IMG/VR virus record: IMGVR_UViG_3300009008_000029
Span: 1-64,000 of that record
Strand: one strand, 5' to 3'
DNA from: a virus
DNA: 64,000 nt
The position numbers were made by a program, and so were the translations under genes. The notes under the pieces are model-generated. The model was not told where the DNA came from. It was given only the letters and a program-made list of their open reading frames with translations, and ran no database searches. Within the stretch, counting starts at the first letter, position 1. The number at the start of each line of letters is the position of its first letter. This document shows positions 1-64,000 of this stretch, piece after piece.

Positions 1-43
1 GATGTCCCGATTCTGTCCTGAAAGCGTCCACTAAGGAGGCACC

Positions 44-502
44 ATGCCGAGATATGACTATCAGTGCGAATGCGGTTTGATCTTTGAGGGTTACGCTTCT
101 ATGACCGACAGCATGTCCCAGAAGGAATGTCCTGATTGCGGCCAGATGGCGGGCAGAGCAGTCCCGGAGTCGGTTGAAGGGAACTTTGACCACGACGTGT
201 CCGGCCCGGTCCCCCAGAACACGGGTATTTCCCAAATCGATGCCATTGCGGATCGAGCCATCGGGAAATCAGCACGTAAGGGGTGGGAGGTCGCCGACAA
301 GCGGGTCCAAGACAAACGCAGGGTACTAGCCGGGTCGGAAGCCACCGGGCATGACCTTTCCCGGAATCCTGATGGGAGTTACAGGGTTATGACCCCGGAG
401 GAGAAGGGTGTCCATGAACGGTCTCAGGAAATCCACAGCAAGGCCATGACGGAGCTTCTGAAAAAGAGGAAAAAGGCAAAGGCTGCGCCCCCCTCCCCGT
501 AG
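44..502 (+). CDS. FmdB-family zinc-ribbon protein
   Basis: N-terminus MPRYDYQCECG...CPDCG matches the MPxYxYxC...CPxCG FmdB/Zn-ribbon pattern. RBS AAGGAGG directly upstream. Confidence 0.8.
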   Translation: MPRYDYQCECGLIFEGYASMTDSMSQKECPDCGQMAGRAVPESVEGNFDHDVSGPVPQNTGISQIDAIADRAIGKSARKGWEVADKRVQDKRRVLAGSEATGHDLSRNPDGSYRVMTPEEKGVHERSQEIHSKAMTELLKKRKKAKAAPPSP

Positions 503-509
503 TGTCCCC

Positions 510-540
510 CACTAGTTCTTCAATAGAGCCGATACAATAG
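510..540 (+). promoter_or_regulatory. putative phage late-promoter motif, copy 1 (CACT-N7-CAAT-N13-TAG)
   Basis: Same spacing as the copies at 10847, 43555 and 53679, though this is the most divergent copy. Lies upstream of the sheath leader. Confidence 0.4.
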
Positions 541-730
541 CGGATGGAGTCCGTTAAAAAGGACAATACCCGCTCGTGAGGAGTGCCCGGCTTTGTGCCG
601 TGGAAAGATGTAGATGGACGGCCTATGAATGCATCGATTGTGCTGGGTTTCCCCTGTTTCGGCAGGTGGTATGACAGACGGATGAACGGGACGGACATTG
701 ACAAGTTTGGGCTAGACTCCGCTAGAGCGG
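541..730 (+). ncRNA. putative structured RNA element A (sheath 5' leader)
   Basis: Non-coding on the + strand. Core 638-670 matches 11881-11914 at 26/34 positions. Apical hairpin CCUGU-UUCG-GCAGG. Long-range pairings 546-551/715-720 and 585-596/701-712. Confidence 0.55.
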
Positions 731-750
731 ATTGAAAACGAGGTGAGAAG

Positions 751-3700
751 ATGCCATTTCCGGGGAAGAATTACGCCCCTCCGGGGCCGTACACGCAAAC
801 GAAGTTCGAAAACCCGTTGGGTCAGGCACTGGAGAGCCTGAAGATTCCCGTCATTATCGGTGAGGGGAACGAATCGCTCTTCCAAGAGGATCTGGAGATT
901 GTCCGGGGTTCCTCCGCTGTGATCGATCAGCGGGTGGTGAACGAGGACCAGACAGGCCGGGCCGTATCCAGTGTCTCCGCAACCGGGGTTGTGACTCTTG
1001 GTTCGTGGAACGGTGCTCTCGACAAGTTTCAAGTAGTCAACCGTCCCATCGTATCTGGTGACGGTACGGGGACTACGACGACGAGCCGAGGCGATGTTCT
1101 GGTGACCGTCAACAACCAGCCGGTCGTAGTGTTGTCCGTTGACGGGACCACCGGGATCATTCAGATTGCGGATACCCCGGCGGCAACCGATGTAGTGCGT
1201 TGCACGTACTACTTCAACCGGACCGATACCCTCGTCACCGACGATGTATCCTCTCAGGTTCCGACCGAATCGGCGACCGTCCGGGCACAGTCCGGCATTG
1301 CCGATGTAGACGCCCCGAACGCTGGTGTTGTTGTCATCGATATGCACGGTGACATCCTCAGCGACGAGGGAGCCGTTATTGTACCAGCCAACAACGTCCT
1401 GTCCCTGACGGTTGACGGTGTTGCTCGTACCGTGACGATTCCCGCCAAGAGCGACTACACGATGGCCCAGATCGCTGCGGCAATTACGGCGGCCAGTGCT
1501 GGGAGCCTGACGGCCTCGACGTTTGCTGACAACTACGGGCACTCGGCCCTGATGCTTCTGGCTGACCACAGTGTTGCGGTCGGTGACGGGAGTGCCAACG
1601 GGGATCTGGGTCTGATCAGCGGTCAGGCTGACAACCGGGTTTCGACCTTCTACACCATGAACGGTCCCATCGTTGATGGTTCCGGCGGTGGTGTTGTGAC
1701 CACCGACCCCGCCCATGTGACGGTTCGGGTCAACGGTACACAGGTCATTCCCACATCGGTTGACGGTGCTACCCGAGCGGTGACGCTGGCGGAGGCTCCC
1801 GCAGCCAATGCCACCGTATCCATCCAGTACTACTGGAACACATGGCAGGACACTTTCGATTACCTCGCCCACGTTGGGGTTACTGCGGTATCCCGTTGCG
1901 GCGACGTTCCCGGAAGCTCCGCCTACACCGAAGAAGCTGATTTCATCCTCCAGAATGACCGTATCGTCTGGGGTACGGCTGCTTTGACAGAAGCTGGGCT
2001 GACAACGACGGGTGCAACCCTGTTCGATGACACCCAGATCACCAACACTCTGATCGACAACCGCAACTTCCTTGGTGCTTGCACCGCAGTTACGGACTCG
2101 ACCGGTGGTGTTGCTACCGATTCCCGCACGGAGTTCCAGCTTCCGTTTACCCCGACGCTGGGTAACGGGCGTGACACCCCGTTGGGGCAGAGCCTGTTCC
2201 AGACCATCAGCAACAGCCGCATTGACCTCCCGGTCAACCGCCCGGATGTTGTTTGGGCATACTGGGGCTACGATGAGCAGGATGCACTGGTACGGGGCCG
2301 TGTCACGGTGACCAAGGTAGAGGGTACCGTGATCACGTTGGCTTCCGCTGTGCCTCCGGGTGCCAACGTCTATGCGACCCAGTACTACAACACCCTGACG
2401 GACGAGACCTACACGCTGACCTGTGCAACGGCTGGTGTGTCCGGGGTTGGCCAGTACACGATGCAGGATTCTGGTGAGAACGACGTGTACGGGGCAACGA
2501 TGGTTGCCGGGAGCAAGGGCGCAGGGCTGACCGGGATCACGGTTGAGTTCCCGTCCGGGTCCGAGATGACCCCTGATTTCCGTCTGGAGAGCAACAGTGC
2601 CACGACGTTCGTAGGCCCAGTTGAAGAAGTTGTGACCGTTGAGTTTGCTGCACGGACGGCGACTCCGGCGAAGTGGGCTGTTCCGGGTTCTGGGAACTAC
2701 TCCTTCATTTCGGGTCAGTCTGACAAGCTCCGCATGACCGTCCATAGTGTGGATGTTGGTGGGGCTACGGGACTCAACCTGAGTAGCCCTTCGGCAGCCA
2801 CGACCCATACGGGAGGCTTCTTTGCCACCTTGGTCGGGGATGAGATCGTCTACTCCAAGGAGAGCGGTGACGCAGCCACGGCGGGTCAGGGGTTCACCAT
2901 TTCGACCTCCGAAGAGTTCGTCCTTCTGGTGGACGATGCCACGGTGACGGTCAAGACCAACGTGGTGGATGACGTTGATGCGGGCTACCTCGCCCGGTAC
3001 ATCAACGACGCAGCCAGCGGGCACAACTCCACAGCAGCGGCCAACGAAGCCGCAACCGATACCATCACTTTGGATGTTGACCTCGCCAGCAATCAGGACG
3101 ACTACTACAATGGTTGGAAGATTGTCATCGGGAACGGTGCGAGTGCGGTTACAGCCGGGCAGGTTACGACCATTACGGACTACGTAGGGTCCACAAATGT
3201 TGCTACCGTGAGTCCCGCTTGGGAAGGCGGGGACCAGAAGATCGATCTGGGTGACGCCTACTACATCTACAACCCGGACGCACGTTCATCCATGAAGGGT
3301 GCAACCCGGTTCAACGGTCCCACCGTGATCACGGCGAATGAGTTCGACCAGATGCGGGTCATCTACAAGGGTGACAATTCAACGGAGGCAATCCTTAGCC
3401 TTCAGTTGGATGAAGCCACTTACGCCTCCGCCACGACATTGGCCGCTGAGGTCAACACGCAGTTGGCGGCGGCAGTTGCTACGGCGATTGGTGCGGGCAA
3501 TGTCACCATCAAGGGTCTGATCATCGAGTGTGCTGCGGATAGTGATGGTCGGATGGAGTTCAAAATCCAGCTTCCCGGTGTGGATGGTTCGGGGTTCATT
3601 CAGTTCCTCTATCTCGATCCCGCTTCCGACGCCAAGGATTTCTGTGTCCTTGCGGGTCTCGACAAGGCAGCCTCGGCAGGTGCCGGTCAAGCGGCTCTGA

Positions 3701-6063
3701 TTCAGGGTCCGATTGCCCGTACTTACGAGTGCCCGGATACGGGGGCAACCAAGAACTTCGACCGGATCATCCTCCGTAACCGGCTCCTGCCGGGTGGTGG
3801 CGGTTCGGTGGCCCCTTGGGACATCGTAGACCAGTGCAAGTTGGAAGTTCAGACCGGGAACACCAAGTGTGCCCTCTCCACGGGGATGACCGGTACCGCC
3901 GGTTCCCGTGCCGTTGTCAACCCGGCAACCATGTTGGGTCGGATCGGCATCACCGGTGGTCAGGATTCTGAGGGTGACCCTGTTGTGACCCTCTACAACG
4001 GTGAGGGAACCCAGCCCGCCAACAACGTGTTTGATTTTGAGATGGACGGAACCCCCGTTACCGTGACCTTCACAGCGGCGGCGGATGGTACGGCCACTCC
4101 CATCGGACCGGAAGGGACCGCAGGGTCGCTTCTGTATCAGATCGTTGCGGCGATGGCAGCCGTTCCAGGTGCGCCTTTCGGGAATGCAACCGCAATCGGT
4201 GAAACCAACTTGCTGGCTCGCATCGAGGGTTGCGGGATTCGGTTGACCAGTGCAGTGTCTACGGCGGCTTCCAATATCACCATCGGCTCTGGTTCAGCGA
4301 ACACCATCCTCGGGTTTGGGTCCGGTTCCTCAGCGTCCCGGACGCTTGTGACGCCGAAGGCTCTGGCTTCGGCACTCAACGCCCATCGGAACAGCACGTT
4401 CGCCACATGGTTGAACGTGTTGGCCACCACGACCGGGAGCTTCTCCAGGTATGGCATCGCCAGCACGGTGCTTGATGCTGCGGGTGCAGAGTACTTGTAC
4501 CTTCAGGATGCACCGACACTGGTAGCCAATCTCGGTGCTGCATCCAACGTGTCCGTGCAGACCCCAACGGGCAGTGTGCAGGATGCCCTCCGATATGATG
4601 CTGGGCTGAATGCTACCGCTGGTGACGGTGCTGTAGGGGAACCTGCAATCGATGGGTTTACCGTGACCTCCGGGAACCCGGATGGTTCCGGCTCCGCCAA
4701 CACCTCCATTCTCAACGACGGCACAGGTCAGGACGGTGTTGTAGGCCAGACCTACCGGGATGACGTGACGGGCCTTACTTTCACGATCCTTCCGAGGGGT
4801 TGGAGCAGTGACCAGACCGGTCCTTGGGTTTCATACCCGACTGGTGACACTGCCCTCTTCCGTATCCGGGTCTCCAAGACCATGACCGCCAACAGCAACA
4901 TCCCTCAGAATGCCGTTCCGGGCGTTGAGATGAAGGTTGCCAACACGGTCGGCGTTGACGTAGGGGACACGGCTACCGTTCAGACGTTTGAACGGAGCGG
5001 GAATGAACCCGCAATCGGCGACCTGTACTACGCCTCCTACACCTACACCAAACAGGATTTCACCACGCAGTTCTTCACCAAGATGTCTGCGGTTGAGAAT
5101 GCGTTCGGTGCAGGTGTCCCGGACAACCCCGCATCGCTCGGTACGTATCTGGCGATGATCAACGGGGCGGTTCTCGTAGGGGTCAAGCAGGTGCAGCGTG
5201 CCTCTGGGTCGAGTCAGGCCAGTCTGGTGAGCTACCGCTCGGCGGTAGACGAGCTTGAGGGTGTCCTGCCCGGATTCGTCAACCCCGACATTATCGTCCC
5301 GATGCGGGGCGACTCGACGGACCTCTATACGTTGATCAAGCGGTCCTGCGAGAAGATGTCCAGTATCCGGTACAAGTCGGAACGGACGGCCATCGTAGGG
5401 ACGGCAGCCGGTACGCTGCCAGCGGACGTCAAGCTGATGGCTCAGACGTTGGGCAATGCACGTATGCGGATCGTGTACCCGGACATGGCAGTTCTGTCCA
5501 TTCAGGATGGTGTCACCGGGGAAGCCACCGAGTACGTTGTTGACGGGACGTTCGTTGCCGCAGCCCTCACTGGTTCGGTTGTGAGTCCGAACCTCGACGT
5601 TGCGACACCTTGGACAGGACGGAAGCTGGTAGGGTTCACACAGCTTGCCCGGATTCTGGACCCGGTCGAGATGAATCAGGTCGCTCAGACTGGTGTGACG
5701 GTCATGGAGACCAAGCCGCCGTTCCTGCGGGTACGTCACGGTTTGACCACCGACATGTCCAACATCATGCAGAAGACCCCGACGGTGATGATGATCGCCG
5801 ACGAGGTTCAGCGTCAGGCCCGCAACGTGATGGAGAGTTTCGTAGGGATCAAGTTCCTCGGAACTGTCTTGAGTCAGGTCGAAGGTCGGTTGGCGATGAT
5901 GTTCAAGCGGATGGTTGCGGCCCAGATCGTAGCCGCCTACACGGGCATCAAGGCCAACGTCAGTGCCGCCGACCCGACGGTTGCCGAGGTAGAGGCATGG
6001 TACAGCCCGGTCTGGCCGCTCCTCTATCTGGTGATCACCTTCCACATGCGGTCTAGCGTATAA
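751..6063 (+). CDS. contractile tail sheath protein (1770 aa, with many inserted beta domains)
   Basis: N-terminal Y.PPG.Y...IPVIIG.G segment and C-terminal sheath-type domain (RVRHGLTT...IADEVQRQAR...FVG.K...YSPVWPLLYLVITF). RBS GAGGTG. Lies upstream of the tube gene. Confidence 0.88.
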   Translation: MPFPGKNYAPPGPYTQTKFENPLGQALESLKIPVIIGEGNESLFQEDLEIVRGSSAVIDQRVVNEDQTGRAVSSVSATGVVTLGSWNGALDKFQVVNRPIVSGDGTGTTTTSRGDVLVTVNNQPVVVLSVDGTTGIIQIADTPAATDVVRCTYYFNRTDTLVTDDVSSQVPTESATVRAQSGIADVDAPNAGVVVIDMHGDILSDEGAVIVPANNVLSLTVDGVARTVTIPAKSDYTMAQIAAAITAASAGSLTASTFADNYGHSALMLLADHSVAVGDGSANGDLGLISGQADNRVSTFYTMNGPIVDGSGGGVVTTDPAHVTVRVNGTQVIPTSVDGATRAVTLAEAPAANATVSIQYYWNTWQDTFDYLAHVGVTAVSRCGDVPGSSAYTEEADFILQNDRIVWGTAALTEAGLTTTGATLFDDTQITNTLIDNRNFLGACTAVTDSTGGVATDSRTEFQLPFTPTLGNGRDTPLGQSLFQTISNSRIDLPVNRPDVVWAYWGYDEQDALVRGRVTVTKVEGTVITLASAVPPGANVYATQYYNTLTDETYTLTCATAGVSGVGQYTMQDSGENDVYGATMVAGSKGAGLTGITVEFPSGSEMTPDFRLESNSATTFVGPVEEVVTVEFAARTATPAKWAVPGSGNYSFISGQSDKLRMTVHSVDVGGATGLNLSSPSAATTHTGGFFATLVGDEIVYSKESGDAATAGQGFTISTSEEFVLLVDDATVTVKTNVVDDVDAGYLARYINDAASGHNSTAAANEAATDTITLDVDLASNQDDYYNGWKIVIGNGASAVTAGQVTTITDYVGSTNVATVSPAWEGGDQKIDLGDAYYIYNPDARSSMKGATRFNGPTVITANEFDQMRVIYKGDNSTEAILSLQLDEATYASATTLAAEVNTQLAAAVATAIGAGNVTIKGLIIECAADSDGRMEFKIQLPGVDGSGFIQFLYLDPASDAKDFCVLAGLDKAASAGAGQAALIQGPIARTYECPDTGATKNFDRIILRNRLLPGGGGSVAPWDIVDQCKLEVQTGNTKCALSTGMTGTAGSRAVVNPATMLGRIGITGGQDSEGDPVVTLYNGEGTQPANNVFDFEMDGTPVTVTFTAAADGTATPIGPEGTAGSLLYQIVAAMAAVPGAPFGNATAIGETNLLARIEGCGIRLTSAVSTAASNITIGSGSANTILGFGSGSSASRTLVTPKALASALNAHRNSTFATWLNVLATTTGSFSRYGIASTVLDAAGAEYLYLQDAPTLVANLGAASNVSVQTPTGSVQDALRYDAGLNATAGDGAVGEPAIDGFTVTSGNPDGSGSANTSILNDGTGQDGVVGQTYRDDVTGLTFTILPRGWSSDQTGPWVSYPTGDTALFRIRVSKTMTANSNIPQNAVPGVEMKVANTVGVDVGDTATVQTFERSGNEPAIGDLYYASYTYTKQDFTTQFFTKMSAVENAFGAGVPDNPASLGTYLAMINGAVLVGVKQVQRASGSSQASLVSYRSAVDELEGVLPGFVNPDIIVPMRGDSTDLYTLIKRSCEKMSSIRYKSERTAIVGTAAGTLPADVKLMAQTLGNARMRIVYPDMAVLSIQDGVTGEATEYVVDGTFVAAALTGSVVSPNLDVATPWTGRKLVGFTQLARILDPVEMNQVAQTGVTVMETKPPFLRVRHGLTTDMSNIMQKTPTVMMIADEVQRQARNVMESFVGIKFLGTVLSQVEGRLAMMFKRMVAAQIVAAYTGIKANVSAADPTVAEVEAWYSPVWPLLYLVITFHMRSSV

Positions 6064-6069
6064 CAAGGG

Positions 6070-6101
6070 GGGAGGGCATCTACGGATGCCCTCCCTATTT
6101 T
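6070..6101 (+). terminator. intrinsic terminator after the sheath gene
   Basis: Perfect 11-bp stem GGGAGGGCATC/GATGCCCTCCC with a c(UACG)g tetraloop, followed by TATTTT. Confidence 0.8.
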
Positions 6102-6326
6102 CCCGCCATGAATGGTGACACCCACACCGTCAAGTTACCCAAGCAAGTACTCAGGCTAGTTTGTCGTGCCCTCATCGGCGTTTTGTCCCTCTCTGGACCC
6201 CGTGCCCCCTTGTCGCAATTCACAACGCACAGCGGGTTCTGAGGGGCTCAGAGGGGGAGATGGTCGTAAACCTGTTGGATGACGATGGGCAGCATTATGG
6301 ACAGGTAACTTTCAGGACATGGACAC

Positions 6327-6752
6327 CTAAAGAATCTTGACCGATTCAGGAGTGGCCGATTCCTTTGCAGGGATAACGACCCTGACGATGCCATTGGCGA
6401 TGGTTGCGTTGGCCTTGGTGGGGTCGTAGATGTCGGGGAGGCGTGCTTCAGCAACGAAAGTATCCTCCTCCGGGATCAGTTTCCCGTCACCCCGGACAGG
6501 CACCTCAATCTGAAGTGACCCTGCGACGACCTCGATTTTCGACCCCTTCTTGATGGCCCCCGGAACGGTGGCCACATAGGTCATCTGTTCCTTTCCGTAA
6601 TCCACACGGTGAGACCCGAAACGAGTGGTGAACATGTCGCTCTGCGGTTCCGAAGGGTTGAGTGAAACACCATCAGATCCAAAGACCTGATGCATCAAAC
6701 CGTCGGGGCCGAAAACATCTCCGAAAAGGTGGTTGTGTCTTTTGCATGTCAT
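6327..6752 (-). CDS. small heat-shock (Hsp20/alpha-crystallin-like) protein
   Basis: VPG...KIEV...LQI...F..ARLP..YDP..A.A.IANGIVRVVIP pattern and C-terminal VKI (IxI-like) motif. RBS AAGGAGGA. Confidence 0.75.
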   Translation of the reverse strand: MTCKRHNHLFGDVFGPDGLMHQVFGSDGVSLNPSEPQSDMFTTRFGSHRVDYGKEQMTYVATVPGAIKKGSKIEVVAGSLQIEVPVRGDGKLIPEEDTFVAEARLPDIYDPTKANATIANGIVRVVIPAKESATPESVKIL

Positions 6753-6782
6753 GGCTAATCCTCCTTGCCGTCTACGTCCTTG

Positions 6783-6810
6783 AAAGTAGTAGAGAAAGGA
6801 GGGTTGTCAA
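6783..6810 (-). promoter_or_regulatory. sigma70-type promoter for the Hsp20-like gene
   Basis: Minus-strand TTGACA-N16-TACTTT about 30 nt upstream of the start codon. The -35 box overlaps the stop codon of the HD gene. Confidence 0.6.
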
Positions 6811-7412
6811 GCGTCCGTGCGATGGGCTCGGATGTCCGCTGCACGGGTCAGCATCCCATGAATGTTGCGTTGCAGACGCTCCTCAATCCAGACACCGAGG
6901 TCGTAGAACCCGCCGCTGATGCCTTTGCCCCGTGCCACCATGATCTGGATCAGGGGGCAGACGAGTTCGATGGTCTCGTAGGCGTACTTCTCCAACCATT
7001 CGGGGCTGGAGGCGATGTTGAAATCCATCGTGTTGTGAAGCCGGTCGAACAACTTGATGGCCAACACACGGGGATGAGCCAGAGACAACATGGTGAAGTA
7101 CACGTCGGGATTGGTCTCACCGATCTTCGATTTGGAGAGCATGGCAACGGTCCCGGCCACGTTCCGCCCATACCGTTTGACCAGATCATCCCAAGAGAAA
7201 CCCGGTGAGTCCTCTTTGATGTCATGGAGCAAGGCCGCACACTTGTCATCGTCCGAGAAGAAAAAGGGACTCTCTTCCATCAATTCCAAGATGCGGAGCG
7301 GGTGGGTGTAATAGGGAACGCCTGTGTTCTTGCGCTTCTGCCCTTCGTGAAGCTCCTTCATCCACGCAATGCAGTCCCTTACCTTAGCCGTTCGGATTTT
7401 GATAGATGGCAT
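6807..7412 (-). CDS. stand-alone RelA/SpoT-type HD hydrolase (small alarmone hydrolase/Mesh1-like)
   Basis: Motifs HEGQKRK..G.PY..HP, AALLHDIKED and IKLFDRLHN. Start placed at ATG 7412 behind a GAGGA RBS rather than at 7460. Confidence 0.85.
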   Translation of the reverse strand: MPSIKIRTAKVRDCIAWMKELHEGQKRKNTGVPYYTHPLRILELMEESPFFFSDDDKCAALLHDIKEDSPGFSWDDLVKRYGRNVAGTVAMLSKSKIGETNPDVYFTMLSLAHPRVLAIKLFDRLHNTMDFNIASSPEWLEKYAYETIELVCPLIQIMVARGKGISGGFYDLGVWIEERLQRNIHGMLTRAADIRAHRTDA

Positions 7413-7419
7413 TTCATCC

Positions 7420-7707
7420 TCACTTGAGCCTCCATACCGGTTGGCCCTGTATGAACCCATAAGAAACCTTCTTTCCTGTGTCTTCGAAAAGCCCGGAGGT
7501 CATCAGTGCCTCCTGATAGGCGGGACGGATATCGTGGTTGAGGATGAACTCACCCTCCTCCAACGGGATCTCTACGACATTGATGCTGATGGTCGCATAC
7601 GGACCCTCGTACTCGGATACGGAACGAACGGCGATATTGCCGGTGGCGTAGTTGAGAACGTCGATATAGTGGGTTTCATCCTGAAACGTCAGTTTTTTGA
7701 TGCTCAT
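7420..7707 (-). CDS. DUF4313-like small protein
   Basis: EGPYATISIN...GEFILN...GLFEDTG...YGF..P pattern resembles DUF4313. RBS GGAGGT. Confidence 0.6.
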   Translation of the reverse strand: MSIKKLTFQDETHYIDVLNYATGNIAVRSVSEYEGPYATISINVVEIPLEEGEFILNHDIRPAYQEALMTSGLFEDTGKKVSYGFIQGQPVWRLK

Positions 7708-7772
7708 TTGGCACCTCCATCTAACCTCTCTACTCCTACGCCCGCAGGGATGAACCCCCGCAACAAAATAAT

Positions 7773-7812
7773 TCGACAGAAAACTTGACAGTGAATTTGA
7801 CAGTGTTATCTT
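7773..7812 (+). promoter_or_regulatory. sigma70 promoter overlapped by three direct repeats (putative operator)
   Basis: TTGACA (7785)-N16-TATCTT (7807) with extended -10 TG. TCGACAG/TTGACAG/TTGACAG start at 7773, 7785 and 7797 (12-bp period). Confidence 0.7.
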
Positions 7813-7834
7813 AGGGGGCGTGAGGAGGTGAAAG

Positions 7835-8239
7835 ATGGAGAGTCAAAAATACTCATTGGCGGAGTTGGCGGAGGTTGCGGATATCACGGGCCGTAAGATT
7901 CGCTACTACATTGCGGAGGGGGTGCTTCCGGGTCCGGTATCGAGAGGACGTCAGGCTCGGTACACCGAGGAGCACCGGAATCTGTTAGGTGAGATTCAGA
8001 GGTTACAGAAAGAGGGGCGTTCGTTAGAGGAGATCCGTGACTGTCTCAAGGGGCCACGTCCTACGTCTGTTCCACGGTCGGTGACCCCAACGGCGGAGCA
8101 CCCCACCGTGTGGGAGGAGTATGGAGTAGCTGAAGGCATGCAGTTGCGGCTGCGGAGTGATGCACCTCTGGGCCGTAGACAACAGTTCAATCAGATTTTG
8201 GCGGCAGCCCGCCAGATAGTAGAAGGGAGGGAATCATGA
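7835..8239 (+). CDS. MerR-family HTH DNA-binding protein
   Basis: YSLAELAE...RKIRYYIAEGVLPGP..RG..ARY..EH...L..I..LQ.EG.SLEEIR. RBS GAGGAGGT. Confidence 0.9.
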   Translation: MESQKYSLAELAEVADITGRKIRYYIAEGVLPGPVSRGRQARYTEEHRNLLGEIQRLQKEGRSLEEIRDCLKGPRPTSVPRSVTPTAEHPTVWEEYGVAEGMQLRLRSDAPLGRRQQFNQILAAARQIVEGRES

Positions 8240-10773
8240 ACACAGCAGTTGCAGGGAATGTTCTTCTCGACCCTATGACCCGAACAGAGATCCCTCTGGC
8301 AATGCAACGGATGGGACTGACGGGTCGTGTGGGTCCAAATGGTGGTGTGTTGACCGTGACACACCATTTCCAGTGCAAGGGTATCCGTCCGATGGAAGCC
8401 TTGTACGTCTTCCAACTCCCCAGAGGGGGTGCCCTACGCAAGTTTCTGGTGAAGGGTAAGGATTTTCAGATCGAGTCCCAGTTATCACCCCGTGCGGAAG
8501 CCAAGAAGACGTATGAGGAGGGTGTAGACGCCGGGCATTTGTCCACACTGGCCGAAACCAGTCTGGATGGCGTTGTGACACTGGCTATCGGACAGGTGCG
8601 TCCCGATGAGACGGTTTCTGTTGCCGTTGAGATTGTGGGCGGTGTGGAGACCCGTGACCAAGGGTACCGATTCCGGTTCCCGTTCACGTTGGCTCCCAGC
8701 TATCATTCCAAAGCCAATGCGGTACCAACGGCGGGGGGTGGCAAACTGGAGCTTCCCGGTGATGTGTTTGAGGATCTGGTCTTACCAGAGTGGCGTGAAG
8801 ATGCTTCGGGTCTCCACGAGGTAACCTTCCAGATGAGGGTCGAGACCGACGGCAAAGTAGGGACAATAGCGTCCCCCTCTCACAACATCACGGTTCAACC
8901 GAATGACGATGGAACGGCTGACATCTGGTTGGCGGGGCTTCACGACCAGCCGGATAGGGATCTGGTTGTGGATGTTACAACCAAGGAGCCTTCAGTTGTT
9001 GTGCATGTAGATGAGTCTTTGACTACGGACAAGCCGTCGAAGCCGTCGGTCAAGGGGAGTCCACGGTGGAAGATCAGTGTTCCGTCCCATCTGGTCCCGC
9101 AACAGCCGCAGCAACCCCGGCGGGTTTGTTTCGTGCTGGACCGTTCGGGTTCCATGAACGGGCCTCGGATAAACAAAGCGAAGTTGGCGTTACAGGCTTG
9201 TCTGACGGGGCTTCAGAGCATCGATCAGTTCGGGTTGCTGGCCTTTGACCACAATGTCTCCGTCTTTCATGAACAGATGGCCGAGGCTTCTGACAGCAAC
9301 CGGACGGAAGCCATCCGATTCCTGAATGGCATCCAGTCCGGTGGCACAACCGAGTTGTCCACTGCGTTGGCTGCGGCGGTCCAGATTCTGGGCGGTCCGG
9401 GCGGGGACGTGTTCCTGATCACGGACGGGGAGGTTTGGGAGACCGGTCCTATCATCGAACAGGCCGCAGCATGCGGCAGCCGTATTCATGTGTTGGGTGT
9501 GGGTGAAGCCTCACAGGATCGTTTTCTGGCGTCACTGGCCCGCCGGACGGGTGGGGTCCAGAAAATGGTCAACACGACCGAGGACGTGGCAACAATGGCG
9601 TTGGAGTTGTTCAATGCGGTGCGTACTCCTCGTCTGATGGAAGTGTCGGCTCTCGTTGAGACGGCGAGCGGGGGTGAGACCCAGAAGCATGACATCGGAA
9701 CGGTTTGGGAGGGCCGACCCATTGAGATCATGGACAATGGTACTTCCGGGACGTACCTCCCGGTCCGTGTGGGCTTTTGCTGGGGTCCGAGTGAGAATAC
9801 AACGGTAGACCTTGCGGGGGCTTGCCGTAAGGTTCCTGACGGCGAGTTGGCCCTCGTATGGGCCGGACAGCAGGTAGAGGATCTGGAAGCGGCTCTCGAT
9901 ATGACAAAGAGCGGACCGGCCCGTGTAGCCGTTGAGCAGGAGTTGAAGGAACTGTCGGCGGGGTACGAGCTTGCCAGCCGTGTCATGTCACTGGTCGCCG
10001 TCCATAAGAGGGTCGGGGATCAGGCGGGTGAGACCCCGGAGCAGAAGATGGTTCCGGTAGGTATGCCTTCGGATATGGTCGGTCAGGGGGGAGTTTTCGG
10101 CAAGGGTGTCCTTCGGTCAGCGTCCCTGAACTTCTGTTCCTCCACCGGTGGAGGAACTACCTCTAGGGGTCTGGACATGGCGGATGCTCATCCGAGCACG
10201 TCATATGCAGCGGCTACCAATACTGCGTCCCTCAGTTGTGAGACGCAGACCAGCGGGAGTTGGTCGTTGGATACGTCGACCACAAAGGGTCACCTCGGCG
10301 GCACCCGGAGTCGGAAAATGTCTGACCCGTACAAGAGCATCGTTTTTAACGATACGATGGCTGAGAATCTCCTCCAGATGGCGGGAGGTGTCATTGCCTA
10401 TCTGGGTGACCTCAAGAGTGACGGTGGGTTGCCGGGCGATGATATGGCGACTCGGATGGCAAAGACGGCGGTACTGGCCAATCTGGTTCTCCAGAGGAAA
10501 ATCCAGTCCCGTTCCAGTGCTTTCACAAAGCACCTCATCAAGATGGCTGATTTCTTGGACGCCCATAAGGAGTCTTTCCCGGAACTCAACCGGGTCGGGT
10601 GGAAGACCTGTGAAATCATCGGGGCCATTGTTGATGTGTTTCGGGCGGGGACTGAGTTGCTTCCCGCTACTGATGTTGAATGGGACCGTGAATTTGCGGC
10701 CTTCTATCAGAAAGCGACCTTGTCAGCGGATGAGGTCGCCGACATCTGGACGAATTTGTCTCCCCTGAGTTGA
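8236..10773 (+). CDS. VIT + vWA domain protein
   Basis: VIT-like N-terminus (EALYVFQLP...EAKKTYE...G.L..L) and intact MIDAS residues (DRSGS at 9139, GGT, LITDG). ATGA overlap with the MerR gene. Confidence 0.9.
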   Translation: MNTAVAGNVLLDPMTRTEIPLAMQRMGLTGRVGPNGGVLTVTHHFQCKGIRPMEALYVFQLPRGGALRKFLVKGKDFQIESQLSPRAEAKKTYEEGVDAGHLSTLAETSLDGVVTLAIGQVRPDETVSVAVEIVGGVETRDQGYRFRFPFTLAPSYHSKANAVPTAGGGKLELPGDVFEDLVLPEWREDASGLHEVTFQMRVETDGKVGTIASPSHNITVQPNDDGTADIWLAGLHDQPDRDLVVDVTTKEPSVVVHVDESLTTDKPSKPSVKGSPRWKISVPSHLVPQQPQQPRRVCFVLDRSGSMNGPRINKAKLALQACLTGLQSIDQFGLLAFDHNVSVFHEQMAEASDSNRTEAIRFLNGIQSGGTTELSTALAAAVQILGGPGGDVFLITDGEVWETGPIIEQAAACGSRIHVLGVGEASQDRFLASLARRTGGVQKMVNTTEDVATMALELFNAVRTPRLMEVSALVETASGGETQKHDIGTVWEGRPIEIMDNGTSGTYLPVRVGFCWGPSENTTVDLAGACRKVPDGELALVWAGQQVEDLEAALDMTKSGPARVAVEQELKELSAGYELASRVMSLVAVHKRVGDQAGETPEQKMVPVGMPSDMVGQGGVFGKGVLRSASLNFCSSTGGGTTSRGLDMADAHPSTSYAAATNTASLSCETQTSGSWSLDTSTTKGHLGGTRSRKMSDPYKSIVFNDTMAENLLQMAGGVIAYLGDLKSDGGLPGDDMATRMAKTAVLANLVLQRKIQSRSSAFTKHLIKMADFLDAHKESFPELNRVGWKTCEIIGAIVDVFRAGTELLPATDVEWDREFAAFYQKATLSADEVADIWTNLSPLS

Positions 10774-10846
10774 ACCCACCCCGTTAATTTGCCTTTGACC
10801 TGTCCTCATAGATAGGAGAGGGCAGGTCGATATCCCGCCTCGGGAT

Positions 10847-10877
10847 CGTTGATCCGCCTATATACGAGCTTAGGTGA
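10847..10877 (+). promoter_or_regulatory. putative phage late-promoter motif, copy 2 (CGTT-N7-CTAT-N13-TGA)
   Basis: Intergenic, about 40 nt upstream of the tube gene, with the same spacing as the other copies. Confidence 0.5.
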
Positions 10878-10918
10878 GAGCGAACGCTGAATCGAAGCGT
10901 AGCTGATGGAGGCTTCTA

Positions 10919-11773
10919 ATGGCAGATCCAAATGCGGGAAAGAATCAGGACATCAACCCCCAGAACGGGGTAGGTGGGACGTCGTACCTGTATGATTTCG
11001 GAACCTCACCCAATACCCGGACAGCGGTCTCCCAGAAGGTTCGCATCCTGACGCCTCACTACGGGTCGTCACAGGCGATGCACCAGATGGGCGTCCTGTC
11101 ATCCTTCAACCCCACCCAGAGTCGGACGGTTGAGCCGGTTCGGGGCGTGGGTTTCGGGGATAAGGTAGCGGAATTGGTGCCGAGTGTGACGGAACCGACG
11201 ACGGGTTCCTTTGAGCGTGCCCTCCTGTACTTGTGCAATCTGTGGCAAGCAACGGGATACGCAGCGGGCGTCGACGGCCCAGTCAGGTCGTTGGCTCACC
11301 ACAAGTGGCCGTTCGATATGGAGCAGCAGCTTGTGTTCAGCACGCTGGCTGATCAGGACATGGGCGGGAACGCCAACACTGGCTACGGTGGTTCCGCCGG
11401 GAATTTCGACGGCGGCGTGAAGGCCATCGGATTCCCGCAGGTAACCCACAATGGGAGTCAGGGGTCACCGGATCTGGTGCCTGAGAATCGGGGTCACTCA
11501 GCCATTATCACCATTTACGAAGCCGCATGGTTCACCTCTTGGTCCGTGACGTTCTCCAAGGACGCCGGAATGATCATGGAGTCCGGGGACGTCAGCATCA
11601 GTGACGTTCACGATTTCGCCAGTGTCTACGGTGAGTTCCTCGCCACTGGTAACGACCCCACAATCGGCCAGTTGGGTTCCATCCGGTTCGCTGAAGGGTT
11701 CGCTGAGCCGAACATCGCATCGGCAGGTGGCGGCATTGAGGGTGGTAACACCATCTCGGCCTTTGTCAGCTAG
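10919..11773 (+). CDS. tail tube protein
   Basis: SQKVRI...GVLSSF...SRTVEPVRGVGFGD..AELVP...ERALLY...WPFD...TIYEAAWF resembles myovirus tube proteins. Sits between the sheath and the chaperone/tape measure genes. RBS GGAGG. Confidence 0.8.
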   Translation: MADPNAGKNQDINPQNGVGGTSYLYDFGTSPNTRTAVSQKVRILTPHYGSSQAMHQMGVLSSFNPTQSRTVEPVRGVGFGDKVAELVPSVTEPTTGSFERALLYLCNLWQATGYAAGVDGPVRSLAHHKWPFDMEQQLVFSTLADQDMGGNANTGYGGSAGNFDGGVKAIGFPQVTHNGSQGSPDLVPENRGHSAIITIYEAAWFTSWSVTFSKDAGMIMESGDVSISDVHDFASVYGEFLATGNDPTIGQLGSIRFAEGFAEPNIASAGGGIEGGNTISAFVS

Positions 11774-11816
11774 GTATAGTGAGTATGACCGTGGGCGTGG
11801 CCCGCTGGATTGACAG

Positions 11817-11996
11817 ATAGAGAGAGCAGCCTCTGCGGCCTTGTGTAACAGACCGACAGATGGAAATGTGAACGAACAAGTTGTGCTGTAGTTCCCCTGC
11901 TTTTTGCGGGTGGTTAGATGGGAAAGGACGAAACAGATAGGCACAGATCGCATCTTTGCGCTGTCCATAGGCTCGTCGCAGCCGCTGTTTCTCTAT
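11817..11996 (+). ncRNA. putative structured RNA element B (rod-like, paralogue of element A)
   Basis: Nested pairings 11817-30/11984-96, 11833-39/11975-81, 11855-59/11961-65, 11866-71/11948-53 and 11881-87/11940-46, plus apical hairpin CCUGC-UUUUU-GCGGG. Core shared with 638-670. Confidence 0.6.
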
Positions 11997-12016
11997 AACA
12001 CGGATTGGAGGAAGGG

Positions 12017-13231
12017 ATGCAGATCTCTCTAGAGGCACTGGGTCAAGCTATTGCACCCATTGAACAACTGGGACAGGGGGAGTTGACGTTTAAGGTGGGG
12101 GCCACCCCTATCACCTTGAGGATTATGACTCCTGAAGCTGAAATCGATGTGCAACGGTTTGCCAACGAGACCTTGGACGATGACGGGAACATGGCTGCCA
12201 CAGCGGATTATCTGGAACGCTTCAAGTTGGCGGTGTTGTCGCATGCCATCGTTCAGGTCGGGGATCTGGATCTCCGGGGTGTGAAGACCGTTGAGACGGG
12301 CGAGTTTCTGGATGATGGGACGACGCCCAAGAAAATCACGAAGATTAGGGCTGTCCGGGAAACGATCCTCAAGTGGTCCGGTTCCATCCGGCTCGCTGTG
12401 TTCCGTAAGTACGGGGAACTGGTAGAAGAGGTGGAACGCAAGGCTGAGAAGGCCGTTGAGTTCAAACCTACGGACATCGATGCTGAAATTGAGCGGGTTA
12501 AAGCCCGGCTCAAAGAACTGGAGGATGAGAAAGCCAAGGGGTTGGAGAATCCCGTTGAGACCCCCGTGGGCCGAATGTCCAAAGCCGTAGCCGCCAATGA
12601 TGCTTTGGAACAGGCGGAGACCAGCGAGAAGCTGAGTCGGATAGCCGCCGGGCAAGTCGAGCCTGAAGAGGTAGAACCGGCACCCACACCGCAGAAACCG
12701 CCCCAAACGGCCCGACAGCCCGTCACACCGACCCAAGCGGCCCCTCCGCCCCCGCCTAAGCCACAGGAGCCACCCTCGGCCCCTGTCGCACCCCAACAGG
12801 CACCTGAGCAGCCGTTACCGGCCCCTCCGCCCCCGCAGGACTCATTTGTAGATTCATCGGACCCGGATCAGATGAACGCAGCGGTTGCGGAAGAGAATCG
12901 CCGGTTGATGGCGGCCCGGATGGGAACGTCGGCGGCCCAGATGCCGGACTCGGTACTTGCTGCCGCCGCTCAGGTTGGAATCGCCAAGCCTCCGCACCTT
13001 GAGGCCCAGAAAGCGATGGAAGAGTTGGAGAACACCCCGACGGAGGATGCGACTGCGAAACCCGAACCGGACCCCCAGCCGGATCAGCGTCCCACTTTCC
13101 GGCTGCCCGTCGAAGAAGTTGGGCCTCATACAGGGGGCCAGACGGCGGGTGAAGCACCTCAAGTGACGTTGAATGATCCAAATGCGGGGAAAGGAACACG
13201 TAACCCTCGTTTCAGGACGCCGCAACAGTAG
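12017..13231 (+). CDS. putative tail assembly chaperone with Pro/Gln-rich disordered C-terminal half
   Basis: Position between tube and tape measure genes. Start moved to ATG 12017 behind GGAGG. Folded N-terminal domain, coiled coil, then a Pro-rich tail. Confidence 0.55.
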   Translation: MQISLEALGQAIAPIEQLGQGELTFKVGATPITLRIMTPEAEIDVQRFANETLDDDGNMAATADYLERFKLAVLSHAIVQVGDLDLRGVKTVETGEFLDDGTTPKKITKIRAVRETILKWSGSIRLAVFRKYGELVEEVERKAEKAVEFKPTDIDAEIERVKARLKELEDEKAKGLENPVETPVGRMSKAVAANDALEQAETSEKLSRIAAGQVEPEEVEPAPTPQKPPQTARQPVTPTQAAPPPPPKPQEPPSAPVAPQQAPEQPLPAPPPPQDSFVDSSDPDQMNAAVAEENRRLMAARMGTSAAQMPDSVLAAAAQVGIAKPPHLEAQKAMEELENTPTEDATAKPEPDPQPDQRPTFRLPVEEVGPHTGGQTAGEAPQVTLNDPNAGKGTRNPRFRTPQQ

Positions 13232-13247
13232 ATGATGGGAAGGGCTG

Positions 13248-14432
13248 ATGCAGAGTGCGTTGCAGAGTACCACACCGGATCAACGCCACCCTTTGTACCG
13301 GGATGTGGAAACCCTCATCGCTCCGGGGTTCCTGAGTCAGCACGTCACCGTTAATGATGTCCCTCTAGCCCTACGGTCCCTTTTTCCGGGAGACATTTAT
13401 CTCCTCCAAGCCCGAGTTGGTAATGGCGGAGATTCCGAATGGAAAAACTGGGCCATCGCTTCTTCCATCTGGTTGGTTCAGGGGTATATGGTCTCGGACC
13501 CGAATCTTGTCCCTCGTCTGTACCGGATGATCAAGGCACTCCCCAAACGGGCGAGAGACCGGCTCTTTTCCATCGTAGTCTCGATGTTCGACCGCCAAGG
13601 AAAAGCACTGGAGGCTACCGAGTCCTATTGCTACGAGACCTTTTCCCGATACCAATGGCGAACCTACGGAGGTCATAACCCAACGGATCACATGGGAATC
13701 TCCGGGTTGGAGAAGCTGGGGACAAATCACATCCAGAGAATGTGGACCTTCTACAACTCGGTTGAAGATCAACGTATCCAAGATGACCGAATGTGGGAGG
13801 GGTTCAAGCTGTCTATCTCGCCCCACACCAAGGGCGTCAAGAAGATCGACCAGAAGGATATTCAGCAGCGGCGGGAAGAGTTGGCACGGCGTCAAGAGGT
13901 CCAAGACAAGTTCTTCTACACTGCAACTGGCGTGTTGGAAATTGGACCCAAGGGCGAGGTCAAGGATGCACCTCCGGGTATGGCGGTCAAATCCGTCGAG
14001 GATTTGGAGCAAGAGATGTACCGGTGGGTGACGGGTCAGGAGGACCAGCACGACGAGATTGTCAGGGCGTACAAGGAACGCATTTCACGGAAGCATCAGG
14101 CCGCCAAGGAGGAGCGGGAACGTCGGGCTGCCATGATGCGTGAAGAGTATGACGACAATGCGGTTTTGGCATCGACTGCATTGGTTGGTTATACGGCGGA
14201 CCAGTTGAGAGAGGTTTTGAAGGGCCGCAAGACGGGTGTGAAATCCGTTCTGCCGGGAGGCGGTGGTGTCCGAGATTATCTCTATGAGAAGTATATAGAG
14301 AGGCCCGCTGATGCTGGGTTGTTGAAAGCCGAGAACGGCCAGTTGAAGGCGGGGGGTGGTAAAAACCTGACACCCCACTTAGATGGGCGTCAGGTTCCTT
14401 TCCAAGTGGATGACTCGGGGAGCGAGGAATAA
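13248..14432 (+). CDS. putative second tail assembly chaperone
   Basis: Directly upstream of the tape measure gene. N-terminal ~110 aa resemble the preceding protein. Confidence 0.5.
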   Translation: MQSALQSTTPDQRHPLYRDVETLIAPGFLSQHVTVNDVPLALRSLFPGDIYLLQARVGNGGDSEWKNWAIASSIWLVQGYMVSDPNLVPRLYRMIKALPKRARDRLFSIVVSMFDRQGKALEATESYCYETFSRYQWRTYGGHNPTDHMGISGLEKLGTNHIQRMWTFYNSVEDQRIQDDRMWEGFKLSISPHTKGVKKIDQKDIQQRREELARRQEVQDKFFYTATGVLEIGPKGEVKDAPPGMAVKSVEDLEQEMYRWVTGQEDQHDEIVRAYKERISRKHQAAKEERERRAAMMREEYDDNAVLASTALVGYTADQLREVLKGRKTGVKSVLPGGGGVRDYLYEKYIERPADAGLLKAENGQLKAGGGKNLTPHLDGRQVPFQVDDSGSEE

Positions 14433-14435
14433 GCC

Positions 14436-17400
14436 GTGGCAGGTGCAAACCAAAATGTTGTTGATGTCCTTTTAGGAATTGAACCCAAAGGATTAAGCAA
14501 CTTCAACAAAGCACTGACTCAGGTCTCCATCGATGCCATGACCACGATGTCTAAGCGTGGGGCAGAGAAATTCCTGAAGGAGATGAAAACCACCTACGGG
14601 AAGCTGGAAAAGGCTCAGATGGAGTCGGCCAGAATCCTGCACAAGCTCAAGAAAGAGGAACTCACTGATATCCAGCGGCGGGAGTTGACCCACCGTCATC
14701 AGATGCTGCAAGGGGACATCAAGGACATCGAGAAGCGGTCCAAGATGGAACTGGAAGCAGCCGATAAGGTTGCCAAGCGTCGTAAGGCCCACTTTGAGAA
14801 ACAAGCCAAGGCTCAGGAAAGGATCGGCAAAGTAGGAGAGGTTGGGGAGCAATTCGGGGAGGAAATGGCGAAAGCCTTTGCGGACCTGACCTCCAAGGAC
14901 ATCGGACAGATGTTCAAGGGTCCATTGACCCAGATGGGTACCCTCACCAAGAAAATGGGAGAGGGTATCGGTAAGCGGGCGAAGCCGGACAGTGCAATAG
15001 GCAAGATCGGGGGCATGATGAGCAAGCTGGGGCCAGCGTTGATGGCTATCGGGGCCATCGCCGCCGGATTTGCCGCACTTCTCAAAATCTTTATTGATGC
15101 CGATGCTCAGGCCAAAGAGTTCAACCGAACGTTGATGGAGTCGGGTGCCGCAGCCGGGGAACTGACGGACAATTTAGGGGTTATCGGGACTAACCTTACC
15201 ACTATTCGAAGTGCCTTTACTGATTTCTCGTTCAACCGGATATGGGGTACTACCGCCAAAGATCATCTTGAGATTCTGGGTGCCTATGCGGGAGCGGGGA
15301 TGACCTTCAAGAAATTAACCCAAGGCATCGACGACGCTGCGGGCAAGATGCAGACTCTTCAGAAAGCGACCTCCCAGACGCTGGCCTACGCCAAGCTATT
15401 TGGACAGACCAATACGGAAATGGCTGGGAACATGGGGATGTGGATGGAGGAATTGGGGCACAACTTTGAAACCATTGAAGAAGCGTTATCGGGCATTCAT
15501 GATGCTGCGATGGAATCGGGTTTTGGTGTCAAACGATTTTACGGAATGATCCTTCAGGCCACCTCCGGGATGTCAATGTACAATGTCCGGTTGAACGAGA
15601 CCGCAGGGCTTTTGATGCAGTTGTCTAAGGTGCTGGGGCCAAATAAGGGGGGTGAGTTCTTACAGAACCTGCTGGGTGGGTTTAAAGAAACTAGCACCGC
15701 TGATCGAACAAAGACGGTGATGCGGACGGGGGAAGACCGCACGATTGAAATTCTCCGTAAAGGTGCGACAGATGCGGTGGGGGACTTTAGGGACAAGATG
15801 AAATCTAGCAAGGCAGGGGAGGAGGTAGCGGCGCAGATTGAGAACTCCTTGGGTTTGAAGAAGGGTGAGAGTCAAACGATGTCACCCGAGAAGCTGATGA
15901 GTAAGCTGGGGAATCTCCCCGATAATGCTCGTGATGACTTGGTATTTGCAATCCAGGCGTTGGATGAACCTCTGGCCCGCCAAATGGCTGCTGTGACAAA
16001 CAAAGCATTGGTGGCCCAAGGGGGGCGGGGAGGGGCGCAAGCATCCTTGCAGTTTGCTTCCCCTGCGGAGGCACTCGCCATCCAGTTGAATGAGCTTCAA
16101 GGTGTTTTGGGTAAGCGAGTGGACCAGATCGATCTGACGAATGAAGAGGAGCGAATTGCTTGGGAGAACATTACTGGAGTCCAAGGTGAGGCGGCACTCC
16201 AATTGTGGGAGGTTGGGAACAACGCCTCTGCTGCAAGCCGGATGCTGAAAGAGGCTCAGTCCCAGTTGAAAAAGACCCCCAAGGACATAGACAAAATCAA
16301 TGAGAGATTACATAAGCAGGGGTACGAGATTGGTGCCTCCGGGGATGTCTATAAGGTCCGAAAAGAAGTGGATGATGAGGGGGAGAAGCATTGGGTTCAG
16401 GTGGGGAACATCATCGGAACTTCGGTCGAGGATGTCATTTTGGGTTCCGGTGATGAACTGGCCCAGATTGCAAAGGAAAAGGTGCCCGTCGATATTGCCC
16501 TCGCTCAGGAGGTAGCACGCAGTACGACTGAGATGACCAAGATATTGGAGCAGGGCGTTGAGTATTGGTTGGAGCGTATCCACGGGGGAGTCGAGGATCT
16601 TATCAATATGTTCGGGGGCGGCAAGGAACGTAAGGCCCGTGACAGTTTGACGAGAGACAATAGGATACAGACGAAAGAGGCACGTACTGCTTTACGTGAC
16701 ACGGAACGTCAAATAGCGGCTTTAGAAGTGGAAAAGACATCCACGACTTCGAAAAAAGAAAAGGAAGAATTGCAGCTCAAAATCGATGCCCTCCAAAAGG
16801 GGGCAGACCGGCAAAAGGCCGCCGTTGAGACGCTCATGAAGGATGCTCAGAGATTGCAGCAGGTGGAATCGAGAAAAGGGTTCGGCAGTAGGCAGAGAAG
16901 CAAATCGGAACTGCGTATCGCAGCAAAGATGGGTCGTGGAGATGCTTCCTTTTTCCATCAACGACCTCAAGTGGTACGGGATATCGGGCTGAATTTGGCG
17001 AGCGCAAAAGGGGCTGGGGCGGGTCTTTCCCAGTTGGAAACGGATTTCGACGGTGCGGCCTCCCCTGATGGTGATTTGGGGAAGGAATATAAGCGGTTAG
17101 GGGAGGAATTTGCAAAGACACTGTTTTTGGCGGCGGAAAAAGGCGCACAGCCCCAATTCCTTGCACGGGGCGACAGCGCACTTGACCCCAGTTTCCAAAA
17201 GAACATCTACAAGAATGTCAAGGAAACATTAGGTGCCGACGAGATCGTTAAAACTCTCGATGAGATACAGACAAGAAACGAGTTTGCGGCACAGAAGCGG
17301 GAAGAGGTGTTGGCGAAAGCCGACAATGACTTCTTCACGTCCCGAGCGGAAAAAAAGCGAGCGACGGAATTAGCCCAGAAGATTGTTGAGGAAGGTAAGG

Positions 17401-17864
17401 GTTGGGAAAAAGAGAAACAGGAAGACGATATCGCCAAGTATCTTGAGATGACGGGCCTAAGCAAAGGTGATGCGAGGAGAGGAGCAAAAGCATTAACTGG
17501 GACGGGCAGTTTCGACAACAACAGGGGTTTGTTCACCGATGAGAGAGCCTCGGCAATCCTCAGAGATCTGGGTGATTCCAGAGCACTCGATTGGGGTAAC
17601 AAATATATGTTGGAGGAACAGGTCAAGAATATCGGTAGTACCCCACCCGCCGGTGACCTCGTCATGCAGATTGGCAGCGAGGGCGTCAAGTTCGCCCAAC
17701 GAGTCGATCCCGGAGACGTTGGAGTCTTTGCTAAGGCCGGGGGTGCCCTCGCAAATGCAAAGGGTGGCGGTGGCGGTGGTGTGAACGTCTATCACCTCTA
17801 CGGTGAAGGTCCGGGTGTTTTGAACACGATTACGAAAGCCCAGCAGTCCGGGCTGTTGTCTTGA
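14436..17864 (+). CDS. tape measure protein
   Basis: 1142 aa, helical and K/E/A/G-rich, with a hydrophobic segment LGPALMAIGAIAAGFAALLKIF. Canonical position in the tail operon. Confidence 0.75.
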   Translation: MAGANQNVVDVLLGIEPKGLSNFNKALTQVSIDAMTTMSKRGAEKFLKEMKTTYGKLEKAQMESARILHKLKKEELTDIQRRELTHRHQMLQGDIKDIEKRSKMELEAADKVAKRRKAHFEKQAKAQERIGKVGEVGEQFGEEMAKAFADLTSKDIGQMFKGPLTQMGTLTKKMGEGIGKRAKPDSAIGKIGGMMSKLGPALMAIGAIAAGFAALLKIFIDADAQAKEFNRTLMESGAAAGELTDNLGVIGTNLTTIRSAFTDFSFNRIWGTTAKDHLEILGAYAGAGMTFKKLTQGIDDAAGKMQTLQKATSQTLAYAKLFGQTNTEMAGNMGMWMEELGHNFETIEEALSGIHDAAMESGFGVKRFYGMILQATSGMSMYNVRLNETAGLLMQLSKVLGPNKGGEFLQNLLGGFKETSTADRTKTVMRTGEDRTIEILRKGATDAVGDFRDKMKSSKAGEEVAAQIENSLGLKKGESQTMSPEKLMSKLGNLPDNARDDLVFAIQALDEPLARQMAAVTNKALVAQGGRGGAQASLQFASPAEALAIQLNELQGVLGKRVDQIDLTNEEERIAWENITGVQGEAALQLWEVGNNASAASRMLKEAQSQLKKTPKDIDKINERLHKQGYEIGASGDVYKVRKEVDDEGEKHWVQVGNIIGTSVEDVILGSGDELAQIAKEKVPVDIALAQEVARSTTEMTKILEQGVEYWLERIHGGVEDLINMFGGGKERKARDSLTRDNRIQTKEARTALRDTERQIAALEVEKTSTTSKKEKEELQLKIDALQKGADRQKAAVETLMKDAQRLQQVESRKGFGSRQRSKSELRIAAKMGRGDASFFHQRPQVVRDIGLNLASAKGAGAGLSQLETDFDGAASPDGDLGKEYKRLGEEFAKTLFLAAEKGAQPQFLARGDSALDPSFQKNIYKNVKETLGADEIVKTLDEIQTRNEFAAQKREEVLAKADNDFFTSRAEKKRATELAQKIVEEGKGWEKEKQEDDIAKYLEMTGLSKGDARRGAKALTGTGSFDNNRGLFTDERASAILRDLGDSRALDWGNKYMLEEQVKNIGSTPPAGDLVMQIGSEGVKFAQRVDPGDVGVFAKAGGALANAKGGGGGGVNVYHLYGEGPGVLNTITKAQQSGLLS

Positions 17865-17872
17865 GGTAGGTA

Positions 17873-18493
17873 ATGGGGCCGAACGAGACAAGCATCTTCC
17901 AATCGGCATTTCAGTCGCCGGAGGATGAGTTCAACACCAATCTCGGTGTCCGTCCGTTTGTCTTTGACATTCTGGGGCCGGACATGGAGACCAGTGTGTT
18001 GCCCCGCAATTTGAGAATGGTCCTTCATGCACCCCCTCAGTCCGTCAACATCAGCTACAGCAAGCAGATTGAACGGATTCAGACGAGAGGTGGGTTCGTT
18101 GAGCAGCATTGGGGTGAGGGTGCCCGGACCATCGATTTCAGTATGGTCACAGGGGGCTTTATGCGGCTTTTCTCCGGGCTTTCTAATGTCACCGGGGGTC
18201 CGGGTGCGGAAGACACCGGTGGAAGCCGACGTGAGTCAATCTCGTATGACAAGTATCTGGATTTCCTAGCCCTCTTCCACAACAACGGGTCCGTTTACGA
18301 TGCGACCGGCAAGATTGTCTTTCAGGGGATCATTCAGGTGACCTTTGATGGTGGCATCTACAACGGGTGGTTTTCTGATTTCAAAGTGACCGAGGATGCA
18401 TCACGCCCCTATCTGTTTTCCCTGACCACGAATTTCACAATCGACCGGGAGATCCAGAGATTCAGGACACCACTTCCGGCAGGGGGTGTGTAA
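17873..18493 (+). CDS. tube-initiator/baseplate protein (gpU/CIS-tube-like)
   Basis: PQSVNISYSKQIERIQTRGGFVEQHWGE...IDF...Y.GWF.DF.VTEDA..PY.F pattern, immediately after the tape measure gene. Confidence 0.65.
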   Translation: MGPNETSIFQSAFQSPEDEFNTNLGVRPFVFDILGPDMETSVLPRNLRMVLHAPPQSVNISYSKQIERIQTRGGFVEQHWGEGARTIDFSMVTGGFMRLFSGLSNVTGGPGAEDTGGSRRESISYDKYLDFLALFHNNGSVYDATGKIVFQGIIQVTFDGGIYNGWFSDFKVTEDASRPYLFSLTTNFTIDREIQRFRTPLPAGGV

Positions 18494-20061
18494 TGGCTCC
18501 GACTACGGATTTTGCACCCATACCGGGGGGTCAACACCCCAGCACGAAAGAAAGTGATAGGAGGGCGAGGACTCCGGCCCCAAAACAGTTCAAGGCGGCC
18601 AAGAAAGCCAAGGTGAAACAAGAGCGGGTACTGGATACGGTTGAAACCACTGCCGTCGCCGAGGTCATGCCCCCGGCTCCTGAAACGGGCGAGGACGTGC
18701 AGATCGGGTCCATCGATGCAGTCCAGAGAAAAAACCTCAGTGAGAATGCACAGGCCCGCCGTGAAGCCGACTACGAGGAGCGGTACAACCAAGCGGTTGC
18801 GAACTCCGTCAAGACACCCCCGGACCCCGATAAGTATGTAGGGCTGCAAGCCGGACCAGAGTTGCAGATTCAGGTGGAAAACAGCCTGACCCGTCCGATG
18901 GACATGACCTCCTCGTTGCTCCGGCGTCTTTCCCCCTTCATGATCCAGTTGGAACCTCCTCTGGTGTACGGGGAAGATGGCGGCTTCCTGAACAAGGGCG
19001 GTAATCAGATCAACACCTCGGCCTTTGATGCGGCACAGCGAGGTGCTAGAGGGTATGAGAGTGCCCGCACTGCTTTGTCTCAGTCCGCCCTCTCTGTAGG
19101 GGTCAACAGCAATGTGACTTCGGCGGACGCCTTTGTGTCCGCCAACTCCCAGATTGCCCCCACGAAGGCGGGAAGCTCGGATTCCAACCCGTCAGACAAT
19201 TTGGGGGAACCGGCAATCGCAGATCTGATGACCGCCGCTGACATCGCATGGCAGTTATCTACCGTGTTGAATGCTCCACCTTTGGTGTTGCTTATCAATC
19301 CAACCTCGATGGAGATCACCTACACGAAGGTTCAGCAGTTCCAAGACAGGACTCGTTACGGGTTTTTGTTTCAGGCGTGGGGCGAGGAACAACCCAAGAT
19401 CACGTTTTCTGCCCGGTGCGGAGCCTTCGTGACGGGTGGCAAGGGCGTCCAGTATGCCAGCAAGCGGGACTCCCGTGCGTGGCAGAATCTGATGAACGCC
19501 TTTCACTTCTACAAGAACAACGGGTACATCTACGACACCATCGGGAAATCCAACGCCCATCTCTTTGTCGGTGCTTTGTCCATCCATTACGACCAGATGG
19601 TCTACTACGGCAACATGGAATCTTTCGGGTGGGGTTACGACGAGAACAACCAGTTGGGTGGGGTGGAGTTCTCGATTGAGTTCACCGTTACCGCCATGTT
19701 GGATACGGCCCAGCAGAAGTTCGTTGTGACCCCTATGAAATCTCCAATCCCCAGTCTGAGTGACCCTCGGTATTCCGGGATTGAGTCCAAATCGAAGAAC
19801 GCCCCCGGTGAATTCTCGGTGGGGGCCGATAGTGATGGTCTCACGTTGACGACCGGCGGTCGGGATGTGAGCGTGGATGAAGCCTTCAGCAGTACGGTTG
19901 GGGCCGACTTGTATGATCAACCTCCGTCACCGGGGGGCATTGGGGATTCGGGGCCGTCTGAAAAGGGCTTCACGGAACCCACAGAAACGACTGAACCGGG
20001 AGAGCGTGAGGTTACGGTTGCGACGGCCACCTCCACGACGAAGCCTTTCGGGATGAGGTAA
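18493..20061 (+). CDS. second tube-initiator-like protein with long extensions
   Basis: INPTSMEITYTK...RTRYGFLFQAWGEE..KITF...YYGNMESF is similar to the preceding gene. TAATG coupling. Confidence 0.6.
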   Translation: MAPTTDFAPIPGGQHPSTKESDRRARTPAPKQFKAAKKAKVKQERVLDTVETTAVAEVMPPAPETGEDVQIGSIDAVQRKNLSENAQARREADYEERYNQAVANSVKTPPDPDKYVGLQAGPELQIQVENSLTRPMDMTSSLLRRLSPFMIQLEPPLVYGEDGGFLNKGGNQINTSAFDAAQRGARGYESARTALSQSALSVGVNSNVTSADAFVSANSQIAPTKAGSSDSNPSDNLGEPAIADLMTAADIAWQLSTVLNAPPLVLLINPTSMEITYTKVQQFQDRTRYGFLFQAWGEEQPKITFSARCGAFVTGGKGVQYASKRDSRAWQNLMNAFHFYKNNGYIYDTIGKSNAHLFVGALSIHYDQMVYYGNMESFGWGYDENNQLGGVEFSIEFTVTAMLDTAQQKFVVTPMKSPIPSLSDPRYSGIESKSKNAPGEFSVGADSDGLTLTTGGRDVSVDEAFSSTVGADLYDQPPSPGGIGDSGPSEKGFTEPTETTEPGEREVTVATATSTTKPFGMR

Positions 20062-20064
20062 CGG

Positions 20065-23000
20065 ATGGGGTTGGAACACAGACCGTATATCGGCAGTTGG
20101 ACAATGGGGTCACGAAAGGTGATCCAGCATACCCCCGATGCCTTGGTGTACATCAATGGTGATATGAGTGTTCCCGGTTGCGTCAAATGCAACAGCCACA
20201 TCAACATTCAGGAGTTCATCACATCTGTTTCCGTAGATGCGGGGACAGATCCTGCGGGGGCGTCGGCATCTATTACATTGTCCGTCCCCGTCCACCATTT
20301 GGACTCGTTCGCTAGGGACGCTCAGTTCATTCTGCATCCCGGTCTTGAGGTTCATGTCTACCAACGGGGTTACTTCCCGGTGAAAGGCATGTTCTCCAAT
20401 CTAGCTGGTGCCACCAGCCCAGAAAAGATGGAGATCATCTCCGGTACCGGACCTATCCAAGAGGGCAAGTACGAGGGCAAATACGACCCGCAAGATCTGA
20501 TGGGTAGTAGCGAGGGTTCCTACAAGGATCTCCCGGAGGGTGTGCGGGAAAACTTGTGGGCCATGACCTACAACATGGAGACCATCGATCAGTATTTCAC
20601 GGCGAGGGCCGAGCGTGGAGATTTCGGGTCTTACAATCAGGGGTCATTGAGAATCCACGTTGGTGATGGCTACGCACCTCCGAAAGCCAATGACAAACGC
20701 AAGAACACCAGCCAACATCGCAAAGGGAATGCCCTCGATTTCAACATCCAGTACGAAGATGTGAACGGGCAGGTTCGGATGATCCCCCGAGATGACACTT
20801 GGGCGGGCCTGATTAAGATGCAGGGTTCCGGTTACATCGAGCACGGAGGGATTGGTTCCTATCTGGAGGTCGATGATGCGGGGAAACCAACCGGACGCTG
20901 GTACGTCAATCCTCATTATGACCGGAGAGGGCTGAACTCACGTGACCAAGATCCCCGCTGGAATAGGCACAAGAAAAAGAGTGAAGAGAACTGGACGGGC
21001 GGCTTTGCTCCAACAGCCTCCATGAACAAGGCATTGAGTGAGAGTCCCGAACCCGGTGACCTCGGTGGCGTAAACACCTATGCCGGAAACAAGGACAAGA
21101 AGTGGCAGATCCCTCAGAATGTAACGATTGCGGGGGAGTCTACTCAGCCGCAGGATCCCAAATGGGAGCCATCCCCGTTGGAACAGATGGGGATGTCGGA
21201 CAAGGATTTGGAGAATCTGCTGGCGTACCCCTACTATCACACCTTCCACGGGGTCGTTACACAGGTGTCTTTCTCTTGGAGTCCCGGCGTGCAGGAGATT
21301 ACCCTCCAGTGTGCCTCGATGCTCCACTTCTGGCAGTACCACCAGATGAGCACCAATGCTTCGGTGTTCGGTGCGAGGCCGCACAATTCCAAGGCCCGTG
21401 TGTCGATGGTGGGTCACAACTTCACCGGAATGCACCCCTACGAGATTATCTACTACCTCCACAACGACACAGCGGGTGCTGCCGGGGGTATCTCATGGGC
21501 ACTGTCCCAAAAGACGAATCAGAAGGCACGTAGCCCTGTTACGGGCGAGTCCTTGTTCAGTATGAACTTGCGGTACTGGCAGCAACGGTTCAATCAGCGT
21601 GAGATCAAGCTCCGACTACATGGTGCCACGGGTGAAATCTACAATACGGCCCAAGCCACTTTCTTGAGCCGCATGAAGGGCGGCAGCCTTGCGAGGCTCA
21701 TCAAGAAACGGTTTAACCTTCGGGAGGATCGGGCCGGGGCGGACATCCTCACCGATTCCGTGTTGGAGGCGTTGATTTGGGGTCGTGCTCATGCTGGAAA
21801 GGCAGACTCCAAAAAGCCCCAGTTTGAGCTAAACCTCGCCGAGATGATTGCCTTTGTGTCCAACATTTCGGAATGGGGTAACATCCAGCTATTCGAATCC
21901 ACCTATGAGTCCAAGCTCGATATCGCCCAGAAGGTCTGCGAGGTTACCGGGTTTGAGTTCTATCAGGACGTGGATGGGGATTTCGTTTTCAAACCTCCCA
22001 TGTACAACCTCGACACTTCCAGCAGCCGGGTTTACCGGATCGAGGACATTGACCTCATCAACATCACCTTTGATGAGAAGGAACCCGAAGTCACTTACAT
22101 GACGGTGAAGGGTTCCGGGATGAAGAATCAGCTAGGGGCGGGATTGGAGAACGAGTGGGGCAAGCAAGGTCAATACATTGACTACCGGCTGGTAGCCCAG
22201 TTTGGCTGGCGACCGGGAAACTACGAGGCCGAATACTTCAGTGATCGGGCTTCGATGTTCTTTGCTGCCGTCAACCGTCTGGACATCATGAATGCCCCCG
22301 TCAAATCGGCGTCGGCAACGATTCCGGTTCGTCCTGAGATTCGGCCCGGCTACCCTGTTTACATCCCGTATCTGGATTGCTTCTACTACTGTCCCAGCTT
22401 CGCTCACAGTTATCAGGTGGGTGGGCAATGCACTACATCCCTCCAACTTATCGCCAAACGTGCCAAATTCTATGCCCCCGGCGACCCGACGAAGGGCACG
22501 AAAGGTATTGAAGCAATCAACATGGGGTACCCGGCGTTCCCTCCGATGCCCTTGCGGGTGGAGGATAACGACGGGCGGCCTCGTCTAGCGGGGTTCCCTA
22601 ATGTTGTGATGGCTCTGGACCCCCACCAGTTGAGTCCTACCTACTTCATGGTGGGGGCCGACATTGATCTGATGAACACCACCGAGGCGTTGGGAAGCCT
22701 GTTGAAGATGGCTGTGGACCTCAACGTACTCATTACCGATGACAAGGGCGGCCCCGGACCGGAGTACTGGATGGAAACCCCCGTGGGGGATGCTCAGTTG
22801 AAGTTTTGGTATGACCCGGATGGGAAAATGGCTCCCGAAGGGTTTGCCGACCTGACTGAGGTTGCCAAGCAGTATCAGACGGCACTTGATAAGTTCAACG
22901 AGTCACAGTCGGAGAAGACCAAGGAGATGTTGGGTCAGACCGAAAAGGTAGCTGAGTTGGACGAGAAGCTGCGTGAGGTGCTGGTGGACCCGAAACGGAC

Positions 23001-25107
23001 GGAAGCCAAACTGAACAAGGTGTTGGGGAAGGCGGAGGCAGCCCGCAAGAAACTCCACAAAATGGAGTTGAAATTCGAACAGGCTCGCCAAGCGTTCAAC
23101 ACTACTGAATCAAAGAAGTTCCCGCTGAAGGGGACATTCCTAAAGTTGATCCAAGAGGTCGGTTCCAAGTTCTTCTCTAGCAAGCAGTTTGGATCAACCT
23201 ATGGCAACCCAAATGCCACCTCTGCACTGTTGGAGATGTTGTCGGATAAGAAAGCCATCATGACTAATGGCAGTTTGCCGGGCATGTATCGGTACTACTC
23301 GGCCTCACACCCTCATAAAGAACAGCAGGGGCAGCCCCCCCTGACCATCAAGGATACGGACACGGAGAAGAGTACCATCGTCCATACCCCTTTTGTGTCG
23401 GGAGCGAGAGCCGTCCCTACGTTCATTCCTTCGGGGCAGATTCAGGTCACGGGTGACACTTCAAACCCACCGGATGCAAAACTGGAGGACCGCCAACCCA
23501 TCTGGGGTATTCGTGTTTTGACAAACCGAGTCCCGAATGGGGAGTTTCTACCTACCAGCGAGATACGCCAGTTAATGTTCGGGGTCCACCAAGTTCATCT
23601 GACGACTACCAAAGGAAAGGGTCGGGTTGTCAAACGCAAGGTGGATTTAGGCCGAGGCATCGGCAAGAGGGTTCATGGTTCCTTCTGGGAGACCAAGGAT
23701 GTGGCATGGAAGAATGATCCTCTGAGGACCGTCCCTTCTGATTTTATCACCTCCGTTTTGGACCTCGTGAATGAGGCTTTGTTGGGAGTCGGAACCGATC
23801 ATGAGGGTAGTTGGGGGTGGGCCGCTGATGTCATTGAGGAGGCTGGTTGGGACCGTAGTAGCGTCCCGAAGATCGATGTTATCGAACTCAAAGAAACCTA
23901 CCTCTTGTACCGTGGGGTTGGGGTAGAATTCAGTAAATCCTTGGACAACTACAAGTTGGCGGACAACCCGGAGGCCGAGGATTTGATGTTTCCGGGTTCG
24001 GACAGGTTCACATCGCTTCAGATTTGGCAGGATCTAGGGGAGAAAATCGCCAACCTTGTGATCAAGGTTGTGACGAGGGTGAAGGATGAATGGGTTGATG
24101 CCCTCGATGAGTTACAACTTCCGGGTGCCGTGAAAGCCAAAGCCATAGGGAAAATTTACGACGGACTCCAAAGGTCGATGGGCAATCCGAACACAAGGGT
24201 CAAGGTAGTTCGGACCCGCCAACGCAAGCTGTTCCGGGATGTTGTGTACAGTCCTGTGTTCCCCATCTCGGATGCTCAAGGTTATGAGGTAATCGGGTCA
24301 TACCGGTACGGGCGTGACGTTGATATTGACCCCTCGGGTGTTTTCGATGTGTTCCACCGGAAAGACCCCTTCTCGTTGTTGAATACCAAGTTGGTCGAGG
24401 AGTTCATCGACGTTGTATACAACAAGAAAGGTACATGGGAGGAGGAGGAGGTCGAGAACGTCAATTCCAATACGGGAGAACCAGCGACGGTCAAGAATTT
24501 CATCGATGGACCTTACGCCCAAAGTGTTGTGGAGCAGAAGGTCATTGATGCCCTGCGGAAGAACATGACCGACAAGCAGATTCTGGATCTAGGGTTGGCC
24601 GTGACAACGGGAGACCCGAATGTCCTGCAACTCGATCTGGCGAACTGGTATGCCTCCAAGAACAAAGATGGGCTTCAGAAAATCCCGCTGGTGAATGCTG
24701 GATTTTCGTTGGGCGACCTCCAGATACACACCGGGGCTAATATGTGCCGTTGTAAGGCATCCGAGGCCGATGTCCTACTCCATGTGGCAGGTACGGACGA
24801 TTTCGTTGCTGTGGAGGCTTCAGGGGCCGTCCTGCCGGAAGCATGGAGCGACTCGGAACTGGACCCGATTACCCGTTGGGAAATGATCAACGCAGCTCGA
24901 AGCGCACCCGAATGGCAACAGGCACAGGAAGCTCTCAGGGGTGTACGCCCCATTGTGGATAAGAGCAGCATCGTCAAATCCTTCAAGGATCTGGGTGAAG
25001 CCTATGAGAACTGGTCCGATGAGATGGAGAACCGGCAGGAGACCCTGACGAATTTTGCGACTGAGGGCACGGCGGATGCAATAGACGCTTTTGACGAGGA
25101 CGATTGA
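20065..25107 (+). CDS. baseplate hub protein with inserted peptidase M15-like domain
   Basis: Hub-type segments (FHGVVTQV...ITLQC; SKLDIA..VCEVTGFEFYQDVDGDFVFKPP; ATIPVRPEIRPGYPVYI...Y...AHSY..GG..TT.L.L). Insert carries SQH..GNALD...GGIGSY...HYD. Confidence 0.75.
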   Translation: MGLEHRPYIGSWTMGSRKVIQHTPDALVYINGDMSVPGCVKCNSHINIQEFITSVSVDAGTDPAGASASITLSVPVHHLDSFARDAQFILHPGLEVHVYQRGYFPVKGMFSNLAGATSPEKMEIISGTGPIQEGKYEGKYDPQDLMGSSEGSYKDLPEGVRENLWAMTYNMETIDQYFTARAERGDFGSYNQGSLRIHVGDGYAPPKANDKRKNTSQHRKGNALDFNIQYEDVNGQVRMIPRDDTWAGLIKMQGSGYIEHGGIGSYLEVDDAGKPTGRWYVNPHYDRRGLNSRDQDPRWNRHKKKSEENWTGGFAPTASMNKALSESPEPGDLGGVNTYAGNKDKKWQIPQNVTIAGESTQPQDPKWEPSPLEQMGMSDKDLENLLAYPYYHTFHGVVTQVSFSWSPGVQEITLQCASMLHFWQYHQMSTNASVFGARPHNSKARVSMVGHNFTGMHPYEIIYYLHNDTAGAAGGISWALSQKTNQKARSPVTGESLFSMNLRYWQQRFNQREIKLRLHGATGEIYNTAQATFLSRMKGGSLARLIKKRFNLREDRAGADILTDSVLEALIWGRAHAGKADSKKPQFELNLAEMIAFVSNISEWGNIQLFESTYESKLDIAQKVCEVTGFEFYQDVDGDFVFKPPMYNLDTSSSRVYRIEDIDLINITFDEKEPEVTYMTVKGSGMKNQLGAGLENEWGKQGQYIDYRLVAQFGWRPGNYEAEYFSDRASMFFAAVNRLDIMNAPVKSASATIPVRPEIRPGYPVYIPYLDCFYYCPSFAHSYQVGGQCTTSLQLIAKRAKFYAPGDPTKGTKGIEAINMGYPAFPPMPLRVEDNDGRPRLAGFPNVVMALDPHQLSPTYFMVGADIDLMNTTEALGSLLKMAVDLNVLITDDKGGPGPEYWMETPVGDAQLKFWYDPDGKMAPEGFADLTEVAKQYQTALDKFNESQSEKTKEMLGQTEKVAELDEKLREVLVDPKRTEAKLNKVLGKAEAARKKLHKMELKFEQARQAFNTTESKKFPLKGTFLKLIQEVGSKFFSSKQFGSTYGNPNATSALLEMLSDKKAIMTNGSLPGMYRYYSASHPHKEQQGQPPLTIKDTDTEKSTIVHTPFVSGARAVPTFIPSGQIQVTGDTSNPPDAKLEDRQPIWGIRVLTNRVPNGEFLPTSEIRQLMFGVHQVHLTTTKGKGRVVKRKVDLGRGIGKRVHGSFWETKDVAWKNDPLRTVPSDFITSVLDLVNEALLGVGTDHEGSWGWAADVIEEAGWDRSSVPKIDVIELKETYLLYRGVGVEFSKSLDNYKLADNPEAEDLMFPGSDRFTSLQIWQDLGEKIANLVIKVVTRVKDEWVDALDELQLPGAVKAKAIGKIYDGLQRSMGNPNTRVKVVRTRQRKLFRDVVYSPVFPISDAQGYEVIGSYRYGRDVDIDPSGVFDVFHRKDPFSLLNTKLVEEFIDVVYNKKGTWEEEEVENVNSNTGEPATVKNFIDGPYAQSVVEQKVIDALRKNMTDKQILDLGLAVTTGDPNVLQLDLANWYASKNKDGLQKIPLVNAGFSLGDLQIHTGANMCRCKASEADVLLHVAGTDDFVAVEASGAVLPEAWSDSELDPITRWEMINAARSAPEWQQAQEALRGVRPIVDKSSIVKSFKDLGEAYENWSDEMENRQETLTNFATEGTADAIDAFDEDD

Positions 25108-27527
25108 TGACTGGACCACTAGATTACGGGCGTAGACGCCCGACAGCCCCGCCTACGGTGACCCGTGGGCAGATGCGAGCCACCTCCCAGAAAGCGAAGA
25201 AAGATCTGGAGAAGGGCAGCCCCGATTTCAATTTGGGGTTGGGTCTCGCCAAGGTCATCGGGATCGATTACGAAGGTCACTTTGTGAGTCTCCGTACTCT
25301 TTCCGGTGCCTCTCAGCAATATGACCGAGTCCCTGTGCCGATGACCTATCCGGGAGCGGGTGCAAGACACTTCCTAGGGGCAATGCCGCAGGAAGGCGAC
25401 CATTGTGTCGTCGGTTGGGTGCCTACGGGGGGTCCGGGAGGTGGGACCAAGACGCCCATCATCTTGAACTGGGTCATTCCGGGCGTGTGGCCCGGACGAG
25501 ACTGGTTGACGACCGCCGAGGTAGAGGATTCAGAGTACGACCCCACACCCGGCCAAGAGGCTTTTTTGGGGGCTTCCTTTGCCCGTGTTCGCCACAAGCT
25601 CCGGCATATTCAACCGGGCAATATCGTAGCAAGCTCCGCACAAGGTTCCGATCTTGTGTTGGATGAAGGCATCACGATTTCCAACCGGAGGGGAAACGAG
25701 GTCCGACTGCGGGATCAGGATCAAGCTCTGGTAACACGTAGCCTCCAGCAGTTTCATGCAATGGCGGGTACCCGTATCTACGGAGGGATGGTCCAAAGGG
25801 ATGCGACATTCTTGCCCGAAATGATGGTCTCCGATGGGAACGTCTGGGATGGCCCAATTCAGGCTATTCTAGGTGAGCCCATCAAGGACTATCAGTTGCA
25901 TCCTGATGTGAATCTTCCCGAAGGGTTCCTGACCCCGGCCCGTTTGTTCCAACGTGACTCGATTGACGCTGATGATGGGTACTTGGACCGGAGTTCCCTA
26001 CGTGTGAGTCCCTACCTTGACCCGTATCTGTTCCTGAAGGCTGGCAGTTTCATCGACGACACCGGCTATGTGGTGGACAGCAGGTACTCAGCGGACGGGG
26101 TCTACGGGGGCAAGCCCTTGTACCGGGTGGCATCCAAAGCCAAAGAGAATGCCGTTCTCAACCCCGATGCCGCAACTCTCACAGAGTACCGAATCGAACT
26201 GACCCACACCTCAAAGGGACGTTTGCCTGTCACGGAACAGACCGATATGTTGGACGCCGAGAGGCTTCCCGGCAGAGACCCCAACATGGCGATGGGCGCA
26301 CCGCCTCCCAATGCACCTTTTATGGAATGGGTACTGGGGAGTGTGGTCGGGAACGATCCCTTCTCACAGGATGGGCGAACGAAGTACGGGATGCCGCTGG
26401 TGGCATCCATCTTTGACGGGAATGTTCCGAATCCCCGAATCGAACCAGCGAAGTTGGCGGAAGTGGGGGAGACGGCGACCCCCACCCCGTTACTGGAGCA
26501 AGCGGCGACGTTGTTCCGGCTCACACCTCCTGCCGGACAGTTACCCAGCACATTCTGGTCCGTGAATAAACAAGGGCAACTCAGAGCCGCAATCGGTGGC
26601 AATGCCCGTGAGAATTCCATTGAGGCATTCACCACGGGTGGCTTGAAGCTCGGCGTAGCGGGCAAATTCCAGTTGTTGCTGAATGGGCACATGGAATTAG
26701 GCACTTTGAGCAAATCGAGTATGGCACTGACGGCGGAAGAAGGGGCCGTCAGAATCTATGGCGGTGGTCCGCTGAAGGGGCTTGAATCCGACACTGAGAC
26801 TCTCACAGGAGAACCCGGTGATCTCCCCGCTGTTGATATCGAAGCCAAGACGAACGTTCGGATGAAGGCCGGGCAGAAAGTAATCGTGAACGGGACCAGC
26901 ATGGAGATGAACGCCGGTTCTATCTCGATGGTGGGTCGGGAGGACATTTCCATTGGGGGGTCCAAGCGGACCATGCTGGCGACCGAGGGGCTTCAGGTTG
27001 CCGTCAATGGAAAGGCACAAGAGTCCTACGGTGGACCCAAGTACAACATGCCTACGGCGGGTGCTCTCCACGAGCGAACCTACTCTCCGGCTTATCCGGG
27101 ATTGGTTTGTGAGAAGGTCGAGTACAAAAGCGGGGATCGGGAGGAGACCTTCACCCTCGGGAGTCACTCGACCACGGTCAAAATTGGCAACCTGACCTAT
27201 GAAACGAGCCTCGGGACATGGAAAGCCAAAGGGACGACGAGCGAGTTGAAGCTAAGTGCCTCCGGGTTTGAGGGTAAGGCTTCGACGGGCGTTGTGTCCT
27301 TGAAGGCACAAGCGGGATCAGCCTCCATGACTGGGTCTGTCGACGCCAACGTGAAAGCAACTATGGGTACGGCCCGTGTCACTGGAGGTGCTGGGGTCTA
27401 CCTTGGTGGTCCGATTACCGGACCAGATTCTGGTCCGATTATCTGTGCGGGTTCTTTGGAGCCCTTCACTGGCTTGCCGTTCACCACTTGGGGAATGGGG
27501 GCCAAAGCCCACAACGTAGGTCCATAA
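25107..27527 (+). CDS. central spike protein (gpV/gp5-like OB fold plus beta-helix)
   Basis: AKVIGIDY....V.L...GAMPQEGDHCVVGW OB-fold signature and a beta-repeat C-terminus ending ICAG..PFTG...H. TGATG coupling to the hub gene. Confidence 0.72.
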   Translation: MTGPLDYGRRRPTAPPTVTRGQMRATSQKAKKDLEKGSPDFNLGLGLAKVIGIDYEGHFVSLRTLSGASQQYDRVPVPMTYPGAGARHFLGAMPQEGDHCVVGWVPTGGPGGGTKTPIILNWVIPGVWPGRDWLTTAEVEDSEYDPTPGQEAFLGASFARVRHKLRHIQPGNIVASSAQGSDLVLDEGITISNRRGNEVRLRDQDQALVTRSLQQFHAMAGTRIYGGMVQRDATFLPEMMVSDGNVWDGPIQAILGEPIKDYQLHPDVNLPEGFLTPARLFQRDSIDADDGYLDRSSLRVSPYLDPYLFLKAGSFIDDTGYVVDSRYSADGVYGGKPLYRVASKAKENAVLNPDAATLTEYRIELTHTSKGRLPVTEQTDMLDAERLPGRDPNMAMGAPPPNAPFMEWVLGSVVGNDPFSQDGRTKYGMPLVASIFDGNVPNPRIEPAKLAEVGETATPTPLLEQAATLFRLTPPAGQLPSTFWSVNKQGQLRAAIGGNARENSIEAFTTGGLKLGVAGKFQLLLNGHMELGTLSKSSMALTAEEGAVRIYGGGPLKGLESDTETLTGEPGDLPAVDIEAKTNVRMKAGQKVIVNGTSMEMNAGSISMVGREDISIGGSKRTMLATEGLQVAVNGKAQESYGGPKYNMPTAGALHERTYSPAYPGLVCEKVEYKSGDREETFTLGSHSTTVKIGNLTYETSLGTWKAKGTTSELKLSASGFEGKASTGVVSLKAQAGSASMTGSVDANVKATMGTARVTGGAGVYLGGPITGPDSGPIICAGSLEPFTGLPFTTWGMGAKAHNVGP

Positions 27528-27528
27528 C

Positions 27529-28134
27529 ATGGCATTGACCCCCACAGGCGTCTATAACGCCCTCGTAGCGAATCGCCTTGCGGGGGTTTTCCCTTTTGGC
27601 GGGGTGGCCTACGACAAGTTAGCTTTGGGGTTGGCTCTGGGGGTTTGCCAATGGGGTGTGAACAACCCGGCGAATCTAGCCTTGAAAGGGGTGGCTACCG
27701 GGTCCGCCGGGGTGGGTAAAATCCTACCCGCTGCCAGCAAAATCGTATTGGTGAGTTCCGGGGCCGTGACTGCCGGGTTGCAAGGGGCGGGGATGGTTGG
27801 GCCTCTGTCACAGGCACTGGGAACCGCAGTCGAGGCCGGTCTATCCCAAGCCTTCTCCAGCTTGGCACAATACAATGGTCAGAGTCCTACAGTGGCCGTT
27901 GGGACCGATACCAGCAAAGTTTCCGTCGCCAATGCCGCCTCGTTGGTCGGTATCTTGAATCAGACGATGGGAGCGGTAATGGGGACCGGACCGGCATATG
28001 GAATGATGACAGCGGGACTGGGGAATGGGGTGGCAGCACTCCTTCTTACTGGGACCGGTTCAGGGGCTGTGACGGGGACACCCGTAGTTCCAGCGGCCCC
28101 CGCAACGGGAACGACAACATCAGTGGTGATATAG
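27529..28134 (+). CDS. Gly/Ala-rich virion protein, possibly spike tip
   Basis: 201 aa, G/A/T/V-rich, directly after the spike gene. Confidence 0.45.
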   Translation: MALTPTGVYNALVANRLAGVFPFGGVAYDKLALGLALGVCQWGVNNPANLALKGVATGSAGVGKILPAASKIVLVSSGAVTAGLQGAGMVGPLSQALGTAVEAGLSQAFSSLAQYNGQSPTVAVGTDTSKVSVANAASLVGILNQTMGAVMGTGPAYGMMTAGLGNGVAALLLTGTGSGAVTGTPVVPAAPATGTTTSVVI

Positions 28135-31100
28135 ATGGGCGTTAGATTCCAAGGACACGTACTTAGGGGGGCTCGTATTGCCCCCAGTAATTCTATCACC
28201 ACCGGTGAACCCAACACGGGGGTCGTTCGTTTTCCGATTACCCTTCCGGCGGCGTATACCCTAGATGCCCCCGAGTTTGTGGACCCAGCGGCAGACCAGT
28301 ACAGGGCGTCCATCCTTCAAGGTCCGGGGACAACCCCCACAGAATATCTGGTGTGGGCGCAGAACTCTTCCCAGTTGGCATTGCTGGACGATGGTGACTC
28401 ATGGTGGACTGAGGACGGAGTAGGAACAATTCCGCAAGGGACCATCCCGGTCACCAACAATGATCCCCCTGAAGTTGCCGAGGGTGCCACCGTACCCACC
28501 ACTTACGGGACCGACCGCATCGTGGTTACGGATAACGGAGGTCGCAACATCTCCAACATCATCGTTATCGTCGTTGCCCGAGGTGACGTGGACTATGACG
28601 ACGATGGTTGGAAAGACGATGATGAAGAGAGTGTCCTCCCCAGTGACTGGGCGGGACAACCGAGGGACGGCGACACCCCGTACATCACATTGGAGATCGA
28701 TAGTCTCCAGCAAGTTCCCGACGCTGGGTTGGTCTACCTGACGGAGGCACAGAAGACGGAACTGGGTGGCGGTGTGTCCCTTGAACGAGGTGACCAGATC
28801 ATCTCAGTCAGGTACACGGCGGCCCCTGCTCGATTCTGGTGGACCCGCAATGATCGTTATGAGACTCGGTTTGGTTGGAATGGCAAGAAGCAGCGGTGGC
28901 AGCCCTACAAGGGTACCGGGGCTATCAACGTAGGCACCCTTCAGTTTGGTGTCACCTACAAGATGGACCCGCCAATTAGGAACATGCCGGTGGGTTCCTA
29001 CCTGCCGGGGGACAGCACGACCCCAGATTCCTACAGCACTCTGCGGGTTGGTTCCGATGCGGGGGCTACTGGGGTTCCCGTAGGTAACGTCCGGGTCAAG
29101 AACAACTCCGAGTTGGAAGAGTTTGATTTCTCTACCGAGCCTGTCCTGAACGCAGTGATGGGTCAGAGCAATGGGGAACTCAAGTTCAACCCCTCGTTCG
29201 TCCAACAACATGCTGGGAAAACCATCTGGTTCAACTACAGCGGTTTTCAGGAGAAGGCCGACGGAGTAGTGGGGGCGTTGTATCAGGCGGATTTGAATCC
29301 CTTGTATGTTGCGCCGGTTCCCGGTCCTACTGATTTCCCCTTCATCCGTCTAGGTTCCCGGAGACCTCTCCAGCCGACACTGGTTGCAACTGAGGCGGCT
29401 TTGGAAAATGCCGATGCTCCCGCTTCCGGTTCCGTTTTGGTTGCCTTGTCCACAGGACGACTCCGCCTTGCTCTGGATGATGTCAGGAAGGCGGACCCGG
29501 ACCGTGAGGATGATTTCGATAAGAATTATCTGGGTGAGAACGTCTACTACGACGGGGTGGCCTTGAATGCCGTCCCGCAATCTGTCCGCCCGGCGGTTCA
29601 ACTGTTAGACGGAGACGGGGATGAAGGGGTTGCCAACAGTGACGTTCTTTACGTGCCCGACGCCGAGTACCTGCCCTCAGAGTTTGCCGCAGACGACCAA
29701 TGGCGTGGGTTAGGGGTCTCCGGGATTCTGGATGTGCCGGATGGAACCGGGTCACTTCCGGTGCTGCCCGGTGTTGCTGCAAGTGTGCGGCCCGGCGGTG
29801 ATACTCTTGCTGCGGCATCCACGGGCCGTATCCGTCAGGTCAGTGACGGGATCGGCGACACCATCATTTTCACCCGGAAGGGCGCAATCGAGACTCTTGT
29901 TGAGGAGAGTACCGATGCGGACCTGCCCTCGATGGGTTTTCAGGTCAAATCGAGCAAGGCGTACATTGCCCTTGAACGTGGGGCGCACGGGTCAAGGGTC
30001 TTCATAGGGAAGAAGGATAGGAAGCGGTTCGGTGACAGTCCCATTTACTTCCTTCAGGCGTCCCTGACCCCGGCGGTTCGGACTACGAGTGCCGAGATAT
30101 ACTCCCGGAACCGTACAATCTTCCGATTTGACGGAACTGAGACCCTGTACTTTGCCGTCGATGGTGTGTCACACGTCTGGACTCCTACCACGTTGATAGG
30201 ATCGGACCTGACAGCATCCTTCTTTACCCCCACACAGGTCGCTGCTTCGCTCAATGCGGACAGTGTCCCGGCTGGAACTTTTGCCAGTGAACTGAACGGA
30301 CGTATCCGGTTGTATGGTGAGACCTCCGTTGAGATTGGTTTCGGGACAACCGAAGAAAAGGATTTGACCGGGTGTGCCGCACTGGGGTTCGCACCGGGTT
30401 GGCGTGTTGTTAATGGCGTTTCCAATTGGTTGCCCGACTCAGGTGTGTCACTGGGTTTGACCCGCAGCCCCGTGAATCTTGACCGCAGCCAGTCGGACCC
30501 CGATTTCAAGGCGGATGTCCGGGTAGAGGACATGTTGCTGGTCAAGAGTGTCCAAGAGGCACCCTATGTGTTCCTTGACAACCCGCCCCTTCAAGACGTT
30601 GCTGGGGTCGATTTCAATGTGTTCTTCAACCTGACGACCACGGTGCTTGAAAATCTGACCCTTCGGGTCATCAACACCCCTTTGCGCCACTATGAAGACA
30701 TCATCCATAGATTCGGCAATGACCGTTTTGACTGGGTAGAAGAGGGAGCCACCGTAGCACCTATCGAGCAGCCGACCTCCACGTTGACATTGGGAACCCC
30801 GAATCTGGTGTTGGACTCAATGCGTGCGGCTCCGGGAATTGGCGGTGGTCTTTGGATCACCGGGGACACCGGAGTCATGGGTTTCCAAGACCCGGATACC
30901 GATTACGTCTTGCCCCTTGATGGTTTGCCGGGGAGCGTCACCCTGATTGAGAGATTCGGGAACCGTGTTACCTATGGGGGTCTGGGTACTTGTGAGGCAG
31001 GAGGAATAGTCTTTACGGATACCGCTGCTGATTTCTTGTCCGAACTGGCACCAGTAGAAGAGGGTTATCGACTCAAGATTTCCTCTGGGGAGAATGCTGG

Positions 31101-34100
31101 TTCCTACAAGATTGAGGACGTATCTACCACTTCCTTGATGGTTACACCCCCTTTCCTAGCCTCGACCGACCGACCCGTAGCATGGGAGGTTTTCCGGGGG
31201 TACACCGATGATGTGTATGACCCGGCCCTCGTAGCGGACATCACCTACAAGAGTTTTGATCACCTGCCAGAAGAACCTTTCAAGATTCGTTTGCTGCATC
31301 CTGTAGGGACTGTGGGTGACATGACGAACGCCCAAGTAGAGGGTGCTGTCAGCAGCGGACGTATCGTCACCTTACGGTTCGGTCTGGTGGCCCCCACGTC
31401 GTCCACTGAGGCCACTTTGACGCCTTTGGGCACCGAGGGGTTAGGTCCGATGGCAAACGGCTCCTTGGACCTTCCTGACGTGACCTCGGCGAGATTCACG
31501 GGACAGGCATTTGCGATCCAGATTGGGACCACGGAGTACAGCGGTTCGAATGTGGTAGGGGTCACGGAGTTCAGTGCCGATCCCGCATGTATCGAATACA
31601 TGACTGCGGCGGGCGTTGAGAACGACGTGGCGGTGCCCAAGGGACGGCTCAAGTTCAGCACAACCCTCATCAGTCAATATGGCACGGCTCCCGTCACCTA
31701 CCGGGAAACCTTCATGGCTCCTGCATCACTCACAGCAGGAGAAGCAGAGTTCAACCCCGTGTCAGGTGCCTTGAACATTTCAGCAGCCGATGCTGTGACC
31801 CATGCGGGCAAGAACCTGTACTTTGTAGAGCAACTCATCACCGAGGATGAGAAGGATGTAGCCATCAACCCCCAGTCTGGTGCTTTTGCTCCCAACGTCC
31901 CAGTGCCGAAGGGGGCTGTTGTGGAGGTGGAGTATTGGAAGGCGGACCTTGAGGGTCGGAAAATTGGGTCGCTTGAGACCGAGTTCCTCTCGGTGTTCAT
32001 CCAGCGTGAAGCAGCCACCCGTGAAAAGGAGAACGTCTACCGGTTCAACTCTGCCGGGATGACGATAGATGAGCGGGTAGACCCGACCGTTTGGATCGGG
32101 GCCATGATGCAGAATTTCGGGCAGGTCGATTGTATCGTAGATTACCCCGATGGTGCTACCGGAGAGGGCCGCATCACATTCGTCAGCAAAACGGTTGATG
32201 CAAATGACCCGGTAGCGGTGACCTATGCCGTCTTTGAGGCCCAAGGTGGGGAGCGGACTTTTGAAGCCAGTCAGAAACCCCTTTACCGTCCGCCCTTCTT
32301 CATCAAAGAAGCCCAGTACCAGTTCGGGTTGCGGGGGGATCGGGTTGATGAGTTCTTGCCCGGCCAGATGCTTCGGATCGGGGAGGACTGTTTCTACATC
32401 AAGAGTCTCAAATACTTCCCGGAGACGGATACCGGCGGGGATGTGACTGCCGTTCGGATTTTCCCTCACACGGTGGGGGAGGTAGGCAGCCGGTCTCCGG
32501 GTAACGATGTACTCAGACTGATTTCTACAATCCCGGTGACGACGGTTGTGGACCCCGACGGGGAAACTCCTGTGGCGACTACGGCTCCCGCCGGGTTCAT
32601 GTCAACGATTGACTGTACCGTGTTCCCGTTTGAGCCTGTGAGTAGGGGCCAGAAGACCATCGTTTTCAAGGGCGACCTGACCCAGTTTGCAGTTCCCGGA
32701 CATCTTCTGGAGATTGCCGGGTGCCCACATGCAATCTCGGACACCAAGATGTCCGAGGATGGCTCCTACACCCTCATTACGGTGACGGGTGGTTTTGTGC
32801 GGGGCTACGATGTGCTGGAAGCCCCCACCATCAAGCTCTCCTACCGGCCTGTTTACCCACCAGAGACACGAGATTTCCTCGGTTGTGGGCCGATGTTGGA
32901 GTCCGAGAATGTTGAGTTGGTTCTGTTCGGCGAGACCAACGCAGCGGGACAAGTGAAGCCGGGGCGTACATTGGTTCCCGGTGTTGAGTACTTCGCTGAC
33001 CCCACCTCGGGGACTATCAACCTTCTGAGCCCCTCTCAAGATGCTCTGGGGGCGGGGCAGACGCTCACCCTTTCGTTCACACGGTTGCGGACAGTTGGGC
33101 CTGTCATGAAGGATCAGGCTCTGACGATGCCCTCGTATAATGCCACGTATCTCTACAACACTCTCCCTAGCGTCTCCAACGGATTCCTGAATGGTCAGGT
33201 GACCGCCACATACACCTTCCACAACCCGGACAGCTTTTATTTCCGGGCGGTTTCTTTGCAGCAGTTCTTGGGGGAGGCCACAAGGGAAGCGGTTGCAGAG
33301 ATCACTAGCAAGGTTCCGGCGGGCGGGGCCGTAGGGGGGCAGCCCGCATCCGAGAACTGGGAGATGGGCCGGTTTGGGATACTGGGGGAACGGAAGCACT
33401 TGTTGGACAAGGACCGTGCGGCACGGGCGTTCCTATCCTTCTACAACGACAGCATCGTCATGTTTGAGCAGGTGAAGGAGGCCATTTCCGGCGGGATTGT
33501 TGGTGACCGAGATGGGAAGTTCCGATTCTGGGTAGGGCATGACAGGGAGTATCCCACGCCGGGATACGAGGATGAGATCAGTGGACTCCTGACCCCCCGT
33601 AACGTGTGGGCAGATGTGTTCCAATCGCACCGGTACAAGACGCTCTATGTTGACTCCAGTGACTACCTCACGACCCCTATGTCGGCGGGCCTCACCAACG
33701 CCGAAGTGTCCGGGACAAGTCCCGATAGTGATTACCTGAACAGTCTGCTGGCGGAGCAGGGGTCAATGGTCCAGAACGACATTGACGACATTGTGATGTT
33801 CCGTATGGGCAAGACGACGTATACCTTCATCCCGACGTTCCCGTTCTTCCGGTTCCGGGCAAAGGGTGTGTTTGCGGAGATGGGTTCGGAACACCGTTTC
33901 TCACGGCTGTACCCCACATTGAGCAAGGCACTTTTCCGGCTCCTTCCCGGTGTGGGTGCCGAGATTGATGCCGGAGATGGGTTTGATCCCGGAGTCTACA
34001 CCGCTGGACGAGAAATTGGCGGCAAGGACGCCAAGACTCGCAAGAATCAGATTGGCCAGTTGTCCAATCCGGTACTGGGCGAGATCGATGGGGTCAAGAG

Positions 34101-37100
34101 TGCTGCACTTCAGGTTCGGCGGGCCAGAGGCAGGATCTGGGGCTACTTCCCGAATGGCATCCCAGCAGGAGCTTTTTTGGACGGTGCCTCCGCAGCCATC
34201 TCCGGGCCTTGTGTTATTGCGTTCCCCACATTGTTGGGTGAGGTGCCAATCAACCCCAACACAGGGTTCCCGGATGAGACCAAGTTGATGTCACACTCCG
34301 GGCAACTGGGTTGGGTTCCTGATTCCACCGCTGGCGACCCCGAATTGGCAATCCCCGGTTTTGAGGCTGGGGATCAGGTGGCATGGGGTAAACCAGATGG
34401 TACGTCCTACAAGGTGGTGACAGGTTCCCCTATCACCCTTTTCGGCACGTCTCTGCTCGCTAGTGCCTTTGTCTATGGCGAGGTACTCTACGGTTGTGTC
34501 ATTCGGTTCCGGGATTTTCTTGGCAACCACGTTGAGAATCCAGACCTGTTGATGGTCGCAACCGAAACGGCGGGCGGGATTCCGGCTCATGAGTTTCCAA
34601 TCGAACGGGGGGACACCCTGTATGCGGTCCCGGCTACCGGGTTCCGTCCCAGTAGCATGGAGGATGAGCCGGAACTTACGGACTCACCTACGTTTGAGAC
34701 CTATTCCCAGATGGCTGCGGGGTTGGACACCTATCGAGAGAACTTTGACCTCGATGTGAAGAAGGACGGTCGGATTGTAGACAAGACGCTCTGGTCATGG
34801 GATGACCCGAACTTCTTTGGCCTCAAGGAACTGTTTGGTCAGCACCCGCCCCAGCCCATGAGTGCGTTGGAAGGGCCGGTGGAGTTTACCTACGGGCTTC
34901 AGAACCCGTTGTTGATTCCCGCTTTAGAAGGCAAGTATCAGGACGATTCTGGTGACTACACCATCCCGTACTTGAAGACGGGCGTCACGGAGATGGATCG
35001 TTTTGACCAGATCTCCACCGGGCTGTCGGAGATTATGAGTTCCGAGTCAGCCGGGGGCGAGTCCGTATACCCGGATGAGTTCCTAGGGGCTGACGGGTCC
35101 GTTGTTGGTTCCGGCGTGAACCCTGCCGCATTGCTGACCGATGTGGATGTGTTGCCGGGGGCTTCATTGGGTGTAGGTGACGCACGCCCCTTCGATTTCA
35201 TGTTCATACAAGCCCCCGCAACGGGTCAGGATGCATCTTTCTCTACAGGTGCGGGGTTGACTAAGGGACCGCACGGAATCTGGTCTGTGGCGTCTGTGGC
35301 AACGTCAGCGGGTGGGTCTTCCATCGTTGAGCCTCCCCGGTTCATTACGCACAGCAGGGCACCACAGGCGGGATCGACCGATACTGGGGATGCTATCCGG
35401 TACACGTTGGACAACGCCATCGTCCACTTGTTCGGTGCCGAGTACCCGCCGACCCCGCAGGGGGAGGACGTTTCTGGTGTTCAAATCTACGAGCGGGCGG
35501 CGGGTACAACCGTTCTCGATCTCACCTCTACGACCATTGCCTTGAATGATGGTGAGACCATCGGCACTGGGAACTTCAACGATATCGATACGGATGGTGC
35601 CAGCATTACCATTCGGCTCATTGCATACCCGGATAACCTGATTGAGTTCGGACCTGACGGGGCAAACCCTCTGCCCTCCGCCACGGGTGGTGTCGAGGCA
35701 CTCAGAATCCGTATCACAGGTGGGACGCTGGAGGTTTGGACCTATCAGGACGACCCGGAAGGTGCCCCCTCCTACAGCGGGGCGTTAGGTGCCGCTGTCC
35801 AATGGGGTGTGAAAGAAGCGGCGGACCCGGCTCCGGGTTCTGTACTGGGATACCGCAAGGTCATCATCCCTCTGACTGGGTTCATTCCTTGGGTTCCCGG
35901 TGTACTGCCTCCGGGCTGGGATGACAGCAAGTGGTTCTTACCCTACGAAATGAACGGGGCGGACTACGAAATGCTGTACCCGTTTGAGGTTGCGATTGAC
36001 ATTGATGCCCACGACGGGAAGTTGTCGAATCGGGCTTGGGTAGATGAGGACCGCCTGACGTTCCATGAAATCTGTGACCTCCGACATGCACAGGCGAGGG
36101 ATACAACACACCCCCTGACTGATCTGTCCCTTGAGACTCAGTTGGTTGTGTACGGAACACAACTGGGTTTGACGGGTGGGACCGAAGTTTGGAGTGAGGC
36201 CAACAAATTTGCGAACGGTCTGGATGGTGCCAATCCCGTTCCATTCACCATTGTCGCCCGTGACTCTGTGGTCGGTACATGGGAGGTACGAGACGGGGAT
36301 ACCACCGAACGTGGTTCCTTGAAGGTGATGGGCTTTGAAGGGTGGGACAACACACCGTTGACAGCCGAGGATGTGACCTTCTCGGTTATCCCCGGCAGCG
36401 ATTATGCTACGGGGGAAGCCACCCCGATCCTCCTCGGTACTGGGTTGATGGGTAGCCGTTTCAACATTGAGATGGGTGTACCCGACCGGGACAGCATCGA
36501 GAGCCGGGTCAAAGAGGTCGGTGTCGTTGTTGGAGACGTTGCGGATGTGCAGCCCGGAGATGTTGCTGTGGTTACCGGGTCGGCGAACTCGGACCACCCC
36601 GGATCACTTCATGTCGGAACGTATCTAGTTCGCCATGCCATCGCAGCAAATGAGGAACCCCTCGTCGGAGAGTTCCGTCAGGTTAACCCCTTGTCCCCGA
36701 TTGACAGTACGACGGACTGGTGCCGAGTCTCTTTCCCGGAGGTCGTGTCCTACGATTCTGGGGAAAGTAAACTGACAATCAGCCATCTGGCTCCGACGGG
36801 GTCTTTATCAAGCGGGTTTGCCCCGCCGGGGGCCGATACTCGTATCTATGTACTGGTTGACTACCCCAAACTGGCTTCAGGGACGGAGTTGACCTTCCGG
36901 CGTGCCGTCATCAGTGCCTTGTACACGGCGGTGGAGACAGGGCCGGACGGCGAAGGCATCTTCACTGTTACCGATTGGAAAGACGCCAAGGGTGAGTCCC
37001 CTGCCGAGGGTGACCCGAACTACACTGATTTCGAATCCCTTCTGGAGGCTGGTCAGCAGGTGTCCGGGATGGTCTACCTTCCGGTTGTGATGGGTGGTTC

Positions 37101-39507
37101 CAACTATGGGTTGCCAGAGAACAATACGGTGGGCTGGGACAGTGTGGAAGCGGGTAAGGAAGCTGCTTACGGTTGGCGGCGGCTCACTTTGAACCCCCCG
37201 TTGGAGTTGCGGAACTTCTCTGCCGATGCAGACAAGGCCCAGCCGATTCGGTTCAATGTTGCTGGGGCACTCGGTGACGCTGACGGTGGGATCGATAAGG
37301 TCGGGGCTGCGGGGGATATTGTTCCGGTAGTCACGACTCCCGGAACAAGCAAGGAGTTCTATAGCGACCCCATCACTTCCGTCTACCACTGGGTTACGGA
37401 CCTGTTGATGGTCTCGCTGTTGACGGATGCCCAATGGGACAAGTTGAATATCCCGACCGGGTCTGCCGGGGCGGGTGCCGGACTGGTCAACTGTGTTCTT
37501 CCGGGGTCAGAGTTCAGATGCACCTCTTACAACGATGCCGCCGAGCCAGTGTTGGAACCCGGATTTTTGGCTCAGGCTGGTGTGTTCTTTGAGCCTTCCG
37601 TACCCCGAGCCGTTGCTGACAGGGCACAGGATTTCGTTCATGTGGTAGACAGGGACCATTCTGTGCCGGACCCGGTAGCGGAAGACGATTGGGACCGGGT
37701 TATTGGTTCCCGTGAGGCCAACGCATACAATCCTGCCGCCGTGGTGTCTGCACCCGAGATGGTACAGTTTGAGATCCGGCGTATCCGGCGTTTCCATGAC
37801 GTTGCGGAGGTTGAACAGAATCTGAAGCCTCTCCGGTATGCCTATGAAATCCGGCGGGGGATGATCACCTCGTACACACAGGACGACAAGCAGACAGGAT
37901 TCGTGACGGCTGAGTCGTTCACAATGAACTGGGAGACGGTTAAACCTGCGGGTGCTCCCAAGGCCAATGATGCTTGGAATGACGGTCTGACACATACGGG
38001 AACGAACCTTGGTCCTTTTACGGACCCTGACGTGAATATCCACCCCGGAGATATGTTCCGGCTGTTGGATGAAGACGGGGTAGCTGTGGAGGAGGCGAGG
38101 GTTGTTTCTGTACTGGGCAACAATCAGTTGAAACTGGCTGCTCCGGGTTTGACCCAGTACGATGCGGACACGACCTACAGGTTTGAAATATGGTTGCGTC
38201 AGGCACCGGTTCCGCATGAGCAATCCAACGAGAAGCTGTTGGATCTCATTTCGGACTCCGAAGTCACTCGGACGGATGCCGCATGGGGTGAGGCTTCTGA
38301 GACCGGTGGGTATGCCTTGCAGGTCTCAGGTGAACTGACCTACGAGGATTGCGTCAACAAACTCTACGATGACCAGAAAGCTCCGGGCACTGGGGGTCAG
38401 ACCTTCGCTGCATTGGGTGTCCGGGCGGGTGACATTGTTGTGATCGACCCCGTAGGGACTATCCCGCAGAAGGGCGGCCTTCCGGTCGTTCAGGAGACGG
38501 GGGTAAGACCTCTAGGCGATGAGGGTGTTGCGGGTCGGGTAGACTGGGACGGTAACCCCGTGTTTACGGCGGGGGCACCGAACCCCTTGGATGACAACCG
38601 GGGCTACTACAGGGTTGTGTCCGTAGTTGACACTGAGGTACCGCCCTATCTGGTTGTGGACCCAGTATCCGAGTTCTCCGGGACAGCAGCCGCACCCGTG
38701 ACGTTCGACTCTACGGACTCCTCCCGTGAGTATGCGGTGTACCCCACGGTGAACGGTTCTACGTTGTCAGAGAACAACAAAGAGGGTCAGATGGACCTCC
38801 GCCCCACGAGGGCTAGAAACGCCGTTACGGGGTCATTCAAGACGTATGACGAGGGGTTGAGCAACCATTCTATCCGTCCCTTCTCATATCGGGTGTTACG
38901 TCCCTCCGCCCTGTTTGTGGATGAGTCCATTGACCTTGTGCTTTCGACCCGTGAGAGGATGCAGAGTCTCATAGAGTTGACCCGACGGATTAGCCGGGGC
39001 AAGGGTGGGTCGTACTTCATCTTCCAGAGGGACGTGCATATCGGCGAGTTGGGAGACCCCACCGATGCCGAGTTGGGTCTGGGGGTGATGTCCAACGACT
39101 TCCTGACAATGGTCAAGGGTCGTGTGGACGTGATGCCTTACGCCAACAATTCTGGGTGCCTGTCCGTTCTGGACCGTAGATTCTGGACCCTCGATTTGCG
39201 GTTGGATTCCCTGACCTACGATGCGACGACACACGGCATGAAGAAATCTTCACCGGGCGATCCTACCTACACCGCCTATACGGACGATGTGGGTGGGCTG
39301 GTTCGACCGGTACTCCCGGACCTCATTGACGGGGTTCTGGATTACGATGAGCGGTTCCGGGCGGTTCGGTATGTCTGGTTGTCATACCGGGTTCATACCG
39401 TTCTGGGGACGTTGGCAGCGATTCGGCGATTCGATGCGGAGTTACCTGACCGCCTTGCCGAACAGGAGCAGTTGCTGTTGCAGTTGAAATCGACGGAGGA
39501 CGTTTGA
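28135..39507 (+). CDS. giant (3790 aa) virion structural protein, baseplate/fibre-associated
   Basis: 11.4-kb uninterrupted ORF, acidic and beta-rich, with modules shared with the sheath and wedge proteins. Embedded in the baseplate operon. Confidence 0.6.
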   Translation: MGVRFQGHVLRGARIAPSNSITTGEPNTGVVRFPITLPAAYTLDAPEFVDPAADQYRASILQGPGTTPTEYLVWAQNSSQLALLDDGDSWWTEDGVGTIPQGTIPVTNNDPPEVAEGATVPTTYGTDRIVVTDNGGRNISNIIVIVVARGDVDYDDDGWKDDDEESVLPSDWAGQPRDGDTPYITLEIDSLQQVPDAGLVYLTEAQKTELGGGVSLERGDQIISVRYTAAPARFWWTRNDRYETRFGWNGKKQRWQPYKGTGAINVGTLQFGVTYKMDPPIRNMPVGSYLPGDSTTPDSYSTLRVGSDAGATGVPVGNVRVKNNSELEEFDFSTEPVLNAVMGQSNGELKFNPSFVQQHAGKTIWFNYSGFQEKADGVVGALYQADLNPLYVAPVPGPTDFPFIRLGSRRPLQPTLVATEAALENADAPASGSVLVALSTGRLRLALDDVRKADPDREDDFDKNYLGENVYYDGVALNAVPQSVRPAVQLLDGDGDEGVANSDVLYVPDAEYLPSEFAADDQWRGLGVSGILDVPDGTGSLPVLPGVAASVRPGGDTLAAASTGRIRQVSDGIGDTIIFTRKGAIETLVEESTDADLPSMGFQVKSSKAYIALERGAHGSRVFIGKKDRKRFGDSPIYFLQASLTPAVRTTSAEIYSRNRTIFRFDGTETLYFAVDGVSHVWTPTTLIGSDLTASFFTPTQVAASLNADSVPAGTFASELNGRIRLYGETSVEIGFGTTEEKDLTGCAALGFAPGWRVVNGVSNWLPDSGVSLGLTRSPVNLDRSQSDPDFKADVRVEDMLLVKSVQEAPYVFLDNPPLQDVAGVDFNVFFNLTTTVLENLTLRVINTPLRHYEDIIHRFGNDRFDWVEEGATVAPIEQPTSTLTLGTPNLVLDSMRAAPGIGGGLWITGDTGVMGFQDPDTDYVLPLDGLPGSVTLIERFGNRVTYGGLGTCEAGGIVFTDTAADFLSELAPVEEGYRLKISSGENAGSYKIEDVSTTSLMVTPPFLASTDRPVAWEVFRGYTDDVYDPALVADITYKSFDHLPEEPFKIRLLHPVGTVGDMTNAQVEGAVSSGRIVTLRFGLVAPTSSTEATLTPLGTEGLGPMANGSLDLPDVTSARFTGQAFAIQIGTTEYSGSNVVGVTEFSADPACIEYMTAAGVENDVAVPKGRLKFSTTLISQYGTAPVTYRETFMAPASLTAGEAEFNPVSGALNISAADAVTHAGKNLYFVEQLITEDEKDVAINPQSGAFAPNVPVPKGAVVEVEYWKADLEGRKIGSLETEFLSVFIQREAATREKENVYRFNSAGMTIDERVDPTVWIGAMMQNFGQVDCIVDYPDGATGEGRITFVSKTVDANDPVAVTYAVFEAQGGERTFEASQKPLYRPPFFIKEAQYQFGLRGDRVDEFLPGQMLRIGEDCFYIKSLKYFPETDTGGDVTAVRIFPHTVGEVGSRSPGNDVLRLISTIPVTTVVDPDGETPVATTAPAGFMSTIDCTVFPFEPVSRGQKTIVFKGDLTQFAVPGHLLEIAGCPHAISDTKMSEDGSYTLITVTGGFVRGYDVLEAPTIKLSYRPVYPPETRDFLGCGPMLESENVELVLFGETNAAGQVKPGRTLVPGVEYFADPTSGTINLLSPSQDALGAGQTLTLSFTRLRTVGPVMKDQALTMPSYNATYLYNTLPSVSNGFLNGQVTATYTFHNPDSFYFRAVSLQQFLGEATREAVAEITSKVPAGGAVGGQPASENWEMGRFGILGERKHLLDKDRAARAFLSFYNDSIVMFEQVKEAISGGIVGDRDGKFRFWVGHDREYPTPGYEDEISGLLTPRNVWADVFQSHRYKTLYVDSSDYLTTPMSAGLTNAEVSGTSPDSDYLNSLLAEQGSMVQNDIDDIVMFRMGKTTYTFIPTFPFFRFRAKGVFAEMGSEHRFSRLYPTLSKALFRLLPGVGAEIDAGDGFDPGVYTAGREIGGKDAKTRKNQIGQLSNPVLGEIDGVKSAALQVRRARGRIWGYFPNGIPAGAFLDGASAAISGPCVIAFPTLLGEVPINPNTGFPDETKLMSHSGQLGWVPDSTAGDPELAIPGFEAGDQVAWGKPDGTSYKVVTGSPITLFGTSLLASAFVYGEVLYGCVIRFRDFLGNHVENPDLLMVATETAGGIPAHEFPIERGDTLYAVPATGFRPSSMEDEPELTDSPTFETYSQMAAGLDTYRENFDLDVKKDGRIVDKTLWSWDDPNFFGLKELFGQHPPQPMSALEGPVEFTYGLQNPLLIPALEGKYQDDSGDYTIPYLKTGVTEMDRFDQISTGLSEIMSSESAGGESVYPDEFLGADGSVVGSGVNPAALLTDVDVLPGASLGVGDARPFDFMFIQAPATGQDASFSTGAGLTKGPHGIWSVASVATSAGGSSIVEPPRFITHSRAPQAGSTDTGDAIRYTLDNAIVHLFGAEYPPTPQGEDVSGVQIYERAAGTTVLDLTSTTIALNDGETIGTGNFNDIDTDGASITIRLIAYPDNLIEFGPDGANPLPSATGGVEALRIRITGGTLEVWTYQDDPEGAPSYSGALGAAVQWGVKEAADPAPGSVLGYRKVIIPLTGFIPWVPGVLPPGWDDSKWFLPYEMNGADYEMLYPFEVAIDIDAHDGKLSNRAWVDEDRLTFHEICDLRHAQARDTTHPLTDLSLETQLVVYGTQLGLTGGTEVWSEANKFANGLDGANPVPFTIVARDSVVGTWEVRDGDTTERGSLKVMGFEGWDNTPLTAEDVTFSVIPGSDYATGEATPILLGTGLMGSRFNIEMGVPDRDSIESRVKEVGVVVGDVADVQPGDVAVVTGSANSDHPGSLHVGTYLVRHAIAANEEPLVGEFRQVNPLSPIDSTTDWCRVSFPEVVSYDSGESKLTISHLAPTGSLSSGFAPPGADTRIYVLVDYPKLASGTELTFRRAVISALYTAVETGPDGEGIFTVTDWKDAKGESPAEGDPNYTDFESLLEAGQQVSGMVYLPVVMGGSNYGLPENNTVGWDSVEAGKEAAYGWRRLTLNPPLELRNFSADADKAQPIRFNVAGALGDADGGIDKVGAAGDIVPVVTTPGTSKEFYSDPITSVYHWVTDLLMVSLLTDAQWDKLNIPTGSAGAGAGLVNCVLPGSEFRCTSYNDAAEPVLEPGFLAQAGVFFEPSVPRAVADRAQDFVHVVDRDHSVPDPVAEDDWDRVIGSREANAYNPAAVVSAPEMVQFEIRRIRRFHDVAEVEQNLKPLRYAYEIRRGMITSYTQDDKQTGFVTAESFTMNWETVKPAGAPKANDAWNDGLTHTGTNLGPFTDPDVNIHPGDMFRLLDEDGVAVEEARVVSVLGNNQLKLAAPGLTQYDADTTYRFEIWLRQAPVPHEQSNEKLLDLISDSEVTRTDAAWGEASETGGYALQVSGELTYEDCVNKLYDDQKAPGTGGQTFAALGVRAGDIVVIDPVGTIPQKGGLPVVQETGVRPLGDEGVAGRVDWDGNPVFTAGAPNPLDDNRGYYRVVSVVDTEVPPYLVVDPVSEFSGTAAAPVTFDSTDSSREYAVYPTVNGSTLSENNKEGQMDLRPTRARNAVTGSFKTYDEGLSNHSIRPFSYRVLRPSALFVDESIDLVLSTRERMQSLIELTRRISRGKGGSYFIFQRDVHIGELGDPTDAELGLGVMSNDFLTMVKGRVDVMPYANNSGCLSVLDRRFWTLDLRLDSLTYDATTHGMKKSSPGDPTYTAYTDDVGGLVRPVLPDLIDGVLDYDERFRAVRYVWLSYRVHTVLGTLAAIRRFDAELPDRLAEQEQLLLQLKSTEDV

Positions 39508-39752
39508 TGACCAAGGATACCAAACAGATGTCCCCTGAAGAGGTTTTGGAAGAGTTGAAGAAGCTGGGTGTTGATGCTGGTGGGTGGGGCAAGGTGGAGA
39601 GTCATACCGCTCAGCCTCAGTTCTTACGGCGTCAAGGCGAGAGTCTAACGAAACTCCGGGACATCTTAGAATCGGTAGTGGCCAAGGATCAGGCGGATGT
39701 GGCTCGGTTGCGAGAGCAACTTACTCGGCTTGAACAAGGCGGGGGGTCATAA
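39507..39752 (+). CDS. small coiled-coil hypothetical protein
   Basis: Coupled on both sides (TGATG, TAATG). GGAGG RBS. Confidence 0.7.
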   Translation: MTKDTKQMSPEEVLEELKKLGVDAGGWGKVESHTAQPQFLRRQGESLTKLRDILESVVAKDQADVARLREQLTRLEQGGGS

Positions 39753-42652
39753 TGGCTGATAATTGGGGCACAATCACATTTGACGTTCCCGATTTCTTAG
39801 AGGACACCCGAGAGTGGATCAATGACGTAGCCGATTTCTTGGTCACGATGTTGGATATCGCATTGATGGCCTTGGAGTTCGCCAAGGTCTACCTAGTGGG
39901 GTTTCTGGACCCCATCATGGCCCTGATCCAAGCGATTGTGGACGAACTCAAAGCCCTGCTTCGGGATATCCGCCAAATGGGGCTGTATATGACGGGGGAT
40001 TGGGGGCTTCTGACGAAGCCCTACGAGGAGTTGCTGGGCGGGTTTCAGGAGTACGAACGGCGTATGATTGCCCGGCTGACGGACCGGACAGACCCCACCC
40101 GTCCCGATTTGTCCAGCAAGACGACCGTGCTGGCTTTGTTTTTCTACCTCTCGGTGGACATCTCGGACATTCAGCGTCTGATCAAGTTCATCAAGCAGTT
40201 GATCAAGTATTTCAAGCAGTCCTACGACAACGCCAGCGGCTACCCCATCTGCAATATCACCGATGTCCTTTACGGGACCAGTGCCGCTACGATTATGCAA
40301 GCACAGGACATTGGTAGTTTCTTTACTACAGAATCGACTCCCCCTCCGATCTCGTTGGTCAAGTGGGGGGTTCAGTCCCCAACCCAGAGGTCACCTTTCA
40401 ATCCGTTCCCGCCCGGCCCGCCCGACGGGTTCATTGTTACGGTCTCAACCCTCCGTGAGGGGATTCAGCTTGTCTATGACCGGCCATCCTCCACGGGACA
40501 GATGAAACCTGCTCCCGTAGGTGAAGGGCAGGTTCAAGGGCGTGAGTACGGGATGGTCAAGGACAGTGCGGGGAAACCGGTTGTCCTGATGGGTGGCAAG
40601 GAGATGTTGGACGACCTTGCACCGATGCTGCACTACAACGCTGGGTTGGATACGGACGGGACGGTGAAGCCCGGTGCTGTTCGGGTGTACGGCCTTGATC
40701 CCAGTACTAAGACCATCATCCCGTTGGACCAACTCAAACAGGGTGACAACTACTACTTCCAGCGGACGTTCTATGTGTCCCCCACACAGGCGGGGGCCGC
40801 TTGGATTACCGGTGAGTACACGGTGCTATTGAAGCAGGAAGAGATGCCCAAGGCCGGGCGTGTCGTGACTGCTACGGATCAGACCCTGACCATTGAAGAC
40901 GACGGCGTCCCCGCTGTCCTGTACGTCCGGGTAGCGTGCTGTGCCAAGAATATCGCAGATACGGAAGTGTTCCAGTATTCCTTTGACCCGCAGGGGAAGG
41001 ATGTTGTCGGGGACAATATGATAGCCCTGAACTTGGGTGCCAGCCCCAAGGACATCCCGGCACCTACGGAACTGGGTGATTGGAGCATACCCCGTCAGGT
41101 GGTGTTCCCTAACGCTAATACCAAGGCGTATCTAGATGCTCTCAAGACGGCCCTCATGGTTCTGGTCTTGAGTCGTCCTGATTTGACACCCCTCGACAAG
41201 CTGGAGGATACTTTCTCGGCGGATGATGTAGCCCGCATCAAGGCAAACAAACTCCTTGTTCCTCGTATTGCGTTGGAACGGAGCGGTCTGGAGAAGTTCC
41301 TCCCGCTGGCGGATCTGGTAGTGGGGGGTGATTATTCCGAGTGGGTCGAGTCCTATGAGGATACAGACCCGCTGGCGTGGCGAAAAGATCTCTTCAAGAA
41401 GATCGAGAAGGTTGCTCATGACATCTACAGCAAGACTGGCCCGATGCCAGAGGCGGAGGCTGTTGTTGCCCAGCGGACCGAGTTCCTTCGCACTGCAACT
41501 TGGTATGACGTAATCGATGCCGCCCATACAAGTTCGGTTATCGATGTCCTGTATGAAAAGGAGATACCGAAGTTGAAGGCTGGACCTCTTCTGGATTCCT
41601 TGAAGCCGGAAGAGGATCAAGGCTCTCTCCTTGTGGCTGGGTTGGCCCGGAACCCCGTGGGGATTGCGGGTCAGACGGACCACCTTGAGACCATCGTGGG
41701 CCTTCCTTACGTCACAATGGACCGTTCACCCCAGATGCAAGAGGTCAAGATAGGTGGGAATGGTCCTCTCTGGGCGGGTGAATGGGAAGCGGAGGTGGCA
41801 GCCAAAGATGTGCCCGCATTATTGGCCGAGTCGCCCACCGGAATACGGTGGCTCTATGAGAGGTGCATCCAAGATGATGGGTCCATCAAGGTTCCCGAGG
41901 ACTGGTACCCAGCTATGAATGCTATTACAAAGGAGACACCCGAGCATATGGGGTCCGCTGACATATCCCCTGTCTTTTATTTGAACCGTAAATACACCAC
42001 GAGCCCCAGTGAAGGAGATTGGGCGTTTGCTCGGATTCTTTATTGCCGGGGGCTTTTCGCTAAGGCCAACAACGGTCAGATACTGGAGGAAGCCGCAATC
42101 GCATTGGGGTTGGCGGGTGCTACCCTACGGTCACCAGATGATGGTGCATGGCTCAATATCCGGTATGTGGATTCCTTCCCCGGCATTGACCGGGTTGTCT
42201 CGATGATCACTAACTGGGTGGAGGCGGTTATGAAATCCCTCCAGTCGATCATTGACACGTACAAGAAGTACATCGAGTTCCTTGAGGCCCGGATCATTGA
42301 GATGCAGCAGTTGATCCGGCGTATTAACGGCATGATCCAAACCATTTTGGGCACGACAGTTCAGATTCCGAAATGCTCCGCCCTCACGCTTGTTTCGGAT
42401 GGCACAAACGGTGTCCTGACCGATCTTGTGTCCGCCGAGACAAAACCCAGTGACGGCCCCCGTGCTTACGGTGCGGGTGTGGCGATTGTGATTCCAATCG
42501 GGCCGACATGGATCATGGATCTCATCAAGGCAGCGTTGAAACAGGAAGAAGGCTCACCTGTAGAGGGGGAATACCTAGCGGGAGCAGGGATCACAGGGAT
42601 CACTGGCATCCCGGAGGACTCCCCCGAAAGTGATGAGCCTGATGTCCTGTAG
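39752..42652 (+). CDS. hypothetical baseplate-region protein (966 aa)
   Basis: Long ORF with amphipathic helical N- and C-terminal segments. Function inferred from position only. Confidence 0.5.
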   Translation: MADNWGTITFDVPDFLEDTREWINDVADFLVTMLDIALMALEFAKVYLVGFLDPIMALIQAIVDELKALLRDIRQMGLYMTGDWGLLTKPYEELLGGFQEYERRMIARLTDRTDPTRPDLSSKTTVLALFFYLSVDISDIQRLIKFIKQLIKYFKQSYDNASGYPICNITDVLYGTSAATIMQAQDIGSFFTTESTPPPISLVKWGVQSPTQRSPFNPFPPGPPDGFIVTVSTLREGIQLVYDRPSSTGQMKPAPVGEGQVQGREYGMVKDSAGKPVVLMGGKEMLDDLAPMLHYNAGLDTDGTVKPGAVRVYGLDPSTKTIIPLDQLKQGDNYYFQRTFYVSPTQAGAAWITGEYTVLLKQEEMPKAGRVVTATDQTLTIEDDGVPAVLYVRVACCAKNIADTEVFQYSFDPQGKDVVGDNMIALNLGASPKDIPAPTELGDWSIPRQVVFPNANTKAYLDALKTALMVLVLSRPDLTPLDKLEDTFSADDVARIKANKLLVPRIALERSGLEKFLPLADLVVGGDYSEWVESYEDTDPLAWRKDLFKKIEKVAHDIYSKTGPMPEAEAVVAQRTEFLRTATWYDVIDAAHTSSVIDVLYEKEIPKLKAGPLLDSLKPEEDQGSLLVAGLARNPVGIAGQTDHLETIVGLPYVTMDRSPQMQEVKIGGNGPLWAGEWEAEVAAKDVPALLAESPTGIRWLYERCIQDDGSIKVPEDWYPAMNAITKETPEHMGSADISPVFYLNRKYTTSPSEGDWAFARILYCRGLFAKANNGQILEEAAIALGLAGATLRSPDDGAWLNIRYVDSFPGIDRVVSMITNWVEAVMKSLQSIIDTYKKYIEFLEARIIEMQQLIRRINGMIQTILGTTVQIPKCSALTLVSDGTNGVLTDLVSAETKPSDGPRAYGAGVAIVIPIGPTWIMDLIKAALKQEEGSPVEGEYLAGAGITGITGIPEDSPESDEPDVL

Positions 42653-42663
42653 GAGAAAGTGAT

Positions 42664-43548
42664 ATGGCATCCTTTGGAAAACTCTGTGTCTGGCCGGTGG
42701 GGTACTTTCGGGCGTATTCCAGTTGGCTTCTCAGGAATAGACGGGAGATAGTCTCCAGAATCAACGTGCTGACGGCTGAGATTGAACGGATTGGTTTCAT
42801 TACGGTGGACTATGCGAAAGAGGAGATGGATGACGGGTCGGTATACCGCACTGAACAGCGTTTAGGCATCCGTGTAACGGAGGGCTCATCACTGGGGCTG
42901 TTGCTGCGGGCCTACGTTGCAGGTGGGGGCGACCCTTTGAACATTTCCCCTTTCATGTACCCGAACACCTCGGACATTGAGGTCAAAGGGACGAGTGACC
43001 CGATAATCACGGAGACGTACCCTCATGGCGGTGTTGTGGCCCCCATATCGGCGTCCCCAATAGGGTCGGAAGCATCCGAGACAAAAACGGGTTTTGAGCC
43101 GGACCCCGGCGGCAATATCCGAATGGAATCCTACTACCCGGCTCGGCAGGGCGGCAAAATCGATCCCGGCTCTTATGACCACGATGCTATTGTCCGAACC
43201 ATGCACCTCATCCGAGGGTGGGCAAATCAGGACATTAAGGAACGATTGCAGGACATCGAGTGGCGAATCGTCAAGCTCTGTGACCTACGAGAACAGTTGC
43301 TCAAAGAGCGGGATGAAGTGTTGGTAGCGGCTTTTGGTGGAACGATGACGGGACTGGGTACTTTTGATGACACCCAGTTTGACCCGGCCCTCCGGGTCCA
43401 AGCACTTGTCCAAGATATGTACGAGTTAATCTACGACATTACGGACTCGGGAGATGCTTCATTCCGTGCAAGGGAGGAGGTCCAGTACCTCCAGTTCACG
43501 TTCCCGGATACGGCTGCGGAGGCCGTGAGAGACCCGTTAGGCTGCTAG
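42664..43548 (+). CDS. hypothetical protein (294 aa)
   Basis: AGGAG RBS, in operon, coiled-coil segment. No family recognised. Confidence 0.6.
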   Translation: MASFGKLCVWPVGYFRAYSSWLLRNRREIVSRINVLTAEIERIGFITVDYAKEEMDDGSVYRTEQRLGIRVTEGSSLGLLLRAYVAGGGDPLNISPFMYPNTSDIEVKGTSDPIITETYPHGGVVAPISASPIGSEASETKTGFEPDPGGNIRMESYYPARQGGKIDPGSYDHDAIVRTMHLIRGWANQDIKERLQDIEWRIVKLCDLREQLLKERDEVLVAAFGGTMTGLGTFDDTQFDPALRVQALVQDMYELIYDITDSGDASFRAREEVQYLQFTFPDTAAEAVRDPLGC

Positions 43549-43554
43549 GTCTTT

Positions 43555-43585
43555 CGGTGTCTCGTCTATATCGGGCGGTATGTAG
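43555..43585 (+). promoter_or_regulatory. putative phage late-promoter motif, copy 3 (CGGT-N7-CTAT-N13-TAG)
   Basis: Fills the 57-bp gap upstream of the gp25-like gene. Confidence 0.55.
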
Positions 43586-43605
43586 ACGATGGAGGCCGGA
43601 AGGCT

Positions 43606-44760
43606 ATGACACAAGAATTCCAACTGGCGTGGCCTTGCCCGCACACGACGGTGGAGGAACACGTTGCCCTAGGTGATGACCGCCGATCTTTGCGGACTCA
43701 ACAGCCCGTTGCCGGTGCCGCCACTATCCGTCTCCTTGTGAATGACGAAATGTTCATCCCTCAGTCGGGGTTGTTTTCCTACGCCGCCCTTGCGAGTGCC
43801 GTTTCTGGACCCTACGAGTTGGTCCCAAACGAGGACACCATCACCATTTTGACCTCTGAGGGGTCTACGACTCATACCTTCGGGGTGTCCCGAACTGTCC
43901 GCTATACCGCAACCCAGATCATCGAGTTGCTTCAGCGGGCGAATGTTCGGGTCTACATGGAGAACGAGAATGGGCATCTGGTGTTCTATGACACGGCTGC
44001 CGTAGGTCCAACCTCCCGTGTGAAGGTTACCGGGACTGCGGCAGCGTCACTGGGCTTTGGGTCTCCCGGCGTCAACGAGTACCAATGGCAAGCTGTTGGA
44101 AGGGAGTTGTACCCCGGCTGGCACCTCTACACGCCCGATGAAGAAGTGACGACCCGGTTTCCTAGATTCAACCGTATCATTAGGGGGAACCAGAACTTCA
44201 AAGCCACCTACACGACGGCTCCGAACAGGTGCCTCCGCTGTGGTGCCTCCTATGTAGAGAATGATCTGCGGTTCGATTCTCAGGGTCAGAGCCTCATGAT
44301 CGAGAACGAGAATCTTCTGTATCAGGCAGCCTTGAAGGTTCTGTTGACGGATAAGGGGTCCAATCCGTACCACCCGTGGTACGGCACGTCCCTACGCTCA
44401 CGGATTGGAAGCAAGACGGTTTCGGGGATAGCCTCGCTCATCAGTGAGGATGTCCGCAAGGCGTTAGAGAAGTATCAGAAACTGCAAGAGTCACAGGCAA
44501 AGTACCAGACCGTGACATTCAAAGAACGGCTGCTTGTGATTCAGTCCGTTGACGTGAAGCAACACGAACAGGATCAGACAACTTACTTGATCGATGTGAC
44601 TGTGAGGAATGCCTCCTCACAGCCGGTCTCCTTGTCGATTGTTTTCACCGTCCCCTCCGTTGTTGCCCTGATGGGTTCCAACGGTTTGATGTTGGGAACG
44701 GAACCGACCGGGATACTGCCAGAAAATCAGGGCCAGTTGTTCCTGACAGGACAGAGGTAG
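43606..44760 (+). CDS. gp25/gpW-like baseplate wedge (sheath initiator) protein with N-terminal extension
   Basis: LYQAALKVLLTDKGSNPYHPWYGTSLRSRIG...ERL..IQSV.V...Y.IDV.V pattern, directly before the baseplate J-like gene. Confidence 0.78.
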   Translation: MTQEFQLAWPCPHTTVEEHVALGDDRRSLRTQQPVAGAATIRLLVNDEMFIPQSGLFSYAALASAVSGPYELVPNEDTITILTSEGSTTHTFGVSRTVRYTATQIIELLQRANVRVYMENENGHLVFYDTAAVGPTSRVKVTGTAAASLGFGSPGVNEYQWQAVGRELYPGWHLYTPDEEVTTRFPRFNRIIRGNQNFKATYTTAPNRCLRCGASYVENDLRFDSQGQSLMIENENLLYQAALKVLLTDKGSNPYHPWYGTSLRSRIGSKTVSGIASLISEDVRKALEKYQKLQESQAKYQTVTFKERLLVIQSVDVKQHEQDQTTYLIDVTVRNASSQPVSLSIVFTVPSVVALMGSNGLMLGTEPTGILPENQGQLFLTGQR

Positions 44761-44763
44761 CAG

Positions 44764-47700
44764 ATGGCGACGACACCTACTTTTCTTGGCCCCGACGGTG
44801 TGTACCGGACCCAGTATATCTTCACGACTGACCAGTCGACCCGTTTCTTCACCGGTCAGATGGATGCCGATACTATCGACATGAGGGTCTCTATCCGAGG
44901 CGGGGCCGAGAGTTCCGACCCGGACATGATTGCCTTTGAGGGTACCAGCTTCACAATCCCCAACCCTTCGGCCTTCCCGGATGGGTTGCCTTTGTTGGCG
45001 GGCAACAACCTGATCACCGTCCGGTCAGTTCTTTCCAATGGTGAGACAACCCCTTACGGGACGATTCAAGCGAATCTGGCGTTGGATCGAGACACTCGAT
45101 CCCTTATCCCACCCCCCACGGGTTTGTACATTGAACGCAAGGACCAGACAGTAACCGTTTCCATCACGGGAGATGAGGGTGGCAACATCCTCGGCTACCA
45201 TTTCTACGCTGCCTCCGCACCGGGTGGGGGGATCACTGGGTATAAGAGAATCAACCTGTCCTTGGTGACCGCTTACGAGACCGAAGAGGAAGTGACCACC
45301 ATCGGGACAATGACGGCAGATTCCGTTGTTGACACCAATGACGACGGCTCACCCGTTACCGACCCCCTGTATTTCCGTATCACAGGGGCACAGACAGATG
45401 AAGATGCCGACGTTGTGTCTACCGATTTTGATGAGCAGATTGAGGTGCCTGAGACCGCCGGGCGTTTGCGTACTGTAGCGTATACAGGCGTTGTGGCCAC
45501 CGTGAAGCGGTTCTCTTTCACTCATGACCGGGGAGGGTCTGCAAACTCCACGTACCCCACGATTCCCAATTCCGAGTTCACCACTATCCCTTCGGAAGAC
45601 CCCCTCTACTACACGGCGACGGCGGTGTACTTGCTTGATGATGCGGAATATGAGTCACCCATGTCACAGGAGGTGGCGGGAGGCCCGTTGAAGGTGACAA
45701 CGGTGGTGGCGGACCTGCCGGTCGTTTCCCGTCAGCAGATCATCCGGGACTCGACACTCTCTATCTTCCGATCCCGCCCAGACGTTGATGTCAAACCGGG
45801 TTCGTACCTCCGAGACACGTTCCTTGATCCGTTTGCAACGGAGTCGGAGAGAATTCGTTTCATCATCAACTTCCTACAGGCGGCACAGAGTTTCAGCACC
45901 CTGTTGTCGATTGATGACCCCAACAACTCTGGGGTCTCCGTTTCGGTTCCGCAGTCGCCGTACAAGATTGCCTTGAAGCAAGCGTTCTTCCTGCAAGATA
46001 ACCTGTCGACTCAGAACCTCATCGACAATGCCTTTGACCACCTTGCGGCTCGCAGAGGAACGACAAGGCTACTGGGTCAGGTATCGAAGGGCGAGGTGAC
46101 CTTCTATGTGACGACCCGTCCTGTTTCCACCCGGTACCTTCCTATTGGTACGGTCGTTACGGGCGGGGGTCTGCGATTCAGGACAATCTCTGCGGCCCGG
46201 ATCACATCCTCTGGGGCCGGGAGCATTTACAACCCCGGAACGGGACGGTGGTCTGCGAATGCCTACGTTGAGGCCGAGGATGTAGGTTCCGCCGGAAACT
46301 TGGCGGGCGGGCAAATCAATTCCGTTACCGATGGACCCCGAGGGGTCCGGGTGACAAATGCCTCCGCCATGTATGGCGGTAAGGACTCGGAAAGCAACTA
46401 TGACCTTGCTGTCCGGGCAGACGGAATCCTCTCTTCCGTTGATACCGGAACGTATCGGGGGTACGTCCAGACCGCTTCCCAGACGTCGGGAGTTCGTCAG
46501 GTCAATGTCGTTGACGGGGGCCATTCCTTGATGATGAGGGATATGGACCTGACCACAGGTGAACACTGGGGCGGCAAGGTCGATGTGTGGGTTCGGGGTG
46601 TGAACCTTGCTACCGTGACGGATACCTTTGCCTTCTCTTTCCAGACGGTAGAGAACGGCGGGTTCGTACCGGTGGGGGACATTCAGAACTTGCGGTTCCG
46701 GGTGGTAAACACCTCGGTCAATGTGGACAACCCCATTATCGAGATGCTGGACAATTCCGAGTGGGGCTATGAGTTCAAGGCGATCAATGCCAGCGACGGG
46801 TCCACGACGGTTCTGGACCTGACGGATGCAACGATTATCGCCCCCGATGGTTTGCAGCTTTCTACGGACTACAATGATCCAACCCTGCTACACCTGACGG
46901 ATACCTTTGAGGGAACCTACCGCTACCGGACAAGCAATACATATGAGTTCACTCGGCAGCCTGTGACCGAGATTTTGAGCTTCTACCGGGTTGACAGTAA
47001 CGGTGACCAGCAGGTCGTATCAGATTCAGCCTACCGGTTGTTCCACCCCAGTGGTCCGTTGGAGTCCGGGCGGTCTACGGAGGCTGGCAACTATTTCCAA
47101 GTGATCCAGCCCACGGACGGAACGGCACCGGTCAATCTGCCTTCCGGGGATGCGATTGCGGTAACGGGCGAGTCCCACACGTTGTTGGATGGTCCCGAGT
47201 ACCTGCTCAACCTAGGGGTGAACAAGAGAACCGTCAGGATTTGGAACGTGGCCCGGACGGTTGAGTACCGGGGGCCGTACCATCCGGGTTCCGCCCAGCG
47301 TGATTTCAGTTTCACCAATGAGACCGGACAGAGGCCGGTGGCTTTCAACATGGTCACAGGCGGTGACCTTGAAGCGGGCATGACGGTTGTTGTGGACTAT
47401 GAGCATGACGAAAACTACGTCATCAAGTACAAGACCAATTCTTTGGTTGGAATCGTTCAGACGGCCATCGATGATATGCGGCACTCTACGGCGGATGTAC
47501 TGGCCAAATCCGCATACTCGGTGGGTGTCGATATTCAGGCAACCGTAGTCCTACAACAGAATCAGACAGCTTCGGTTGTAGACGGGGCTATCAGGACGGC
47601 ACTGGGACGTTTGGTAGGGCGTCTAGGGTTAGGTATGCCCCTACGCCAAGGTGACGTTATTCGGGAGATTGAGGCCACGAGCGGGGTCTCTTATGTGTCC

Positions 47701-48237
47701 GTACCTCTGATTGAAATGGACCGCCAAGATGAGTCCGTTGTTGTTCAGGAGCCGGTGATAACAACGACCGATGCGGATTACGTTGAGATCACGGCTTGGA
47801 GTACCGACAACGTGAAGGTCTACCTGTTGACCAACCCCCTTCTTTACGGGACGGCCAACGGGGGCGGGGATTTCAACGAGTTCCGGGGTGTCAGGATGAA
47901 TGACCTCCCGCTGACGGTGAACAGGGGTGTCCCAGCGGTAAGCGGTTCACCTTTGAAGGGCGTGTCTATGTCGGCCTGTATCATCGGTGACGGCGGAGCT
48001 TCGATTCCGAACTACACGGGGTTGACCGCCCGCAGGGTGCTGGTAGCTCTTCCTGTAGGAACCGACCCCTCGGATGGAGAATTCAAGGTCACGTACATTG
48101 TGGACAAAACGAATGTGACGACCCCCGAGGTCAAGAACATCGAACCCGGTCCCTTGGGGTATTTGGAACTGGGGGACTTGGAATTCACCTACGATGAGGA
48201 TGAAGACTTCGCCTCACAGGTGACGAGGGAAAGATAA
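44764..48237 (+). CDS. baseplate J/gp6-like wedge protein
   Basis: DVKPGSYLRD..LDP, G.VTFY...PIGTVV, VEA..VGSAGN...GQI, VTN....GGKDSES..DL..R, GGKVDVWVRG and GV.YV motifs. Confidence 0.85.
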   Translation: MATTPTFLGPDGVYRTQYIFTTDQSTRFFTGQMDADTIDMRVSIRGGAESSDPDMIAFEGTSFTIPNPSAFPDGLPLLAGNNLITVRSVLSNGETTPYGTIQANLALDRDTRSLIPPPTGLYIERKDQTVTVSITGDEGGNILGYHFYAASAPGGGITGYKRINLSLVTAYETEEEVTTIGTMTADSVVDTNDDGSPVTDPLYFRITGAQTDEDADVVSTDFDEQIEVPETAGRLRTVAYTGVVATVKRFSFTHDRGGSANSTYPTIPNSEFTTIPSEDPLYYTATAVYLLDDAEYESPMSQEVAGGPLKVTTVVADLPVVSRQQIIRDSTLSIFRSRPDVDVKPGSYLRDTFLDPFATESERIRFIINFLQAAQSFSTLLSIDDPNNSGVSVSVPQSPYKIALKQAFFLQDNLSTQNLIDNAFDHLAARRGTTRLLGQVSKGEVTFYVTTRPVSTRYLPIGTVVTGGGLRFRTISAARITSSGAGSIYNPGTGRWSANAYVEAEDVGSAGNLAGGQINSVTDGPRGVRVTNASAMYGGKDSESNYDLAVRADGILSSVDTGTYRGYVQTASQTSGVRQVNVVDGGHSLMMRDMDLTTGEHWGGKVDVWVRGVNLATVTDTFAFSFQTVENGGFVPVGDIQNLRFRVVNTSVNVDNPIIEMLDNSEWGYEFKAINASDGSTTVLDLTDATIIAPDGLQLSTDYNDPTLLHLTDTFEGTYRYRTSNTYEFTRQPVTEILSFYRVDSNGDQQVVSDSAYRLFHPSGPLESGRSTEAGNYFQVIQPTDGTAPVNLPSGDAIAVTGESHTLLDGPEYLLNLGVNKRTVRIWNVARTVEYRGPYHPGSAQRDFSFTNETGQRPVAFNMVTGGDLEAGMTVVVDYEHDENYVIKYKTNSLVGIVQTAIDDMRHSTADVLAKSAYSVGVDIQATVVLQQNQTASVVDGAIRTALGRLVGRLGLGMPLRQGDVIREIEATSGVSYVSVPLIEMDRQDESVVVQEPVITTTDADYVEITAWSTDNVKVYLLTNPLLYGTANGGGDFNEFRGVRMNDLPLTVNRGVPAVSGSPLKGVSMSACIIGDGGASIPNYTGLTARRVLVALPVGTDPSDGEFKVTYIVDKTNVTTPEVKNIEPGPLGYLELGDLEFTYDEDEDFASQVTRER

Positions 48238-51200
48238 TGGCGGATAAGCCTGTTGACAAAAACCTGCTGCCGGGACTGCTTGAACAGAACCCCTCCCCTT
48301 GGAAGGAGGGCGGTCAGGACCGGAAGACCCGGATTCAAGAGCAGGTCGACCGGGTTATGGGCATCTTCCGTCAGTTGATCCCCAGCAACTATGTGAGTCG
48401 GGTTTCGGGTCCATGGTACATGACCCAGTTCCAAACAATCGCCGAACGCCTTGCCGATTTCCAGATCACCGCACAGGAGACATTCGCCGATAGTTCGCTC
48501 GATTACACCCGCCCGGAGGTGCTGTATCAGATCATCGGTGACCTGATTTTCCCAGAAGCCGAGAAGGGATACCCCACCCTTGAAGGTGACCTGACATATC
48601 GTGAGTTCCTGTACAACATGGTATCCCTCCTACTGGGTGGTTCGACTACCGAGGGCATGAAGGCTGGGATTGAGCTTCTGACAGAGGCCACGGTAGAGAT
48701 TATCGAGCGAGGGCGGCAAGCTCGGCTACTGGGAGACAATGCAGCGTGGGGGGCCGCTGACACTCACGTTGACGAGATCAATATCAGTCAGGAAGCGGCG
48801 ACCATTACGGTTGGGGACCAAGATATTGTCCTCTACCGTTTCCCGGAGGAGCCCTTCACACTCTACCGGAACGTCAAGCTCGTTTTGCGGGCGTTGAAGC
48901 CGGGCCACGTCATCTACAAGTATCGGCATCTGTTCCAAGATACTTTCGGCACCCTGTTCACCGAGTCCTCAAGTTGGTCAATGGACTCGTACTACTATCA
49001 GGATTTCCGGCGGTACTGGTTCGGGGCCGAGAAGATTACTGGGACAGCGGGTATCACTTGGACGGGCAATCGCAATGTCTTCAGTGACCATACAAGAGAT
49101 TTCTCAACGGTTCGTGCTGGGGCAACGCTTACGGTCACGACCGGGGTCAACTCGGTAGGCTCCTCCACAACGGATGAGTCCTATGTGGGACGGTACAAGG
49201 TAGCTTCGGTTCTTGCCTTCCTTCAAGATGACACGACCGCCCGTGCGTATACGACAGCCCCCACCGGTTTGTCTGGGACGGCTACGGTGTCCGGGGATGA
49301 AGTTACCGACAGTGAGCAAACCGACTGGGCTACCGTTGAGGAAGGTGAGGTACTAACCTTTACAGCGGGGCCAAACGCAGGTTCCTACCGAATCAAAGAC
49401 ATCTTGGGCCTCAACGGTGGTCCCGCCGGTTTCGCAACCTCGGCTACTGGGACGACAATCAGAATTGCACCTAGCATCCTTCGACTGAACCGCAGAATGG
49501 GTCTGGCTGCGACGGGTCAGTCTTACGAGGTGACCCTTGACCGGCTGGGTGTTCAGAATCCCAGAGAGGCCACCGAGGATGTGACTGAGTACTTCTTGGG
49601 TCCGGGTTCCGCCAAGGATAGCTTCTCAACCCGGCGTGGTCCTCTCGTCAAAGACTGGGGCAGCATGACCCCGGCGACGAAGAACGACGTTACGGTGACG
49701 GTTGATGATGTTGAGGTGACGGTTGAGTCTGTCAACCCCTTCACTGGGAAGGTGACGCTGGCTAGTTCCATTGGGCCTTTTGACCCGGCGGAGCCTGAGT
49801 CCACCGTTAGCATCACGTATAACTGGTTCCCCACACCGATTCTGCCTCTTTCGGAGTTGAACCTTGAGGGTGCGGTACTGGGACAGTGGGACATCCCGTT
49901 GGGACACCACTCTCCACCGGCCCACGGGGACCAGATTCAAGACGCTACGCACCCCAAGGGTGCCGTAGGGCTGTCCCGGTTCCCAATGTGCGTTGTTCTG
50001 GGGCCAGTAACACCCCTAGAACCGCTTTTGGTAAGCCACCGGTACATCGGCTTTGAGAAGGGCTACTCGGCCTTACTGAACAGTCCTACAACCCTCAAAT
50101 TGAACCAGAGCCCTTGGGTGAGTCAGATTCCGAGCTTCGACTACCCTACAGCGGGCGTGTCCGTAGCCTATGAGGGAGATGTACTCCCGACCGCCGCAAC
50201 GAACGCTTGGTCATTGGTTGGTTCCGATGCAGGAGGTTTGAACGGGGACGGGACAATCACGGTGAGCGACATCGTAGGGGCCGCACCGGACCCCGACTCC
50301 CTCAATGTCACGATGTATCAGCGTGAGGTTGATCTGTCCTTCCCGGCATCCCTCTACGTTGTGGGCCGCATGGACATCCTCAAATATGAGGCATCGGGTG
50401 TTTTCACGGGCGTCTCGATGGGGGTGCATGACAACAAACACCTCTATGCGATGGGTGCTCTGGAGTTTGATTCCGGGGATACCACTGTTGAGTCCGTAAA
50501 GGCTGTTGGTCTATTGACGGATGCAACCCGCCCGGATCTTCTGGCCAGTTGGGAGGTTGGACCCAAGGCAACGGGGAGTGTCACAGCCAGTGCTACGGTG
50601 AGTTTCACCACTACGGACATCCCGGATGGCGTTGAAGAGGACAGCAGATTCCAAATCCTGACTGGGACACAGGCTGGTGTGTATACGGTCTCCAGTATGG
50701 TGGAACAGACGGATGGGACGACCACCGTCACCGTCACACCTGATTTCCCCGCCAACTACCGGTTGTATGGAAACAAGACGGTTGTAGCGGTCTTTGAAAG
50801 CTGGGGTGTGAATCCGAATGCCGAGGGTGAGGTGTCCGCCTCGGACGTTGTGACCGTGACCACTACCGATATCCCAGTAGGGGCAGAGACTGACACCACT
50901 TTGGTTATCCCAAGGGGTGAACAGACTGGAACCTACACGATTACGGACCTGAAGGCACATCTGGACGGAACGACCTCTATCTATGTCTCACCCGCATTCC
51001 CGGCGGACTACAGCATTGAGGGAAACGCTGCCGTAACGATCATCTTCCAGATCAATACCGCAGACCCTGTGACCTACCGGCTCGTTGTAGACCCAGATCA
51101 GAAAACGGGAACTCTGATGGTCTCAGGGGCCATTACTGGGACGGTAGCCAGCTTAACGGGTGAAACCTCCTTGCCGAACCCTGCCGATGCGGGAGAGTTG

Positions 51201-53678
51201 TTCACGACAGATGAGAGGGGCCGGGTTTGGTGGGGGTCCATCAACTCCCTTGCGACTTCGGACACCTCATGGTCTTTCCTACGGTACGGCGTTGTCCCGG
51301 ACCAGACTGCCATTAGGGGGTATTCCACCTCCGTCAACACCGACATGACAGTCCTGCCGGAAGCAGACAGCCCAGAGTGGTATCTGGAAAGAGCCTACGG
51401 GTACTCCAAGATCGATTCAGGACTGCTCCTCAAATCAACTGCGGGGAGTAGTTCCTCTACCTTCTCCTATGATTACAAGAGGATCGAACCCTACGCAACG
51501 CCCGCCAGCAATATCGAACTGCGTGGAGAGTTGCAGGTTCAGACTGGGACATGCGGGAGTTTGGATGGTGGGATAACCCTGACGACAACGGAACGTCAGG
51601 TTGTACTGGGGACGCTCTTGTACAGCGAGAGCGGATTGCAGACTCCTTACCGTCAGTTGTTGGATATGCCTTTGACGAGTATGACCGCAGAGTACTCGCC
51701 TTTGGATCAAGGTTGGGTGTTGAACTCGGCGACCGGTTTGGAGGGTGAAACTCTGGGTCGGGATCTGGTACTTGCGGTCGAGGAGGAGCAAGCCAAGGTC
51801 TACCGCTCTTCCGTTGACAGTTCCCAGAGCCATTCCGGTTGGGTCTTTGAATCTCGCATGGCGGTTGATCTGGCTACGGGAGATCCCGGTTGGATTATGG
51901 GCCTCCTGACGGATGAGGCCAGCCTGTACCTGAAGTTGACGGGGCCGACCACACCGACAATCCAATTGGTCAAGACTGACGGGGATGTGGTGGTTCAGGA
52001 GTACTCGTTTGACTGGACCGATGAGGAGCTTCATTCCATCCGGCTCGTTGAGTCTTCCGGTGTGATCACGGTGTTCTTGGATGACACCGTGCAAGTTCCA
52101 ACTCTCACGACCGCTGATTTTGCACCGGACGTACCCCCGAGTCCCAACACATCCTACATTCTGTTCGGCACCTCAATAGCAGCGGGTGGGGCGGACGTGA
52201 CGACACGGTGGCGGTCAGCCTCTTTGTCCTTGCTACCCCCGTCCACAGCGAAGCGGACACTGGGGATTTGGAAGGGTGGTCTCCAGACTGACATTGATAA
52301 CTGGGAGATTCCCCGGACGGATACGAGTTCGGCTGCCAACTCGGAAGAGGTCGGTCCGGTCATTGAAGAGATCGACTGGCGGTCCTCAACAAAGGTCAGG
52401 CTGCTTTGGACCCCCGGTTGGGGCGTTACGATGTTCTTGCCGGATGAAGACCTGCCCCCGTACTACGACCTTGAGGAGGACGGGGTGGCTGGGACGGGGT
52501 ACATCCACGAGTCCAACCAGCCTTCAGCGGGTTGGATTAATGTGGAGCAACCCAACATTCCGGTACACACCAGCACCTTTGGGGGTGTTTCGTTCGGGGC
52601 GTTGAACCCCAGTGCCGTAACTCAGCAGAAATGGGCTGACATCCGGTACACCATCTTCCGGGAAGCCTCTGGGGACCACAAATCCCCGGAACACATGGTG
52701 CTGAACCAGTTCAATGTGATCACCAGTGGTGAGATGCTTCGGGATGTGACGTTGGAGTCCGAAGCTATTCAGGTGGTTGACACCTCAACCCTGAACCTCC
52801 GTCCCTGCCACATCAATGCAAAGGACGTGTACACGGTCGTAGACGGGAGTTCCACCTATGATCGTTCGTACTGGTCCTTTGACCCGGAGACCCAAACGGT
52901 CACGATGAACGAAGGGTTCACCTTCTCTTCGGCGACAGCAACGGTGACCGTATTCTTCATCCCCAGCAAGCCGGTGACGACAACATACCTCCAGAAACAA
53001 CCTTTGGCGGACGGTGTGACCCAGTTGAATGAGGGGACACCTCCAGTACCCAAAGGTCAACTTGCTGAAGCCTCCCTGTTTGATTCCTCCGGCGAACTGC
53101 TGGAGGTTGAGGGGGCGTTGATCGATGACGACACGGATGAGTTGGACAAGGTTGTTGCCCCGCAGGACGATCCAGATGCTCTATACGAGAGCATGGAGTT
53201 CATCGAGGTCACCAATGATGGCCTCACGGGACTGATTACGACCATCAACGAGGGCCAGCTTGCCGAGGGTACTACCGGATACAGTTCTCTTGAGGGTGAG
53301 ACAGTCTACAGCCCGGAGGGTACGGGGGCATCACTGGGTGGTGTTGGATGTTGTGAGGGACTGAAAGCAACGGACACGAAGGTGGGTGCCGTTTCCGGGG
53401 GCCATGTCCTAGGTCTTGAAGGGACATCGTACTGGGACAAGGGCAGGACACTAAATGACCACGGGTTACCTCAAGTTGGAGGTGTCCCCGGTGGTAGTAT
53501 GACAAGTGGTATCTGCGGGCCGGTAGATGCTGGTCTGATGTATTGCAATAACGCCCAGAAGGGTGCTCCCGGACCCGGCCCAGTGACGAATGGGATGGGG
53601 GCTGCCCGGATGACGTTGAAGGATACCGAGACGGGAGATATTACCTCTTGGCTCGTTGAAGCCGATCCCCCCTTGTAG
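48237..53678 (+). CDS. baseplate wedge protein, gpI/gp7-like N-terminus with long beta-rich extension
   Basis: QLIPSNY...YREFL...LL.GST.EG...GIELLT...LRALKPGH pattern, following the J-like gene. Confidence 0.65.
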   Translation: MADKPVDKNLLPGLLEQNPSPWKEGGQDRKTRIQEQVDRVMGIFRQLIPSNYVSRVSGPWYMTQFQTIAERLADFQITAQETFADSSLDYTRPEVLYQIIGDLIFPEAEKGYPTLEGDLTYREFLYNMVSLLLGGSTTEGMKAGIELLTEATVEIIERGRQARLLGDNAAWGAADTHVDEINISQEAATITVGDQDIVLYRFPEEPFTLYRNVKLVLRALKPGHVIYKYRHLFQDTFGTLFTESSSWSMDSYYYQDFRRYWFGAEKITGTAGITWTGNRNVFSDHTRDFSTVRAGATLTVTTGVNSVGSSTTDESYVGRYKVASVLAFLQDDTTARAYTTAPTGLSGTATVSGDEVTDSEQTDWATVEEGEVLTFTAGPNAGSYRIKDILGLNGGPAGFATSATGTTIRIAPSILRLNRRMGLAATGQSYEVTLDRLGVQNPREATEDVTEYFLGPGSAKDSFSTRRGPLVKDWGSMTPATKNDVTVTVDDVEVTVESVNPFTGKVTLASSIGPFDPAEPESTVSITYNWFPTPILPLSELNLEGAVLGQWDIPLGHHSPPAHGDQIQDATHPKGAVGLSRFPMCVVLGPVTPLEPLLVSHRYIGFEKGYSALLNSPTTLKLNQSPWVSQIPSFDYPTAGVSVAYEGDVLPTAATNAWSLVGSDAGGLNGDGTITVSDIVGAAPDPDSLNVTMYQREVDLSFPASLYVVGRMDILKYEASGVFTGVSMGVHDNKHLYAMGALEFDSGDTTVESVKAVGLLTDATRPDLLASWEVGPKATGSVTASATVSFTTTDIPDGVEEDSRFQILTGTQAGVYTVSSMVEQTDGTTTVTVTPDFPANYRLYGNKTVVAVFESWGVNPNAEGEVSASDVVTVTTTDIPVGAETDTTLVIPRGEQTGTYTITDLKAHLDGTTSIYVSPAFPADYSIEGNAAVTIIFQINTADPVTYRLVVDPDQKTGTLMVSGAITGTVASLTGETSLPNPADAGELFTTDERGRVWWGSINSLATSDTSWSFLRYGVVPDQTAIRGYSTSVNTDMTVLPEADSPEWYLERAYGYSKIDSGLLLKSTAGSSSSTFSYDYKRIEPYATPASNIELRGELQVQTGTCGSLDGGITLTTTERQVVLGTLLYSESGLQTPYRQLLDMPLTSMTAEYSPLDQGWVLNSATGLEGETLGRDLVLAVEEEQAKVYRSSVDSSQSHSGWVFESRMAVDLATGDPGWIMGLLTDEASLYLKLTGPTTPTIQLVKTDGDVVVQEYSFDWTDEELHSIRLVESSGVITVFLDDTVQVPTLTTADFAPDVPPSPNTSYILFGTSIAAGGADVTTRWRSASLSLLPPSTAKRTLGIWKGGLQTDIDNWEIPRTDTSSAANSEEVGPVIEEIDWRSSTKVRLLWTPGWGVTMFLPDEDLPPYYDLEEDGVAGTGYIHESNQPSAGWINVEQPNIPVHTSTFGGVSFGALNPSAVTQQKWADIRYTIFREASGDHKSPEHMVLNQFNVITSGEMLRDVTLESEAIQVVDTSTLNLRPCHINAKDVYTVVDGSSTYDRSYWSFDPETQTVTMNEGFTFSSATATVTVFFIPSKPVTTTYLQKQPLADGVTQLNEGTPPVPKGQLAEASLFDSSGELLEVEGALIDDDTDELDKVVAPQDDPDALYESMEFIEVTNDGLTGLITTINEGQLAEGTTGYSSLEGETVYSPEGTGASLGGVGCCEGLKATDTKVGAVSGGHVLGLEGTSYWDKGRTLNDHGLPQVGGVPGGSMTSGICGPVDAGLMYCNNAQKGAPGPGPVTNGMGAARMTLKDTETGDITSWLVEADPPL
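50562..51053 (+). repeat. tandem duplication of an 84-aa module within the wedge protein
   Basis: PKATGSVTAS..V.FTTTDIP.G.E.D...G.Q.G.YT...DGTT...V.P.FPA.Y...GN starts at 50562 and recurs at 50814 (252-nt period). Confidence 0.85.
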
Positions 53679-53709
53679 CGGTAAAACGCCTATCTGATAA
53701 GGGGGGTAG
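53679..53709 (+). promoter_or_regulatory. putative phage late-promoter motif, copy 4 (CGGT-N7-CTAT-N13-TAG)
   Basis: Fills the 49-bp gap upstream of the 218-aa gene. Confidence 0.55.
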
Positions 53710-53727
53710 GGCGTCAGGAGGACGGCG

Positions 53728-54384
53728 ATGATCCAGCGGGAGCACCTGAGACAGATACGGCAAGGAGTCAAAATGGGGATGAATATGGGCACTCACGTTG
53801 AAGCCGAGGTCTTGACGGACCGGGCGGAGGGCGTGTTTTACTTCAAGATGACGGATGCCCGGTCCGGTGATGTCCTGAAAGAGTGGACGGCCAAGAACCG
53901 TATCACAAGGGATGCTGGTATTCTGGTTGCCCGTTTGTTGAAGGATAGCACCAGCCCGAACGCCGGGGTCAACAACGGCCTCAAGATGCTTGCCATCGGG
54001 ACGGGGGCGACGGGCAACATTCTGTCGCCAGACTCACCGCAGGATACGCAACGGAAGCTGAACACAGAGATCGCCCGCAAAGCCTTCTCGACTACCCAGT
54101 TCAGGAATGCAGCGGGCATCGCAGTGTCTATCCCGACCAACATCGTAGATTACACCGTTGTTTTCGGTGAGGCCGAAGCGGTCGGGGCGTTGAACGAGAT
54201 GGCCCTCATCAGTCCATACTCGGCGGACCCTGAGACCACGAATCCGATTGACAACGGGCCGGACGATTATGATGCGACGATTGACGTGAGTGCGTTGGAC
54301 CTGATGGCCAACTACCTGACGTTCCCGGTCGTGTCCAAACCCAGTACCGCCATCCTGACGATCACTTGGAGGATCACGGCCTGA
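53728..54384 (+). CDS. tail-collar/fibre attachment-like protein
   Basis: KNRIT..AG...LAIGTG...KL..EI.RK...EA.G.LNEMAL...TFP.VSK...LTITWRI pattern typical of fibre N-terminal/attachment domains. AGGAGG RBS. Confidence 0.65.
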   Translation: MIQREHLRQIRQGVKMGMNMGTHVEAEVLTDRAEGVFYFKMTDARSGDVLKEWTAKNRITRDAGILVARLLKDSTSPNAGVNNGLKMLAIGTGATGNILSPDSPQDTQRKLNTEIARKAFSTTQFRNAAGIAVSIPTNIVDYTVVFGEAEAVGALNEMALISPYSADPETTNPIDNGPDDYDATIDVSALDLMANYLTFPVVSKPSTAILTITWRITA

Positions 54385-54767
54385 TGACCACGGAACTTGA
54401 AAGAAAGTGGTTCGGAAAGGTCGGATACCCGGTACGGGATGACGACGTGACCGAGACCTTCAAGGTCACAGCGAGTCCGAAGGTCATGGAACGCTTCAAG
54501 CGGTTCCTGACATTTCTAGCCTACAATGGCGGGCACAGCGGGATTTTTGGGCTGTATTTCGACGGTGATGGTTCGGATTTTCTGCGGGTCGAACCCAAAC
54601 TGGACAGGAAATACACCAAAGGGATGCATGCCATCGGCGGCACTGGGGCAGATGTAGAGATTGCGGGGGGTGAAGGCTACTCGGGCCGGTTCCTTGATTG
54701 GGATCGTGCTTCTTGGTCTGCTGCGGATGATAGCAAGGAAGCACATAAAGAGGGTGAGGCTGAGTAA
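54384..54767 (+). CDS. hypothetical protein (127 aa)
   Basis: Coupled TGATG/TAATG. Start moved to ATG 54384. No family recognised. Confidence 0.6.
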   Translation: MTTELERKWFGKVGYPVRDDDVTETFKVTASPKVMERFKRFLTFLAYNGGHSGIFGLYFDGDGSDFLRVEPKLDRKYTKGMHAIGGTGADVEIAGGEGYSGRFLDWDRASWSAADDSKEAHKEGEAE

Positions 54768-57700
54768 TGGCCATAAAGGACTACGACAAACACTTTGAGG
54801 GTCTAGCCGATCCGGGTTGTGTCATCGAGACACCAAATACGGTGTCTCGTAGCCTAGCTGTAGGAGACCGTTCCTTCCAGACCGCCGTTTGGCAATCCGG
54901 GAAACCGATTCTGGATTCGGACCTTCTCCTTGGGCAAGACATCCGGGAATGGAACCAACGTATGTTCCGTCGGTGGCAGATCCCCTCTGGGTGGCTGCGT
55001 GCAACGGGTCACTTTGACGTTCGGAACGACTACACACTGGGGACGGCACCGACGGGTATTTCGGACAACCTCCCCTCTGGTGGCGATGCCTCCATCAATG
55101 TCGCCGATGACACCCTCATCAACACTATCGTCCTCCCCCGGCTTGAAGCAGCGATTGCCGGGATGCCCTTGGTCGTTGAGAACACCTACACCGAGACCTC
55201 GGGCTACAACCTGATTGCACTGGAAGCCCCAACCATCTACGACGGCACCTCCGATACCGTCAAGCGTACCGATTTTGTCTTTGTTGAGGCATGGCTCGCA
55301 CTGGTAGCACCCAGCCCGGCGGCCACCGGATATGTTGAGATTGCTTCCAATGATGATCTGGAGGCCGGGGACAAGATTACCATTGACGGGAATGACCTGA
55401 CCGCAGTAGCAGGAGCACCCGGAATAGATCAGTTCCAGATTGGTGCCTCGGCTGTGGTCACCGCCGAGAACATCGCCACCGCAATCAACACTACAACCAA
55501 CTCCTTTGAGGAGATTGTCTACGGGCGAGCCTCAGAGGGGGTCGTTTACCTAACCGCAATTACGGTCGGGACGGCAGGAAACGCCATCACTTTGTCCGTG
55601 ACCGTCACAACACCGGGAACAATGGTTGCGTCTGGCGCAACCTTGACCGGGGGTGCGACTCGCCCCAGCAAGCCTTCTACGGCACAGGACAAGATTTACC
55701 CGCACGGGAACGTCATGTCGCCGGAGAACACATGGTTGGACGATGATCTGGTAGACCCAACCTTGCGGCTGGAGAGCACCCAGAGAGTTCAACTTCAATA
55801 CCGCATCCGGGTGACGGGTGCGACGGAAGCTGTCAATTACAAGACGCACCCGGATGGCTTCTCAAACCGTTCAGGGGGTCTGCCCACTATCAAGGCTATG
55901 GGCGGAGGATCTTCCGTAGTAGACGATTACCCCTTCATTCCAGCAGACGGTTCCAGCACATGGATCAGTAGCTCTGCTGCGGCTTACGGTCTCGTAGATG
56001 ATGGCTTGTGGGTTGCGGGGGATGGCACAACGACATCGGCAGAGGCACTGGGGGCGTTGGATGGTTACGTCTATGCGATTCCGATTTGCTTCATCCACCG
56101 TCACAATGATTGTTCCGATGAGACTGCTGGGGTGCAGGGGTTCGATCCGCTGGTGAATACGAATGGGGGGCCGACATACCTCCATGATGAGTTCACTGGG
56201 CAGCTAGGCACCGTCCCGGTAGGGGCTTCCGACCGACCGGATGGGAATTTCTGCGATGTCATTGTGGACTCCAACATTCTGGACCTCCGGCGTCATGTCA
56301 TGATGGCGGGGTTGGATTCGGCGAGCGAGTTGAGCTACCAGATTCAGTCCTTGCTGGACGGGACGATGAAGACATGGTCCATCGATACCGCTTCCAAGCA
56401 GGAACTGGGGGACGGGTCCGGCGACGTGTCGGTTCAGTACCTTGTCTGCGATGAGGTGGGGCGAAGCACGGCTCATAACGGCAACGGTACGACATCTGGT
56501 ACGACTACCCGTGGCGAGTTCATCCGTGAGTTTGATCATATCGCCCGGCGGTTTGCGGACCAGTCCATCATCGAGCGTGTTGTCATCAGCTTCTATCCGG
56601 GAGACCGTGCAGAGGGTCCGGTTGTAGCACCCGGCACCATCAATCCCGGCAAGTATGTCACGAAGGTAGCGGGGGAGAGTTCTACTACTTGGTATGACGG
56701 GGATGTACTCCATCTGGATCTGTCGAACCTCGATTCCTCTACACTGGGGACCATCTTTGACGGTCGGGACGGTGCGGGGGCAACCTACGATACGGGACTG
56801 CCTATCAGCGAGGTTCTGCCGGAGGGGACGGTGATTACGGATGTTCTTTCCGCCTATCACGATGATGGAAATTTCACCGCTGCGATTGAGCAGTCAGTTG
56901 AGATGTCCGTTGTCAAAGGTCTGGGTACACTCCACTTAGCGGTCACACTGGATGCAAATGACCGTGAGGCTACCGGTGGGATTGATGCTGCGGCCTATAA
57001 GGTGGTTGAGTCCAATACGGGAGATGACGGGTCGCCCCGGCGGATCTTCCTTGAGGTAGAGATCACATATCCCATTGGTTCCGGGACAACGGATCACCCC
57101 GATTTGGAACTGACCCCTACTCCGGCAATGTACGACGGTTCCGGCACGACCGGTCAGGTTCCCGGTCCGGGGCCAGTGATCGAGGACGATGCCGACCAGA
57201 GACCCAATGATTTGAATGCACTGATGGCTCCCCGGTTCCGTGAGGGTTACCGGGAGGTTGGGCTGGAGTACATCCCGAATGATACCGTCACCCATGACCC
57301 GGCGGAGAAACGGACCAGTGAGAAGGTGGGTTCAAATGTGGACACCACGGAGACCCTCGTAAGCCGGGGTATCCGTACCCTCTACTTCCCACGACGTATC
57401 TGGGGGAGTTCTACGGTGGCCAACAACCCGGTCGTGACCGATACGGTGGCTGCGGCTGCTGTACCAGTAGATGACACCCTTACGGAATATGGGAGTAGTT
57501 CCCGGAAGCTGATTTTGGATGATGCCTTGTCAGCGGCTCAGACGTTGTGCGAGGTTGAATACTACCCGCAAGACCCGATCCCCAACTACGGTGCTCTAGG
57601 CGGCGGTTACCAGTTGAGTGTCTACTATCGGAGTAATGCTCCTCAGACCGCCGGAGTGAAGGAAGGTGCTATCGGTACGGGTGAGACCGGTGTGATTCCG

Positions 57701-58324
57701 ACAACCTTGAATGTCGAGCCTCTGGCACTGGGTTCCGTCTTGTGGACAGGTCAGGTGAGTTCCGGGTCCGTTGATCAGGCTTACCCTTACGGCCAACCGC
57801 TGGATCAGATTCCCATCAATGATGGGGCTTCACCCTCGATCCGTGAGTGGTTCTTCTGTGCCACGGCGAATATCAGCATTGACGATTTCAATGCTGAGAC
57901 GGGGTTGTTGAATCTGCACCCCTTCACCGCTCCTGATGGGCAGAGTCTGTTCCAGTTTGGCGGGACGGATAATGCCCGCAAGCCCCGCAAGGATGCTGAG
58001 TTGCGGGCCTATTACCCCTTTGCCGCCGATTGGGTGTACCGACCTACAATTCTGTCCCAGCCTTTGTACGGTTCGGTCAGGCACAAGGTCATCTACCCCA
58101 TGCTGGTGAGGATCACAGAGGAAGTTGCGGGGACGGACGGTGGGTTGCTGTTCCGCAAGAACGAGGTTGCCTTGATGGTGTTGACCCGGTTTGCGGAACT
58201 GGATGAAGAGAACGACGTCCGGTTTACGGATGCGGACAACACAACCTGTGCGGCCTTGTACCGCAGCAGGAATCTGCTGATGGTTGTGGGCGATAAGACG
58301 ACTGCGGTCCCCGCAGAAAGTTGA
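54767..58324 (+). CDS. virion structural protein (baseplate/fibre-associated, 1185 aa)
   Basis: F..AVWQSGKPILDSDL...QD N-terminus, RTDFVFVEAW and TQRVQLQYRIRV motifs, seen in myovirus baseplate-peripheral proteins. Confidence 0.6.
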   Translation: MAIKDYDKHFEGLADPGCVIETPNTVSRSLAVGDRSFQTAVWQSGKPILDSDLLLGQDIREWNQRMFRRWQIPSGWLRATGHFDVRNDYTLGTAPTGISDNLPSGGDASINVADDTLINTIVLPRLEAAIAGMPLVVENTYTETSGYNLIALEAPTIYDGTSDTVKRTDFVFVEAWLALVAPSPAATGYVEIASNDDLEAGDKITIDGNDLTAVAGAPGIDQFQIGASAVVTAENIATAINTTTNSFEEIVYGRASEGVVYLTAITVGTAGNAITLSVTVTTPGTMVASGATLTGGATRPSKPSTAQDKIYPHGNVMSPENTWLDDDLVDPTLRLESTQRVQLQYRIRVTGATEAVNYKTHPDGFSNRSGGLPTIKAMGGGSSVVDDYPFIPADGSSTWISSSAAAYGLVDDGLWVAGDGTTTSAEALGALDGYVYAIPICFIHRHNDCSDETAGVQGFDPLVNTNGGPTYLHDEFTGQLGTVPVGASDRPDGNFCDVIVDSNILDLRRHVMMAGLDSASELSYQIQSLLDGTMKTWSIDTASKQELGDGSGDVSVQYLVCDEVGRSTAHNGNGTTSGTTTRGEFIREFDHIARRFADQSIIERVVISFYPGDRAEGPVVAPGTINPGKYVTKVAGESSTTWYDGDVLHLDLSNLDSSTLGTIFDGRDGAGATYDTGLPISEVLPEGTVITDVLSAYHDDGNFTAAIEQSVEMSVVKGLGTLHLAVTLDANDREATGGIDAAAYKVVESNTGDDGSPRRIFLEVEITYPIGSGTTDHPDLELTPTPAMYDGSGTTGQVPGPGPVIEDDADQRPNDLNALMAPRFREGYREVGLEYIPNDTVTHDPAEKRTSEKVGSNVDTTETLVSRGIRTLYFPRRIWGSSTVANNPVVTDTVAAAAVPVDDTLTEYGSSSRKLILDDALSAAQTLCEVEYYPQDPIPNYGALGGGYQLSVYYRSNAPQTAGVKEGAIGTGETGVIPTTLNVEPLALGSVLWTGQVSSGSVDQAYPYGQPLDQIPINDGASPSIREWFFCATANISIDDFNAETGLLNLHPFTAPDGQSLFQFGGTDNARKPRKDAELRAYYPFAADWVYRPTILSQPLYGSVRHKVIYPMLVRITEEVAGTDGGLLFRKNEVALMVLTRFAELDEENDVRFTDADNTTCAALYRSRNLLMVVGDKTTAVPAES

Positions 58325-58337
58325 TAGGGAGACGGAT

Positions 58338-61300
58338 ATGCCACGGAGAGTGAACCCCGGATCAATCAACACCGGCCCCGGCAAGACCGTTCCGGGCGAC
58401 TCGGATAATCTTGTTTTGTACGGGGATGGGATGTCAGGGGTAGGGCCGAATATCGGTGTTCCCGGCCACATCCCGCCGGGTGGTTCTGCGGAAGCAGGAT
58501 GGCCCAAGCCGTTCATTGAGGGTGGGGGTGGAAGTGGGCTGGAGATGCTCAAGATTCACCTTGAAGACCCCAAGAACGCACACCCTGCGATTGCCATCAG
58601 TATTGATGGATATCCGCCGCTGGTCCTGTCCAACAATGTCGAGGGTGCCCTCGATGAGTTGATGGCTAACATTCCCCCCGAACCCCCCAAGATTGGGCAG
58701 TACAAGCCCTACCTTACCTTGAACGGAATCCCCGACTGGGGTTACTTGCGTATGAATGACGGCCCTCTGGCTGTCCACACCGACATTGGGTCCAACGAGA
58801 CTGGCGACGGTGTCTACCCCTACTACTGGACGGCTCCTTCGCCGACTGAGGACGCTGTATTCACCACGCTAGGCAACGATCCTATTACCGATACCCTTTG
58901 GAACGGCCCCTTGGTGAGTCCCCCCGTTGCGGGAACGCCGACGGGAGTTGCGGGTGCCTTCACCAACTCTTCGGATGAGGTTGTCCGTACCCGATTGTTC
59001 ATGCCGATTGTTGTTGATGACGCTGTTGTAGAGACAATCTCCAACTTGTCCGGGGTCATTTACCCGGCGGACCGTGGTGTAGTAGCACTTCTGCACTGGC
59101 CAGCGGGCGGAACGTTGGTGACGGAGTTTCTGACACAGCCTCTGCTCGACCGGTGTTGGGGTGCTCTCCTTCTAGGTCAAGGCATCATGGGCGGACAGCA
59201 GTGCATCAAAACGGTCGAGGATGCTGTTGAACTATGTGACGGAGACCCCGGCGGCATCTTTGCTCAGGGCACCACAGACGGCCACTATGACCCGTTTACC
59301 TATCCGGGTAGGGCTACGGGTCAGTATGACCTCAGAGAGCTACACACGGGCGTTTCGGGCATTGACGGGACGGCCTTGCCCTCACCTTGGGATTCGGGTG
59401 TGCCGAGGGTCTTGAATTCGGAGACACCGGGGGCCGGTCAGGTGCGTCTGGGAACGGACCCCTTGGCAGGGTCAGACCTGATCCAACCCTATGGGATTCC
59501 CATTTTGGGTGCCACGGTTGGTGCCTACAGCCCAGAACCGGCAGACACCATTCTGGATGACACCTACAAGTACGTTGGTCATATGGCTTTGACCAGCGGC
59601 AACTTCATGAGATACCGGCTGCCCTACCTGAAGGACTACACGGTGGCCACGGGACTCAAGTACACACCAAAGGGTGTTGATCCTTACCTGACAAGAGAGT
59701 CGGCACGGTATTTGGAGGTCGCCGAACCTTATGACCCGGCCTCATCGGACATTGAGTCGGTAGGTGGGGTTGATGTACTCCGGCAAGGTGGGAACTATCC
59801 CAACTTTGAAGAGGACTACTGGGTCTGGCAGCTTGCTCGTATGCGTCAGATGATTTGGCGGGGTCCAGATGCGGTAGGGACCGAACTGGGAACCTTGTGG
59901 CTGGCCCATTTCAAGACAGAGAAAGATTTCGAATCTTGCGTCCGGGATGGGGTGATGCCTTGGGACGCCACCGACGGGTATGAGATGTACGGGATGCAGC
60001 TTGTGGCGGGTATTCCTCCGGTTGTCGGCAATCTGGTGAACGTGGATACCGGATTAACGGCAACGGATTTCCCAGCACCTACTTATGGGTACGGCTCGTT
60101 GTCCTACCATATCCTTCGGTCTTCCGGGTTCGTTGCTGACTATTCCACGTTGCCTACGGCGACGACAGCAACATGGTCCTACTCCGTTCCGGGGGCGACC
60201 TCGCCGGGCGTTGTCTGTGTCTCTGGGGTCTGCTACTTCACCCCCCTGACGACGGCTGGTGTTCAATCCTTCCAGATTGATGATCTCGATGCTGTCTATT
60301 CTGATGCGTGGAAAGACGGATACCGGACCGACGATAATCCGTTGACTAATGATGCGTCACCCGCAGCCCCTGTAGTTCTGTCCAGTGCAAACCCAGCGTT
60401 CTTGGGTTTGGCACCCTTCAGCTATGCGACTGAGGCTGCTGTTCCCACATTCGATATCCCGATTGGGTTTACGGATGCGAGGGGTAAGCGGCTCCAACGG
60501 GTTGAGTTCCCCTACACCAAACTGGGTAGCAATGCGGGTGGGGATTTCGCTGAGGACAATGGGCCACAGGATGCAGATGACCTTGAGGTCCATCTGGATG
60601 GGACACTCAGCCCTCTGGGTGACAAGAGTGTTGCGGCGTTCAGTACGGATGCTGCGCCCCGATTCTTCATCCGGCGGCCTTGGATTGTTGACCCGATTCA
60701 ACCCGTAGACGGGACCAGTCTGGGTACTAAACTGGCTCTGGCAGATACCTCTGGCCATAAGGTCATGTTCCACTCGGGGTACTTTGACGAGTCCGAGGGG
60801 TCTTACGGAAACCATGTTGATGGCAACGATAGGGTCTTTGCCTGTTTGTTGACCTCAGCGAAGGATTCCGCCGAGGTCTTCTTGGATGAGACCTATCGTA
60901 TCCGGGAAGAGTGGCATAGTGACCTAGGGACAACGCAGACGGTCCTTGCCGGTCCGGGAATGAAGAACTGGGTCGGCGACGGCATAGCGGTTCCTGTCCG
61001 CATGGGCGATTTGACAGGGTACAACGGGACCATTGAAGACCTATGGAAGACCTCATGCTTCGTTCATGAGGGGCTTCACGCTGCGGCACTTCCCAGCGGC
61101 GAGCTTCGGGTGGGTGGTTTGCCTGAGCGTAATCCTCCGGCTACGAACTGGTTGACGGACCCCTTCCCTGCGGCGGGGCTGCTTTGTTACCCCCAGACGG
61201 ATTACAGTTCTGACTACCGGCCTTCCTTTGCTGAGACGGGGTATGCACAGCCCGACTATTCTGGGGAGACGGGACGCAAGAAGTTCGTTCGATGTCTCGA

Positions 61301-61904
61301 TGCCTCGTTTGTTCGTAATGCAACCCAACGAATTGATGCTGCGGGGCAACCCTTCTTTGTCATTCAGATTGATGGCCTGACCCTTGACGATTTCAAGTAT
61401 CAGGCACCGGGACCGGGTAAGTACAACGATGCCAACATCGGGATCGCTATTTCGGTCAAGATTCCGGGTTTGACGACGTGGATGGATCTGGGTCGGCTTG
61501 ACGGGGACGGACCCGGAAAGCAGGACAATACCGTTGATGGTGCTGGTTGTCAGGTAGCTGGGCCTTACACATACACGGGCGTCAGTTCCTCCACAGGGAT
61601 GGTGTTCAGTCAGGTCCAAGTGCATGTGGGGCCGGATGTAGCATTGGCTTACGGTGCCTCCTATGACGACGCTGGGACAACTCGGTATGAGGTTCCAGTT
61701 CTGGTCAAGGTTGAAATGACGGAAGCGGCTGTAGACTACAACCTGACGAAACCTGCCACGGGGGTGGGGACGTTTGGTAGTGCCGACCCCTCGGCGTTGG
61801 CACACCAAATCCGAGGGGTCACCGGTATTTCGATTCTACACCCCTCCCGGTGGGTTGCTTTGACGGAAGAGATGAAAACCCTGTACGACACCCTGCTGGG
61901 ATGA
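58338..61904 (+). CDS. putative tail fibre-associated structural protein
   Basis: HLED...AHPA.AIS...NVEGALDEL fibre-type motif near the N-terminus. Start moved to ATG 58338 behind GGGAG. Confidence 0.5.
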   Translation: MPRRVNPGSINTGPGKTVPGDSDNLVLYGDGMSGVGPNIGVPGHIPPGGSAEAGWPKPFIEGGGGSGLEMLKIHLEDPKNAHPAIAISIDGYPPLVLSNNVEGALDELMANIPPEPPKIGQYKPYLTLNGIPDWGYLRMNDGPLAVHTDIGSNETGDGVYPYYWTAPSPTEDAVFTTLGNDPITDTLWNGPLVSPPVAGTPTGVAGAFTNSSDEVVRTRLFMPIVVDDAVVETISNLSGVIYPADRGVVALLHWPAGGTLVTEFLTQPLLDRCWGALLLGQGIMGGQQCIKTVEDAVELCDGDPGGIFAQGTTDGHYDPFTYPGRATGQYDLRELHTGVSGIDGTALPSPWDSGVPRVLNSETPGAGQVRLGTDPLAGSDLIQPYGIPILGATVGAYSPEPADTILDDTYKYVGHMALTSGNFMRYRLPYLKDYTVATGLKYTPKGVDPYLTRESARYLEVAEPYDPASSDIESVGGVDVLRQGGNYPNFEEDYWVWQLARMRQMIWRGPDAVGTELGTLWLAHFKTEKDFESCVRDGVMPWDATDGYEMYGMQLVAGIPPVVGNLVNVDTGLTATDFPAPTYGYGSLSYHILRSSGFVADYSTLPTATTATWSYSVPGATSPGVVCVSGVCYFTPLTTAGVQSFQIDDLDAVYSDAWKDGYRTDDNPLTNDASPAAPVVLSSANPAFLGLAPFSYATEAAVPTFDIPIGFTDARGKRLQRVEFPYTKLGSNAGGDFAEDNGPQDADDLEVHLDGTLSPLGDKSVAAFSTDAAPRFFIRRPWIVDPIQPVDGTSLGTKLALADTSGHKVMFHSGYFDESEGSYGNHVDGNDRVFACLLTSAKDSAEVFLDETYRIREEWHSDLGTTQTVLAGPGMKNWVGDGIAVPVRMGDLTGYNGTIEDLWKTSCFVHEGLHAAALPSGELRVGGLPERNPPATNWLTDPFPAAGLLCYPQTDYSSDYRPSFAETGYAQPDYSGETGRKKFVRCLDASFVRNATQRIDAAGQPFFVIQIDGLTLDDFKYQAPGPGKYNDANIGIAISVKIPGLTTWMDLGRLDGDGPGKQDNTVDGAGCQVAGPYTYTGVSSSTGMVFSQVQVHVGPDVALAYGASYDDAGTTRYEVPVLVKVEMTEAAVDYNLTKPATGVGTFGSADPSALAHQIRGVTGISILHPSRWVALTEEMKTLYDTLLG

Positions 61905-61917
61905 CGTGGAGTGACTG

Positions 61918-64000
61918 ATGACGACGATCAATAAAGATGCATGGCAAGAGCGATTGACCACACGGACTACGGTGCCAGCTTCCGAGGTGGTACAGGCTGT
62001 GGAGGCCATTCGTGGCCTTGCGGGTTCGTGGGCCGCTGCCTATGCCTTTGATCTGGGGGTCCGTTCCACTACGGCACAGAATTCCAGTGCCCCCTCCCCG
62101 ATCCTTGCCAAGACCTCCAAATTGGGACAGCCCGGCTTCCCGGAGATCAACTTTGCACCCTACTCCCACGGCACCAACCGTTTCGGAACCAAGGGCGGTT
62201 CTTTCATCGGGCACCCCATTTCCTTCTCACCGGTAGGTCCAACGGGGAAACACTCGGACGTTGTTTGGCGGTGGAAGGTCACGGATAACTCCGGTGAGGC
62301 CGAGGGCGATATTCTGGAGATGGAAGATCAGACTCTGAATGAGCAGGTCACCACCCTCTACGGGATTGAGGATGCAACCTCCGTGTACTTCCCCGGCGGC
62401 CTGTACGTTGTCATTTCCCAGACGGGCGACCCCGGTTTGCTGGGCTCATCAGCGGGTGGTTTGGGTGACGGGTATCTGAGGAATCAGGCTGCGGGTGACG
62501 TGCCCTTGACCCCTGCGGATTCCACCAGCAAGTACGAGATCTTCCGGGTCATTTCACTGGACCGGGTTACGAGGACCAAACTCACGTTGGACCCCGCCAA
62601 GCGTTTGGCGGACTACTTCACCATCGCCGAGGGGCCGGATGTACCTTACGTAGACAAGATCATGCTCCTTCAGCCCCAAGCAACTCGTTTGGTTGCGGTT
62701 CCCACCCCCGGTGAGACAAAGGGTGCGGAGCAGACCTTTGCGGTAGTGCCGCCCCCTAGGGCACTCAACACGGATGAGCAGTACCCCTTGAACCAATGGA
62801 AAACGGCGACATGGCAAGAGGACGCTTTCCCGAACCACGATCTGGCTGCGGGAACGGACTTCGAATACACCAACAAGCCGTTAACCCCGTTGGCCAAGCC
62901 CACCGGCAAGAGCACTCTTTGGTTGTACGGAACTGCCGGTGATACCGCTGCGGAGGCCATCCCAGCGGGCCGTTTTGCTGTGTTGGAAAGGTACGGGGAT
63001 TCCGCCCGTGTGGGAGACATTATCCGGGTCCATGATGTGAATGCCCGAGGTGATGCGGTGATGAACCCGGACTCCGGGACGGGTCGTCGTGCTTCGTTGG
63101 ACACGCTTCTGGGTTACTTTGAGGTCATGGAACTGTTCACCGGGGGCTACTACGTCCGGCGGATGGAGGAGATGTCCCCAGATACGGGACAGATGTTTGT
63201 TGGTAGCTGGCCGAGTCTCTGTCAGGAAGGAACCCCCAGCAATACGAGCCACATCGAACTTCAGGTCACCATTCATAGTTCTGTATCCTCACTATGGACG
63301 GGCACATATTATGATGTGACGGAGTTGGAATCCGTCCGACTTCGGAACCTGATCGACCCCTCACAGGTCAAATCCACGGCGAAAGTACCAGAGGACACCC
63401 TCGTTACCAGCACGACACGGCTATTGGGTCAGAGCAAGGGCCGGGCGGACCGGGCCGTCTTTGATACCAGTTCTACAAACTCGGGTGTTGCAAACTCCAA
63501 TGCTGATCCCGGCAACCTGCTGGACCTTGGATTCCGCATGGTCTTGTACCCGGCGGTTGCCCGGACAGAGACCATCAACCCAGCCGGAGATACCGCAATC
63601 CTGACGGCACCCGATTGGGATCGTCCTATCAAGACGAACGAGGTCGTTCTCGATCCTTCCAAGCCGGAGGAGAAGCAGTACATCGAGGTGGACTACTCCA
63701 ACGGAATGGTTCACCTTTCACACGTCCCGACAGAAGGCAGTGACGTGTGGCCCGGTGACATGACGGACGTTACCGACAACCCCAGAGGCGAACTGGTCCT
63801 GTTTGCTTGCTGCGTGCCCTACTCCCAAGAGGAAGGGCAGATGGGAACGGGTGTCCGGGCGACGGCTTCCGCTATCACTGGAGTCCCTGACCAGTGTGTC
63901 CCAGACCCGGTAGGTGGGGCCGACCAGAATCAGACGGATGCATTCAGTACCCGTCTTTGCTACCCCCTGATTGCTCAGACCATCACAACGAACCACGACG
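61918..64000 (+). CDS. large structural protein, truncated by the window end (MTTINKDAWQER..., >690 aa)
   Basis: ATG at 61918 behind GGAG. I translated it by hand without stops to about 62640 and over the last line, and the frame appears open throughout. Missing from the ORF track, presumably because it has no stop codon in the window. Confidence 0.8.
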   Translation, partial: MTTINKDAWQERLTTRTTVPASEVVQAVEAIRGLAGSWAAAYAFDLGVRSTTAQNSSAPSPILAKTSKLGQPGFPEINFAPYSHGTNRFGTKGGSFIGHPISFSPVGPTGKHSDVVWRWKVTDNSGEAEGDILEMEDQTLNEQVTTLYGIEDATSVYFPGGLYVVISQTGDPGLLGSSAGGLGDGYLRNQAAGDVPLTPADSTSKYEIFRVISLDRVTRTKLTLDPAKRLADYFTIAEGPDVPYVDKIMLLQPQATRLVAVPTPGETKGAEQTFAVVPPPRALNTDEQYPLNQWKTATWQEDAFPNHDLAAGTDFEYTNKPLTPLAKPTGKSTLWLYGTAGDTAAEAIPAGRFAVLERYGDSARVGDIIRVHDVNARGDAVMNPDSGTGRRASLDTLLGYFEVMELFTGGYYVRRMEEMSPDTGQMFVGSWPSLCQEGTPSNTSHIELQVTIHSSVSSLWTGTYYDVTELESVRLRNLIDPSQVKSTAKVPEDTLVTSTTRLLGQSKGRADRAVFDTSSTNSGVANSNADPGNLLDLGFRMVLYPAVARTETINPAGDTAILTAPDWDRPIKTNEVVLDPSKPEEKQYIEVDYSNGMVHLSHVPTEGSDVWPGDMTDVTDNPRGELVLFACCVPYSQEEGQMGTGVRATASAITGVPDQCVPDPVGGADQNQTDAFSTRLCYPLIAQTITTNHD

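Follow-up and report, generated by a model that had tools for sequence, protein, structure and literature searches.

A covarying RNA module in two tail-gene leaders of a huge phage and a candidate translational switch

In the phage T4 leaders of gene e, soc, gene 49 and I-TevI, the 3′ arm of a hairpin carries the Shine-Dalgarno (SD) sequence and masks a late gene on some RNAs, and a late promoter situated inside the hairpin removes the 5′ arm from the late RNA. At mom of phage Mu, the small zinc-binding protein Com binds a hairpin located 5′ of a translation-inhibiting stem and opens the ribosome site. The nut sites of lambda and putL/putR of HK022 are composed of a short linear box and a following hairpin, with two copies at two operon starts, while the Bacillus STAB-SD and the polypurine stabiliser of phage SP82 present a strong SD-like purine tract with no conserved start codon after it. 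Riboswitch ‘ON’ platforms have a domain closed by a long-range helix, the 3′ strand of which alternatively pairs with the SD, together with covarying helices and conserved unpaired blocks.

Here we describe two leaders, A and B, in the tail-gene cluster of a huge phage, which share features with all of these systems. Leader B resembles the riboswitch platforms in its competing folds, covarying helices and conserved unpaired blocks; it has no Rfam riboswitch match, and its trigger may be a protein or none. As in T4, the SD forms part of a hairpin, on its 3′ side, and this fold was predicted for nearly all of the 30 distinct relatives, but release would come from a distant competing strand; the loops of these SD hairpins are 6–12 nt long and no promoter-like box was seen in them. 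A zinc-ribbon gene is a conserved neighbour and recalls Mu com/mom, whereas the leader here is far larger and contains several modules. The box followed by a hairpin, in two copies, recalls nut and put, but the loop is not conserved, there is no terminator to be read through, and the structure is tied to the SD. Finally, the strong SD-like tract resembles STAB-SD and SP82, but here it is paired within a hairpin.

Two leaders with a shared, covarying module

The window analyzed, 64,000 nt in length, comprises the first 64 kb of an IMG/VR record of 75.8 kb in total, with a CheckV completeness of 14%. Contigs of its relatives reach 528–536 kb, one of these being rated complete, which indicates that the window is a fragment of a huge phage. 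Nearly all window genes are carried on the + strand, and ARAGORN found no tRNA or tmRNA in the window. The public sequencing runs that contain the stretch are DNA metagenomes only, with no RNA run among them.

Leader A (503–750) lies between the gene of an FmdB-type zinc-ribbon protein of 152 aa (44..502, + strand), which is directly 5′ of it, and a sheath-like ORF of 1770 aa (751–6063, +). Leader B (11774–12016) lies between a tube-like ORF of 284 aa (10919..11773, +) and an ORF of 404 aa that starts at 12017 (+), with a tape-measure-like gene further downstream. The 152-aa protein matched Pfam Zn_ribbon_8 (E = 2.9e-8, 34.0 bits), just missing the gathering cut-off of 34.4, and weakly matched the PHROG ‘FmdB-like transcriptional regulator’; a zinc-ribbon homologue, at identity down to 36%, was found directly upstream of the sheath-like gene in 5/5 relatives. 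The sheath and tube labels are provisional and come only from protein-language-model look-alikes in the Atlas (scores 0.94–0.95), where the look-alikes of the 284-aa protein are clusters carrying Phi812_tail_tube or DUF2001, a lead only. Searches of Pfam, PHROGs and PDB sequences gave no match for either protein, and the AF2 model of the tube-like protein was unusable (pLDDT 29.5).

Directly 3′ of the sheath-like gene, at 6066–6100, is a canonical intrinsic terminator (GGGAGGGCATC-tacg-GATGCCCTCCC then TATTTT), so that this gene appears to form a transcription unit by itself, served by a polymerase of the host type. The region between the sheath-like and tube-like genes (6327–10773) holds non-structural genes and includes two minus-strand ORFs; a MerR-family regulator (7835–8239) and an 845-aa VIT plus von Willebrand A protein (8236–10773) are situated there. 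For comparison across relatives, 12 viral contigs were collected with the sheath-like gene and 13 sheath leaders were aligned, and 15 viral loci plus 80 metagenomic loci, out of 222 detected, were collected with the tube-like gene; a related-locus search with the 404-aa protein returned none.

The preliminary description had noted that positions 638–670 and 11881–11914 are alike at 26/34 positions. This was confirmed by our own local alignment, in which 27/34 columns are identical and which scored 31, compared with 17.7 ± 2.4 in dinucleotide shuffles (1/1000 reached it) and, over both strands of the window, with at most 28 for any of 514 other tiles of 243 nt. The flanking blocks CGGC(T/C)TTGTG, TGGAAA(GA)TGT and GATG...GGACG do occur in identical order in both leaders, and the differences in the apical hairpin keep the pairing as described (U-G vs C-G and U-A vs U-G, with loops UUCG and UUUUU). 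A covariance model, R1, was built from 12 relatives with the window sequence excluded and was run over the 64 kb on both strands with filters off. Its top two matches were 635–678 (17.6 bits) and 11878–11922 (16.0 bits), so that a relatives-only model ranks elements A and B first and second in the window. By folding energy, neither element taken alone clearly outperforms its shuffles (z = −1.68 and −0.49).

The shared module consists of a box, (C)UUGNGCU, then 5–6 nt, a hairpin of the form CC-stem-loop-stem-U-GG and a tail, UYNRAY. Scanning 80 sources with R1 yielded 51 matches, among which 95.4% of the hairpin cells are paired, compared with 84.0 ± 0.8 in shuffles, in an alignment that was fitted to the model, which favours structure. 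Double changes were found in 7/8 pairs, with 49 compensatory cells compared with 12.8 ± 3.0, and 0/500 shuffles were as good; sliding the partner columns lowered the pairing to 45–68%. The pair adjacent to the bulge is UA in 33 cases, CG in 10, GC in 4 and AU in 2, and the stems, as they appear in the individual sequences, are highly diverse (CCUGC/GCGGG, UCUCCC/GGGAGA, ACCUG/CAGGU, UUCCCUAUU/GGUAGGGAA and GCCUC/GGGGC). The hairpin therefore covaries strongly. Because it includes 22 G·U cells, which would be A·C mismatches on the opposite strand, the structure is that of the sense RNA.

The matches show almost no variation in the outer CC/GG pairs or the bulged U, and their 5′ arm is always pyrimidine-rich (C/U), while the loops vary from 3 to 12 nt (UUCG, GGAA, UUUUU, CUCG and ACCA, for example). 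The tail consensus U-Y-N-R-A-Y derives from 27 sequences. Paired with the canonical 16S anti-SD, the 3′ arm plus UGG reaches a mean of −9.2 kcal/mol; the true SD region reaches −6.7, and windows taken at random from the leaders −2.6. Rfam 15 gave nothing at gathering in the window and nothing relevant at E ≤ 10 in either leader, and a search of ten related loci gave no match at E ≤ 1. The earlier proposal of an undescribed RNA family is thus supported by a conserved, covarying hairpin of the sense strand that lacks an Rfam match.

The module is also bound to its locus. In the relative with a complete 536-kb genome R1 had a single match, located behind the tube-like gene, which supports the proposed tie to tail genes, and three other records had one or two matches; a generic hairpin-plus-tail pattern had 20 matches in the complete 536-kb genome, approximately the chance level. 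Such a distribution makes the element locus-specific and rules out a general role as promoter or terminator. Nor is an intrinsic terminator indicated in either leader, since the hairpins are followed by UGG-UYNRAY rather than by U runs, and the terminator scan lists none there.

Several other candidates were discarded. A leader peptide or uORF was rejected, as an ATG is present in the tail of only 9/27 sequences, the leader lengths modulo 3 are distributed 8/11/8 and no frame is conserved. A CsrA-site reading of GGAUGU was dropped because GGA is often GAA, and a pseudoknot of a loop ACAG with a box CUGU was inconsistent within the L081 group. Start-stop pairs (AUGUAG/AUGUGA) occur at a RAUGUR motif, which lies 3′ of hairpin A1 of leader A and 5′ of box 1 of leader B, at 607–612, at 11866–11871 and in many related leaders; they are frequent but not universal, and the motif is therefore probably recognized as sequence rather than translated. 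A pattern match was also seen at 6773–6828 of a 9.5-kb contig (L032, IMGVR_UViG_2767802472_000002), where a box abuts CC-CCAAU-gcaaa-GUUGG-U-GG with the tail UCAGAU.

Architecture and competing folds of leader B

The features of leader B, all on the + strand, follow one common architecture in approximately 38 distinct leaders located after tube homologues of 64–80% protein identity: the box, the hairpin, a T-Y-N-R-A-Y tail, a second box and an SD hairpin just before the start codon. Its conserved unpaired blocks are the boxes, the tail and purine-rich joints. Conservation in related genomes, one of the points on which the preliminary description could be judged, was thus found for element B in dozens of contigs; for element A it is patchy, as detailed below.

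Just 3′ of the tube stop codon is a −10-like TATAGT (11775..11780), and at the matching place (columns 49–60 of A7, a sequence-only MAFFT alignment) the relatives carry extended −10-like sequences, TGGTATGAT, TGGTAAGAT or CGGTATAAT. These may form an internal promoter for the post-tube genes, as judged from sequence likeness; a sigma-70 scan found no promoter at 11775–11780. Next is a hairpin of the module form, M0 (11789..11814), reading CC-GUGGGC-gug-GCCCGC-U-GG with the tail AUUGAC, and L014, L017 and L021 have hairpins there with different stems. It is followed by a conserved upstream block (11817..11839), which carries the motif GG(G/A)AACAGC, here GAGAGCAGC, and forms the 5′ strand of a long-range helix, P1, or alternatively a local hairpin.

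Box 1, UUGUGCU (11881..11887), has a TTG..CT that is invariant in 34 aligned leaders. Element B has as its core the hairpin B2, CC-CCUGC-uuuuu-GCGGG-U-GG with the tail UUAGAU (11894..11919), which is the R1 match and shows the family covariation; its 3′ arm is SD-like, at −10.1 kcal/mol. Box 2, UUGCGCUGUCCA (11956..11967), is a direct repeat of box 1 conserved in 34 leaders, and in most of the approximately 38 distinct leaders a second box, CTTGNGCTGTCCA, lies 65–84 nt after box 1. The 3′ strand of P1 (11975..11996), identified by duplex energies and column covariation, overlaps the anti-SD arm at 11984–11994, and the SD of the 404-aa gene, GGAGGAAGGG (12007..12016), forms the 3′ arm of the occluding hairpin.

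Module number varies among leaders, from 1 to 4, and one or two extra CC-stem-U-GG hairpins were seen in the leader B homologues L022 (2887–2943), L031 (2992–3050), L055, L060 and L070. Five loci with tube homologues of 48–70% identity (L025–L028 and L030) have post-tube gaps of 70–130 nt without boxes or hairpin, which indicates that the leader is confined to one sub-clade.

The SD hairpin was predicted with a mean z of −2.3, 80% of the values falling below −1, and its stems differ among relatives (GCUUCC/GGGAAGC, CCGUCUCCC/GGGAGACGG, CUCCAC/GUGGAG and others). The anti-SD arm and the sequence preceding it (11975–11996) are complementary to the conserved GG(G/A)AACAGC...GGUGGCC block (11817–11839). 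These pairings were evaluated by a cross-sequence control, in which duplex energies within each sequence were compared with those of pairings permuted across sequences. P1, the upstream block with the anti-SD region, had −27.3 within and −21.6 ± 0.66 across sequences (p<1e-4), and the anti-SD with the SD had −15.7 within and −12.4 ± 0.46 across (p<1e-4); the arms of the local alternative hairpin of the upstream block also gave p<1e-4, and unrelated segment pairs, as negative controls, gave p=0.42 and p=0.65. Helices for the boxes were rejected by the same control, box 2 with the upstream purine-rich block failing (p=0.18) and box 1 with the middle region passing only marginally (p=0.03).

On fixed columns of A7 (118–126/353–361), which comprise nine pairs 150–200 nt apart, P1 is paired in 84.9% of cells, compared with 80.1 ± 1.0 in shuffles, and has 15 compensatory cells, compared with 4.7 ± 1.8, a count reached by 0/500 shuffles; slid partners are paired in 45–61%. 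Double changes in 5/9 pairs were reached by 23/500 shuffles, a moderate signal on fixed columns. Matched P1 variants are apparent by eye, such as GGGAAAUAACC/GGUUAUUUCCC in L086, GGGA(C)GACGG/CCGUCUCCC in L054 and GAGAGCAGC/GCUGUUUCUC in the window, with GGGAA.../...UUCCC in most relatives. From the full MAFFT alignment, RNAalifold retrieved no more than 3 pairs, owing to misalignment of the variable-length stems, and the covariance model and cross-sequence duplex controls were therefore used instead.

Because one strand pairs with both its P1 partner and the SD, the two folds are mutually exclusive, and the pairings of the SD-masking strand in both are supported across sequences, a property expected of a riboswitch-like leader. 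B2 and both boxes lie inside the domain closed by P1. The predicted fold of the whole window leader has P1 formed and the SD open, and the equilibrium openness predicted for the window SD is 0.86 with the 5′ part of the leader and 0.27 without it. Among the relatives the mean openness is 0.34 with the full leader and 0.26 without the 5′ part, the closed form prevailing in most. The two states are close in energy in these predictions, and the choice of fold may depend on a factor or on folding order.

A patchy second copy of the module in leader A

The best-conserved non-coding block among the 13 aligned sheath leaders is a box at 516..525 (+), TTCTTCAATA (GTTTTTGCTTCAATA in relatives), which appears promoter-like by its sequence. 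Downstream of it is hairpin A1 (586..609, +), CC-CGGC-uuugu-GCCG-U-GG with the tail AAAGAU, which was also found in the sheath leaders L002, L005, L006, L007 and L008. In these it occupies the interval between the promoter-like box and a TTTGGGCT box, retaining the CC/T-GG form and a RATGTG tail, and compensatory changes in relatives (CGGU/ACCG, CGACU/GGUUG and CGGCA/UGUCG) maintain its stem. The TTTGGGCT box is common to most sheath-leader relatives.

Element A contains the box UUGUGCU (638..644, +), identical to 11881–11887 and within the R1 match 635–678, and, as its core, hairpin A2 (651..675, +), CC-CCUGU-uucg-GCAGG-U-GG with the tail UAUGAC, which is the best R1 match in the window. In L002 and L003 the loop of A2 is GGAA and the closing pair is C-G; its 3′ arm pairs with the canonical 16S anti-SD at −12.2 kcal/mol. 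The box and A2 together make up an 85-nt block, which the window shares with the 89% relatives L002 and L003 and which is missing in the 65–71% relatives L004–L013. Other relatives, of 61–69% and 44% identity, have similar CC/T-GG hairpins in their sheath leaders, and in two of those the best R1 match lies in the sheath leader, although weakly (12.8–13.8 bits, E 0.2–0.4). Element A is thus a patchily distributed second copy of the module, which is reused in sheath leaders.

A second box in leader A, UUGGGCU (707..713, +), belongs to TTTTGGGCT(G/A)AAC, which is conserved in most aligned sheath leaders but not in L006. The SD of the 1770-aa gene, GAGGUGA (740..746, +), contains a GAGGT invariant in 13 leaders, and in these aligned leaders no conserved hairpin that would occlude it was seen; the leader B mechanism is therefore not directly transferable to element A. 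The long-range pairings that had been claimed for element A proved unsupported: the pair 585–596/701–712 overlaps the conserved hairpin A1 (586–603) and is broken in the 89% relatives L002 and L003, and the pair 546–551/715–720 is perfect in the window but has lost one pair in L002, without compensation.

The tube-gene leader carries, at 10799–10831, a hairpin of 9 bp (CCUGUCCUC-loop-GAGGGCAGG) with UCGAU behind it, a degenerate module without the bulged U, which is the fourth-best R1 match in the window (10.7 bits, E 1.5).

A candidate switch and its alternatives

We lean, if only slightly, towards reading elements A and B as cis-acting structured parts of sense-strand leaders in the tail-gene cluster of a clade of huge (~0.5 Mb) environmental phages, with leader B acting as a translational switch. 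B2, best read as a conserved recognition or structural module at the tip of leader B, would cap a domain of ~180 nt closed by P1, within a leader of about 200 nt. With P1 formed, the SD would be free and translation of the 404-aa gene on; with the local upstream hairpin and the SD hairpin formed, translation would be off. Leader B would in this way set the amount of post-tube protein made from an abundant tail transcript. The fold would be selected by a factor acting on the conserved boxes and the clamp, and this could be a protein (such as the neighbouring FmdB-type zinc-ribbon protein or a tail protein) or a ligand, or else the order in which the leader folds as it is transcribed. The conserved zinc-ribbon gene directly upstream of the sheath gene is a candidate selector on account of its place in 5/5 relatives, and nothing more. 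Presence of the module in the sheath leader of the window’s lineage would bring both genes under one input.

The first alternative is a static structure without any switch, which we consider rather unlikely. The SD hairpin would permanently damp a low-copy post-tube protein, while the GC-rich hairpins M0, B2, A1 and A2 would stabilize the mRNA or mark processing sites or 3′ ends, protecting abundant sheath and tube messages. Since the SD is mostly paired in most relatives, the SD hairpin being predicted closed at equilibrium with or without the 5′ part, the off state may simply be constitutive; moreover, one hairpin directly follows the tube stop codon, others are near the presumed 5′ ends of the leaders, and stable intercistronic hairpins are common in T4-type phages. 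Against this, covariation is seen in both P1 and the local upstream hairpin although they compete for one strand with the SD hairpin, which is hard to account for unless alternative folds exist; conservation of the unpaired boxes, of the CC/UGG clamp and of the tail also suggests specific recognition over bulk stability.

The switch reading could also be extended into a post-transcriptional circuit of tail assembly, an idea that we regard as speculative and unlikely as a whole. The riboswitch-like leader of ~200 nt would sense a phage-made factor or metabolite through its boxes and CC/U-GG modules, and reuse of the sensor in the sheath leader would allow tail components to be made in step with assembly; the sensed factor could be the FmdB-type zinc-ribbon protein or an assembly intermediate, e.g. 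free tube or chaperone protein.

It is doubtful, and in our judgement quite unlikely, that the modules are instead operators at which a phage RNA-binding protein, such as the FmdB-type zinc-ribbon protein or a tail protein, binds several leaders at their clamp, bulged U and tail and directly represses or activates translation, like Mu Com at mom or T4 RegA at its targets, with no role for P1. Hairpins bound by proteins typically combine an invariant base, here CC/U-GG, with a freely varying loop and upper stem, each sheath and post-tube leader has 1–4 modules with a degenerate one in the tube leader, and the zinc-ribbon gene lies directly 5′ of the sheath gene in the 5/5 relatives. However, this gene neighbourhood is weak evidence for a binding partner, the function of the FmdB family is not established, and the covariation of P1 would be left unexplained.

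A transcription signal is improbable. Under this reading the box and hairpin would modify RNA polymerase where two tail transcription units begin, in the manner of lambda nut (boxA/boxB) or HK022 put or by forming a hairpin-stabilized pause site, or else the UGG-UNNGAU tails would serve as promoter or pause elements of a −10-like type. A linear box with a hairpin behind it, found in two leaders of a single phage, does recall nutL/nutR and putL/putR. The tails are similar to TGnTNNNAT, and in relatives the first hairpin has a tail that makes a good extended −10 (TGGTATGAT, CGGTATAAT). But recognition of boxB depends on a conserved purine-rich loop, whereas the loops here vary in length and sequence, and the box (C)UUGNGCU, with its free fourth position, does not match the boxA consensus (CGCUCUUA / UGCUCUUUA). 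The tails of B2 and A2, moreover, mostly lack the second-position A that a −10 needs, leader B offers no terminator for read-through, the intrinsic one behind the sheath gene is of the normal type, and a general polymerase signal would hardly be expected as a single copy in a 536-kb genome.

A trans-acting small RNA, as the preliminary description had offered beside its new family at tail genes (the part that holds), or a small palindromic mobile element landed by chance in two intergenic regions, is very improbable: A2 does look like an 85-nt insertion relative to the 65–71% relatives and module number differs between leaders, but there is no terminator or defined 3′ end, the element continues straight into the ribosome-binding site and is structurally linked to that downstream SD, its position is fixed relative to the same genes across 44–80% protein identity, and only 1–2 copies occur per genome.

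Leaders with competing SD-masking folds are a well-known device; the family, its host clade and its place in the tail cluster appear new. A 2023 catalogue of ~8,500 candidate structured RNAs from IMG/VR (PMC10690425) draws on the same data source and describes the same kind of covarying intergenic phage motif; the text of the paper names no tail-gene motif, and the catalogue itself may contain the element.

The leaders described here provide an RNA structure that covaries across the clade, keeps its position within the tail-gene cluster and has two competing folds that are testable. To our knowledge, almost nothing is known about gene regulation in half-megabase phages. As a minimum, the element can be put forward, with good support, as a new cis-regulatory family for Rfam. 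Should the switch prove real, it would join the few known RNA-based controls of phage tail protein ratios and would give a handle on regulation in uncultured phages.
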